Below are positions 1 to 64,000 of a stretch of 64,000 bases of DNA, one piece after another. The DNA is from a virus. Numbering within the stretch: position 1 is the stretch's first letter; each line of letters begins with the position of its first letter. The translations under genes and the position numbers were made by a program. The stretch is from positions 1 to 64,000 of IMG/VR virus record IMGVR_UViG_3300025141_015211, one strand, 5' to 3'. A model generated the notes under the pieces. It did no database searches and was not told the DNA's origin. It was given only the letters and a program-made list of their open reading frames with translations.

Positions 1-55
1 GAAGGCCTGTCCGCCTCAATGGGCTGATAACGGAAACACTCTCTGGGGGGTTAAT

Positions 56-469
56 ATGAATATGTTAAAAAACAAAAGCGGGACTACAATTAAAGATGTC
101 TATGACAAGATGGACGGCGGTATGCAACATGCACTAAGCACAATAACAAAGAGAGTGCACTGTTGGCATGGTGATCCAAACAAAGAGAGACCCGTGCCCA
201 CAGGGAAGTGGATAACGTACTTCAGGACAAAAGAAGACTGGAAAAAATACAAAAAACAAGCAGGGATTACAAAACGAAAAGACGGAATCCTTACAAAAAA
301 GCAGCAAAGCAAGATTAAAAGTGAATGGGGAAACGTTCAGTTCTACCCTTTAAGCGACAACGGTGTTCAATACATTGTTGCCATGCAATTTAAAAATTAC
401 AAAACTCCGGCCAAGACTCAGCCCATTACGCCGAAGAACAGGGACGGGTCCGTCAATAAGGTTGACTAA
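56..469 (+). CDS. hypothetical protein
   Basis: 137 aa ORF preceded by a G-rich RBS-like stretch; no recognised motif. Confidence 0.6.
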   Translation: MNMLKNKSGTTIKDVYDKMDGGMQHALSTITKRVHCWHGDPNKERPVPTGKWITYFRTKEDWKKYKKQAGITKRKDGILTKKQQSKIKSEWGNVQFYPLSDNGVQYIVAMQFKNYKTPAKTQPITPKNRDGSVNKVD

Positions 470-505
470 GCAGCAAGGCCATCGATATTTACTCATGGAG
501 GGCTT

Positions 506-2392
506 ATGCCTATTAAAAACTTTGGAGCAGGAACCCCTAGATTTAATGAAGGGATAGTCATTACAGGGTCAGATGTGTCCGCACTACAGGTGTATCAGGA
601 TGCATCAAGCGTTTATGCAGCTGTAATTGATAACGATGCAGGTTCTGCAGGTCATGGTTTGAAAGTGACAACGGACGGAACAGGCACAGGGACAAATATT
701 CTTGACCTAGAAGCTGGTTCAACAACTGTATTTAAAGTACGAGGTGATGGAAGAGTTGGGATAGGTGTTGATACACCTGGTTCTACACTTTCTGTCGATG
801 ATGAAATAGCTGTAGGAGAAAAACTAGTTCACAGGGGTGATCCAAACACTTACTTGCAATTTCCTTCAAATGATAACATAACGTTTGCCGCTGGGGGGAG
901 CGAAGAGCTGAAAATAGCAAGTGATGCGATACTGGTTAAACAATACATTAAGCATGACGGTGATGAAGATACACTCATCAATTTTGCTGATGATAAGATA
1001 ATCCTTAAAGCCGGCAACATAGCGATGGTTACTGCGGAGCAAAAGGACTCTGCCCCTCACGAAGTCACTATTAATGATGGAAGTAACAATATTGATTTGG
1101 TTGTTAAGGGTAATGGTTCCGGTGCAGGCAACCCCGGCATGAAGTTTGATGCATCCACAAACAGACTAGGCATTAATGGAGTAGGCACACCCGATGAAGC
1201 ATTGCATGTCTGGGGCAATATTAAAGTCGATGGAACAGAGCCGACAATTGTTTTTAATGAAAGTGGGGCTGATAGAGCTGTTATTGGTGTGAACTCTTCG
1301 GACAATATTTTGATTGAAAACAAGACAATGAATAAGCATATTGTTTTCAAAGTCAACGATCAGGGAGTAGTCAGGGAAGGTTTGCGATTGGATGGTGCAG
1401 TTGCCGAAGTCGTCGTCAACCAGAGTGCAGAGTCTTTGGTTGACTTCCGAGTAGAATCTGATAACAAGACGCATGCCCTATTTGTTGACGGAAGCAGCGA
1501 AAAGGTCTTTGTTCTTTCAGGAAGTGGTGTCACTGGGGGCGACGGGCTTGATGTAAACTTCTTTGTGTCTGGATCAACAAATTCAAAAGGCACTGCAACG
1601 GCAGGCACTGCTGTCTTTGGAGGAGACACAGCTGTATCTGGTAATTTATATGTAGTAGATACGGGAGGACTATACGCAGACAAAATAAGAAGATACTCAG
1701 ATAGTGACAACACTACTAAAATACTTCTTAATGATGAACTACTTAAATTTTATGCTGGACATTCATCAAATGATATTGTACGCATTGGTGAGACAAACTA
1801 TGGTGATGATAACAACTTCTGGGTGTCTGGGTCAATAGGATCAAAAGGCACAGCAACAAGAGGTGTTGCAGTGTTTGGAGGAGACTTAATTGTTAGCGGC
1901 GGTCTCGACGTTGACGGTATGACACTTGTTGTAGACGAATCTACAAATATGGTAGGTGTAGGCACGGGATCGCCTAAAACTATATTAGATGTACATCACA
2001 ATCCTACTTCGCTATCCAACGACACGGGAGGTGGAGAAGTGGTAACTTTTGGTACAGGAAACTTAACAGCAGGTAAATTATACTTTCTCAATAGCAGCGG
2101 TGCTTGGACAGAGACAGACGCAGATTCAATCACTACGAGTGATGGTTTGCTGGGTATTGCACTCGGTGCCGCTCCTTCAGATGGTGTTCTATTGCGCGGC
2201 TTCTTTGATGCCACTACATACCTTTCTAACTTTGTATCAGGGCTACCTGTATACCTTTCCACAACTGCAGCTTCCATGGATACAACAGCGCCTTCTGGGG
2301 CATCAGACATAGTAAGGTGTGTCGGGTACTGCACAAATACGGCAAATGTTATATATTTTAACCCAGAATCGACTACACTGGAATTATCATAG
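506..2392 (+). CDS. tail fibre-like structural protein
   Basis: Gly/Ser/Thr-rich beta repeats (GRVGIG, VDFRVESD, FFVSGS..SKG...VFGGD twice); GGAGG RBS. Confidence 0.75.
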   Translation: MPIKNFGAGTPRFNEGIVITGSDVSALQVYQDASSVYAAVIDNDAGSAGHGLKVTTDGTGTGTNILDLEAGSTTVFKVRGDGRVGIGVDTPGSTLSVDDEIAVGEKLVHRGDPNTYLQFPSNDNITFAAGGSEELKIASDAILVKQYIKHDGDEDTLINFADDKIILKAGNIAMVTAEQKDSAPHEVTINDGSNNIDLVVKGNGSGAGNPGMKFDASTNRLGINGVGTPDEALHVWGNIKVDGTEPTIVFNESGADRAVIGVNSSDNILIENKTMNKHIVFKVNDQGVVREGLRLDGAVAEVVVNQSAESLVDFRVESDNKTHALFVDGSSEKVFVLSGSGVTGGDGLDVNFFVSGSTNSKGTATAGTAVFGGDTAVSGNLYVVDTGGLYADKIRRYSDSDNTTKILLNDELLKFYAGHSSNDIVRIGETNYGDDNNFWVSGSIGSKGTATRGVAVFGGDLIVSGGLDVDGMTLVVDESTNMVGVGTGSPKTILDVHHNPTSLSNDTGGGEVVTFGTGNLTAGKLYFLNSSGAWTETDADSITTSDGLLGIALGAAPSDGVLLRGFFDATTYLSNFVSGLPVYLSTTAASMDTTAPSGASDIVRCVGYCTNTANVIYFNPESTTLELS

Positions 2393-3553
2393 ATGGGTAT
2401 TGATAAAATTAATAGCATTGCTGTGTCGAGCATAGCAAAAGTATCAGGCAAAACAACATCACAGTTTTCAAAGATGGGTGGGCAAGATGTTTCTGTTGCA
2501 GCGGCAGGCGCTTCACGATTAGCAGCCGCAATGGATGACGCATATGTCTCTTGGGTTGATATTGTTGATGACGGAGATGCTTCAGTCTGGGAGACCAATA
2601 CTTACAAAGCCGGCGCCACTGGTGATACGTGGGATATGGTAGACATTGCTTACGGAAAAGACGGTAGCGGTGATCCGTTTTGGGTGACAGTTGCAGCAAA
2701 GAACAATCCAGAGATTCTCTATGACGACGACGGGGACATTACTGACGGTGTAAGGTGGGGTGAAATTAATCTCGGTAGTTCAATTCCTGGCAATCTAAAA
2801 CAGAAAACCGTTGTATGGGGAAATGATGTGTGGGTTAGCGCAGGTCTATTAACTTCTTCAAATAAATACATCTACAGATCAACAGACGGTTCAACATGGT
2901 CTGCCGTAGACATTAGCGGCGCAACTGATATCGGTAGTGTTTACTCAAGCGGTATCTACGCACTTACGAGTGATGGTGCAGGTAAGTGGTGGTTTGGAAT
3001 TGCAGGAAAGCTGTACTATTCTAGTGACAATGCTTCTTCTTGGTCGCTCCATGCAACATTTAGTGGTGAGACAATATATGACCTTGTTTACACTAATAAC
3101 ACACTTGTAGCACTTGTTAAGCACGGAGGAAACCCGCACCTTCGATCTGCAGCTTCATCAGACACAACAGACTTTAGCGACAAGACACAACTTCAAGACT
3201 CAAACGGAAACGGTCTCAACGGTAATAAAACAAAGCGGATGGCAGGTGGCGACGGACGAGTTGTCGTGATAGACACAGGACGATCGCTTGCAGCAGATGT
3301 TAACGGTAAAACAATAACAATTCAAGGGACTCGGCAAGACCTGCCTGATGAGGGTAACTTAAATTGCATTTGCACAGATGGGGACGGAAATTGGTGGACA
3401 GGAAGTGACGGTGGATCAACAGGACCAGATGGTGGAGATATTTGCAAGAGCACAGATAATGGTGCATCTTGGAGTAAAATAGCAGAAGGTATTAATGTTT
3501 CAGGCGATCGTAAAGTAGAAGGAATTGCTGTTGATGTCTACTTACCTGTATGA
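2393..3553 (+). CDS. Asp-box/BNR-repeat beta-propeller, likely tail or receptor-binding protein
   Basis: STDGSTW, SSDNASSW and STDNGASW Asp-boxes; abuts the tail fibre gene. Confidence 0.7.
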   Translation: MGIDKINSIAVSSIAKVSGKTTSQFSKMGGQDVSVAAAGASRLAAAMDDAYVSWVDIVDDGDASVWETNTYKAGATGDTWDMVDIAYGKDGSGDPFWVTVAAKNNPEILYDDDGDITDGVRWGEINLGSSIPGNLKQKTVVWGNDVWVSAGLLTSSNKYIYRSTDGSTWSAVDISGATDIGSVYSSGIYALTSDGAGKWWFGIAGKLYYSSDNASSWSLHATFSGETIYDLVYTNNTLVALVKHGGNPHLRSAASSDTTDFSDKTQLQDSNGNGLNGNKTKRMAGGDGRVVVIDTGRSLAADVNGKTITIQGTRQDLPDEGNLNCICTDGDGNWWTGSDGGSTGPDGGDICKSTDNGASWSKIAEGINVSGDRKVEGIAVDVYLPV

Positions 3554-3600
3554 CGTTTGTGTCTCGTGTACCTTACAAGGAAACATGTTAAGATATAAAC

Positions 3601-3774
3601 ATGATAGAAAAGATTAAAGAAGTAAAGGTCAAGGGTTATAGAAAGCAGCACACATTCTCTATAGAAAAGTCATCGCTTGCTGGTCACACGTTTGTAAGGC
3701 TTCTGAAAAACGGTAATGTTGTGCTTAACTGCACTGAAAGAGAATTTGAAAAGATGCGCAAACTCTTTCTATAA
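3601..3774 (+). CDS. small hypothetical protein (57 aa, not in ORF track)
   Basis: MIEKIKEV...RKLFL, preceded by TGTACC-N16-TAAGAT. Confidence 0.55.
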   Translation: MIEKIKEVKVKGYRKQHTFSIEKSSLAGHTFVRLLKNGNVVLNCTEREFEKMRKLFL

Positions 3775-4122
3775 GCACACGTACTTAATCCACGCGTACG
3801 GTTTACGACTATCTAAGTAGTCAAGGTTAGTGTCATTGTTGTAAGCTTCTCGCTCGAACGGATTCTCGTAGTAAGCGTCTTGGCCATTTCTATATCTAAC
3901 CAGTCCCACAATGTGGAACAACCCATAAAGAACCCACTGGAATACGAAAAGCATTTCTAATTGTTGCCTATAGTGAATTGTCTCATGATTTTTGGTACGT
4001 TCGCTCATCAAGCCGCGACACCAAACAAACACACTGAAAGACAACGCATAAACATCAATCGGGACTATCTTTGAAAGCCAAACCGGCACCTTAGAGTTTT
4101 CAATAAAGATGGGAAATTTCAT
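3769..4122 (-). CDS. small zincin-like (HExxH) protein
   Basis: HETIH and NPFEREAY motifs. Confidence 0.6.
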   Translation of the reverse strand: MKFPIFIENSKVPVWLSKIVPIDVYALSFSVFVWCRGLMSERTKNHETIHYRQQLEMLFVFQWVLYGLFHIVGLVRYRNGQDAYYENPFEREAYNNDTNLDYLDSRKPYAWIKYVCL

Positions 4123-4125
4123 AGG

Positions 4126-4827
4126 CTAGAAGCCTGCAAGCTTTCTAAAGCGTTCGTTTCTTGCTTCGATTCTTGAGGTCATTTCTCTTACTTCTTTAAG
4201 TTCTTTTTTATCTTCTTCTTCGTGGCTGTCGCAGTGTGTCTCTTCGATGTCAGCTTCTTCAAAATACGACAATATTTCATCGTCAACGTCATCTTCATAA
4301 ACGGGCAACGGGCGTGTTACTTCTGCGACACGTTCTTCAGGTTCTATTTCTATATCAACTTCTGCGTCAGGTCCTGACTCAGCTCCAACAGGTGTTACAC
4401 CATCTTGACCTTGAGCAGCAGCGCTTCTAGCAGACGGAATCTTTTTCGCAGCATTAACAACAGCAGTAGCTTCATCATCACTTAGTACAGGTAAAAGTTT
4501 GGCTGCTCCATAGAGTGGTGCGCCTGCAACGGTAGCGAGTACTCCGCATGCCTTGCTAAGCATGCCTATGTTGCTATCGGACCCTGTTTCTTTTGGGTCT
4601 ATTTGGCAGACTGTTTTCTTAAAAAAATCAGGAAGTGCGGTAAGAATAGAAGCAAGTTTTTGTCGACCGTCTTGTGATGACATCATATTCGTTAAAACAT
4701 TGATACCTGTGTCAACTAGGACTTGCTTGCCCACTTGTGCCATATTCTCATTCAACGCGTCTCTAACAACGAGTCGCAATTCTTCTTCTTGAATGATTTG
4801 ATTAAGTTTTTCTCTATCAATTTCCAT
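4126..4827 (-). CDS. putative internal head protein
   Basis: IDREKLNQIIQEE...LNE at N-terminus, RFRKLAGF at C-terminus; start moved to ATG 4827. Confidence 0.55.
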   Translation of the reverse strand: MEIDREKLNQIIQEEELRLVVRDALNENMAQVGKQVLVDTGINVLTNMMSSQDGRQKLASILTALPDFFKKTVCQIDPKETGSDSNIGMLSKACGVLATVAGAPLYGAAKLLPVLSDDEATAVVNAAKKIPSARSAAAQGQDGVTPVGAESGPDAEVDIEIEPEERVAEVTRPLPVYEDDVDDEILSYFEEADIEETHCDSHEEEDKKELKEVREMTSRIEARNERFRKLAGF

Positions 4828-4925
4828 TTTAATACCCAAAGAGTGGTTAAAGCATATCAATAATTATCACTCTAATTTTGTATTTTAATGCAAACATGCT
4901 TACACGCTTTGTATATTTATAGATC

Positions 4926-5252
4926 ATGGCAATTACAATAACAGACGCAGCTAAAAATAAAATAGAAGTAATTCTAAAAAAGCGTCAAACACCTTCTGCT
5001 TTTCTTAGGGTGGCAATCAAGGGCGGAGGTTGTTCAGGCTTTACTTATCACTATGATTTTGTAGACTCACCCGCAAAAAAAGACAAAGTTTTTGATTTTG
5101 GCAAAGTCAAAATATGTGTAGATATAAAATCGTACCTGTTCTTGAACGGTGTTGAAATAGACTATGAAGAATCAATGATGAGATCAGGTATCATATTAAA
5201 CAATCCCAATGCAAAAAGAGCTTGTGGTTGTGGTGAGTCTATTTCATTCTAA
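4926..5252 (+). CDS. iscA: A-type Fe-S cluster carrier (IscA/ErpA/HesB family)
   Basis: GGGCSG and CGCGES motifs. Confidence 0.92.
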   Translation: MAITITDAAKNKIEVILKKRQTPSAFLRVAIKGGGCSGFTYHYDFVDSPAKKDKVFDFGKVKICVDIKSYLFLNGVEIDYEESMMRSGIILNNPNAKRACGCGESISF

Positions 5253-5280
5253 TGTAAATATTTATTGTTTTCATTATAAT
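5253..5280 (+). promoter_or_regulatory. class A promoter TGTAAA-N16-TATAAT
   Basis: identical hexamers and spacing also at 16518 and 24253. Confidence 0.7.
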
Positions 5281-5287
5281 TGTATAG

Positions 5288-5518
5288 ATGAAAATAGGTG
5301 ATCTAGTTAGATATCGTGGATGGAGTAAAAGTATAGGATCTGATCCACTTGCCCTAGTTGTGGCAGTACAGTCTGAGAACTCTGACTTTCACAAAAGAGT
5401 TAGGGTTATGTGGGTGGGTGAAGTAGTCCCAATCCAAGCTCAGGTGATTTCTACTACAGGTAGTAGATTTAGTAGTTGGTGTGCACCCAAATACTTCGAG
5501 ATAATCAGTGAATATTAA
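5288..5518 (+). CDS. small KOW/SH3-like 'MKIGDLV' protein
   Basis: MKIGDLVRY start, EIISE end. Confidence 0.65.
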   Translation: MKIGDLVRYRGWSKSIGSDPLALVVAVQSENSDFHKRVRVMWVGEVVPIQAQVISTTGSRFSSWCAPKYFEIISEY

Positions 5519-5678
5519 TATGTTAGTAAGATTTCAAACAAATACAATACACCCAGATAAGTCTGTGGGAATAGTGATTAGTACAAACAATAAACAAAAA
5601 ATATGTAATGTACTAATGTGTAATGATATTATCACATGCGACTGGGAAGATTTAGAGAAGTTAAGTGAAGTACGGTAA
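5508..5678 (+). CDS. small KOW/SH3-like protein (56 aa, not in ORF track)
   Basis: GTG start, ...VGIVI...DLEKLSE; fills the gap between paralogues. Confidence 0.5.
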   Translation: MNINMLVRFQTNTIHPDKSVGIVISTNNKQKICNVLMCNDIITCDWEDLEKLSEVR

Positions 5679-5853
5679 GCTTGTTAGAATTAAAACAAAA
5701 GAAAAGACCTTCATCGATCGAATTGGACTAGTTCTAGATTCTATGGACATGAATACAGGTTATACTTGGTATGAAGTCATGATTGACAATGAAAGATACT
5801 GGTTTGATGAAATTGATTTAGAGGTGATTGATGAAGATCGGCGACCTGATTAG
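5665..5853 (+). CDS. small KOW/SH3-like protein
   Basis: KYGKLVRI...IGLVL...DLEVIDE. Confidence 0.6.
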   Translation: MKYGKLVRIKTKEKTFIDRIGLVLDSMDMNTGYTWYEVMIDNERYWFDEIDLEVIDEDRRPD

Positions 5854-6031
5854 AGTAAAATATTATGAAAATAAAAATATAGTTGACTCATGGTACCATG
5901 GTGTCCTTGTTGAATCTGCAGAAGATAACAACCCATCATTTGATATGATGTGGTGTGCAGAAACAGAATCTTTACATGTGCTAAGAAAAGACAAAGATCT
6001 AATAGAAGTCTTGTGCAAATTAAAAGTATAA
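5828..6031 (+). CDS. small KOW/SH3-like protein
   Basis: MKIGDLIRV. Confidence 0.6.
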   Translation: MMKIGDLIRVKYYENKNIVDSWYHGVLVESAEDNNPSFDMMWCAETESLHVLRKDKDLIEVLCKLKV

Positions 6032-6080
6032 TAAAACTAAACACAGAAATAATAGTTATAAGTGTCGAAAAGGTTTAACA

Positions 6081-6506
6081 ATGAAAACATCTCGTTCAAA
6101 ATTACGATGCATTATAAAAGAAGAGATTCTTAAAGTGCATGAAGCAATTACTGATCTAAGTTTTAGTAGAGTGTCATCACCCACTTCTGACAACACAGTA
6201 AAAAAGAAAGACAAATCTAAAAAAGAAGCTGTACAAGGAATTACATCATCTGGTGCACACAAATATGCTCGTGCTTACTTGAGAAAAAAAGATAAAGACC
6301 CAGATTCATTGAACAATCACAGCCGTTTTAGAAATTTCTTATCAGACAATCTCAAAACTTACTGGCCAAGCACAGACATAGATGACATAGAAGAAGAAAT
6401 TGAAGACTGGCTTGATACGAATATCATTGATGCTGAACCTACTCAACCTAAAAAGAAAAAGTCGACTCGCAAAAAGAAGTCGAAAAAAACGCGTAAAAAG
6501 AAGTAA
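6081..6506 (+). CDS. putative internal head protein with basic tail
   Basis: MKTSRSKLRCIIKEE; Lys-rich C-terminus. Confidence 0.6.
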   Translation: MKTSRSKLRCIIKEEILKVHEAITDLSFSRVSSPTSDNTVKKKDKSKKEAVQGITSSGAHKYARAYLRKKDKDPDSLNNHSRFRNFLSDNLKTYWPSTDIDDIEEEIEDWLDTNIIDAEPTQPKKKKSTRKKKSKKTRKKK

Positions 6507-6509
6507 CCA

Positions 6510-6836
6510 GTGTATGAGTATCGAGCTTACGTAAGAAAAGTTTACGATGGTGACACTGTCACAGTCGATATCGATCTTGGGTTTGATATAATCATTCACA
6601 AGCAAAAAATACGATTGCTTAGAATTAATGCACCCGAAGTGCGAGGCGAAGAAAGAGAATTGGGTCTCAAGTCTAGAGACGCCCTTCGTGAAAAAATATG
6701 CAATAAGTGGATAAAATTAAAGACACAGCAAGATAAAAAAGGCAAATACGGTAGGTGGCTTGGAGAACTCTGGATAGATGATGAATGTGTCAATGACTGG
6801 CTGTTAAAAGAAGGTTATGCTGAAGAGTACAAATAG
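6510..6836 (+). CDS. thermonuclease (SNase-like)
   Basis: VYDGDT, IRLLRINAPE, GKYGRWL motifs. Confidence 0.9.
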   Translation: MYEYRAYVRKVYDGDTVTVDIDLGFDIIIHKQKIRLLRINAPEVRGEERELGLKSRDALREKICNKWIKLKTQQDKKGKYGRWLGELWIDDECVNDWLLKEGYAEEYK

Positions 6837-6880
6837 CCAACGTAGGTCATATTTATAATGTACCGCGCGGAGAACGCTAA

Positions 6881-7579
6881 ATGAGAATCACACATACCCG
6901 ACTAATGAAGTTTCTACGTGAAGCAATTGAGCTAAGCGATGACAGTAGAGAAAAAGCAATCGCTGCATTAAAACAGAGGCTTGAAGATGAAGGTGGCGCC
7001 ATGGGTTCTGAAGAAGCCAAAGAAACTGCACAAAATGCTGCAGGTGTCAAAATGGGTGACGAAGACTTTGAGGCACTGGCACAAGATGCTGACATTAAAA
7101 CACACAAGTCGGGTGATGTTGTAGATACAACAGGCCTTGCAGAAGGGAACAAAATGAAAATAACACGCAGACAATTAAGAAAGATTATCAAGGAAGAGTT
7201 AAGCAACACAGTTAACGAATCCATTGCTGATATGTCAGACATGGAGCGGCTGATCGGGGATTTAGCAGGAGAAGTAGCTGACAAATTTGGTGAAGCTATG
7301 GAGTCTCTCTGGGATGAAGACACCGCAATGATGCGTCAGCAAGGTTACACAGATAAATCGCAGTGGACCCGTCAAGTTGGTAGTGCAGAGATTCAGCTTG
7401 AGGAAACGATCCAGAACATGGTGACCCAAGCCATTAACGATATAGAAATGAGACTTCATGGTGGAGACTATTATGACAGTCGTGATGATGTGTCTTCGAT
7501 GGGTGGGCCCGACAGAGATAGTGACGGTGCACTTGACGCAGACGAGCTAAGAAGTATTGCTGATGATTTAGAAGGATAA
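6881..7579 (+). CDS. putative internal head protein, two-module
   Basis: MRITHTRLMKFLRE plus internal MKITRRQLRKIIKEE. Confidence 0.65.
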   Translation: MRITHTRLMKFLREAIELSDDSREKAIAALKQRLEDEGGAMGSEEAKETAQNAAGVKMGDEDFEALAQDADIKTHKSGDVVDTTGLAEGNKMKITRRQLRKIIKEELSNTVNESIADMSDMERLIGDLAGEVADKFGEAMESLWDEDTAMMRQQGYTDKSQWTRQVGSAEIQLEETIQNMVTQAINDIEMRLHGGDYYDSRDDVSSMGGPDRDSDGALDADELRSIADDLEG

Positions 7580-7583
7580 ACAA

Positions 7584-8531
7584 ATGAAAATCACACGTAA
7601 GCAATTAAGACAGATCATCAAGGAAAATGTTGCACTTGTTAATGAAGGTAATAAAAAAAATGTTGGTGAGACGAATAGTGAAATCAAACATGAAGATGTT
7701 AAAAACTTTCCACATGAAAAGCTTTCAACTGGTAGATTTATAGTTGTAAGCAAGCCCGAGCTTACTAAACTCGGTGGTGGGAAGGTTGCGCTCACTAAGC
7801 TAGCTAAAAAATACAATTTTAAAAATTACAAAACTACAGTGCACTTTAAAGAAGGTAAGTACTTTGGTGTTGTAATTTTTGAGCTAAAACCTAAAAAATC
7901 TGCCCCGCCGCCAAAAGGAAGCGAAAAGAAAATCATAGGACAAGATCTTGAATATATCGGACCTAAGATTAAGAAACTAGGTAAAAAGATGTCAGATTAT
8001 GTTTACTATAATTTGTCAACAGGATACGTAGTGGCATTTCTTAAGGATAGCCAGGATTTAAAAGCCTGGGTAAAGCGCTTGCCTAATGCAAAAGAAGCAG
8101 AATTTAGTCAAGAAGAGTTGCAAAGTGCATACAACTATAAAATGCCTGGTTTACATGAAGTCACACGCAAACAATTAAGACAGCTCATTAAAGAAGTCAT
8201 CAGTGATGACCAAGACTTTCTCCACTACGAGACTGATGCGGTGTATGCTGAATTAGTGGATCTCCTCGACGACATCGCAGCACCCAGCTGGATCAGACAG
8301 AATCTTGAAGATGGTCTTACGAAAGATCAGATAATAGCAAAGGCCCGGCGAGGTGAAGTGCGATCTAGAGAGTGGATGTCGACTGACTCAGACGGTGACG
8401 ACTATCCCAAGACTGTTGGCTATACTGATCCAAAGGGTGAAAAGCAGATGATCGTCGTCAACTCTTTAGACGATATGAATGACATCCTTGACTTATTAGC
8501 AGATCGTGACATCCCATACAGCGTAGACTAG
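7584..8531 (+). CDS. putative internal head protein, two-module
   Basis: MKITRKQLRQIIKE plus internal LHEVTRKQLRQLIKE. Confidence 0.65.
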   Translation: MKITRKQLRQIIKENVALVNEGNKKNVGETNSEIKHEDVKNFPHEKLSTGRFIVVSKPELTKLGGGKVALTKLAKKYNFKNYKTTVHFKEGKYFGVVIFELKPKKSAPPPKGSEKKIIGQDLEYIGPKIKKLGKKMSDYVYYNLSTGYVVAFLKDSQDLKAWVKRLPNAKEAEFSQEELQSAYNYKMPGLHEVTRKQLRQLIKEVISDDQDFLHYETDAVYAELVDLLDDIAAPSWIRQNLEDGLTKDQIIAKARRGEVRSREWMSTDSDGDDYPKTVGYTDPKGEKQMIVVNSLDDMNDILDLLADRDIPYSVD

Positions 8532-8539
8532 GAGAGGAA

Positions 8540-8677
8540 ATGAAAAGATTAATTCAATTTCACAAAGACTTGCTTAATGAGGTGGTTCACTATTTTGGCT
8601 TATCTCTTTATCAGACGCTGTGGATAGCATTTGCTAAGGGAATACTCATTGGTTACCTCATTGGAGAATACCTGTGA
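8540..8677 (+). CDS. small membrane protein (45 aa)
   Basis: GGAGAGG RBS; hydrophobic LWIAFAKGILIGYLIG. Confidence 0.55.
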   Translation: MKRLIQFHKDLLNEVVHYFGLSLYQTLWIAFAKGILIGYLIGEYL

Positions 8678-8802
8678 AACTTATCAAGGGCTTGTGGGAT
8701 AAGATCGTTGACGTGATTGACGACATTGCGGCCCAACTTGGTTTGCAACCCAAACCCGTTCCTGTACCCGTTAAGAACAACAGTGATCGGCGGCATAAGT
8801 GA
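8674..8802 (+). CDS. small protein (42 aa)
   Basis: GTGA-coupled start; QPKPVPVPV motif. Confidence 0.45.
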   Translation: MKLIKGLWDKIVDVIDDIAAQLGLQPKPVPVPVKNNSDRRHK

Positions 8803-8900
8803 AAAAGACTTTGGATAAAGCATTAGATGGCTTATCGCCTGAAGATTTGAAAGAGTATGAAGAAGCTATTGAGCTTTGGATAACTTACGGTGGAGATTAA
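8799..8900 (+). CDS. small protein (33 aa)
   Basis: GTGA-coupled; stop is 1 nt before ATG 8902. Confidence 0.4.
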   Translation: MKKTLDKALDGLSPEDLKEYEEAIELWITYGGD

Positions 8901-8901
8901 A

Positions 8902-9543
8902 ATGAAAATCATGCGTAAACAATTAAGACAGATTATTAAGGAAGAAGCGCAAACTCGAGACTGGACATCATTTGACGATGCTAAGATGGCATCACTTGAG
9001 TCAACATCAGATGAACCTGTTTATTGGTACAATCCTAAAGACAGTCTTATGCACACAATTGTTAATGGAGCAGTTGTTGGCAATTCGCCTAAGGTGGTTC
9101 ATGGAACCAGAGATTTTTTAGCGCATAAGCGCAAAGCTAAAGAAAACCCTGCAGCTTACTTCAATTTTACATCTGAAGAAGAAACGCTCGCTGAGGGGCA
9201 CGACACATTAAGACAGATCATAAAAGAGGCGCTAAGCAAGGCGGCACCGTTCGGAAGCGGCATGAAGCAGGCCAAACTTAACAAGGATCAGAAGAAGATC
9301 ATTGGTCACACATGACTGACTCACGTTAAGCGGAAGGATTCTGCTTTAAAAGAGGTTGGTGAGGTGCTATGGCATTCACTTAACGAATCAGGTGATATTA
9401 GGTTTTACGATGTCTACTGGACAAGAAGTGATAAGATTGAAAGAGATATTAGTGCAAAACTACTTGAAGCAGTTAAAATTAAAGAGCATGAGCATAAAGC
9501 TTCTGATCCTGGCACACCTCTCTCCGAGCGAAAGAAGAAATAA
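8902..9543 (+). CDS. candidate selenoprotein, putative internal head protein (213 aa with UGA readthrough at 9313-9315)
   Basis: frame stays open for 75 codons past TGA to TAA 9541-9543; SECIS-like hairpin follows the TGA; MKIMRKQLRQIIKEE tag. Confidence 0.75.
9316..9359 (+). promoter_or_regulatory. bacterial SECIS-like stem-loop
   Basis: AAGCGGA(9328-34)/TCTGCTT(9340-46) stem; AGGAT loop starts 19 nt after UGA; lower stem CTGAC/GTTGG. Confidence 0.7.
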
Positions 9544-9685
9544 TCTCTACTCTCGCACATGACTCCCAGGTCAAACCAACATCAGACCAATATATTTGTA
9601 CCACCTCTTTTGTTGGGTGCTTGTAAATGATTATGCCTATTGCATTATCATGTTTGCCCAAACTTACTAGATCACCGGGTGTCAT
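9479..9685 (-). CDS. small KOW/SH3-like protein
   Basis: MTPGDLV...IGIII...VEIIS. Confidence 0.6.
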   Translation of the reverse strand: MTPGDLVSLGKHDNAIGIIIYKHPTKEVVQIYWSDVGLTWESCARVEIISSFARREVCQDQKLYAHAL

Positions 9686-9709
9686 GTTAATATATATTGG
9701 TAGGATGTT

Positions 9710-10117
9710 ATGTCAGACAAAAACTTAAAAGAGGGTGACTTAATCATCGTGTCAGGCGAGACAATCAAAAAAGGTATGCCAATAGAAGAACATTATGCGC
9801 TTGCTAAAGTGCTTGCAGTAGGTAAGCATGATATCTTTGCAGCAACTGAAGACATGCGCCCTGTTGTCTTTCGTGTGTCTCGCTCAAGATGCACACCTAT
9901 TCCCTGTATTGAAACTCACCAATCTAAAGTTAGAGAAGCGCGTGTAGGTGATCTTGTTATGTCATTGACAGATAGATTTGGAAAAATAGAAAGACATGTA
10001 GGTGTTGTAGTAGAAATTAATAATTTACCTGGCAAGCATCCAATAGCTAAAATACTTGATGGTGACAAGGAGCACGCAGTAGCTTACGACTCGCTTATTG
10101 TATTAGGTGAAAACTAA
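9710..10117 (+). CDS. tandem KOW/SH3-like protein
   Basis: LKEGDLII and RVGDLV repeats. Confidence 0.6.
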   Translation: MSDKNLKEGDLIIVSGETIKKGMPIEEHYALAKVLAVGKHDIFAATEDMRPVVFRVSRSRCTPIPCIETHQSKVREARVGDLVMSLTDRFGKIERHVGVVVEINNLPGKHPIAKILDGDKEHAVAYDSLIVLGEN

Positions 10118-10306
10118 ATGAGACACAGCAAGGCACGATGTATATAAAGTAGTAGCAACAAAGTCTGCTGACAGTCTGAGCCTAAACAAAGTTGTATGAA
10201 GTTTGATACAAACACTGTTAATTTTGTAATTTTACTTACAACAATTTAAAAAAATCTTTAAGGTAAAAATTTTCCCTCGGGAAAAAATTGTTTAGAATAT
10301 TTATAT

Positions 10307-10564
10307 ATGATGGATACAATTGAAAACGATGTGCTAGATACAATTTCAGCATTAGCTGCTGATGACCTGCCATGTTATGTTTTAAGTGGTAGCGGTCCTG
10401 GCTGGTTTTTCAGCCCTGACACTTGTCAGATGGTTTGCGTTCATAGGGGTACAGAAATTATACCTATAGATGAATTTAATAATGACGACAAAGTACTTGT
10501 GAGTTCTCCTACCCATGTCTTCCTCATCTCAAAAAAAGAAATCGTTGAAATCGGCTACAACTAA
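10307..10564 (+). CDS. hypothetical protein
   Basis: 85 aa ORF after ATATTTA. Confidence 0.55.
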   Translation: MMDTIENDVLDTISALAADDLPCYVLSGSGPGWFFSPDTCQMVCVHRGTEIIPIDEFNNDDKVLVSSPTHVFLISKKEIVEIGYN

Positions 10565-10940
10565 AAGAAGACGAAAGTTTAAAGTAGGTGATATTGTTTT
10601 AGCATCTTCTGTTGCAGGAGATTCTATTCCTCATACGCATGTCAAACTTTTAAAGAGGATCGAAGTAAAACCTACGCCTGGAAAGTTTACGGGCTTTAAA
10701 AAATCTATGGATTGGCCGGGTTACACAGGGTGGGAAGCAACACTAATTTACCAAGATGAGATTGATCTTCTTAGAAAAAAATGGGGAATCCCTTATACTT
10801 CACCGGGTAAAGACATAACATTTGTCTATGACGATTGCATCATAAAAAAAGTAAAAATAAATCAGAAAAAACATGAACAATCACACAAAAACAGTAAAAT
10901 TCATAGTAAGGTAAATAAGAATGGCAAGAAATCAAATTAA
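10515..10940 (+). CDS. hypothetical KOW-like protein
   Basis: FKVGDIV motif. Confidence 0.55.
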   Translation: MSSSSQKKKSLKSATTKRRRKFKVGDIVLASSVAGDSIPHTHVKLLKRIEVKPTPGKFTGFKKSMDWPGYTGWEATLIYQDEIDLLRKKWGIPYTSPGKDITFVYDDCIIKKVKINQKKHEQSHKNSKIHSKVNKNGKKSN

Positions 10941-11187
10941 TACAGTTGGACCAGATTTTCACGAAGAAATCGCTACTTCTTTTAAACGTCAAAAGAACGG
11001 TCAATATAGAAAATTATTAACTACATGTAGAAGAGACTGGAAAACAAATGCAGTCAAAGAGCTCGGAACAGAGGAGACTGATGAATATTATGAAATTACA
11101 AAAGAAGCCGATTATGATGAAGAGTTTAAATTTTCTGATTACGACGGCAATCCTGCAATCTTAAAACTTAAGTTAATCAAGAAATGA
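10921..11187 (+). CDS. hypothetical protein
   Basis: ATGA-coupled to the helicase gene. Confidence 0.6.
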   Translation: MARNQINTVGPDFHEEIATSFKRQKNGQYRKLLTTCRRDWKTNAVKELGTEETDEYYEITKEADYDEEFKFSDYDGNPAILKLKLIKK

Positions 11188-12806
11188 CATTTAAATATCA
11201 AACACTGTTTCCTCACGATCAAGAAAGACAAGAACAAACTGCTGCAATTAAATTTGCGCTTGATGCAGTTTTCAATCAAAACAAACGTTTTGTTATCATT
11301 GAAGCGGGAACAGGTGTTGGAAAATCTGCAGTTGGTTTAACTGTAGGTCGTTATATCAACAAAAAAAAGCAAGCAACAGAAGAATTTGCAGAAGGGACAT
11401 ATTTTGTAACAACACAGAAAATTCTACAAGACCAGTATGTTAAAGATTTTGGTGGGCCTCGCAAGCAAATGAAGTCTATTAAGTCGTCTTCAAATTACAC
11501 ATGTAAGTTTCATAAAAAACTTTCTTGTCAACAAGCACAACAGATGTTAAGAACAACAGACAAATCATCTAAATTTTTTAAAGCATGTTCTTTTGCGTGT
11601 GTGTATAAAGAAGAAAAAAAGAAATTTATAGAGTCAACAGAATCAGTTACAAACTTTCCTTATTTTTTGACAGAAGCAACGTTTTCAGGGAAAATTATAC
11701 CGCGTCACTGCTTAATAGTAGATGAAGCACACAATGTAGAGTCAGAACTTAGCAAGTTCATTGAAATACACGCATCAGAAAGATTTTGCAAATCAATCTT
11801 AAACATACCGTGGCCTAGAAATGTGTCAACGCAATATCAAGCTTTTGGGTGGATTAAAAGTGAATACTATCCAAAAGTTAAGTCTAAACTATCATTCTTC
11901 GAAAGCTCATTAGAGAAGTCAGGATTAAAATCACGCCTCAAAGAGTTTGAAAAAGTTTCACGACAGTATGACTTATTAAAAGGACATGTCTCTAAAATTA
12001 AAAAGTTTCTAGAAATTTATGATAGCAGTAATTGGGTGTTTGAGCTTGTTCCTTCTCAAAATAGATCGATGAGAAAATTTGTATTCAAACCTATTGATAT
12101 CTCAAGTTTTGCTAAGGAACACCTTTTTCGTCTTGGCGGCACTGTAGTCATGATGAGCGCAACAATCCTAGATCACAAAACATTTTGTAACTCTTTAGGG
12201 ATAGACATAAATGATGCTGCATTCATATCTTTGCCCAGTCCATTCCCACCAGAGAATCGACCTATTATTGCTGCACCGATTGGCAAAATGAACATGAGAG
12301 AGATTAATACAACACTGCCTAAGTTAACTAAAGCAGTCAAAGAGATTCTTAATAATCACAAGGGTGAAAAGGGTATCATACATTGTCACACATTTAAAAT
12401 TGCAAATCACCTTAAAAATTCAATTAAAAATAAAAGACTGATTATTCATGATAGCTCAAACAGAGAAGAAAAGCTAAATGAACACATGAATTCAAAAAAT
12501 GATACAGTATTACTATCACCTTCAATGGCGGAAGGTGTTGACTTGAAGGGTGACTTTAGTAGATTTCAGATTATATGCAAAGTGCCATACCCATATCTCG
12601 GGGATAAAATTGTAAAGAAACGAATGAACAAATGGAAACGCTGGTATGATCTACAAACTGCAAAATTAATTGTGCAATCTGCAGGAAGATCAGTTAGGAG
12701 CATTGATGACACTGCAGTCACTTATATTTTAGATGCTGACTGGAACAGGTTTTATTCAAAAAATGCTGATATCTTACCTGAGGGTTTTAAAAAATGTATA
12801 GTTTAA
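11184..12806 (+). CDS. dinG: DinG/XPD-family ATP-dependent helicase
   Basis: EAGTGVGKS, DEAH, SAT, EGVD, QSAGRSVR; four Cys placed as Fe-S ligands. Confidence 0.9.
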   Translation: MTFKYQTLFPHDQERQEQTAAIKFALDAVFNQNKRFVIIEAGTGVGKSAVGLTVGRYINKKKQATEEFAEGTYFVTTQKILQDQYVKDFGGPRKQMKSIKSSSNYTCKFHKKLSCQQAQQMLRTTDKSSKFFKACSFACVYKEEKKKFIESTESVTNFPYFLTEATFSGKIIPRHCLIVDEAHNVESELSKFIEIHASERFCKSILNIPWPRNVSTQYQAFGWIKSEYYPKVKSKLSFFESSLEKSGLKSRLKEFEKVSRQYDLLKGHVSKIKKFLEIYDSSNWVFELVPSQNRSMRKFVFKPIDISSFAKEHLFRLGGTVVMMSATILDHKTFCNSLGIDINDAAFISLPSPFPPENRPIIAAPIGKMNMREINTTLPKLTKAVKEILNNHKGEKGIIHCHTFKIANHLKNSIKNKRLIIHDSSNREEKLNEHMNSKNDTVLLSPSMAEGVDLKGDFSRFQIICKVPYPYLGDKIVKKRMNKWKRWYDLQTAKLIVQSAGRSVRSIDDTAVTYILDADWNRFYSKNADILPEGFKKCIV

Positions 12807-12822
12807 CTATAACGGAGACAAG

Positions 12823-14013
12823 ATGACAATACCTTCAATTTTACTATCGCTGTGCTTAGGCAATGCTCTAGCATCAGACTTATCTGACAGCGAAACTTCG
12901 TACACAGGTGCGACTATCCTCGAAGGAGACTGGGATGTAACGTTTGAAAATAGCGTTGACATCTCCGGCAGTGAGGAACGATTTCCGTACGCATTCTTCG
13001 AAGGGAACACGCTCTACGTCGGTAACTCGGACATTTACGATAACACTATTGATGCCATCGTTGAGTTCTTCTGGTTCGAATCATCGATCGATAGAGGTAC
13101 AGATTTTTATGTTGCCGTCATCAAGACTCGGGTTACTCCGGGACACAACTGTTACTACGCGCCATGGGATTGGGCTCGTGGGGCACAATGTAAACTTTGG
13201 GCGGACGAGTGGTCGGATTGGGGTGAATATCCCGTTATAAGCGTTGAAGCCATGACAGATATTGAGCGTGAGCAGGGCGCTTTTAGATGGGATTGGTCAG
13301 TTCCGTTTGAGAGTTATGGTATTGATGCTTACGGTCAGGTGACGTTCCAGAACAAATATGGCATCGGATCAGATTCTGAAGGCGCAGTTATGGCACATGC
13401 CGCCTATCCCCTGGATGAAGACGGTGACATGAAGGCTGAGGGCAATGTCCAGGTTAAGGGGTACCACTCTTCAGAGTATTCTGTGCAGACACAGTATGAG
13501 GTGACGTTATATGAATGGGACGTCTCTGTGGATGGTAGAGCAGACTTGATGGCTTGGGATATGTATCTTAACCTTGGAGCAAGAGAAACACAATCTGCCT
13601 ACCACGAGTACTTCTTAAGTGTACAGGTTGAAGAAGGTCAGCCTTTTATGATTGATGAGTTTAACTTTGTTGGGAATTTTGACACCGGGTGGTACGATCC
13701 CTTTCACTATGAATTAGGTTTGTCACTTGAAGGTCTTACAATATCTCAACCCTATTACGAACCAGCAAGCGAAGATCATGGCGAAGAAGATGAACCTGTC
13801 ACAGAATCTGAAGATACGGGTGACGTAGACACAGGCGATAGTGAAGAAGAGCAGGAACAGGATGAAGGCACTGACTACGGAGAAGGAATGACAAATCTCG
13901 ATGAGTACAACCATGCAAAAGACACTACAGGCGGTTGCTCTACTATAAACACTACTAGTGTTCCTTGGTTTGTCTCGCTTCTCTTACCATTAGCGTTCAT
14001 ACGCAAACAGTAG
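12823..14013 (+). CDS. secreted acidic protein with MYXO-CTERM-like sorting tail
   Basis: signal peptide; DTG-rich linker; GGCST...PWFVSLLLPLAFIRKQ. Confidence 0.7.
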   Translation: MTIPSILLSLCLGNALASDLSDSETSYTGATILEGDWDVTFENSVDISGSEERFPYAFFEGNTLYVGNSDIYDNTIDAIVEFFWFESSIDRGTDFYVAVIKTRVTPGHNCYYAPWDWARGAQCKLWADEWSDWGEYPVISVEAMTDIEREQGAFRWDWSVPFESYGIDAYGQVTFQNKYGIGSDSEGAVMAHAAYPLDEDGDMKAEGNVQVKGYHSSEYSVQTQYEVTLYEWDVSVDGRADLMAWDMYLNLGARETQSAYHEYFLSVQVEEGQPFMIDEFNFVGNFDTGWYDPFHYELGLSLEGLTISQPYYEPASEDHGEEDEPVTESEDTGDVDTGDSEEEQEQDEGTDYGEGMTNLDEYNHAKDTTGGCSTINTTSVPWFVSLLLPLAFIRKQ

Positions 14014-14014
14014 A

Positions 14015-14230
14015 ATGTTTGAAGTAGGAGACTTAGTTACACGTCATACAATTGAAGATTCTTACTATGGGTTCTCTGCATCTAATTTAAGAATCGGTAT
14101 AATAGTAGGTACTACACCAAGAAAACGTAGTTCGCAAGACTTAAAGTGGTATGACATTTTATTCAATGGAGATATCAAAACGGCTCGTGAAGACGAGATT
14201 TATAAGCTAGAGGAAGATAAACATGATTAG
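14015..14230 (+). CDS. small KOW/SH3-like protein
   Basis: MFEVGDLV. Confidence 0.6.
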   Translation: MFEVGDLVTRHTIEDSYYGFSASNLRIGIIVGTTPRKRSSQDLKWYDILFNGDIKTAREDEIYKLEEDKHD

Positions 14231-14429
14231 AAGACCCCCATTTACATTCAAGATAGGCGACGTTGTTAAGATAAAAAAGTCAGGTGACATTGGAATAGTT
14301 GTTGAATCTGACTGGATGGATTATTATACAGAAGGTCGTCCTATAAAAACAGTTGAGACTGAACGTGTTCACCTGTCTAGTAATAGAGGACTTGATGTTA
14401 TTCATGCTAACGATGTTGAACTAGCATAG
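14223..14429 (+). CDS. small KOW/SH3-like protein
   Basis: FKIGDVVKI...GIVV. Confidence 0.6.
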   Translation: MIRRPPFTFKIGDVVKIKKSGDIGIVVESDWMDYYTEGRPIKTVETERVHLSSNRGLDVIHANDVELA

Positions 14430-14496
14430 TTTTTATGTTTCTCGTGTATAGTATGTGAATACATGATACAATTATAGTAACAGACAAAGGAGAAAA

Positions 14497-14691
14497 ATGT
14501 CTACAGAAGAAACTAACTTAACTGCAACGCACCTTACAGATGATCAACTTGAACGAATTGCTGAGAGTTTTGAAAATCTTAATTCTCGTCTTGACAGATA
14601 TGACAGAATTCTTTCAAGCACACTTTCAACATTAAGTATTATGAGCGTTGTATTTCTTGCAGGCGCAGGTCTTGCCAGCATTCTTTACTAA
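14497..14691 (+). CDS. small coiled-coil membrane protein
   Basis: AAGGAG RBS; C-terminal TM segment; TGTATA-N16-TACAAT upstream. Confidence 0.65.
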   Translation: MSTEETNLTATHLTDDQLERIAESFENLNSRLDRYDRILSSTLSTLSIMSVVFLAGAGLASILY

Positions 14692-15311
14692 TGATCAAAG
14701 TTCTCGGTAGTCTACCAGAAAAGACATATGTTGCTTGTTCTGGCGGTCCTGACTCGATGGCGATTCTTGACTTTCTTATTCGCGGAAAGCGAGATGTAAC
14801 TGTTGCACACTTTAATCATGACACTCCTTTCGGTAGATTCGCAGAGAAATTTGTAAAAAGCTATTGTGAAAAGAATGATATTAAGTTAGTGATTGGCAAT
14901 ATTCAAAAAGAAAAAGACAGCAAAGAATCATGGGAAGAGTACTGGCGGAATGAAAGATATAGATTTTTTGAATCACTCGACGGACCGGTAATTACTGCAC
15001 ATCATCTAGATGACGTTGTTGAGTGGTGGACATTTACAAGCTTTCATGGTAATCCACGATTAATCCCGTATCGAAGAAACAAAACTATTCGTCCCTTTTT
15101 ATCTACTACAAAGAACGAAATCTGGAATTGGGTAGATAGAAAAGATATACCGTATGTCACAGATCCCGGGAATTTTGATGACAAGTTTGCTCGATCATAC
15201 ATTAGAAATAATATCATACCTCAGGCCTTGAAGATTAATCCCGGCTTGAGAAAAGTTATAAAGAAAAAGGTAATGAAAGACTATGAAGATAAAAAGAGAG
15301 AAGCCTGCTAA
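14691..15311 (+). CDS. tilS: tRNA(Ile)-lysidine synthetase, catalytic domain only
   Basis: SGGPDS PP-loop, RNERY, TAHHLDD..E, IRP, DPGN, R..IR motifs. Confidence 0.88.
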   Translation: MIKVLGSLPEKTYVACSGGPDSMAILDFLIRGKRDVTVAHFNHDTPFGRFAEKFVKSYCEKNDIKLVIGNIQKEKDSKESWEEYWRNERYRFFESLDGPVITAHHLDDVVEWWTFTSFHGNPRLIPYRRNKTIRPFLSTTKNEIWNWVDRKDIPYVTDPGNFDDKFARSYIRNNIIPQALKINPGLRKVIKKKVMKDYEDKKREAC

Positions 15312-15501
15312 TATTTCAATTCCAGGTGATGCGTTGTTGAAGCTGCCTATAGGAAAGTTTGTTGCATGTCAGTATTCTTTAGTAGACGGTAGGTCAACCC
15401 CGACTATTATTTGGACTTACGCAGATGAAAGAAAGTGCTTACGTTCTGCCTGCTTTGATTTTTACGGAGATTATTTAGGAGAATTAGAAAATGAACAATA
15501 G
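15283..15501 (+). CDS. hypothetical protein
   Basis: 72 aa ORF overlapping both neighbours. Confidence 0.5.
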   Translation: MKIKREKPANISIPGDALLKLPIGKFVACQYSLVDGRSTPTIIWTYADERKCLRSACFDFYGDYLGELENEQ

Positions 15502-16522
15502 CGTATGTTTTGACGATGTGTTGCTAGTGCCACAATTTAGCGATATCACCTCACGGAAAGAAATTGAACTCACAGCTTATCTAGATAATAATCATCGATT
15601 TAGACTGCCTGTAATATCAAGCCCGATGGATACAGTCACTGGACCACAAATGGCTCGTACTATGTCAGAGCTAGGAGGTCTTGGAATTATTCACAGATAT
15701 AACACAGTGACTGATCAAGTTGCAATGGTTGAAAAGGCATTACAAATGGATTATCCGGATGGAAATGAAATAGTTGGTGTTGCTGTGGGAGTTTCGGGTG
15801 ATTATATAGAACGTGCTTCACTGGCAGCTAGAGCTGGTGCAAAAGTCATTTGTGTAGACATTGCTCACGGTCATCACACACTTATGCGCCATGCGCTTAA
15901 AACTTTGCGGAATACTCTTGGCAATAGTGTTCACATCATGGCAGGAAATGTTGCAACGCTCGAGGCTTTTAATGATCTTGCTGATTGGGGTGCAGACTCA
16001 GTTCGTGTGGGCATCGGTGGAGGTTCAATCTGTTCAACAAGGATTCAAACGGGTCACGGAATGCCCACTCTACAATCTGTAATTGATTGTGCAAGATCTG
16101 ATCGTGACACTGCGCTTATTGCTGATGGTGGAATTAGAACTAGCGGTGATATTGTAAAAGCACTTGCAGCAGGTGCAGATTTTGTAATGTTGGGCTCTCT
16201 GCTTGCAGGAACAGAAGAATCACCTGGTGATACCATATTTGACAAAGGTGGTCAAAGGAAAGTATATAGAGGTATGGCTAGTAAAGATGCACAAATGGAT
16301 TGGCGAGGTCACACAGCGTCAGAAGAAGGTGTGTCATCAACTGTACCATACAAGGGTGATGTGTCTGATGTCTTATCATCACTTGAGAAAGGGGTTCGTA
16401 GCGGACTTTCTTATACTGGTGCCTGTAGCTTAAAAGAGTTGCGAGCTAAAGCACAATTCATCAAACAGACTGCCTCGGGTCAGAGGGAAAGTTCTACACA
16501 TATTATGTTGAATAATGTGTAA
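15491..16522 (+). CDS. IMP dehydrogenase/GMP reductase family, no CBS domains
   Basis: [33 protein letters not shown]. Confidence 0.9.
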
Positions 16523-16545
16523 ATTACTGTTAAGCATGTTATAAT
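16518..16545 (+). promoter_or_regulatory. class A promoter upstream of tRNA-CAT
   Basis: TGTAAA-N16-TATAAT. Confidence 0.7.
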
Positions 16546-16554
16546 AAAGTTCAT

Positions 16555-16631
16555 AGGGATATAGCTCAATTGGTTAGAGCGTCGGTCTCATAAACCGCAG
16601 GTTCCGGGTTCAAGTCCCGGTATCCCTACCA
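16555..16631 (+). tRNA. tRNA-CAT (Ile2 or elongator Met)
   Basis: cloverleaf AGGGATA/TATCCCT, loop CT-CAT-AA, encoded CCA; lacks initiator features. Confidence 0.9.
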
Positions 16632-16647
16632 TTTAAAAGATATAAAA

Positions 16648-17055
16648 ATGCTAAACTCATCTCATGAAATCGTTGTATCAAAACTAGTGTATGGCGTTAG
16701 CTCAAAAAATCAATGTGAAAATACTTTAAAGTTTATTCAATTTTTTGATAATCACAATGTTAAAAAAGATTACATCATAAAGAGTAAGCTTGATTATTTT
16801 ATGCATGATCCCGTATCAAAACTTTTGCAAGCAGAAGCAGAGCCTTCTTATGTTTGTGGTGTCATGATAGGAATATCATACACAGGGCTGTGTCATATTA
16901 ATGAAGAAGTTTTAAGCTCAGCACAAAATATGTTCAATGATAGCCTAAATGAGTATAATATCTATATAAAGAAAATCGATGGGTCTGATTCCATCGATTT
17001 AAATCCACAGCTTATTTTATTCGGAGAAGGAATTACACAATGGGAAACAAGTTAG
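16648..17055 (+). CDS. hypothetical protein
   Basis: 135 aa ORF. Confidence 0.5.
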   Translation: MLNSSHEIVVSKLVYGVSSKNQCENTLKFIQFFDNHNVKKDYIIKSKLDYFMHDPVSKLLQAEAEPSYVCGVMIGISYTGLCHINEEVLSSAQNMFNDSLNEYNIYIKKIDGSDSIDLNPQLILFGEGITQWETS

Positions 17056-17270
17056 AAAGACAAAATCAACACCAGAAAAGAATTAAATCTAAAATCAAAA
17101 GATTTGAAAAGCGAGGCTGGTCGACCGATGGCTTAAAGAAAGAGTTATCATATAGTACTGGTGAAGCAACTCGACCTGAATTTATATCAGGTCATGCAGC
17201 AGGTGATATCAAAGCACAAGAAAAGTTTGCAATGATTAGACTTAAGCGTCAGCAAGTATCGCAATCATAA
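17040..17270 (+). CDS. hypothetical basic protein
   Basis: 76 aa ORF with AAGGA RBS. Confidence 0.55.
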   Translation: MGNKLERQNQHQKRIKSKIKRFEKRGWSTDGLKKELSYSTGEATRPEFISGHAAGDIKAQEKFAMIRLKRQQVSQS

Positions 17271-17278
17271 TTTTTTAT

Positions 17279-17354
17279 TGCCCCTTAGCTCAGTTGGTAG
17301 AGCAGGTGACTGTTAATCACCTTGTCCGCGGTTCGAGCCCGCGAGGGGCAGCCA
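17279..17354 (+). tRNA. tRNA-Asn(GTT), canonical
   Basis: TGCCCCT/AGGGGCA acceptor, CT-GTT-AA loop, G73, CCA. Confidence 0.95.
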
Positions 17355-17372
17355 CTTTAAATTGAGAAATAA

Positions 17373-17975
17373 ATGTTTAAAACTTTAGTCATTGACCCGC
17401 CGTGGAAAAAGTCAACAGGAGGTGTTGGGCATGCAACGTTACAAGCATCAACCCATTATCCTGTCCAGACAAAAGAAGAGATAATTGGAACTATTCAAAA
17501 CTGGATTTCACAAAATCCAGTTGCTCCTGAAGCCCATCTTTATCTTTGGACTGTAAATACATTTGCAGGTGGAAAAAATCAAGGCATTATTCAGGCTCTA
17601 GACGTTTGTGAAAGTATTGGTTTCACACCCATTACGCTAATACCTTGGGTCAAGTCAAATGTAGGAAGCCCTACGCCTTATGGAATGAGATATACAGAAA
17701 TGTGTGTCTTTGCAGTGCGGTACGACAAAGGTAACGGAAAGCGTACAAGATATAGCGGAACGTTAGAAAAAGAGTCTGTACCAAATGATAGAGGCCTTTG
17801 TTCATCAAAAGATTATATTCTTGCGCCACGAAGGGAACATTCAAGGAAGCCCAAAGAATTCTATCAATGGGTCGAAAAAAGAAGCAAAGGGCCGTATTTA
17901 GATCTTTATTCTAGAACGACCAGAAAAGGATGGACTGACGTTGGTAATCAAGCAGGCACATGGAAAGCTGATTAA
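17373..17975 (+). CDS. MT-A70-family N6-adenine methyltransferase
   Basis: DPPW, LYLW, WVK, REHSRKP, LDLYSR...GW..GNQ. Confidence 0.9.
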   Translation: MFKTLVIDPPWKKSTGGVGHATLQASTHYPVQTKEEIIGTIQNWISQNPVAPEAHLYLWTVNTFAGGKNQGIIQALDVCESIGFTPITLIPWVKSNVGSPTPYGMRYTEMCVFAVRYDKGNGKRTRYSGTLEKESVPNDRGLCSSKDYILAPRREHSRKPKEFYQWVEKRSKGPYLDLYSRTTRKGWTDVGNQAGTWKAD

Positions 17976-18034
17976 AATATACATAAACTAAAAAGTTGTA
18001 TATTATTTATCAAAGCTTTTGAAAGAGGTGTCTT

Positions 18035-18241
18035 TTGATAAAATTCATTAAAAGAATCATTAATTATACACAGCCTAAAACAATTGTTGTAGCAGAAGAA
18101 GACGAAATAACAGACGAGATAGAAAAGTCACTTTGGGATATTAAACAAAAATATGACTTTGACACAGAAGAAATTTCAATAGTAGTTGAAGACTACAAAT
18201 CAATGAAACAGCGTCCAAGCGCTAACTTTAAAAAAGAGTAG
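18035..18241 (+). CDS. hypothetical protein
   Basis: GAGG RBS, TTG start. Confidence 0.5.
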   Translation: MIKFIKRIINYTQPKTIVVAEEDEITDEIEKSLWDIKQKYDFDTEEISIVVEDYKSMKQRPSANFKKE

Positions 18242-18245
18242 ACAA

Positions 18246-19049
18246 ATGTCATATTTGACAAAAGACATGGCCAAGAAAGCAATTCAAAAAATGCAATATT
18301 TTCACTCGCAAATTGAAACCTTATACAGTGAGTTTGACATAGACCTTTTAGCAAATAGCGGTCGTAGAAATGTTATGCTATCACACGCACAAGAAAAGTT
18401 TTTTGCTGAAGCTATATCAGAAGTTTTTCCAGGTGCAACTTCAGATGGTCGGACAGGTCAGGCGGATATCATTATTCCTGAAATTAAAAAAGAACTTGAA
18501 TGTAAACTTACAAGTGGCTCAGGAAAATATTCTGCTTTTGAACTTCAAACTGACTGGGAAACGCTGGTCAAGAAACAAAAACTTGACTATCTATATGTGT
18601 TAACTTCAAAAGAATTCGATGCATTTACTGTGTTGTTTTTCGATCAATTAACAGCAGATGATTTTTATCCTCCGTCTACTGGAGCACGAGGAAAATCAAG
18701 GATGAATAAGGCTAAGGGCATGCAAAAATGCACAGTCTTAGTCGGATCAGTAACAACAAAAAATGAATTTGAACTTAAGAAAATTAAATTTAAGCTTAAT
18801 GAAACACAATCCAAAAAGTCTGCACGTGTTAGGGAATTACAGGGTCGATTAAAGAATGCAAAAAAAATGACGCCTAAAAAGACAAAGATGGTCACAGGCA
18901 TTCTTGAAAGAGAATCAGCGAGATTTGATAAAAAAATTAATAAGCTTACAAAACGTGCAAAGTATTGGTGCAACGAAGGGCCAAAATTTAGATTTCACCT
19001 AGAGCAGATATGTATAGGAGATGGCACAAAAAGCGCTAATCTTAGATGA
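18246..19049 (+). CDS. putative PD-(D/E)xK restriction-like nuclease
   Basis: QADIII...ELECK motif close to the MTase gene. Confidence 0.5.
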   Translation: MSYLTKDMAKKAIQKMQYFHSQIETLYSEFDIDLLANSGRRNVMLSHAQEKFFAEAISEVFPGATSDGRTGQADIIIPEIKKELECKLTSGSGKYSAFELQTDWETLVKKQKLDYLYVLTSKEFDAFTVLFFDQLTADDFYPPSTGARGKSRMNKAKGMQKCTVLVGSVTTKNEFELKKIKFKLNETQSKKSARVRELQGRLKNAKKMTPKKTKMVTGILERESARFDKKINKLTKRAKYWCNEGPKFRFHLEQICIGDGTKSANLR

Positions 19050-19224
19050 ACTATTACTTGACGCAATATCGTCAGGCAGGTGCTTAACAGTCGGTAGAGA
19101 AAATCTAATAAGTCTTGATAACAAAATGAGACTATCAGGATTTATGTGGAGTGAGCACAAAAATAGGTACATAAAAGTTGAATTTGGTCCTCCGCCCATA
19201 AGAAAAGCTAGCAAAATATTGTGA
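19021..19224 (+). CDS. hypothetical protein
   Basis: AGGAG RBS. Confidence 0.5.
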   Translation: MAQKALILDELLLDAISSGRCLTVGRENLISLDNKMRLSGFMWSEHKNRYIKVEFGPPPIRKASKIL

Positions 19225-19466
19225 AGCCTGGCGATCTTGTCAGGTATGTTGAAAGAAGAAAAAGTAAAAATAGACACGTTTTGCCAAAAAATGTGTGTCC
19301 TGTGGGGATTATTATTTCTGTTGATGAAAAGACAATTCACAATGATGAGGGTCCAGAAGCTTTAATGCGAGTTGTAAGAGTTAAATGGTCAATTGATGCA
19401 TGGAATAATGATTCAGGACTTTCAGAAGAATGTTATACAGACTTAGAGATAATTCAAAACATCTGA
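19221..19466 (+). CDS. small KOW/SH3-like protein
   Basis: MKPGDLVRY...DLEII. Confidence 0.6.
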   Translation: MKPGDLVRYVERRKSKNRHVLPKNVCPVGIIISVDEKTIHNDEGPEALMRVVRVKWSIDAWNNDSGLSEECYTDLEIIQNI

Positions 19467-19500
19467 TTATACCACATTAGAATTACTAAGAGATTATACT

Positions 19501-19857
19501 TTGATTACAGACTACCCTAAATTCTTTATCGGCTTTTTTCTATTTACGCTTGGGCACACATTTGCATGGTTTCAGCTTAACTCTCAATTTGTTTGGGAAT
19601 GGTGGCAAAACAAACCTGTGCACGCAACGCTTATTTTCTCTATCCCAATTGGTTTTTCTTTCTGGTATGGTGTGAATTACATGTACCAGGCGATGAATGA
19701 GTTGTGGGGGCCTCGTCTTGTCGCCTTTGGTGCTTCTTATCTCGTATTCCCTCTCCTCACATGGCTGCTAGCAGGGGAGACAATGTTTACACCTAAGACA
19801 TTGATATGCATTTTCTTATCCATTATGATTGTAATGGTTCAGCTCTTCTGGAACTAG
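19501..19857 (+). CDS. 4-TM membrane protein (SMR/DMT-like size)
   Basis: four hydrophobic segments in 118 aa. Confidence 0.65.
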   Translation: MITDYPKFFIGFFLFTLGHTFAWFQLNSQFVWEWWQNKPVHATLIFSIPIGFSFWYGVNYMYQAMNELWGPRLVAFGASYLVFPLLTWLLAGETMFTPKTLICIFLSIMIVMVQLFWN

Positions 19858-19858
19858 T

Positions 19859-20056
19859 TTGGAAATAGGCGATGCAATTATTTGGAATGATGATCACAGA
19901 ATGTGTGATCAAAAAATTGGAATCATTCTAGACAAGTATGAAGATATCTACGATACAGAAATGACATGGTTATATGTCCAGTGGCCGAATGAAACAAGTT
20001 ATGTTTACTCTGGAATGATAGATGTAATTTCAGAAGTCTCTTCTAATTATAAATGA
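19859..20056 (+). CDS. small KOW/SH3-like protein
   Basis: EIGDAIIW...DVISE. Confidence 0.55.
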   Translation: MEIGDAIIWNDDHRMCDQKIGIILDKYEDIYDTEMTWLYVQWPNETSYVYSGMIDVISEVSSNYK

Positions 20057-20081
20057 TAATTAGTTTTAGAGGCTTAATTGC

Positions 20082-23024
20082 GTGCATTTAAAAAGACAAC
20101 AGCTTAGACAAATTATTAAAGAAGTACTTACTGAATCAACTGAGCTTGATAAGGCACTATACGGTTCTCTTGAGAAAGTTATAGCGGGTTCTAACTTCTG
20201 GCAGCAAGGAAACACAGAAGACGACGGTGACTACGAAGATGTCCCGGGTCTGGGCTTAATGCACCAAACAAGTGCTGCTCAATATCTGCAAGACACACTA
20301 CAAAATGCAATCAACAATGCGGAGCAAGATATTATTATAGCAGTCCAGTCACCTGAATTGGATGCTAATCCGGGCTTCCTGTTAACCCCAGATAAACCGC
20401 AGTATCCTGACAGTGTTATATCAGGTGGCTACGCGACAGTTACACCAGATGGCAAACAGGCAGTGGTTCTCAACATGTCACTGTTTGACGACTCTTTTAA
20501 TGATGACGACGTTAATGCTCAAAGAATAGCTCGAAAGGGTGCAGCAATCTTGAGACATGAGATAGTACACCTTCAACAGGTTGCAGCACGAGCCGAGTCT
20601 GAAGGTATTAGTTTGCTCGATGCGTTTGAAAACTTTAAAAAGGAACCTAAGTCAATCCCACCATCCGGTGCTGGACGTCAACAGTATATTAAGTCACACA
20701 TCGAAGTCGACGCACACGCTCACCAGGCTGCCGATGAGTTGTTATCTCTTTACGGCAAGGAAGAAGCACTTAGACTTATATCAAAGACAGTTGACTTTGA
20801 GGACTTAGGTGTTGACTTACCTCACGCTATTGAAGATTATCTAATAGACAATCCTTCTGGAAAAACCGCGCGTCAGTTTAGAAAGAAGGTGTATGAATAC
20901 ATTAACTCGATAAGCGAGAAACTTAGTGAGGCAAGCGACCCTGATTCGTGGTTTGGTACGGGCTTCAAGCTTGGTACTAGCGTCAATCTCAAAAAAGACA
21001 TAAACGTTGAAGGAACTTTAATTGGTGAAAAAGGACAGTACAAACTTGTCTTGTGGTCAAAGAGTGTATCAAAACTAATGCGCTCAGGTCAGGAAATTAT
21101 TACGAAAAAGTCTAAACAAAACATCAAAATGTTTAAGCTTGCAAAAGGATTTACTCAAGCTTCACTAGAAAGAGTTATCAACAATCCTGAAAAAGGTGTA
21201 TTGACAATAGAAACTACGAGTACGATTGTCCCTCAGGGGTCAACAGGCAAAACAGCGCGTGGATCGCGAGGTGAGAGTACTGTTGGTGAGCTAACGAATA
21301 TTAAAGATCTTGCTTTAGAAATTACAGGGATCCAATTTGCATGGGACTTTGGTAGTGCAATCGGAAGACTTAATACTGCGCTAGCAGCGTTTGCAAGATC
21401 CAATCTACACCCATCTGAACGTGAAAGTTATAAAAAAGAGTTAGACGAAGCATTTGTTCAGCTTGCATTTCTTGTTATAGTAACTGCCGTGATTTTAGTT
21501 TCATTTGGAATAGGTAAGATAGCTGTACAAACACTTGCTTCACGATTTCCGATCTTGTCACGTAACATCACAAAAGCTGGTATCGCGGCCAGCGGTAAGG
21601 CTTCGGACCCTACACCTTCAGAAATCAAATACCCTACACCTTCAGAGATCAAAGCAGCTAGGCAATCACTTACAAATTTTAAAGAAACAAGACTATCTAA
21701 AGCTGGAGTGAGTACAAACACTGGTCTTGCAAAAGAAATTGCTGATGAAGCTATAAAGGCAGCAGACAAACTATATGGCGCTGGGAAAGGTGTTATAGCA
21801 CTTCCTACTAATCGACAACCTCCGGTTCCTAAAATTAAAAAATCAGATGCACTAAGAAGCATGTCTATTGTAGATAGAGTAGCAATTGAAAAACAGGTTG
21901 GTGGGAAACTCTTGAGTAAAGCAGGTGCGGGTGCTGACGGTGAGGTTTTCATCATTCGATTAGATGATGCTATCGGCATTCACAAAGAGGTTGCACTTAA
22001 AATTATTGGCAACATGTCTCCCGACTCAAACATGAAAGCTGCACGGTGGATATTAAAGAAGCGAGCATCACTAGATGCAGACACAGCAAAATACCTTCCT
22101 CGCGTTTTAAAAATCGGTAAGTTAAAGTTGCAAGGAGAATTTAATGTCGAACCGCATTACATTGTAATGGAGCGACTTTTACCTTTGCCGTCGAGTGTCA
22201 GGAAATTATTTCTCGACACAGAAAAAAATATCTCACAAAAGATTTTAAAAGATCCTGATTTATTTGACAGCTATATTGATGTATTTGTCACACAACTTCG
22301 CAAATCGTTAGATAATAGACTAACAGGTATTATGGGTCCTGGTGCTACCAATAACATAAAGAGTATTGTCATAAAGGTCGCAAATAACCCTAAGACTGTA
22401 TCGCCAGAAGCAAATGCACTTTTTAATAAAATTGACTGGTCTCAAGTCAACCTGATCAACCAGCCAGCGCAAAAAGAAAGTCTTAAAAAAATTGTCCCTG
22501 GTGTCTTAGAGTATCTAGTGAAGCTTAGGAAAACTGTAAAGTTTGAAACACGCCAGAGAGAAAAAGCCAATAAAGATGTCTCGAACGTCTACAAATATCT
22601 TAAATTATTAGACGATGAAATTGCAAGAATTTCAAGTACTCGTTTTTGGGTGCATTCTCGTGGAAGCCTCGGTAAATTTACGCCAAGCGTAGGGTCGCCA
22701 CCTGGTACAGCAAGGAGTATTGGTAGAAATTTAGGTGATACGACAATTGCTGATACAATTGGAGCGTCAGCTGCTGAATCTGATCCTGCTGTAAAGGGTG
22801 CTATAAATGCAATGGCGAAGCTCGAGGCGGCTGGATTCCAACCGATGGACCTTCATAGTGAAAATTGGTTACTACGGCCTGGTTCGGGGGAAATAGTAAT
22901 GGCAGACTTTGGAAGATTTAATGTGAAATGGGCAGGAGCCCAAAGCGGTAGATCTATAAAAGAAGCACACGAACTTACTCTAAGAAAGTTGATCCAGCAA
23001 ATGTCTAAGGATCTTACAGAATGA
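20082..23024 (+). CDS. polyvalent protein: zincin metallopeptidase + TM segment + Ser/Thr-kinase-like domain
   Basis: HEIVH...EVDAHA; GAGADGEV, ALKII, YIVMERL, DLHSEN, DFG; QLRQIIKE tag at both ends. Confidence 0.8.
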   Translation: MHLKRQQLRQIIKEVLTESTELDKALYGSLEKVIAGSNFWQQGNTEDDGDYEDVPGLGLMHQTSAAQYLQDTLQNAINNAEQDIIIAVQSPELDANPGFLLTPDKPQYPDSVISGGYATVTPDGKQAVVLNMSLFDDSFNDDDVNAQRIARKGAAILRHEIVHLQQVAARAESEGISLLDAFENFKKEPKSIPPSGAGRQQYIKSHIEVDAHAHQAADELLSLYGKEEALRLISKTVDFEDLGVDLPHAIEDYLIDNPSGKTARQFRKKVYEYINSISEKLSEASDPDSWFGTGFKLGTSVNLKKDINVEGTLIGEKGQYKLVLWSKSVSKLMRSGQEIITKKSKQNIKMFKLAKGFTQASLERVINNPEKGVLTIETTSTIVPQGSTGKTARGSRGESTVGELTNIKDLALEITGIQFAWDFGSAIGRLNTALAAFARSNLHPSERESYKKELDEAFVQLAFLVIVTAVILVSFGIGKIAVQTLASRFPILSRNITKAGIAASGKASDPTPSEIKYPTPSEIKAARQSLTNFKETRLSKAGVSTNTGLAKEIADEAIKAADKLYGAGKGVIALPTNRQPPVPKIKKSDALRSMSIVDRVAIEKQVGGKLLSKAGAGADGEVFIIRLDDAIGIHKEVALKIIGNMSPDSNMKAARWILKKRASLDADTAKYLPRVLKIGKLKLQGEFNVEPHYIVMERLLPLPSSVRKLFLDTEKNISQKILKDPDLFDSYIDVFVTQLRKSLDNRLTGIMGPGATNNIKSIVIKVANNPKTVSPEANALFNKIDWSQVNLINQPAQKESLKKIVPGVLEYLVKLRKTVKFETRQREKANKDVSNVYKYLKLLDDEIARISSTRFWVHSRGSLGKFTPSVGSPPGTARSIGRNLGDTTIADTIGASAAESDPAVKGAINAMAKLEAAGFQPMDLHSENWLLRPGSGEIVMADFGRFNVKWAGAQSGRSIKEAHELTLRKLIQQMSKDLTE
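21607..21654 (+). repeat. 24-bp in-frame tandem duplication
   Basis: accctacaccttcagaaatcaaat followed by accctacaccttcagagatcaaag (PTPSEIK twice). Confidence 0.9.
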
Positions 23025-23920
23025 AAATCACAGAATCATCATTAAGACAACTCATCCAAGTAGAGTTTCAACGTGCTCAGCTTAATGAAGCAGTTGAAAT
23101 TGCATGTGATATGCTACCTGCACAATCACTTAGATATCTTGCATGTCAAGCAACTGGCTGGATTTGGGCAAAAACTCCGCACACTGAATACTTTACTGGT
23201 GTTACACTTAAGCGCACACTTCCAAATGCGTTGAGATATCTAGGCTTTTCAGAAGCAGTCACTGGTTCAGCAGTTACACTTACTAGTCTTGCTGCAGCTG
23301 GTGTCTTTGTAATAGGCATGTTTGCAGCGCTACCAATGATGATTAAACGTAGAATTGAACTTCTTGATTCTACCAAAGGTTTTTTCATGAACCTGCAACA
23401 CCATAGGAATCTTATATTTGATTCGACAAAGGAACCTAAATATTACGGGCCGCTCGAATATGACCATATCGATCCATCAAATTCGCCGCTCGCAATGATG
23501 TTTGGGAAATCGACAAGAAATAGAGACGACATAATAGATTTAATAGCTAGTCAGATGGGCACACCTGAGGGTAAGAAATTATATGGCGAGCTAATATCAA
23601 CAGATAGTTGGGCGATACCCGGCATATTTGGATTTGAAGATTTAGGACAAAAGTGGCGTGGGCCAATTATTGGAAAGTCTATATCTTCAAGAATACTGAA
23701 AAGAAGAAAAGAAATTATTGCAGATGCAAACAAGAAGATGATTGACAAAATATTAAAGCGGACAAAAGAACTACAGACTGAAGGTGAGTATAAAAAAATC
23801 ATTGAGTTTGCACAGTCAATGGGCTGGGATCCTTCTAGCGCAGGTAATGCGGACGACCTTGATGAAGCACACGCGCTTACGCTAAGAAGCATTGTGCGAC
23901 AAGCAATTAGAAGGACATGA
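23021..23920 (+). CDS. putative internal head protein with TM segment
   Basis: MKITESSLRQLIQ; C-terminal EAHALTLRSIV resembles the upstream gene's end. Confidence 0.6.
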   Translation: MKITESSLRQLIQVEFQRAQLNEAVEIACDMLPAQSLRYLACQATGWIWAKTPHTEYFTGVTLKRTLPNALRYLGFSEAVTGSAVTLTSLAAAGVFVIGMFAALPMMIKRRIELLDSTKGFFMNLQHHRNLIFDSTKEPKYYGPLEYDHIDPSNSPLAMMFGKSTRNRDDIIDLIASQMGTPEGKKLYGELISTDSWAIPGIFGFEDLGQKWRGPIIGKSISSRILKRRKEIIADANKKMIDKILKRTKELQTEGEYKKIIEFAQSMGWDPSSAGNADDLDEAHALTLRSIVRQAIRRT

Positions 23921-24246
23921 AGTTTGCAAGCCTTATGCTGTTGATGTTGACAACAGGTTGCTACTCAAAACTAAACCTCGCAGGTAAGAATCTAGAAGTA
24001 TCAGGTAGCACATGTGTTGACGGCCTCATAGTCAACATTGATGCGGCAGGATGTGAATCACTATACTTCGGTAATCTACCTGATGAGAGAATATTAAAGG
24101 TTGCATGTAAATATTCTCCTGTCGACAATCTGTGGACACGGGCTGAGTACTATGCTATTCCATTCAAACACACGCTCATCAATCCTACATGGCAGCTCCT
24201 GTGTGAAGATGAATATATGAAAGTCTATAGAGTCTGTTGTAAGTAA
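23917..24246 (+). CDS. Cys-rich lipoprotein, paralogue of 37367
   Basis: LTTGC lipobox. Confidence 0.65.
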   Translation: MKFASLMLLMLTTGCYSKLNLAGKNLEVSGSTCVDGLIVNIDAAGCESLYFGNLPDERILKVACKYSPVDNLWTRAEYYAIPFKHTLINPTWQLLCEDEYMKVYRVCCK

Positions 24247-24252
24247 GTTACG

Positions 24253-24280
24253 TGTAAAACACAAAGAGACATATTATAAT
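24253..24280 (+). promoter_or_regulatory. class A promoter upstream of tRNA-Arg
   Basis: TGTAAA-N16-TATAAT. Confidence 0.7.
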
Positions 24281-24288
24281 ATTCTCAT

Positions 24289-24365
<77 letters not shown>

Positions 24366-24390
24366 TTTCAAAATGGAAATTAGTTAGCCA

Positions 24391-24681
24391 ATGAGTGACT
24401 ATGAATTTTATGAAGTTGCAAAATTGTGGCTTCCAGATGAAAGTAAGGGTGTTGTTAAAATTGTATCTTTTGCAAATGAGGGTGGCTATGCAACACTTCA
24501 CTTTGACGATGAGTATGTTTTACATATCTCAAAAGAAACGCTATTGAATTTAAAATCCCTGATTAACGAGACAGTAGACGCTTTAGAAGGTTTCGAAAAG
24601 TTTAACAACTTTACATCAAAGTCTTGCACAAAAGAAAACCCTGATAATGTTTTAGAATTTAAAAGAAAAGATGATGATTAA
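24391..24681 (+). CDS. hypothetical protein
   Basis: 96 aa ORF. Confidence 0.55.
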   Translation: MSDYEFYEVAKLWLPDESKGVVKIVSFANEGGYATLHFDDEYVLHISKETLLNLKSLINETVDALEGFEKFNNFTSKSCTKENPDNVLEFKRKDDD

Positions 24682-24985
24682 AATTATAATACTTCTCATA
24701 TTTAGCATGACGCAAGCATCTTACGCACAAGAAGAGACGTGTGTTGTGGGTCAATCATACGTACCTCCTGCAACTACAAAACACCCACATATTATAAAAA
24801 CTCAGTCAGTTGATGTTGTCTTATGGTCTAGTGTTGTCCATTCATTAGAAATATCACCCTGGACTTTAGTATGCAAAAAAATGTGTTTTAATACTAGTGA
24901 AATAAAAACAAACAAGAAGTCTAAAGAAGTTATCATTAATAATCACAAGGACATAAAAATTCAGTGGGAAAACATCTGTAACTAA
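24671..24985 (+). CDS. hypothetical secreted protein
   Basis: signal-peptide-like N-terminus. Confidence 0.5.
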   Translation: MMIKIIILLIFSMTQASYAQEETCVVGQSYVPPATTKHPHIIKTQSVDVVLWSSVVHSLEISPWTLVCKKMCFNTSEIKTNKKSKEVIINNHKDIKIQWENICN

Positions 24986-25024
24986 AAAGAAACTAATCTA
25001 TTTTTAAGAACACATATTTATTAT

Positions 25025-25234
25025 GTGTCAAAAACTGAAGAAAATCTTAAGATAGGTGATTTAGTTGAGAATGTCACCGATGGGTGCCAACGCGGTATTG
25101 TCTTAAAAAAACGATTCTCTCCACAAGATGTACGCGGTCAAAAGTATAATATTCTTACTTATGACATTCTATTTGATGATGGTGATATAAGAAATCTCAA
25201 GCCTACTACACTTCGCATAGTTCAGAAATTGTAG
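25025..25234 (+). CDS. small KOW/SH3-like protein
   Basis: LKIGDLV...GIVL...YDILF. Confidence 0.6.
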   Translation: MSKTEENLKIGDLVENVTDGCQRGIVLKKRFSPQDVRGQKYNILTYDILFDDGDIRNLKPTTLRIVQKL

Positions 25235-25314
25235 CGAATTTATAATTTCTTTTTGTAATTTGATCTATCTGTACCGTATAATATTGTCATGACAGTGTTA
25301 TTAAAGGAGAAGGC

Positions 25315-25551
25315 ATGTCTAATAAAGAAGTTGTTAAAGAGCTAGTAGAAAAATTACTGACAATTGAAAATGAAATTAGTCTACTACAAGAAGATAGAAA
25401 AGTCACACTTAGTGATTACAAAGATAGATTAGATATCAAGGCTTTTAGAGCAGCGCTACGTATTGCAAAAATTAAGTCGAAGCTTGGTACTTCTGAAGAT
25501 GCGCTTGATAATATTTTAGATGTTGTTGAGGATCGCCTCACAGTAATTTAG
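25315..25551 (+). CDS. GapR/DUF2312-like dsDNA-binding protein
   Basis: L..IE.E...L.EDRK...DIKAFRAALRI pattern; AAGGAG RBS. Confidence 0.6.
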   Translation: MSNKEVVKELVEKLLTIENEISLLQEDRKVTLSDYKDRLDIKAFRAALRIAKIKSKLGTSEDALDNILDVVEDRLTVI

Positions 25552-25578
25552 TGGGTCATTAGTCTGTGTGAGTGATGT

Positions 25579-25902
25579 ATGAATAAAGATATTATCTGGA
25601 AAGCCCAGCTGGCTGCTCTTCGAGAAATGGAAGTAAATATTAAATCACTCATTAAGGCTGCGCAAGAAGCAGAAAGACGTATTAAAAATGACGGACTAAA
25701 TAACAACTATAGTGCCAATCATGATTGTTACGATTATGCAGCAAAAGTTTGGAAACAGAGCTTAAGACTTTCAGAACTTAAAAAGCTTGAATACGATGTT
25801 ACAGGTAAAGACCCGTGGGGGATGCCTAAAAAAGATAAACATCAAGTAAAGTCAAAACCCGCGGCACAAAATAAAAAAAAGAAAAAGTCTAAGAAGAAGT
25901 AA
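25579..25902 (+). CDS. hypothetical protein
   Basis: 107 aa ORF. Confidence 0.55.
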   Translation: MNKDIIWKAQLAALREMEVNIKSLIKAAQEAERRIKNDGLNNNYSANHDCYDYAAKVWKQSLRLSELKKLEYDVTGKDPWGMPKKDKHQVKSKPAAQNKKKKKSKKK

Positions 25903-25998
25903 TTGCATAAAAATGATTTTATTTATTGAAGGGTTTATAGCTGGATTCATGGTTTGCATAATGTTTGTAATAGCTGCTAATAATCAAAAGTTTTAATT

Positions 25999-26292
25999 AT
26001 GCCTAGAAAAAAAAAGAAAAACTCGACACGAAAAAACAAGGAAACAGTAAGACCCACCAAGGTGATCATCACAGAGTGGGAAGACTGGAAATCAGGTGAT
26101 CTTGCTTGGGGTAAAACATTTGCACTGAATAAAAGCATTTATGGAGAAATTATAGAGTTTCATCCTAATGATAATCATGGCCCAGCTGTAACACTCTTAG
26201 ATGCTAACCAGGGTGGTTATATAACAATTTTAGCAAGCACATTAAGTGACAAAGACCCTAAGAAAATTAGAATAAGAAGAAATAAAAAGTAG
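25999..26292 (+). CDS. hypothetical KOW-like protein
   Basis: WKSGDLAW. Confidence 0.5.
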   Translation: MPRKKKKNSTRKNKETVRPTKVIITEWEDWKSGDLAWGKTFALNKSIYGEIIEFHPNDNHGPAVTLLDANQGGYITILASTLSDKDPKKIRIRRNKK

Positions 26293-26295
26293 TAA

Positions 26296-26547
26296 ATGGA
26301 CAATTCAAACGTACTCCTCAAAGATCTCATACATGTAAAAAAAGGTGATATTGTTTTGATTACAGATCCTGAACATGAGCTAGCAGGCTTTCCAGGGGTA
26401 ATTAAAAAAATTATCCCAAAGAATACAAGAGCAATTGTTAAGATTTCAACAAATAAAAAAACAGTATGGATAAGTCAATCTTACCTAATTAAAATCACAA
26501 AAAAGCAACAAGAAGTATTTGTAGATCTTCTAAAGGAGTCATCATGA
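26296..26547 (+). CDS. KOW-motif protein
   Basis: VKKGDIVLI......G..GVI. Confidence 0.6.
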   Translation: MDNSNVLLKDLIHVKKGDIVLITDPEHELAGFPGVIKKIIPKNTRAIVKISTNKKTVWISQSYLIKITKKQQEVFVDLLKESS

Positions 26548-26550
26548 CAG

Positions 26551-26907
26551 GTGTACTATCGAGCTAGATCATTAGCATTAAGTAATGGTCGCACTTATCA
26601 CATAGCTGCCATCCTTAAAAGAAACGGCAGGATCGTAAAGATTGGTGAGAACACAGATAAAACCCACCCGAGATTTAAGCGTCAATATGAAGACGGAACT
26701 TGGGCTTCACACATGCATGCTGAGATGAATGTTCTTAGATTTGCAAAACCAGGGGACGAAATTGAAGTTATGCGATTTGCAAAGTGCAGTCATGCGCTTA
26801 CAATGGCTAAACCTTGTGAGCTTTGTATGAAGGCAATGAGTGATGCTGGAATTAAAAGAGTAAAGTACACTAACTGGATTGGTGAATGGGAAACAATCAA
26901 GATATAA
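26551..26907 (+). CDS. cytidine/deoxycytidylate deaminase-family protein
   Basis: HAE...PCELC zinc motif. Confidence 0.85.
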   Translation: MYYRARSLALSNGRTYHIAAILKRNGRIVKIGENTDKTHPRFKRQYEDGTWASHMHAEMNVLRFAKPGDEIEVMRFAKCSHALTMAKPCELCMKAMSDAGIKRVKYTNWIGEWETIKI

Positions 26908-27182
26908 AAAAGTCAAACAAATGGTTCCTTTATGTAGTTGAGTGTGCTGATAACACACTTTATACGGGTATTACGACAGATACTAGTAGGCGATTATACG
27001 AACACAACTGTTCAAAGAAGGGTGCGAAATATACTCGTAGTCGAAGACCTGTCACACTTATCTACACAGAAAGTTTTAAAAATAGGTCAACTGCATCTAA
27101 AGCTGAAGCAGCATTTAAAAAACTTACAAGACACTCAAAGTTAAGACATGTGCAAAACAAGACTAAGCATTGCGATGACTAG
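26886..27182 (+). CDS. GIY-YIG nuclease (UPF0213-like)
   Basis: LYVVEC..TLYTGIT...RRLYEHN..GAKYT. Confidence 0.9.
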   Translation: MGNNQDIKKSNKWFLYVVECADNTLYTGITTDTSRRLYEHNCSKKGAKYTRSRRPVTLIYTESFKNRSTASKAEAAFKKLTRHSKLRHVQNKTKHCDD

Positions 27183-27287
27183 CCCAAGTATAGACAAGAG
27201 TTTAGCATTTTCAGCTTCAGAATAACATCGATTAATGCTGTTGTTTAATTGTTTTAATTTATCAACACTTATTCTAATTCTATTCAT
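27141..27287 (-). CDS. small membrane peptide (48 aa, not in ORF track)
   Basis: TAGGAG RBS; MNRIRISV...LLSILGLVIAMLSLVLHMS. Confidence 0.55.
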   Translation of the reverse strand: MNRIRISVDKLKQLNNSINRCYSEAENAKLLSILGLVIAMLSLVLHMS

Positions 27288-27302
27288 AACTACACTCCTA
27301 AA

Positions 27303-27462
27303 AGAAAGGGGGTCAAGACAGATTCCGGCGCGCGACTTTGCGGTTTCATATCTTGACTCACGCCACCCCTACGACGACCCCTCCGAGGTCCGGCGTATTT
27401 TTTACCAGGTACAGGCTTCAATCATGAGGGTTACACCTCACTAGTCGACGGCGGTCAACACG
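27303..27462 (-). ncRNA. unclassified structured RNA or 5' leader
   Basis: GC-rich island with several G-U-containing helices on the - strand. Confidence 0.5.
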
Positions 27463-27548
27463 AAATTTATTTTTGTAAAAGACCTACAATTAAGTATGTA
27501 AAGAAAATTATAAACATCAAACATTTTTATATTGATATGTAAAGATGT

Positions 27549-28130
27549 ATGTTTTTTCTTTCATTAGTTCTAAGTACAACACTAGTTGCTTCTGATTATC
27601 CTGAAAGCAACAGGTCGTCTGTAAGATACGTACATCCTTCTTACTTTGAAGTTAAAGAAGATAATGCTGAAAAATTTGCAAATTGGAAATCAAAGCCCGA
27701 TGTTAAAGTATGCAATCACGCACCTGTTACAATAGCTCAAGTTGAAAAAGCACTGTCATGGTGGGAAGACTTAGGGTATAAGTTTGGTTATATCTACAAA
27801 TCAAGTTGTGTTGAAAACGCACACTATGGAAATATAGTAATCAGCCTCGCAGGACAAGACTTTAAATTTGACAAAAGTTATGGATCAACAAGCATGCACT
27901 ATGATACTGAGACACGTCAAGCACATTGGGCACAAATATTTCTGCCAGAGAAAGTTAGAGAGCGTGTACTAGAACATGAAATAGGGCATGCACTAGGTTG
28001 GCATCATTCTGCACAGAAGGGGCACATACTTTACCCTAGCTGGCAACTTGGCGGATGGAATAGTGATGGACTTAAAGTCCCGACATTGAATCTTAATCGT
28101 TCAAAATCTTCTTCAAAAAATCCTTTGTGA
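27549..28130 (+). CDS. secreted matrixin-type metalloprotease
   Basis: signal peptide; HEIGHALGWHH. Confidence 0.85.
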   Translation: MFFLSLVLSTTLVASDYPESNRSSVRYVHPSYFEVKEDNAEKFANWKSKPDVKVCNHAPVTIAQVEKALSWWEDLGYKFGYIYKSSCVENAHYGNIVISLAGQDFKFDKSYGSTSMHYDTETRQAHWAQIFLPEKVRERVLEHEIGHALGWHHSAQKGHILYPSWQLGGWNSDGLKVPTLNLNRSKSSSKNPL

Positions 28131-28320
28131 TATCTCTTTCAGAAAGATTTTCAGCAGGTGGATCAACGTCAACACACTCCCAATCTTCTTCATTTTCATC
28201 TACTTCTTCTTCAGTAGACTTTATTCTTTCATCAACCTTATCTTCAAGCACTCTTCTATACTGCTCTCTCATTAACTCACGTAGAAAGTCTTGAGTTATA
28301 TTTCTTTCGTCCTGTGACAT
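28093..28320 (-). CDS. small acidic protein with head-tag-like helix
   Basis: ITQDFLRELMRE and ITKDFLKKILND. Confidence 0.55.
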   Translation of the reverse strand: MSQDERNITQDFLRELMREQYRRVLEDKVDERIKSTEEEVDENEEDWECVDVDPPAENLSERDITKDFLKKILND

Positions 28321-28347
28321 ATTAAAGCCCTCAATAGTAATTATCTA

Positions 28348-28593
28348 CTACAGGTCAAGATATCCTTCAGGTACTTTTAAAACTATTACTCTGTATCCAT
28401 GCATACTTGTTTTAAACCTCTCAACAATCTTCTGACCGTCTTCGTGATGTTCAATTGCAATTTGAATATGTGTGCCACCGTCGTCAGAAGCAAACGTCAC
28501 ATCAAACGGGCCGTCAGTTAGATCAACAACATCAGCAATCACAAGATTTAAAATGTCTTTTTTCATTAGATCAGAATCTTCAGATTTTGTCAT
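28348..28593 (-). CDS. hypothetical protein
   Basis: 81 aa ORF. Confidence 0.55.
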   Translation of the reverse strand: MTKSEDSDLMKKDILNLVIADVVDLTDGPFDVTFASDDGGTHIQIAIEHHEDGQKIVERFKTSMHGYRVIVLKVPEGYLDL

Positions 28594-28863
28594 TTAATCT
28601 GCACCAAATAAATCATCTAGATCTTCATAATCTACATTATTCGTTGACCTCTTTTGAGGATTCACTTCTTGCAATAGATTCATTAAAGAGTTTACGTCAC
28701 TCCCAAAGGGAGGCTTGATAAACGGAAACACTGCGTGTGCAAGTTGTGAAGAACATGCTATACTTAAACGAGCGCTAAGTCTAGATGCAACACAAAAATG
28801 TTGCCAATATGTTTCACCTATAGATCGCGGATGCTCTGTAAAAAGATTAAGTAGCCATTTCAT
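28594..28863 (-). CDS. DUF6356-like protein
   Basis: FTEHPRSIGETYWQH...HAVFPF. Confidence 0.65.
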   Translation of the reverse strand: MKWLLNLFTEHPRSIGETYWQHFCVASRLSARLSIACSSQLAHAVFPFIKPPFGSDVNSLMNLLQEVNPQKRSTNNVDYEDLDDLFGAD

Positions 28864-29105
28864 TTTTTTACCATCTTCATTGATTTTAACCAATCAGCAA
28901 TCTGTTTATTAACTGGTTCATCACTTGTAAAACTTTTACTGTCCCCTTCGGGCCAGCCTCCGTGTGACGTCTCTTTATCGAGCATTAAATTTTTTACTGT
29001 TCCTTCTTCATATGATTCATCTGGGTGGTAACCTGCATACTTTTCTGACAGAATGATTAACTCTTCTTTAATAATCTGTCTTAGTTGTCTGCGTGTGATT
29101 TTCAT
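28860..29105 (-). CDS. putative internal head protein
   Basis: MKITRRQLRQIIKEE...LSE. Confidence 0.7.
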   Translation of the reverse strand: MKITRRQLRQIIKEELIILSEKYAGYHPDESYEEGTVKNLMLDKETSHGGWPEGDSKSFTSDEPVNKQIADWLKSMKMVKK

Positions 29106-51073: not shown

Positions 51074-51252
51074 TTCTTTCTCTTATACCTTATGGAGTTT
51101 TGCCAAGCTTCACGATAAAGACGATTATACTTTCTTTGTGGTAGTTCTTCTTGACCTTCTAAGTGTTCTTCAATTTTTTTCTGTGATTGCTTTTCACGTC
51201 GCCTAATATCTTTTATGAATTTATCAAACTTAAAACCTTTTTTATCTGACAT
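51070..51252 (-). CDS. small basic protein
   Basis: GAGG RBS; ATAATTA upstream. Confidence 0.55.
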   Translation of the reverse strand: MSDKKGFKFDKFIKDIRRREKQSQKKIEEHLEGQEELPQRKYNRLYREAWQNSIRYKRKK

Positions 51253-51280
51253 GTGAACCTCGCTATGTTTAATTATCTTT

Positions 51281-51658
51281 CTAATTTTGAATGGTAAGTT
51301 TTACTTGACAATTTACGTCTTGCACAAACTTAATATCAACTGTAGCTTCATGATTATTGATATCTCTTAAACGAAATATCTCATCGCCAGCAGCATAAAT
51401 GTATATGCTTATCCAAGGTGTCGTCGACGGATCTATAAAATGCTGGATTTCTGTTTGATCACATAAAATTGTAACTTCAGTCTCTTTTGCATTTCTTTTA
51501 AACGTTAGTATTTTTGAAAATACTTCGACCATTATGTCAGTATCGTGAAACTGAAGAGTGCAATTAAATTCTAACGAACCCTGCTGCTTACCATAAAATT
51601 GACTCATGTCAACTTTATCAACTATCGACTGACTAATCATGGTTGATGAGCTGTCCAT
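51281..51658 (-). CDS. hypothetical protein
   Basis: 125 aa ORF. Confidence 0.5.
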   Translation of the reverse strand: MDSSSTMISQSIVDKVDMSQFYGKQQGSLEFNCTLQFHDTDIMVEVFSKILTFKRNAKETEVTILCDQTEIQHFIDPSTTPWISIYIYAAGDEIFRLRDINNHEATVDIKFVQDVNCQVKLTIQN

Positions 51659-52064
51659 CTCTTTCTCGCCTCTTTACTAAAAAATAGTACTGAACATCTT
51701 GATATACTAGATCTGCAAACTTTGCTAGTTCTAAGTCAAGCTCTGTTATTTCTTCTACATTATGTGTGTATGATTCAATTGTAACAATATTCCCTTCTAC
51801 TATAATTTTTGGGTGATGTCCTAATTTTTCTTGATAATCGATCAACTCATTTAAAAACGCTTTTAAAATCTTGTGATGCTTAAATTGAAAAGATTTGACA
51901 AGTCTCTCAGGTGACTCAAGAGTGGTCCAGTCAAATTTCTTAGGTGAAATTGGTAAATTGTCTGACGGATTCTCTAAACTTCCTATCACAGGTTTTAGAT
52001 TGACTGAGCTATCATATGACTCAGTCAGTGTATCTTTGCTTATTAATGTTAGCAGCGATTTCAT
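51633..52064 (-). CDS. pterin-4a-carbinolamine dehydratase-like protein with N-terminal extension
   Basis: W...L.K.F.F, GHHP, YTH...ITELDLELA..D. Confidence 0.85.
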   Translation of the reverse strand: MKSLLTLISKDTLTESYDSSVNLKPVIGSLENPSDNLPISPKKFDWTTLESPERLVKSFQFKHHKILKAFLNELIDYQEKLGHHPKIIVEGNIVTIESYTHNVEEITELDLELAKFADLVYQDVQYYFLVKRRERDGQLINHD

Positions 52065-52070
52065 AAGCCT

Positions 52071-53708
52071 CTATCCTTGTTGAGCTAGAACTTTCTTTAA
52101 AACATTTTTACCCTTAGACTTTGATTTTAGTTGTGCATCAATAAAATCACGGGCAAATGCATTCATTCCCTCAGTATTCTGTATCCAATTTCTAGCTTTT
52201 GATCTTGCTTTTTTAAAGTCTTGCATTGACATCACGAGCTCTATTTTTTTAGAATTGGCCTTTGTTTCACCATTTATCATCTTTGTAAGCGTTCTTTTTG
52301 GATCTTCTACACCCATTTCACCAAGTATGTCTTGCTGAATTTTTTCTTCCCAAGCAGACAAAACCTTATTAATAAAAGGTTGATAGAAAAACATGCCAAA
52401 AAATTCTCTAAACTTTTCATTTCCTGTAACTTTTGGGCCCATTCTAGCGTTACTCATAAGATCTCTTGCATCTTGTGCACTAATCTGTCCTTTTTTATTT
52501 AACTCTATAACTTCTTTTCTAAAAGCTCTTGATGCCTTTGATACTATTATTTCCATTGTAGCTTTTAATATTACTTCAGACTGCAAAAACATTTTCAATG
52601 TTGGCTTAAATGCAAACTGTCTAGCCCCGGCTGCACTTGCAAAACCTTCTTCTTTAGCAATTCTTGTCCAGGTGTCTATAGCGCTTTCTTTCTCTTCTTT
52701 CTTTTCTTCTTCAGGTGTATCGTCTTCAACTTCTTCTTCTTCATCATACTGATATTGGACAGACGGGTCTTCACCTGCAAGCAATGTCTCAAGTCGTTTA
52801 GCGCCTATCATTACCATAAGGCCTGACATTGCTTTGTCTTTTTCTGACATTTTTTCTACTGTAGCATCCAAAAGTTTCTTAAATTCTTCTGGATTATTTT
52901 CTGATTTTTTCAGGATTGCATCAACTTTTGAGCTAGCATTACCTATAGCAATGTCCTCATCCGTAACACTTTCAGGATTTTTTAGAAAGCCAAGTACATA
53001 ATCATAAATTTCACTTACAACTTGTGCTCTTTGCTCTTTTGTGAGTCCTGCAAGGGATCGACGAACTGCGTCTTTATTCATTAATTCTTTTGTAATTGCA
53101 GGTGCTTCTGATTTAAACTTCGCAAATCGCACGGGAAATTTATGCAACTCACCATAATGTGCTATGTTTTGTGTGACCTTTTCATAAACAAGACTTTCAA
53201 AAACTTCGGGACTATGAAAGTAGTCTAAAATTTCGTCTGTAGCTCTAACAACATCATCTTCAATAGAAAGCGGTCGATCATACTCTTCTTCGCCTATTTC
53301 TGGTAGATCTTCATCATCTTCATCATCTTCATTTTCACTAAGTTGACTTGCTTCTTTAAGCTCTTGATTTTCTATGCGTGTGTTATCATTCAGATCTAAT
53401 GTCTTGTCTAATAGTTTGTGTAGCATCCTATAGAAATATTCTATTTGATCATTAGGCACTTCTTTTGCTATTTCACCAGCAGACAGCGCGAGCTCTTCTA
53501 AAGACGCAGGAATAAACTCAGCGTCTTCAACAGGCGGCCTATCAGTTGATAATTGAACTGCAACTTGGGGTGATGCTTCAATTGGTGCATTATCATCTTC
53601 ATCCTTTGCAGGAATTTCTGTCATGTTAGATGAACTGCCAGTTCTGTTCTCTTTAAGTGCTTTATTTATAAATTCTTTAAGTGCCTGCTTTTTTATAGAA
53701 ATTTCCAT
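52071..53708 (-). CDS. large hypothetical protein, putative virion component
   Basis: MEISIKKQALKEFINKALKE; acidic linkers. Confidence 0.65.
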   Translation of the reverse strand: MEISIKKQALKEFINKALKENRTGSSSNMTEIPAKDEDDNAPIEASPQVAVQLSTDRPPVEDAEFIPASLEELALSAGEIAKEVPNDQIEYFYRMLHKLLDKTLDLNDNTRIENQELKEASQLSENEDDEDDEDLPEIGEEEYDRPLSIEDDVVRATDEILDYFHSPEVFESLVYEKVTQNIAHYGELHKFPVRFAKFKSEAPAITKELMNKDAVRRSLAGLTKEQRAQVVSEIYDYVLGFLKNPESVTDEDIAIGNASSKVDAILKKSENNPEEFKKLLDATVEKMSEKDKAMSGLMVMIGAKRLETLLAGEDPSVQYQYDEEEEVEDDTPEEEKKEEKESAIDTWTRIAKEEGFASAAGARQFAFKPTLKMFLQSEVILKATMEIIVSKASRAFRKEVIELNKKGQISAQDARDLMSNARMGPKVTGNEKFREFFGMFFYQPFINKVLSAWEEKIQQDILGEMGVEDPKRTLTKMINGETKANSKKIELVMSMQDFKKARSKARNWIQNTEGMNAFARDFIDAQLKSKSKGKNVLKKVLAQQG

Positions 53709-53749
53709 ACGAGACTCTCCTAACATTAATTATAACAATGGGATTGACT

Positions 53750-54208
53750 TTATCGTGAGTTGGCCGTAGAAATGTGACTATATGCGTATGCTGTTAATAA
53801 AGACACAGTTATTCCACCTACAACGCCGCCTGCGAACCACCAAGCAGGTTGCGATCCCGTATTTTTCTTTAGCTGATCTGTTAAATCATCTATCTGGTTT
53901 TGTTTAAGATCTACAACTACTGTGTATTTCTCTAGACATGAATCAAGTCCTGCTTGCTTAAGATCAAGCTGAAATTGATCATATGCTTTTTGTTTTTCAA
54001 CTGCTTCACCTATTTTTAATCCACAGGCTGTTTCACTATTCTCTAGCTCAATTGCAATACGAGCAGCTGCACTAGTACTAAATAATGTACCTCCGAATGG
54101 TGCAGGATCATTCTTTTTTAAAGTTACAATTTGATCATTACCTTGTGCAATAGAAAGAAATGCAGAACACACAGCAACTATTAAAAATCTACTCAACATA
54201 AATATCAA
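53750..54208 (-). CDS. secreted coiled-coil protein with C-terminal TM (spanin-like?)
   Basis: signal peptide, APFGGTL, terminal TM segment. Confidence 0.5.
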   Translation of the reverse strand: MIFMLSRFLIVAVCSAFLSIAQGNDQIVTLKKNDPAPFGGTLFSTSAAARIAIELENSETACGLKIGEAVEKQKAYDQFQLDLKQAGLDSCLEKYTVVVDLKQNQIDDLTDQLKKNTGSQPAWWFAGGVVGGITVSLLTAYAYSHISTANSR

Positions 54209-54599
54209 ATCCTGTTAGGCTAGCGAGCTTCTCTGTTATAACATCAGGATCCTCATGATTTTCCTTAATGATCTTTTCTACTTGCTTCTTTTTCTTAGAG
54301 TCAAGTTTCTTTTCTGCTTCAGCATATTTGATCTCAACTTCACGCATTGTCGTCTCCAACGTTACTCTTGCTTTTTCAATCTTTTTAACTTCTGCTTGGT
54401 GTGCTTTTTCAATTGCATCAACTTCTTTTTTATGTGACTCATTGATTGTCTCTAGAGCTTTCGCCATTGAATGCACCTTAGATCTCGACGTAAGATAAAC
54501 AACTGCTAATACAATAACCCCCAGAACTAGCTTCCAGTACTTTTTAATATACAACCTTGCTTTTTGAAAAAATAGCTTAAATGTTAAAAGGCTCGTCAT
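54189..54599 (-). CDS. N-terminal TM + coiled coil (i-spanin-like)
   Basis: predicted topology and position after a holin-like gene. Confidence 0.5.
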   Translation of the reverse strand: MTSLLTFKLFFQKARLYIKKYWKLVLGVIVLAVVYLTSRSKVHSMAKALETINESHKKEVDAIEKAHQAEVKKIEKARVTLETTMREVEIKYAEAEKKLDSKKKKQVEKIIKENHEDPDVITEKLASLTGFDIYVE

Positions 54600-54603
54600 T
54601 CAA

Positions 54604-54807
54604 TTAATCTCTGTTTCCATGTTTCCAGGAAAGTGCAGCATCGATCACACCTTGACTACCAATGTAGACTATTGCAATCATTCCCCATGTATCTGATGTT
54701 AGATCTGACCATAACATTAATGCTGTTGCAGTTAAAAATACGGTAAATTTTCTTGAAATTACCTTTTCAGTGATTCTATCTAAGTAACCTTTTTTCATAT
54801 TTTTCAT
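54604..54807 (-). CDS. holin-like small membrane protein
   Basis: SRKF plus two TM segments, YIGSQG. Confidence 0.55.
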   Translation of the reverse strand: MKNMKKGYLDRITEKVISRKFTVFLTATALMLWSDLTSDTWGMIAIVYIGSQGVIDAALSWKHGNRD

Positions 54808-54837
54808 CCATTATTAAATTATCAGCAAGTTTTATTC

Positions 54838-55131
54838 TTAGTTTAACAAGTCGTCATCATCAATATCTATAGGGAACATTGATGCATAATTGCTTTTTTC
54901 TAAGTCATCTAATTGGTCGACTGAGACGCTTGCAGATATAGCATTTTGTTCTAACACACACTGTGCTAAAATTTCAGAAATATTTTCAAGAATCTTTTGT
55001 GTCTCGAAAAGCTCTTTAGACTGATAGGCAAGTTTGATTTCAAGCGCAAATATACTTTTTCTAATTTCTTGTATTTCATGTTTTCTATTATTAAGGCCGA
55101 AAAAACCCAATAATTTTGAAATAAAGCTCAT
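54838..55131 (-). CDS. hypothetical protein
   Basis: GGAG RBS; acidic tail. Confidence 0.5.
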   Translation of the reverse strand: MSFISKLLGFFGLNNRKHEIQEIRKSIFALEIKLAYQSKELFETQKILENISEILAQCVLEQNAISASVSVDQLDDLEKSNYASMFPIDIDDDDLLN

Positions 55132-55132
55132 A

Positions 55133-55417
55133 CTAATTCTCCGACAGTGGGTTTTCACTTTCTATAACAGAAAAGATTGATTCTGCATCAGTTTCTGAAA
55201 ACTTTTTAATTTCTCTATTCTTCTTTTTTAATGCAATGTCTTCCAGCATATCTATCATGTCAGACATATCAGCTGCTATTCTTTGCGAAAACTCTTCAAA
55301 CACTTCTTGCATCGACAAACCCAGCTTAAACAAACGTATTCTAAGTTCTGCATGTGTATCTTTTGTCAAAGTAAAGTGTATTGATTTTTTAATTTTTCGA
55401 TCTAGAGGTGTAGACAA
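55133..55417 (-). CDS. ribbon-helix-helix-like DNA-binding protein
   Basis: KKSIHF.L...H..LR......SMQEV. Confidence 0.55.
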   Translation of the reverse strand: MSTPLDRKIKKSIHFTLTKDTHAELRIRLFKLGLSMQEVFEEFSQRIAADMSDMIDMLEDIALKKKNREIKKFSETDAESIFSVIESENPLSEN

Positions 55418-55491
55418 AGCATATGCTCCTTTAGCATCATCCTCTTTATCGTACAGCGAAACTTTCAGCAGTTTATCTTCAAGATTTTATG

Positions 55492-56076
55492 TTATCCACC
55501 TGCGGGTGATGCTCCACCCTCAGTGCCACCAAAAGCACCGACTGCAACTGCCCTATCGTTTTCTTCTCGCTCTACACCCAAATTAAAATCAAACTGTGTA
55601 TTAAGAATATCAACCATTCTATCTACATGTGTTTGATCATAGTTGTTTAGCAAAAAGTTTACTGCTCGATTTATTACTGCAGTTGCAGGATCAAGAAGAT
55701 CTTCTGTGTTCAGTGCTAGCCTAGCAACTTTTTTTGTAAAAACATCTAAATCTAATTTGGGCTTGAGCTCTTTTTCAGCAGGCTCTTCTACATCAACATC
55801 TTCACTACCGGCAGGATCGTCTGGCTCAGGTTCATCCTCTTCTTGTTCAAAGATAAGTGCTCGTAGAGATTTTACCTCAAAGATAGATTCTAATAACTCG
55901 TCGTCTTCATCAATGATTGATTCTTTTTCAAACTTCAATATCATAGAATCAATTTGATCATCAACAGAGTCTCTCGAAAGTCTTGAGACATTTTGTGCCC
56001 TGTCCATGACGAACATGTCTTCTACAGCCTCTCTAATAAAATCTCTTAATATATTTTCTTGAGTTCTGTTACTCAT
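55492..56076 (-). CDS. putative head protein
   Basis: ENILRDFIREAVE, LRALIFEQ. Confidence 0.6.
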   Translation of the reverse strand: MSNRTQENILRDFIREAVEDMFVMDRAQNVSRLSRDSVDDQIDSMILKFEKESIIDEDDELLESIFEVKSLRALIFEQEEDEPEPDDPAGSEDVDVEEPAEKELKPKLDLDVFTKKVARLALNTEDLLDPATAVINRAVNFLLNNYDQTHVDRMVDILNTQFDFNLGVEREENDRAVAVGAFGGTEGGASPAGG

Positions 56077-56777
56077 GTTACATTCCTAAGTATCTGCCCT
56101 ATTTTTTCTGCTTTTCTAATTCTAGACTCTATAACTTTCCAATTAAACTGCTTCATCATTGCAACTGTGTATGTTTTGGTATTATTTAGATAATCTCTAT
56201 AATATGAATGCTCCCACATATCAAGTACTATGACTGGGAATACACCGATAGGCACATTATCACTATGTAAATCAATTACGCAGTTTTGATAACTTTGCAG
56301 CCATACATTGTAAACTGTGCATGCCCAACCATTTCGACTTGACAAGCAACATGCCATGAAATCTTTCTGCCAATCATCAAATGTTCCAAAGTCTCTTGAT
56401 AAGCGCATGTACGAAAGAGAGTCCATCGCAACTTCACTGTGTAGATCGCTAATATTTGCGAAATAAAGCTCATGCAAATAAGCTGCGTTAGCATTATAAG
56501 TTTCATCAATTTTGAGAGATCTAAATTTTGAATTATTTTTATTGACATCATCTCTGCTGACTGTGTCAAGTTCTGCACTAATTTTATTAAACTCTGTTAC
56601 ATAACCTTCGTAGAGAGCAATGTGTGCTCTCTTGTTTGAACTGCTTAAGAGTTCAGTAGGAAGATTAAAATTCTTAACTTGAGCAACATATGACTCACTC
56701 AATTGCGAATCATTACTCTCAAGACCTAATGATTTTTTAATATTTTCTTTTATATCTTTGTTTGTGAACTCACTCAT
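56073..56777 (-). CDS. Fe/Mn superoxide dismutase-family protein with N-terminal extension
   Basis: AH..LY..YV, LHELYF, FG.F, DMWEHSYY. Confidence 0.85.
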   Translation of the reverse strand: MSEFTNKDIKENIKKSLGLESNDSQLSESYVAQVKNFNLPTELLSSSNKRAHIALYEGYVTEFNKISAELDTVSRDDVNKNNSKFRSLKIDETYNANAAYLHELYFANISDLHSEVAMDSLSYMRLSRDFGTFDDWQKDFMACCLSSRNGWACTVYNVWLQSYQNCVIDLHSDNVPIGVFPVIVLDMWEHSYYRDYLNNTKTYTVAMMKQFNWKVIESRIRKAEKIGQILRNVT

Positions 56778-56778
56778 T

Positions 56779-57066
56779 TTATAGCCTTTCATACTGTTTG
56801 AGATCAGACTTTCTAATTCTAAATTCTTCGCCTGATGGTTTTACTGTTACTAGAACAGGCCCGTCGTCTGATTCTTCTACGCCTGATACCGTGTAATTTA
56901 ATCCTGTTTCTTTGTGTACTATTTTGAAACCAGGTGACACAAGAAGCTTTTTTCTTTTACCTTTTCCTGCATACATCTTTATATTTTCAATTAAATCATC
57001 AATGATCTGAGAGTGTTCCTCTAAAATCATTTCAATGAGTGCTGTTTGTGTAAGAAGCTGTGACAA
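56779..57066 (-). CDS. putative head protein
   Basis: LTQTALIEMILEE; ATAATTA upstream. Confidence 0.55.
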   Translation of the reverse strand: MSQLLTQTALIEMILEEHSQIIDDLIENIKMYAGKGKRKKLLVSPGFKIVHKETGLNYTVSGVEESDDGPVLVTVKPSGEEFRIRKSDLKQYERL

Positions 57067-57097
57067 AAGAATACCCTACCTTAACTTAATTATGTGT

Positions 57098-57514
57098 TTA
57101 AAGGTTAAATTTTCTAACCTCTATGCCCGCATCTTTAAGTATTTTAATTCCTGATAAGTCTCTGTACTCTACATCATAGACTACTTTATCAATTCCTGAG
57201 TTAATCATTGCTTTTGCGCACATCTTGCAAGGACTTAGCGTGACATATAAAATCTTTTTCTTTGGATTGTTATAATCCATTTTTAATAGGCAGTTAATTT
57301 CTGCATGTAACATTCCAGATTCACCTGGCACAGCTGATTCAACTTCATTTGGGCCGCCTGAATAGTTTCCATTATAACCAACAGCTAGGACCTGTGTGTT
57401 GTCATCTGTAACAACAATTGCACCTACTTGAAATCTGGGGTCGTACGAACGTTTTGAAATAGAATGTGCAAATTCCATCCAGACTTCGGGCCAGTCAGGT
57501 CTGGATACTTCCAC
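57098..57514 (-). CDS. dCMP deaminase
   Basis: RS.D...QVGA, GYNG, HAEIN, SPCKMC. Confidence 0.92.
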   Translation of the reverse strand: MEVSRPDWPEVWMEFAHSISKRSYDPRFQVGAIVVTDDNTQVLAVGYNGNYSGGPNEVESAVPGESGMLHAEINCLLKMDYNNPKKKILYVTLSPCKMCAKAMINSGIDKVVYDVEYRDLSGIKILKDAGIEVRKFNL

Positions 57515-58490
57515 TTGTGACCTCTTTCTGTGTTATTTCTATTGTATCTGTCACGCTTTCAATTGAAACACCGGCCTCTTGAGCCTTTTTGGCAATATTC
57601 TCAAGATCTGCCTTTATTTCTTCTACTACTTCTGGATCTGGTTCAACTTTCTCTTCTTCTAAATCAAATATGTCATCTACGCATAGTTCACCTGACATTT
57701 GAAACCCTGATGCTTTTTTATGTCCGCCGCCGCCAAAATCTTTTGCAATTTCTGATACATCAATTTTATCATGAAAAGATCTCAAACTTACCTTAATCAT
57801 CCTGTCATCATGATCATAGTACCAAATTAAAGCAAAGTCACAGTCTGGCGAAAGTCTTGAGCCTATCTCAGATATCCAGTGAGATGAGTTTACAACTAGG
57901 ACATCTTTACCCTTATACTTTCTAGAGACAGCTTTTTCACAAACCTTTTTAATGACTGTTTTCGAATATGCAAGTATGTAAGAGCCTCGTTTTACAGCAT
58001 CGTCAAAAACTGAATCATCTTCAAATTTTTCAAACTCTTCAAATTCAAAGGGCACCATGTCAAAAGCAGCACTAAATTCTTTTGAATAGTCAAGCTCCCA
58101 TTTCCAAAGATCTCGATCTTGAATATATCTAATAAACTTAGGTGGCTCTTTGCCAGGATGAAAAAACTCCCAGGACAATATTGCACCTGACTTAGTCATA
58201 TCAAAAAAAGTGTTTGATATGTCGTGAAGCTCGACCATCGCTGATTTGTGATGATCAATTACAAGGAGATTGTCAGCCTCAGCTATCATATCTTTTGTAG
58301 TTTTATTATCAAAAGAGAAATCTAAGATAACAACATTTTTGCCTTTTATCTTAGGCGGTCTTGTTCCGTGTTTGCATGCATGATATTCTGCTCTATTACC
58401 TAATAATTTCCATGCAGAATAAGCAGAGCCGAAACCATCTGTACAATCTGCATGATATATTACACAGTTTATGGAAGAAGGTTCAAGCAT
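57495..58490 (-). CDS. DHH/DHHA1 phosphoesterase
   Basis: YH..C.DG, IDHH, DRDLW, GGGGH. Confidence 0.9.
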   Translation of the reverse strand: MLEPSSINCVIYHADCTDGFGSAYSAWKLLGNRAEYHACKHGTRPPKIKGKNVVILDFSFDNKTTKDMIAEADNLLVIDHHKSAMVELHDISNTFFDMTKSGAILSWEFFHPGKEPPKFIRYIQDRDLWKWELDYSKEFSAAFDMVPFEFEEFEKFEDDSVFDDAVKRGSYILAYSKTVIKKVCEKAVSRKYKGKDVLVVNSSHWISEIGSRLSPDCDFALIWYYDHDDRMIKVSLRSFHDKIDVSEIAKDFGGGGHKKASGFQMSGELCVDDIFDLEEEKVEPDPEVVEEIKADLENIAKKAQEAGVSIESVTDTIEITQKEVTSGSIQT

Positions 58491-59058
58491 TTTTTACGCT
58501 CACTACTACATTTGTTTCATCATGGTGGTGCCAACACCTGGGCTCATACATGTCAGACCCACCCACAGCAATCTCACTTAAGTCTTTATTCTTCTTATAT
58601 GTGTAGTACGCATCCCGCCCGCAGGTAACACAAACCGCAGGACACTTTTTAATTTTTGTTGCCCAAGGCATTAATTTTTCAATTTCTTCAAATGGTTTCA
58701 ATGTCGCAGAAAGATCCAAAGAAGAAATGATTATTGTTTTTCCAGACTTAAATAAGTTTATTAGTATGTCTGCAACGCCATCTATCATGAATGCTTCATC
58801 TATTGCAATAACGTCAACTTGTTCTGGGTAATTATTTATAAACTTCATAATATCATACCCATCTCTAATAACATGGGCATCTATTGATCCCCCATTATGT
58901 GTAACTATCTTGCTAATTGAGTATCTATCGTCAAGCTTAGGCTTGAAAGCAATAACATTCTTGTTTTGATATCTGTATCTATCAATTGCGCCTAGAAGAT
59001 TAGTAGTCTTTGACCCGAACATAGGGCCAGTAAATATAACTAGTTCAGGTGTGTTCAC
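58483..59058 (-). CDS. tdk: thymidine kinase
   Basis: GPMFGSKT, IDEA, C..C, GG...Y...C..H. Confidence 0.92.
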   Translation of the reverse strand: MNTPELVIFTGPMFGSKTTNLLGAIDRYRYQNKNVIAFKPKLDDRYSISKIVTHNGGSIDAHVIRDGYDIMKFINNYPEQVDVIAIDEAFMIDGVADILINLFKSGKTIIISSLDLSATLKPFEEIEKLMPWATKIKKCPAVCVTCGRDAYYTYKKNKDLSEIAVGGSDMYEPRCWHHHDETNVVVSVKNA

Positions 59059-59506
59059 TAATAACCTCTAATAAATCTTCAATGTCTTCTGACTCACGCT
59101 CATAATCGTCTATAACCCTCACAGGTTTGTCTCCACTATGATTACCTATTTCAATAATTTCACTGTCTTCTAGTGCAATTATACGATATGGGCAGTCTGA
59201 TTGTACAAGCAATGCATCACCTGGCCCTAAGGTTTCTGTTTGTAAGGGATTTGCAACTGGGTCTGAGAATGTACACTCATTTCCAAATAAAACCTCTACT
59301 TTTCCAATTGTCAAATAAAGAACTTCCGCCTTTAACTTATGAAACTTTAGGCTTGTTCTCTTTCCTTTTGAAACAGTCAAAATCTTTCCGTGTATACCAC
59401 CGAATCCTGCCCAGACTTTTTCAGTCCCCCAAGGTTTTGTTATGATTTCATCTTTTCCACGTGTTACCCATGCAGTTTTAAGATGCTTTTTAGTCCTATA
59501 CTTCAT
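59045..59506 (-). CDS. cupin (mannose-6-P isomerase-like)
   Basis: KPWG.E, SL.FH..K.E. Confidence 0.8.
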   Translation of the reverse strand: MKYRTKKHLKTAWVTRGKDEIITKPWGTEKVWAGFGGIHGKILTVSKGKRTSLKFHKLKAEVLYLTIGKVEVLFGNECTFSDPVANPLQTETLGPGDALLVQSDCPYRIIALEDSEIIEIGNHSGDKPVRVIDDYERESEDIEDLLEVISEHT

Positions 59507-60500
59507 CTAGGCCCCACCACTCAATAGTGCGGTCAAGCCCATCCCAAAATTTAACAAGCGGCTCATACCCAAGATCTTCTGTTATTTTAGAAATATCTGC
59601 CTGAGTGTGCATAACATCGCCAGGTCGCCAAGGTGCATCAAGCACGACAGCATGATGAAATTTTCCTGTCAAATATTTTAAAATTTCAGCATTTGATGTT
59701 CTGTCTCCACAAGATACATTATAACATTCGCCTAAGAATCTCTTACTTGACTCTGCTGCAAGCATATTGGCATGAACAGCATTGTCAATATAACAAAGGT
59801 CTCTTGACTGAGAGCCGTCGCCGTCGCTCCTTAGAGGTTGACAGTGTTTAATTGCATGACACCATGCTGACACTGCAGTTGAATATGGCGAATCTCCATA
59901 TTGCCCAGGACCAAACACATTAAAGTATCTCAAACATACAATGTCTAAATCGTATAGTTCACCAAAAATCTTTGCCATGTCCTCTATCGCGCTTTTTTGC
60001 CAAGCATAAGGCGATTTTGGCCCTTTTTCACTAGACTCTTTAGTAGGTAATGCAGCTGTTCCACCGTAAACTGATGATGAAGATGCCCACACAATTCTAT
60101 TAACATTGTCACGACAAGCTTCAAAAAGACGAGTTGTTCTTAAAATGTTTACCTCTGTTGTTCTAGCAGGATTCTCTACTGAGTACAAAACACGTGGGAT
60201 CGCTGCCTGATGAAAGACTACATCGTACTGTTTATTTTGTATTCGATCAATCACACCATCATGTGTAAAATCACCCTGCAACACAAGTAATGTATCATTA
60301 GTTCTATTATATCCTGAATCATCAAATTGATCCAGTAGATCTAACGGTACAACTCGCATATTGCAGCCTTCAAGCAATTCAAGATGTCCGTTTGACATAT
60401 CATCTACTATGTCAACACACCAACCGCTGCTTAAAAGTTTTCGTGAAAGGTTTGACCCTATAAATCCACAGCCGCCTGTGACTAAAGCTCTCTTGTTCAT
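59496..60500 (-). CDS. NAD-dependent nucleotide-sugar epimerase/dehydratase
   Basis: TGGCGFIG, ASSSSVYG, SPY...K, RYFNVFGP. Confidence 0.93.
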   Translation of the reverse strand: MNKRALVTGGCGFIGSNLSRKLLSSGWCVDIVDDMSNGHLELLEGCNMRVVPLDLLDQFDDSGYNRTNDTLLVLQGDFTHDGVIDRIQNKQYDVVFHQAAIPRVLYSVENPARTTEVNILRTTRLFEACRDNVNRIVWASSSSVYGGTAALPTKESSEKGPKSPYAWQKSAIEDMAKIFGELYDLDIVCLRYFNVFGPGQYGDSPYSTAVSAWCHAIKHCQPLRSDGDGSQSRDLCYIDNAVHANMLAAESSKRFLGECYNVSCGDRTSNAEILKYLTGKFHHAVVLDAPWRPGDVMHTQADISKITEDLGYEPLVKFWDGLDRTIEWWGLDEV

Positions 60501-60519
60501 TTTTTACTCCTCTTGTATT

Positions 60520-61428
60520 CTAACTCAAAATATGAGCAGAGTTTAAGTTAAATCTCATCCTAACTGAATCTTTTAAATTGTTCAAGCCTAATGACAAAAA
60601 GACAGAAGACGCGAGATAATATAAAAATTTCAAATCATACCTGAAAGTTTCAGCAACTTCTGAAGACCTCAATACAAAATGCATGTCAAGTATATTTTCT
60701 CTGTATGATGCGTGTATTAAAGATATGCATGTATCATCTGTATAGATAAATCTTCTTGAGTAAGCTGTCTCAACACGATTGTATGGGTTCTTGCCTGCCA
60801 GTTCATTTTGTATTGTCTGTGTCAAAGCTGACAAAATCCTTTCATAGTACTCTTTTTCAGGCTCATACTCCATTACGTTAGCGTCTGCTTCTAAGAACTT
60901 GCCATCGTCATAAATTGTAAAACATAGTGGTGATGCTTCATAGCCGTTAGACGAACTTGCATAATCAAACACCATTTTTGATATCTCGTCTAAAGAAGCT
61001 GTTTCAGTTGATGCAAAGTCTTTTGCGACTTTTTTTGCAATACTATGTGTCGTGTCTCTTATAACTAAAACATTTGGTAATCTTTCTAAGCGCTCTGCGT
61101 AATTTGTAAATTCAGCATGGAGGACTTTTATATTTTCTAAACTCTGGATTTCATCGCCACGGGCTTCATAGCGTGCCTGTATCACATCAAATTCTGGCAA
61201 TAATATTACCAACTTATTGTTCATGTTGAGAATTTCTCTTTTAAAATTTTCATTATGAAAAAAGTAATCACGACTGTATTGCTTGGCATGTATTAGCATG
61301 GAAAGGCATGACCTGTCATGTATGTTCCAAGCATAAGACGTAGCTTTGTGCAACGACGAATAAAGTGTAGTCTTGCCTGATAGATCTGGCCCTTCTAATA
61401 GAATGTAATTTATTGGAAAACGTGTCAT
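60520..61428 (-). CDS. dNMP kinase fused to thymidylate-synthase-like domain
   Basis: EGPDLSGKTT, DRS; C...RSSE.......D...SAHI. Confidence 0.75.
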   Translation of the reverse strand: MTRFPINYILLEGPDLSGKTTLYSSLHKATSYAWNIHDRSCLSMLIHAKQYSRDYFFHNENFKREILNMNNKLVILLPEFDVIQARYEARGDEIQSLENIKVLHAEFTNYAERLERLPNVLVIRDTTHSIAKKVAKDFASTETASLDEISKMVFDYASSSNGYEASPLCFTIYDDGKFLEADANVMEYEPEKEYYERILSALTQTIQNELAGKNPYNRVETAYSRRFIYTDDTCISLIHASYRENILDMHFVLRSSEVAETFRYDLKFLYYLASSVFLSLGLNNLKDSVRMRFNLNSAHILS

Positions 61429-61432
61429 CTTT

Positions 61433-64000
61433 CTATACTACCAAGGGTTTCATTTTTGCCCCTGAGGTGCTTGCACCCCACTGACCATCATTCTTGACAT
61501 CAGCAATCCATATTGTAAAAGGGCTTGCTTCTTTTGGCAAGAATCCCCATACCCTAAGCCAGGCTGATGCGTTTTGATCATCACAAATTCTTAATCTATA
61601 AAATGTCTTACCTGTCTTTGTTTTCTTTTTTATAATTTCTTGTATGCAAAACCAAGCCACATCCCTTGTATCACCTGATAGTGTTGTAACAGCAGGTATT
61701 TCTGCTCTTTCAATTTTACCAAGCACACCATCTGGATATAACAAGTCTTGCGGGACAGATGATGTTAATTCATAATACATTTCTAGCATTTCTGACCTTG
61801 ACCAATCTTGTTCTTCGAGCGTGTCTTCAATGAGCTTAGGTAGTATTAATTGTGCGCCACTTTTCAATGCTTGACGTGCAGTCATACCATGCTGACCTTT
61901 TCTTAATTGCTCATAGTTTTCAATAATAATTTTATGTAACTGCTTATGATTTTTTATTCTGCCCATTTCAAAATCATCCAAAGAATAGAAAGCGCTAATT
62001 TTGCACAAAGAAGCAAAACAAGTTTTGTTCATTTTAGAATGTTTCCACTTGCCATTCTCGTCGTAAAGCATATCTTGCAAGCTTTTATAAGGCCGCATTA
62101 TCATGATCTCATTAACAGCATTTATACCGACACCCTTGACGGAAGATAACGGGGGTACAAATGATGATTTATCTTCTGAATAAATCCATTCATCACCCGA
62201 ATAATTGATATCAGCAGGCGCAAACTCATACCCCATTTGCTTAATTTCACCAATTGTTTTTACCATTGCCTTAGGGTTGCTATTTTCTGATTGTAGAATT
62301 GTGGCCAACCAAAGTTTTTCATGATGCGTGTGAAGCCACGCCGCATAGTAAGAGTCAATTGCATAAGCAACAGCATGTGACTTGTTAAACCCATACACGC
62401 TGAAAAATTCAATTCTATCAAACAACTTATGTAGTGAATCCTCAGGTAGGTCATGCAATTCTTTTGCGCCTTCTACAAATTTTTTCCGAAGTTCGTCTCT
62501 CTCTGCGCCCTTTTTACCCATTGTGTCAAGAGACTTTTTAACCAACGTCTTGCGCATTTTATCAGACTCTCCTGGTGTAAAGCCTGATAGTTTTTGTGCA
62601 AGCAGCATAAACTGCTCTTGAAAAGTGATATGACCAAATGTTGATCCCAATATCTCTTCGATTACTGGATGGTCATACTGAATACTATTTGCATTTTTCT
62701 TATCTTTGACATATTTTTTATGAACATTCGCACGCAATGGACCAGGTCTATAAATTGCAGTTAATGCTGCAAGTTCTTCGATTGAAGTAGGCTTAGCTTC
62801 TTCACAGAAATTTCTTGCGCCTTCGGCCGTAAATTGAAACACTCCTGTCTTTCTACGCTGGTGATAAACATGCTTCCACACTTTTTCATCATCTTGTTGA
62901 TTAAACCTACAATTTAAGTGTTCATCAAAGTATTCTTTGATTTGTAAAAATGTCGGACTCGTATTGCCAGACGCTTTAAGAATACGCCTAATACAGTTCT
63001 CTACATCCTTAAGTAGTGTTAGACCTAGAAAATCAAACTTAATAAAACCGTTATCTTCCAAGTTTCTAAAGTTCATACCTTCAGTCCAGGGCGTCTGGAG
63101 CTCGCCACGAACACCTACAAGGGGCATTGTCTTTTCAAGCTCTTCAGCAGGCGCAATGATCACTCCGCCAGCATGTCGACCAATACTTCTATTTTGCATA
63201 AACAACGCTTCGATGTGATCCTTAACTTTAGGGTACTTTTCCATGAACGACTGATATCGACTAGAATGTTGCATGCAATCTTCATGCTTTAAGACAAAGA
63301 CAGACTTTTCTGTATTTTCATCTCTAACACAAGGCATTACTTCATTTTGGAGTGGGCCAGTAACAGCATTAATTTCATCGAACGGTACATCATAGAACTT
63401 AGCAATATCTTTGACAAGTGATTTAAGTTTTAGGGTGTTAAAGTTAGACACAGGAATGACAGCGTCATCGCCATACAACTCTCTAGCTGCATCAATCAGC
63501 GCATCGCGATCACCTGCGTCAGAATCAATGTCAGGCCAAGATGTTCTGTGACGTCCCAAAAAGCGGTCCCACAGCAACCCGTACGGTAGCGGGTCGAGTT
63601 GTGTAATCCCTAGGAGGTAATTTACCAAGCTACCGCCGCCAGAACCACGTGCAGGACCGAACAGAGTCCGATCTTCAGCCTTGTGGAAGACTTGGTACAT
63701 TGTCAGGAAGTAATTTTCAAAGCCTAGAAATTTAATATCTTCTAATTCGGTTTTTGCACGTGCAACATACTCCGGCTTTAAGTGTAACTCTGATTCTACC
63801 ATCCCCTTTTTTACAAGGTCGACAAGCTGATCAAATGCTGTCTTAGCAGGCGTATTAAAGTTTGGCAGTTTGACTGATTGATCGATCCATGTGTCTTCAC
63901 ACATTTCCCAGGCTATATCGTGTGTACGTTCAATGGCATCACAAATCAGTTGATCTTGCCCTTTATAAAACTCATGTTTGTCGCGGTGGAGTAGATACTC
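61433..64000 (-). CDS. dnaE: DNA polymerase III alpha subunit (5' end lies beyond the window)
   Basis: RGSGGGS, PDIDSD, HAGG, KFDFLG, FNKSHA; frame open to the window edge. Confidence 0.95.
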   Translation of the reverse strand, partial: EYLLHRDKHEFYKGQDQLICDAIERTHDIAWEMCEDTWIDQSVKLPNFNTPAKTAFDQLVDLVKKGMVESELHLKPEYVARAKTELEDIKFLGFENYFLTMYQVFHKAEDRTLFGPARGSGGGSLVNYLLGITQLDPLPYGLLWDRFLGRHRTSWPDIDSDAGDRDALIDAARELYGDDAVIPVSNFNTLKLKSLVKDIAKFYDVPFDEINAVTGPLQNEVMPCVRDENTEKSVFVLKHEDCMQHSSRYQSFMEKYPKVKDHIEALFMQNRSIGRHAGGVIIAPAEELEKTMPLVGVRGELQTPWTEGMNFRNLEDNGFIKFDFLGLTLLKDVENCIRRILKASGNTSPTFLQIKEYFDEHLNCRFNQQDDEKVWKHVYHQRRKTGVFQFTAEGARNFCEEAKPTSIEELAALTAIYRPGPLRANVHKKYVKDKKNANSIQYDHPVIEEILGSTFGHITFQEQFMLLAQKLSGFTPGESDKMRKTLVKKSLDTMGKKGAERDELRKKFVEGAKELHDLPEDSLHKLFDRIEFFSVYGFNKSHAVAYAIDSYYAAWLHTHHEKLWLATILQSENSNPKAMVKTIGEIKQMGYEFAPADINYSGDEWIYSEDKSSFVPPLSSVKGVGINAVNEIMIMRPYKSLQDMLYDENGKWKHSKMNKTCFASLCKISAFYSLDDFEMGRIKNHKQLHKIIIENYEQLRKGQHGMTARQALKSGAQLILPKLIEDTLEEQDWSRSEMLEMYYELTSSVPQDLLYPDGVLGKIERAEIPAVTTLSGDTRDVAWFCIQEIIKKKTKTGKTFYRLRICDDQNASAWLRVWGFLPKEASPFTIWIADVKNDGQWGASTSGAKMKPLVV

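What the first reader, a model, noticed from the sequence alone, without database searches (positions are those of the whole stretch)
8902..9543. Candidate phage-encoded selenoprotein: in-frame UGA plus SECIS hairpin in a putative capsid-packaged protein
Seen: the tracked ORF stops at TGA 9313-15 (...KKIIGHT*), but the frame continues for 75 codons (LTHVKRKDSALKEVGEVLWHSLNESGDIRFYDVYW...HEHK...KKK) to TAA 9543, with no ATG of its own. A hairpin follows directly: a 7-bp upper stem AAGCGGA/UCUGCUU, an AGGAU loop beginning 19 nt after the UGA, and a G-U-rich lower stem. Established: bacterial SECIS elements lie just 3' of the UGA with a G early in the apical loop. TGA is an ordinary stop elsewhere in the window (many ATGA/GTGA overlaps), so this is not genome-wide reassignment. 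Inference: H-T-U-L-T-H resembles an H-x-C-x-x-H...HxL.E.G....YDV metal-binding motif I recall from marine T4-like phage proteins (from memory, unverified), which would place Sec at a Cys position. No selA/B/C/D is in the window, so host machinery would be used. Readthrough could give short or long forms depending on selenium supply.
Basis: partly seen in the sequence, partly recalled or inferred. Interest (0 to 1): 0.95.

Follow-up and report, generated by a model that had tools for sequence, protein, structure and literature searches.

The report
Phage gene encoding a selenocysteine protein
A small gene of this uncultured marine jumbo phage reads through an internal UGA "stop" that nearly all related phage sequences keep where more distant relatives have cysteine, and a co-varying RNA hairpin of the bacterial selenocysteine-insertion type follows it, so the phage most likely makes a selenoprotein using its host's machinery.

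Summary
ORF 8902-9315 ends at TGA 9313-15, and the frame stays open for 75 codons to TAA 9541-43.

- **Conserved UGA.** Of 87 related DNA stretches that cover this codon, 85 have TGA, 1 TGG and 1 TGC. In three further subfamilies, 16 of 16 loci have TGA.
- **Trp in the databases is an artefact.** Database proteins show Trp here only because they were called with TGA=Trp. The underlying contigs carry TGA.
- **Cys relatives.** Distant relatives have Cys in an H-x-C-x-x-H motif: 22 cluster representatives and T4-like cyanophages.
- **Hairpin.** A 7-bp hairpin starts 12 nt after the UGA. Its loop is A-GG-R-U. Four of its 7 pairs show compensatory changes, and it meets the published bacterial SECIS criteria. 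The other subfamilies have different hairpins at the same spacing.
- **Translation.** The codons after the UGA show coding-type variation.
- **UGA is otherwise a stop.** This holds elsewhere in the window and at the end of this same gene in many relatives.

No selA, selB, selD or tRNA-Sec was found in five partial phage genomes, so host machinery is needed. The host is unknown. Function is unknown: a His-rich Sec/Cys motif sits ahead of a small beta-barrel. I found no paper describing a selenoprotein of a bacterial virus. Earlier reports of this scan describe probable phage selenoproteins of this kind on other genomes.

The parts
8902..9543 (+). Whole recoded gene: 213 codons with UGA (Sec) as codon 138, ending at TAA 9541-43. 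It has an N-terminal module (residues 1-100) and a Sec domain (about residues 103-213).
   Evidence: Homologues span both halves in one frame.
8902..8946 (+). N-terminal tag MKIMRKQLRQIIKEE, a motif shared with neighbouring ORFs and with homologues.
   Evidence: An earlier scan note (e1-6122309) reads it as a capsid-targeting tag; I did not test that.
9202..9240 (+). Second, degenerate tag copy (DTLRQIIKEALSK) directly ahead of the Sec domain. In many homologues a full tag stands here.
9307..9324 (+). H-T-U-L-T-H motif (H136, U138, H141). It aligns with H-x-C-x-x-H in the Cys homologues.
9313..9315 (+). In-frame UGA, read as selenocysteine (inferred).
   Evidence: TGA in 85 of 87 related stretches that cover the codon, with 1 TGG and 1 TGC. 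TGA in 16 of 16 loci of three other subfamilies.
9328..9346 (+). SECIS-like upper hairpin: stem 9328-9334 / 9340-9346, loop AGGAU 9335-9339. A35-U39 may add an eighth pair, leaving a GGA triloop.
   Evidence: On 66 distinct sequences, 96.3% of cells are paired and 4 of 7 pairs have double changes; 0 of 500 shuffles reach the observed paired share, and slid controls give 43-59%. RNAalifold result. Third-position entropy is 0.32 inside the hairpin and 1.21 outside.
9315..9360 (+). Possible lower stem (9315-9320 with 9355-9360) that encloses the hairpin. Weakly supported.
   Evidence: Predicted. Five of its pairs are 88% paired, the sixth 55%, with only one double change.
9487..9495 (+). C-terminal H-E-H (H196, H198). 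An H-x-H here is conserved in both Sec and Cys homologues.

Best explanation
Gene 8902-9543 encodes a 213-residue selenoprotein.

Proposed mechanism (inferred): when a ribosome reaches UGA 9313-15, the hairpin 12 nt downstream (9328-9346) is bound by the host's SelB carrying Sec-tRNA(Sec). Selenocysteine goes in as residue 138, and translation continues to TAA 9541-43. Ribosomes that are not rescued stop at the UGA and release a 137-residue product.

Sec sits in an H-T-U-L-T-H motif that is H-x-C-x-x-H in cysteine-using relatives. The motif lies just ahead of a small SH3/Tudor-like beta-barrel and a conserved H-x-H. I therefore take it to be a redox or metal centre of unknown substrate.

Shown: the conserved UGA, the Cys/UGA pairing, the co-varying hairpin, translation of the downstream frame, and UGA acting as a stop elsewhere.

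Inferred: Sec insertion itself, SelB binding, use of host machinery, and the chemistry of the site.
For: 1. Conserved UGA. It is present in 13 of 13 viral-contig loci plus the window. Of 88 sources (window, 13 viral loci, 74 metagenome loci), 87 cover the codon: 85 TGA, 1 TGG, 1 TGC. L042 starts after the codon. At least six pairs of loci are the same contig held in two collections. Among 66 distinct 69-nt stretches (which did not include L021 and L087), 65 have TGA.

2. The two Trp columns of the same domain are TGG in 66 of 66 distinct sequences, and the recoded column is TGA in 66 of 66 (I left L053 out of that script).

3. Cys at the column. L087 has TGC and no hairpin. 22 stored cluster representatives have H-x-C-x-x-H. 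Synechococcus phage ACG-2014d gp154 has GHDCAKQV.

4. The hairpin co-varies. Amino acids change together to keep the pairs: KRK..SA, KRK..SS and RKK..SS correspond to CGG/GCU, AGG/UCU and AAG/UCC.

5. It fits the bSECIS model quoted in the review PMC13188914, Fig. 2 legend. That model asks for a loop of 3-9 nt, an upper stem of 4-16 bp, G in the first two loop positions (mostly N1-G-[G|U]-N-N2 with N1 and N2 paired), 16-37 nt from UGA to loop, and MFE <= -7.5. Here the loop is A-G-G-R-U, the stem is 7 bp, the distance is 19 nt, and the MFE is -14 kcal/mol.

6. Three other subfamilies keep TGA at the same column (16 of 16 loci). Each has a different hairpin at the same spacing, with loops GUC, GGUCA and AGUU.

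7. The downstream frame is coding: entropy is 0.38 at codon positions 1+2 and 1.08 at position 3.

8. UGA also ends the same gene in many relatives, for example L006, L009, L013 and L044. 24 of 81 long ORFs of the window end in TGA.
Against: - No experiment shows Sec in this protein.
- The host is unknown, so the presence of selA, selB, selC and selD cannot be checked. None was found in five partial phage records.
- One lineage has TGG (Trp) at the column and still keeps a perfect hairpin. It is the same sequence in two assemblies, L053 and L105. Neither reading explains this well unless the change is recent.
- Within the close subfamily there are no Cys forms; Cys appears only in more distant relatives.
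- No Rfam SECIS model matched. The preprint 10.64898/2026.04.03.716425 (passages) says bacterial SECIS elements are poorly represented in Rfam.
- The hairpin alone folds at -7.3 kcal/mol, just short of -7.5. The threshold is met only with flanks.
- The 3D model is of modest confidence (mean pLDDT 63.6), so the geometry of the site is not known.
Confidence: 0.85

Rival explanations
1. Programmed stop-codon read-through, as in the Q-beta A1 protein. The UGA would be read at low frequency by tRNA-Trp or another near-cognate tRNA, the hairpin would stimulate this, and the phage would make a fixed ratio of a short and a long product.
For: One real TGG lineage keeps the hairpin (L053 = L105). The codon after the UGA is CUN in most sequences: 62 of 66 distinct.
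Against: The aligned residue in distant relatives is Cys inside a conserved H-x-C-x-x-H motif, not Trp. The UGA lies in the most conserved block of a folded domain, not at a domain border. The loop letters G36 and G37 are invariant in 66 of 66 sequences, and the Lys codon that supplies the first loop G is always AAG, never AAA. That points to a sequence-specific binder rather than mere stability. The hairpins of four subfamilies all meet the bSECIS loop rule.
Confidence: 0.08
2. The UGA is simply the stop. On this view the 137-residue product is the protein, and the downstream conservation reflects a separate gene or an RNA element.
For: Standard gene callers end the gene here: 12 stored database proteins end at ...GHT.
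Against: The 75 downstream codons vary mainly at third positions. No start codon is conserved after the UGA: the window's GTG 9364 corresponds to GTT, GTA or GTC in most other loci. Cys homologues run through the site in one ORF.
Confidence: 0.04
3. Genome-wide reassignment of UGA (code 4 Trp or code 25 Gly), or a phage suppressor tRNA.
For: Database pipelines translated these contigs with TGA=Trp.
Against: 24 of 81 long ORFs in the window end in TGA. The same gene ends in TGA in many relatives. True Trp columns are TGG in 66 of 66 sequences. None of the 6 tRNAs of the window, none of the 7 on three stretches around tRNA-like matches in two related records, and none on the record's tail (which has no tRNA) reads UCA.
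Confidence: 0.01
4. Nonsense mutation, pseudogene or assembly error.
For: None beyond the bare presence of a stop.
Against: The same codon appears in 85 of 87 related stretches and in 16 of 16 loci of other subfamilies, drawn from many samples. Contigs of two runs, which may be the source samples, agree letter for letter.
Confidence: 0.01

Closest known systems
Bacterial selenoprotein genes with an in-ORF SECIS read by SelB (prototype E. coli fdhF; consensus bSECIS as given in the review PMC13188914, Fig. 2 legend)
   Same: An in-frame UGA aligned with Cys in homologues. A stem-loop directly 3' of the UGA inside the coding sequence. G-G or G-U early in a small apical loop. 18-20 nt from UGA to loop. 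UGA is a stop elsewhere.
   Different: The gene lies in a virus of bacteria, which itself carries no sel genes in the parts seen. The protein family has no Pfam or PHROG match. No bulged base like the one I recall in fdhF. Insertion of Sec is not shown.
Poxvirus glutathione peroxidase selenoproteins (molluscum contagiosum, fowlpox), as described in the review PMC8310308 (passages read)
   Same: A virus-encoded selenoprotein that depends on the host's Sec machinery.
   Different: Those are eukaryotic viruses with a eukaryotic SECIS and a gene captured from the host (GPx). Here the element is of the bacterial type, and the family is known to me only from phages.
Cysteine homologues in marine phages, including T4-like cyanophages (Synechococcus phage ACG-2014d gp154, N-terminal part, annotated 'cytidyltransferase')
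   Same: H-x-C motif, the ..H-[ST]-L..DG..Y-D.. barrel, and a C-terminal H-x-H. Many carry the same MKIT..QL..II tag.
   Different: Cys codon instead of UGA, and no hairpin where I looked (L087). In the cyanophage the second His of the motif is Gln, and the domain is fused to a long C-terminal part.
Q-beta A1 read-through protein (recalled from general knowledge)
   Same: A phage gene in which a UGA is passed by some ribosomes, giving a short and a long product.
   Different: There the stop lies at a domain border and near-cognate tRNA-Trp reads it. Here the column is Cys in relatives, and a SECIS-type hairpin follows.

Membership tests
Bacterial-type selenoprotein gene (UGA-Sec with in-ORF SECIS) | In-frame UGA conserved among homologues | tested here: met
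   85 of 87 stretches that cover the codon have TGA. 16 of 16 loci in three other subfamilies have TGA.
Bacterial-type selenoprotein gene (UGA-Sec with in-ORF SECIS) | Cys-containing homologues aligned at the UGA | tested here: met
   L087 has TGC. 22 cluster representatives have H-x-C-x-x-H. Cyanophage ACG-2014d has GHDCAKQV.
Bacterial-type selenoprotein gene (UGA-Sec with in-ORF SECIS) | Stem-loop 3' of the UGA that meets the bSECIS model: loop 3-9 nt, upper stem 4-16 bp, G in the first two loop positions, 16-37 nt from UGA to loop, MFE <= -7.5 kcal/mol | tested here: met
   Loop AGGAU, 7 bp, 19 nt, and -14 kcal/mol for the 60 nt from the UGA; the hairpin alone gives -7.3. Criteria taken from PMC13188914.
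Bacterial-type selenoprotein gene (UGA-Sec with in-ORF SECIS) | Structure supported by compensatory changes | tested here: met
   4 of 7 pairs have double changes in 20 cells. 0 of 500 shuffles reach the paired share or the covariation score; 6 of 500 reach the count of pairs with double changes. Different stems at the same spacing in other subfamilies.
Bacterial-type selenoprotein gene (UGA-Sec with in-ORF SECIS) | Frame after the UGA is translated | tested here: met
   Entropy is 1.08 at position 3 and 0.38 at positions 1+2 over 40 codons.
Bacterial-type selenoprotein gene (UGA-Sec with in-ORF SECIS) | selA, selB, selC and selD available in the cell where the gene is expressed | not testable with these tools
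   The host is unknown. Not found in five partial phage records. A MAG that holds the contig of the TGG lineage has selB, selD and tRNA-Sec, but the link between MAG and phage contig rests on binning alone.
Bacterial-type selenoprotein gene (UGA-Sec with in-ORF SECIS) | Selenium shown in the protein | not testable with these tools
   Needs 75Se labelling or mass spectrometry.
Programmed UGA read-through (Q-beta A1 type) | Sense-codon homologues carry Trp or an unconstrained residue, and the stop lies between domains | tested here: not met
   Cys in a conserved motif inside the domain. Only one TGG lineage.
Genome-wide UGA reassignment (NCBI codes 4 and 25) | UGA in frame in many genes and not used as a stop | tested here: not met
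   24 of 81 long ORFs end in TGA. The same gene ends in TGA in relatives. Trp columns are TGG in 66 of 66 sequences.
SH3 / Tudor / KOW-like small beta-barrel | Five-stranded barrel superposable on solved members | tested here: inconclusive
   Model core pLDDT is about 80. Foldseek found no match at E <= 0.001. VIA-align best Z was 5.6, to UBE2O, KOW and Tudor domains. Profile positions 64-110 also match Agenet/Tudor repeat proteins.

The most novel reading that the evidence does not exclude
The selenoprotein is a tagged virion cargo. On this reading the MKIT..QLRQIIKEE tags address it to the capsid and mark where it is cut. The roughly 100-residue Sec domain, with its His-rich H-x-U-x-x-H ... 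H-x-H centre, is then delivered into the host with the DNA, where it acts as a redox or metal-dependent effector. Selenium supply and the host's SelB would set how much of it is made. The four different SECIS hairpins would reflect adaptation of phage lineages to the SelB of different hosts.
Probability: 0.2. Interest if true: 0.92.

Novelty: new variant of a known kind. Interest (0 to 1): 0.85.

Why it matters
Selenocysteine insertion is well known in bacteria, and two poxviruses are known to carry captured selenoprotein genes. In the papers I could search, however, I found no selenoprotein of a virus of bacteria.

- Phrase search: none of the three phage-specific phrases ('phage-encoded selenoprotein', 'phage selenoprotein', 'selenocysteine-containing phage') occurs in any paper. 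The 11 papers listed hold 'viral selenoprotein' only.
- Term searches: nothing relevant.
- The 2026 review of prokaryotic selenoproteomes has no occurrence of 'phage', 'virus' or 'viral'.
- The recoding review names only poxviruses in the passages I read.

If the reading is true, several things follow.
- A widespread group of large marine phages depends on the host's Sec machinery and on selenium for one of its proteins.
- The hairpin could serve as a marker of host range, pointing to Sec-competent hosts.
- A new selenoprotein family with an H-x-U-x-x-H centre is added.
- Standard gene calling both truncates this gene and, with TGA=Trp, mistranslates it. That can mislead the usual Cys/Sec test.

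Tried and rejected
**Searches that found nothing or did not help**
- Window DNA 8000-10200 (blastn) and the read-through protein (tblastn) against the phage collection: no match.
- Pfam and PHROGs on the read-through protein and on two neighbouring tag-bearing proteins: no family. Pfam on nine Cys homologues: none.
- Rfam on 9200-9500 at E <= 10: only a chance snoU13 row, no SECIS model.
- Pattern TGA-N16-GGAAGGRTYC in five phage records: only the gene itself at 0 mismatches, so I found no second gene with this hairpin.
- GroEL and DnaE against isolated phages: identity at most about 50% and 32%, so no close cultured relative and no host clue.
- tblastn of Cys representative P0111 against phages: no match.

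**Host**
- The only hit in species genomes is a 10.5-kb contig of a MAG. That MAG has selB, selD and tRNA-Sec. Only 1 of the 13 genomes searched (the MAG and 12 relatives) has selB over the cut-off. No taxon names are shown, and the contig may be mis-binned. I draw no host from it.

**Structure**
- Foldseek against pdb gave no hit at E <= 0.001. VIA-align wide gave only middling Z. I give no functional reading from the fold.

**Reads**
- No RNA holder is listed.
- The contigs of X3 and X4 do not cover 9265-9357, so they say nothing on the TGA.

**Lower stem**
- Only weakly supported, so I do not claim it.

**Readings considered and rejected**
- Trp at the column, after the first protein hits. 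Dropped when the DNA showed TGA.
- Code 4 or code 25, a suppressor tRNA, and a nonsense mutation.

**Not seen**
- I did not open any supplementary files. Dataset S2 of the GOS paper PMC2398784 may or may not hold members of this family.

**What I saw of each paper**
- PMC13188914, PMC2398784, PMC8310308, PMC9402790 and 10.64898/2026.04.03.716425: passages found by term only.
- PMC7029224: only a reference-list hit.
- All other papers: search listings only.
Full report
**What is in the window.** The window is the first 64 kb of an 82,588-bp uncultured virus record that CheckV rates 28% complete. Its G+C content is 38%. It carries GroEL, a DnaE-type polymerase, a helicase and six tRNAs. No close cultured relative exists in the phage collection.

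ATG 8902, preceded by GGAG, opens an ORF that ends ...KKIIGHT at TGA 9313-15. The same frame then stays open for 75 codons to TAA 9541-43 without an in-frame ATG. Twelve nucleotides after the UGA lies AAGCGGA / AGGAU / UCUGCUU (9328-9346).

**The Trp trap.** The first protein search returned many metagenome proteins that run through the site in one ORF with ...IIGHTWLTHVKRK..., and others that end at ...GHT.

- All 13 viral-contig loci have TGA at that codon.
- In the metagenome scan (74 loci), a script found the motif in 85 of 88 sources: TGA 84 and TGG 1.
- The three it missed are L021 (TGA), L042 (the contig starts after the codon) and L087 (TGC).
- So of 87 stretches that cover the codon, 85 have TGA, 1 has TGG and 1 has TGC.
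- At least six pairs are the same contig held in two collections. Among 66 distinct 69-nt stretches (which did not include L021 and L087), 65 have TGA.

The contigs of three W-bearing database proteins are among these loci and carry TGA: P0012 is L025, P0016 is L037, and P0020 is L045. They match in length and are identical in sequence apart from that residue. Those W therefore come from gene calling with TGA=Trp.

The two genuine Trp columns of the domain are TGG in 66 of 66 distinct sequences (L053 left out).

**UGA is a real stop in these phages.**
- 24 of 81 ORFs of at least 100 aa in the window end in TGA.
- In many relatives the very same gene ends in TGA after ...RKYKK, for example L006, L009, L013 and L044.

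The recoding is therefore local, not a change of code. No tRNA with a UCA anticodon was seen in the window, on the record's tail, or on three stretches around tRNA-like matches in two related records.

**The frame after the UGA is translated.** Over 40 codons around the site, entropy is 0.38 at codon positions 1+2 and 1.08 at position 3. Within the hairpin, third-position entropy falls to 0.32, against 1.21 outside it. That is what an RNA constraint laid over a coding constraint should give. The Lys codon that supplies the first loop G is AAG in 66 of 66 sequences, never AAA.

**The hairpin.** On 66 distinct sequences:
- 96.3% of cells of the 7-bp stem form standard pairs.
- 4 of 7 pairs have changes on both sides (20 cells).
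- None of 500 shuffles reaches the observed paired share or covariation score; 6 of 500 reach the count of pairs with changes on both sides.
- Sliding the partner by 1-3 columns drops pairing to 43-59%.

The variants are AAGCGGA/UCUGCUU, AAGAGGA/UCCUCUU, AGGAAGA/UCUUCCU and CGGCGGA/UCCGCCU. The encoded residues change together to keep the stem. RNAalifold adds an A-U pair that closes a GGR triloop.

A 2026 review (PMC13188914, Fig. 2 legend, passage read) gives this bacterial SECIS model:
- an apical loop of 3-9 nt on a 4-16 bp upper stem;
- G in one of the first two loop positions, mostly N1-G-[G|U]-N-N2 with N1 and N2 paired;
- 16-37 nt between UGA and loop;
- MFE <= -7.5 kcal/mol.

The window has loop A-G-G-A-U, 7 bp, 19 nt, and -14 kcal/mol for the 60 nt from the UGA (-7.3 for the bare hairpin). 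No Rfam SECIS model matched.

**Cysteine relatives.** L087, from a 23-kb contig, encodes a tag-bearing 370-aa protein with ...GHS-C(TGC)-ATHV.... It has an eight-residue insertion and no hairpin.

A profile search of 1.84 billion cluster representatives gave 169 hits at E <= 0.001. I aligned all 179 stored proteins to the profile and looked at the column:
- 22 have Cys, in H-x-C-x-x-H-V. Three motif groups recur: VVHDCPKHVKE, KH[DNS]CATHVKE and [GS]HSCA[TN]H.
- 43 have W.
- 12 end just before it.

One Cys representative matches 179 cyanophage records (Synechococcus 131, Cyanophage 37, Prochlorococcus 10). In Synechococcus phage ACG-2014d the N-terminus of gp154 reads ...KGHDCAKQV...HTLLEDG...EKHEH.

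**More subfamilies.** I took three divergent W representatives and fetched their relatives from viral contigs. All 16 loci have TGA at the same column. Each group has its own hairpin at the same spacing:
- UGA-N13-AGUGGAA-GUC-UUCCACU (5 loci);
- UGA-N12-ACUUGGG-GGUCA-CCCAAGU (1 locus);
- UGA-N11-AAAGCUG-AGUU-CAGCUUU (10 loci), with compensating variants ACGUCUG/CAGACCU and AAGUUG/CAACUU.

**The odd lineage.** L053, and the identical L105 from a MAG contig, have TGG. They have 51% G+C and keep a perfect hairpin GGCUGAG-GGA-CUCAGCC. The hairpin has diverged by compensated changes, so it was under selection in that lineage. Whether the TGG is recent cannot be told from one sequence. This is the main point in favour of read-through as Trp, and I leave it unexplained.

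**Machinery and host.** selA, selB, selD and tRNA-Sec were not found in the own record or in four related records of 66-237 kb (18-77% complete). The hairpin pattern occurs once per record. Host machinery is therefore implied.

The host is unknown. The MAG that holds L105 has selB, selD and tRNA-Sec. However, the link between MAG and phage contig rests on binning, and only 1 of the 13 genomes searched (the MAG and 12 relatives) has selB over the cut-off.

**The protein.** It has no Pfam or PHROG family. AlphaFold on a 64-row alignment gives mean pLDDT 63.6, with a core of five strands at about 80. Foldseek finds nothing at E <= 0.001. VIA-align gives Z up to 5.6 to SH3, KOW and Tudor barrels. 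The profile also hits Agenet/Tudor repeat proteins over positions 64-110.

The residues conserved across Sec and Cys forms are H136, U/C138, H141, H158 and H196-x-H198 (window numbering). I read this as a redox or metal centre. That is inference.

The gene carries the MKIT..QLRQIIKEE motif at its start and a degenerate copy ahead of the Sec domain.

**Reads.** Contigs of two runs that may be the source samples cover the TGA without any difference. Two further runs do not cover it. No RNA run was listed.

**Literature.**
- Searches for phage selenoproteins found nothing relevant.
- The recoding review PMC8310308 names only two poxvirus GPx genes in the passages on selenocysteine and selenoproteins that I read.
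- The GOS selenoproteome paper PMC2398784 has no occurrence of 'phage'. Its table of new families lists Cys homologues for each of them (passages).
- I did not open supplements.

**Earlier notes of this scan.** After I had reached this reading, I looked at the scan's own notes. They report probable phage selenoproteins of this kind on several other genomes, one of them a 236-kb phage, and say that cyanophage relatives have Cys. I tested the latter myself.

**Verdict.** I put the selenocysteine reading at 0.85, read-through as Trp at 0.08, and the rest lower still. It is a new variant of a known kind: the bacterial UGA/SECIS system used by a phage gene of a new protein family. Function, host and actual selenium content remain to be shown.

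Noticed in passing
window 6881-9240, and homologues: The motif MKITR(K/R)QLRQIIKEE stands at the start of ORFs 6881, 7584 and 8902, and again inside them. It separates unrelated modules in homologues, which combine the same modules in different orders (P0003, P0007, P0009, P0033).
   Followed up: partly
P0012/L025, P0016/L037, P0020/L045: Public protein collections hold this gene translated with TGA=Trp, so a Sec column shows up as a conserved Trp. Other entries are cut at ...GHT. Both hide the selenoprotein.
   Followed up: yes
L053:1606-1640 and L105 (MAG contig CAYTDF010000118.1): One lineage with 51% G+C has TGG at the Sec column, yet keeps a perfect 7-8 bp hairpin with a GGA loop. I have no explanation for this.
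   Followed up: partly
L005, L010, L014, L045, L050, L070 and others: In many homologues a poly-Lys stretch follows the domain, then ..LYPYF.G.. and an acidic Gly-rich end ..GGDFGGGGGE. The window's gene stops before this tail.
   Followed up: no
window 8893-8954 and 9296-9357: Summed contig depth rises several-fold over the tag-coding DNA, and about 1.5- to 2-fold over the UGA/hairpin stretch. One run's contigs also break at 9308-9337. These short conserved stretches are shared by many co-occurring phage strains.
   Followed up: no
window 506-3553, 4126-4860 (-), 29106-29885 (-), 30468-30953 (-), 41639-43258 (-), 52071-53726 (-): Six ORFs that end in TAG are followed by 81-386 open codons in the same frame. 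The median open run after TAG is 26 codons, against 8 after TAA. This may only reflect neighbouring genes in one frame.
   Followed up: no
L139 (NC_026923.1 140885-142675): The cyanophage Cys homologue is the N-terminal part of a 596-aa protein annotated 'cytidyltransferase'. The annotation may refer only to the C-terminal part.
   Followed up: no
G005 contigs C348 and C714: The MAG that holds the TGG-lineage phage contig has selB and selD side by side on one contig, plus a tRNA-Sec. Only 1 of the 13 genomes searched (the MAG and 12 relatives) has selB over the cut-off.
   Followed up: partly
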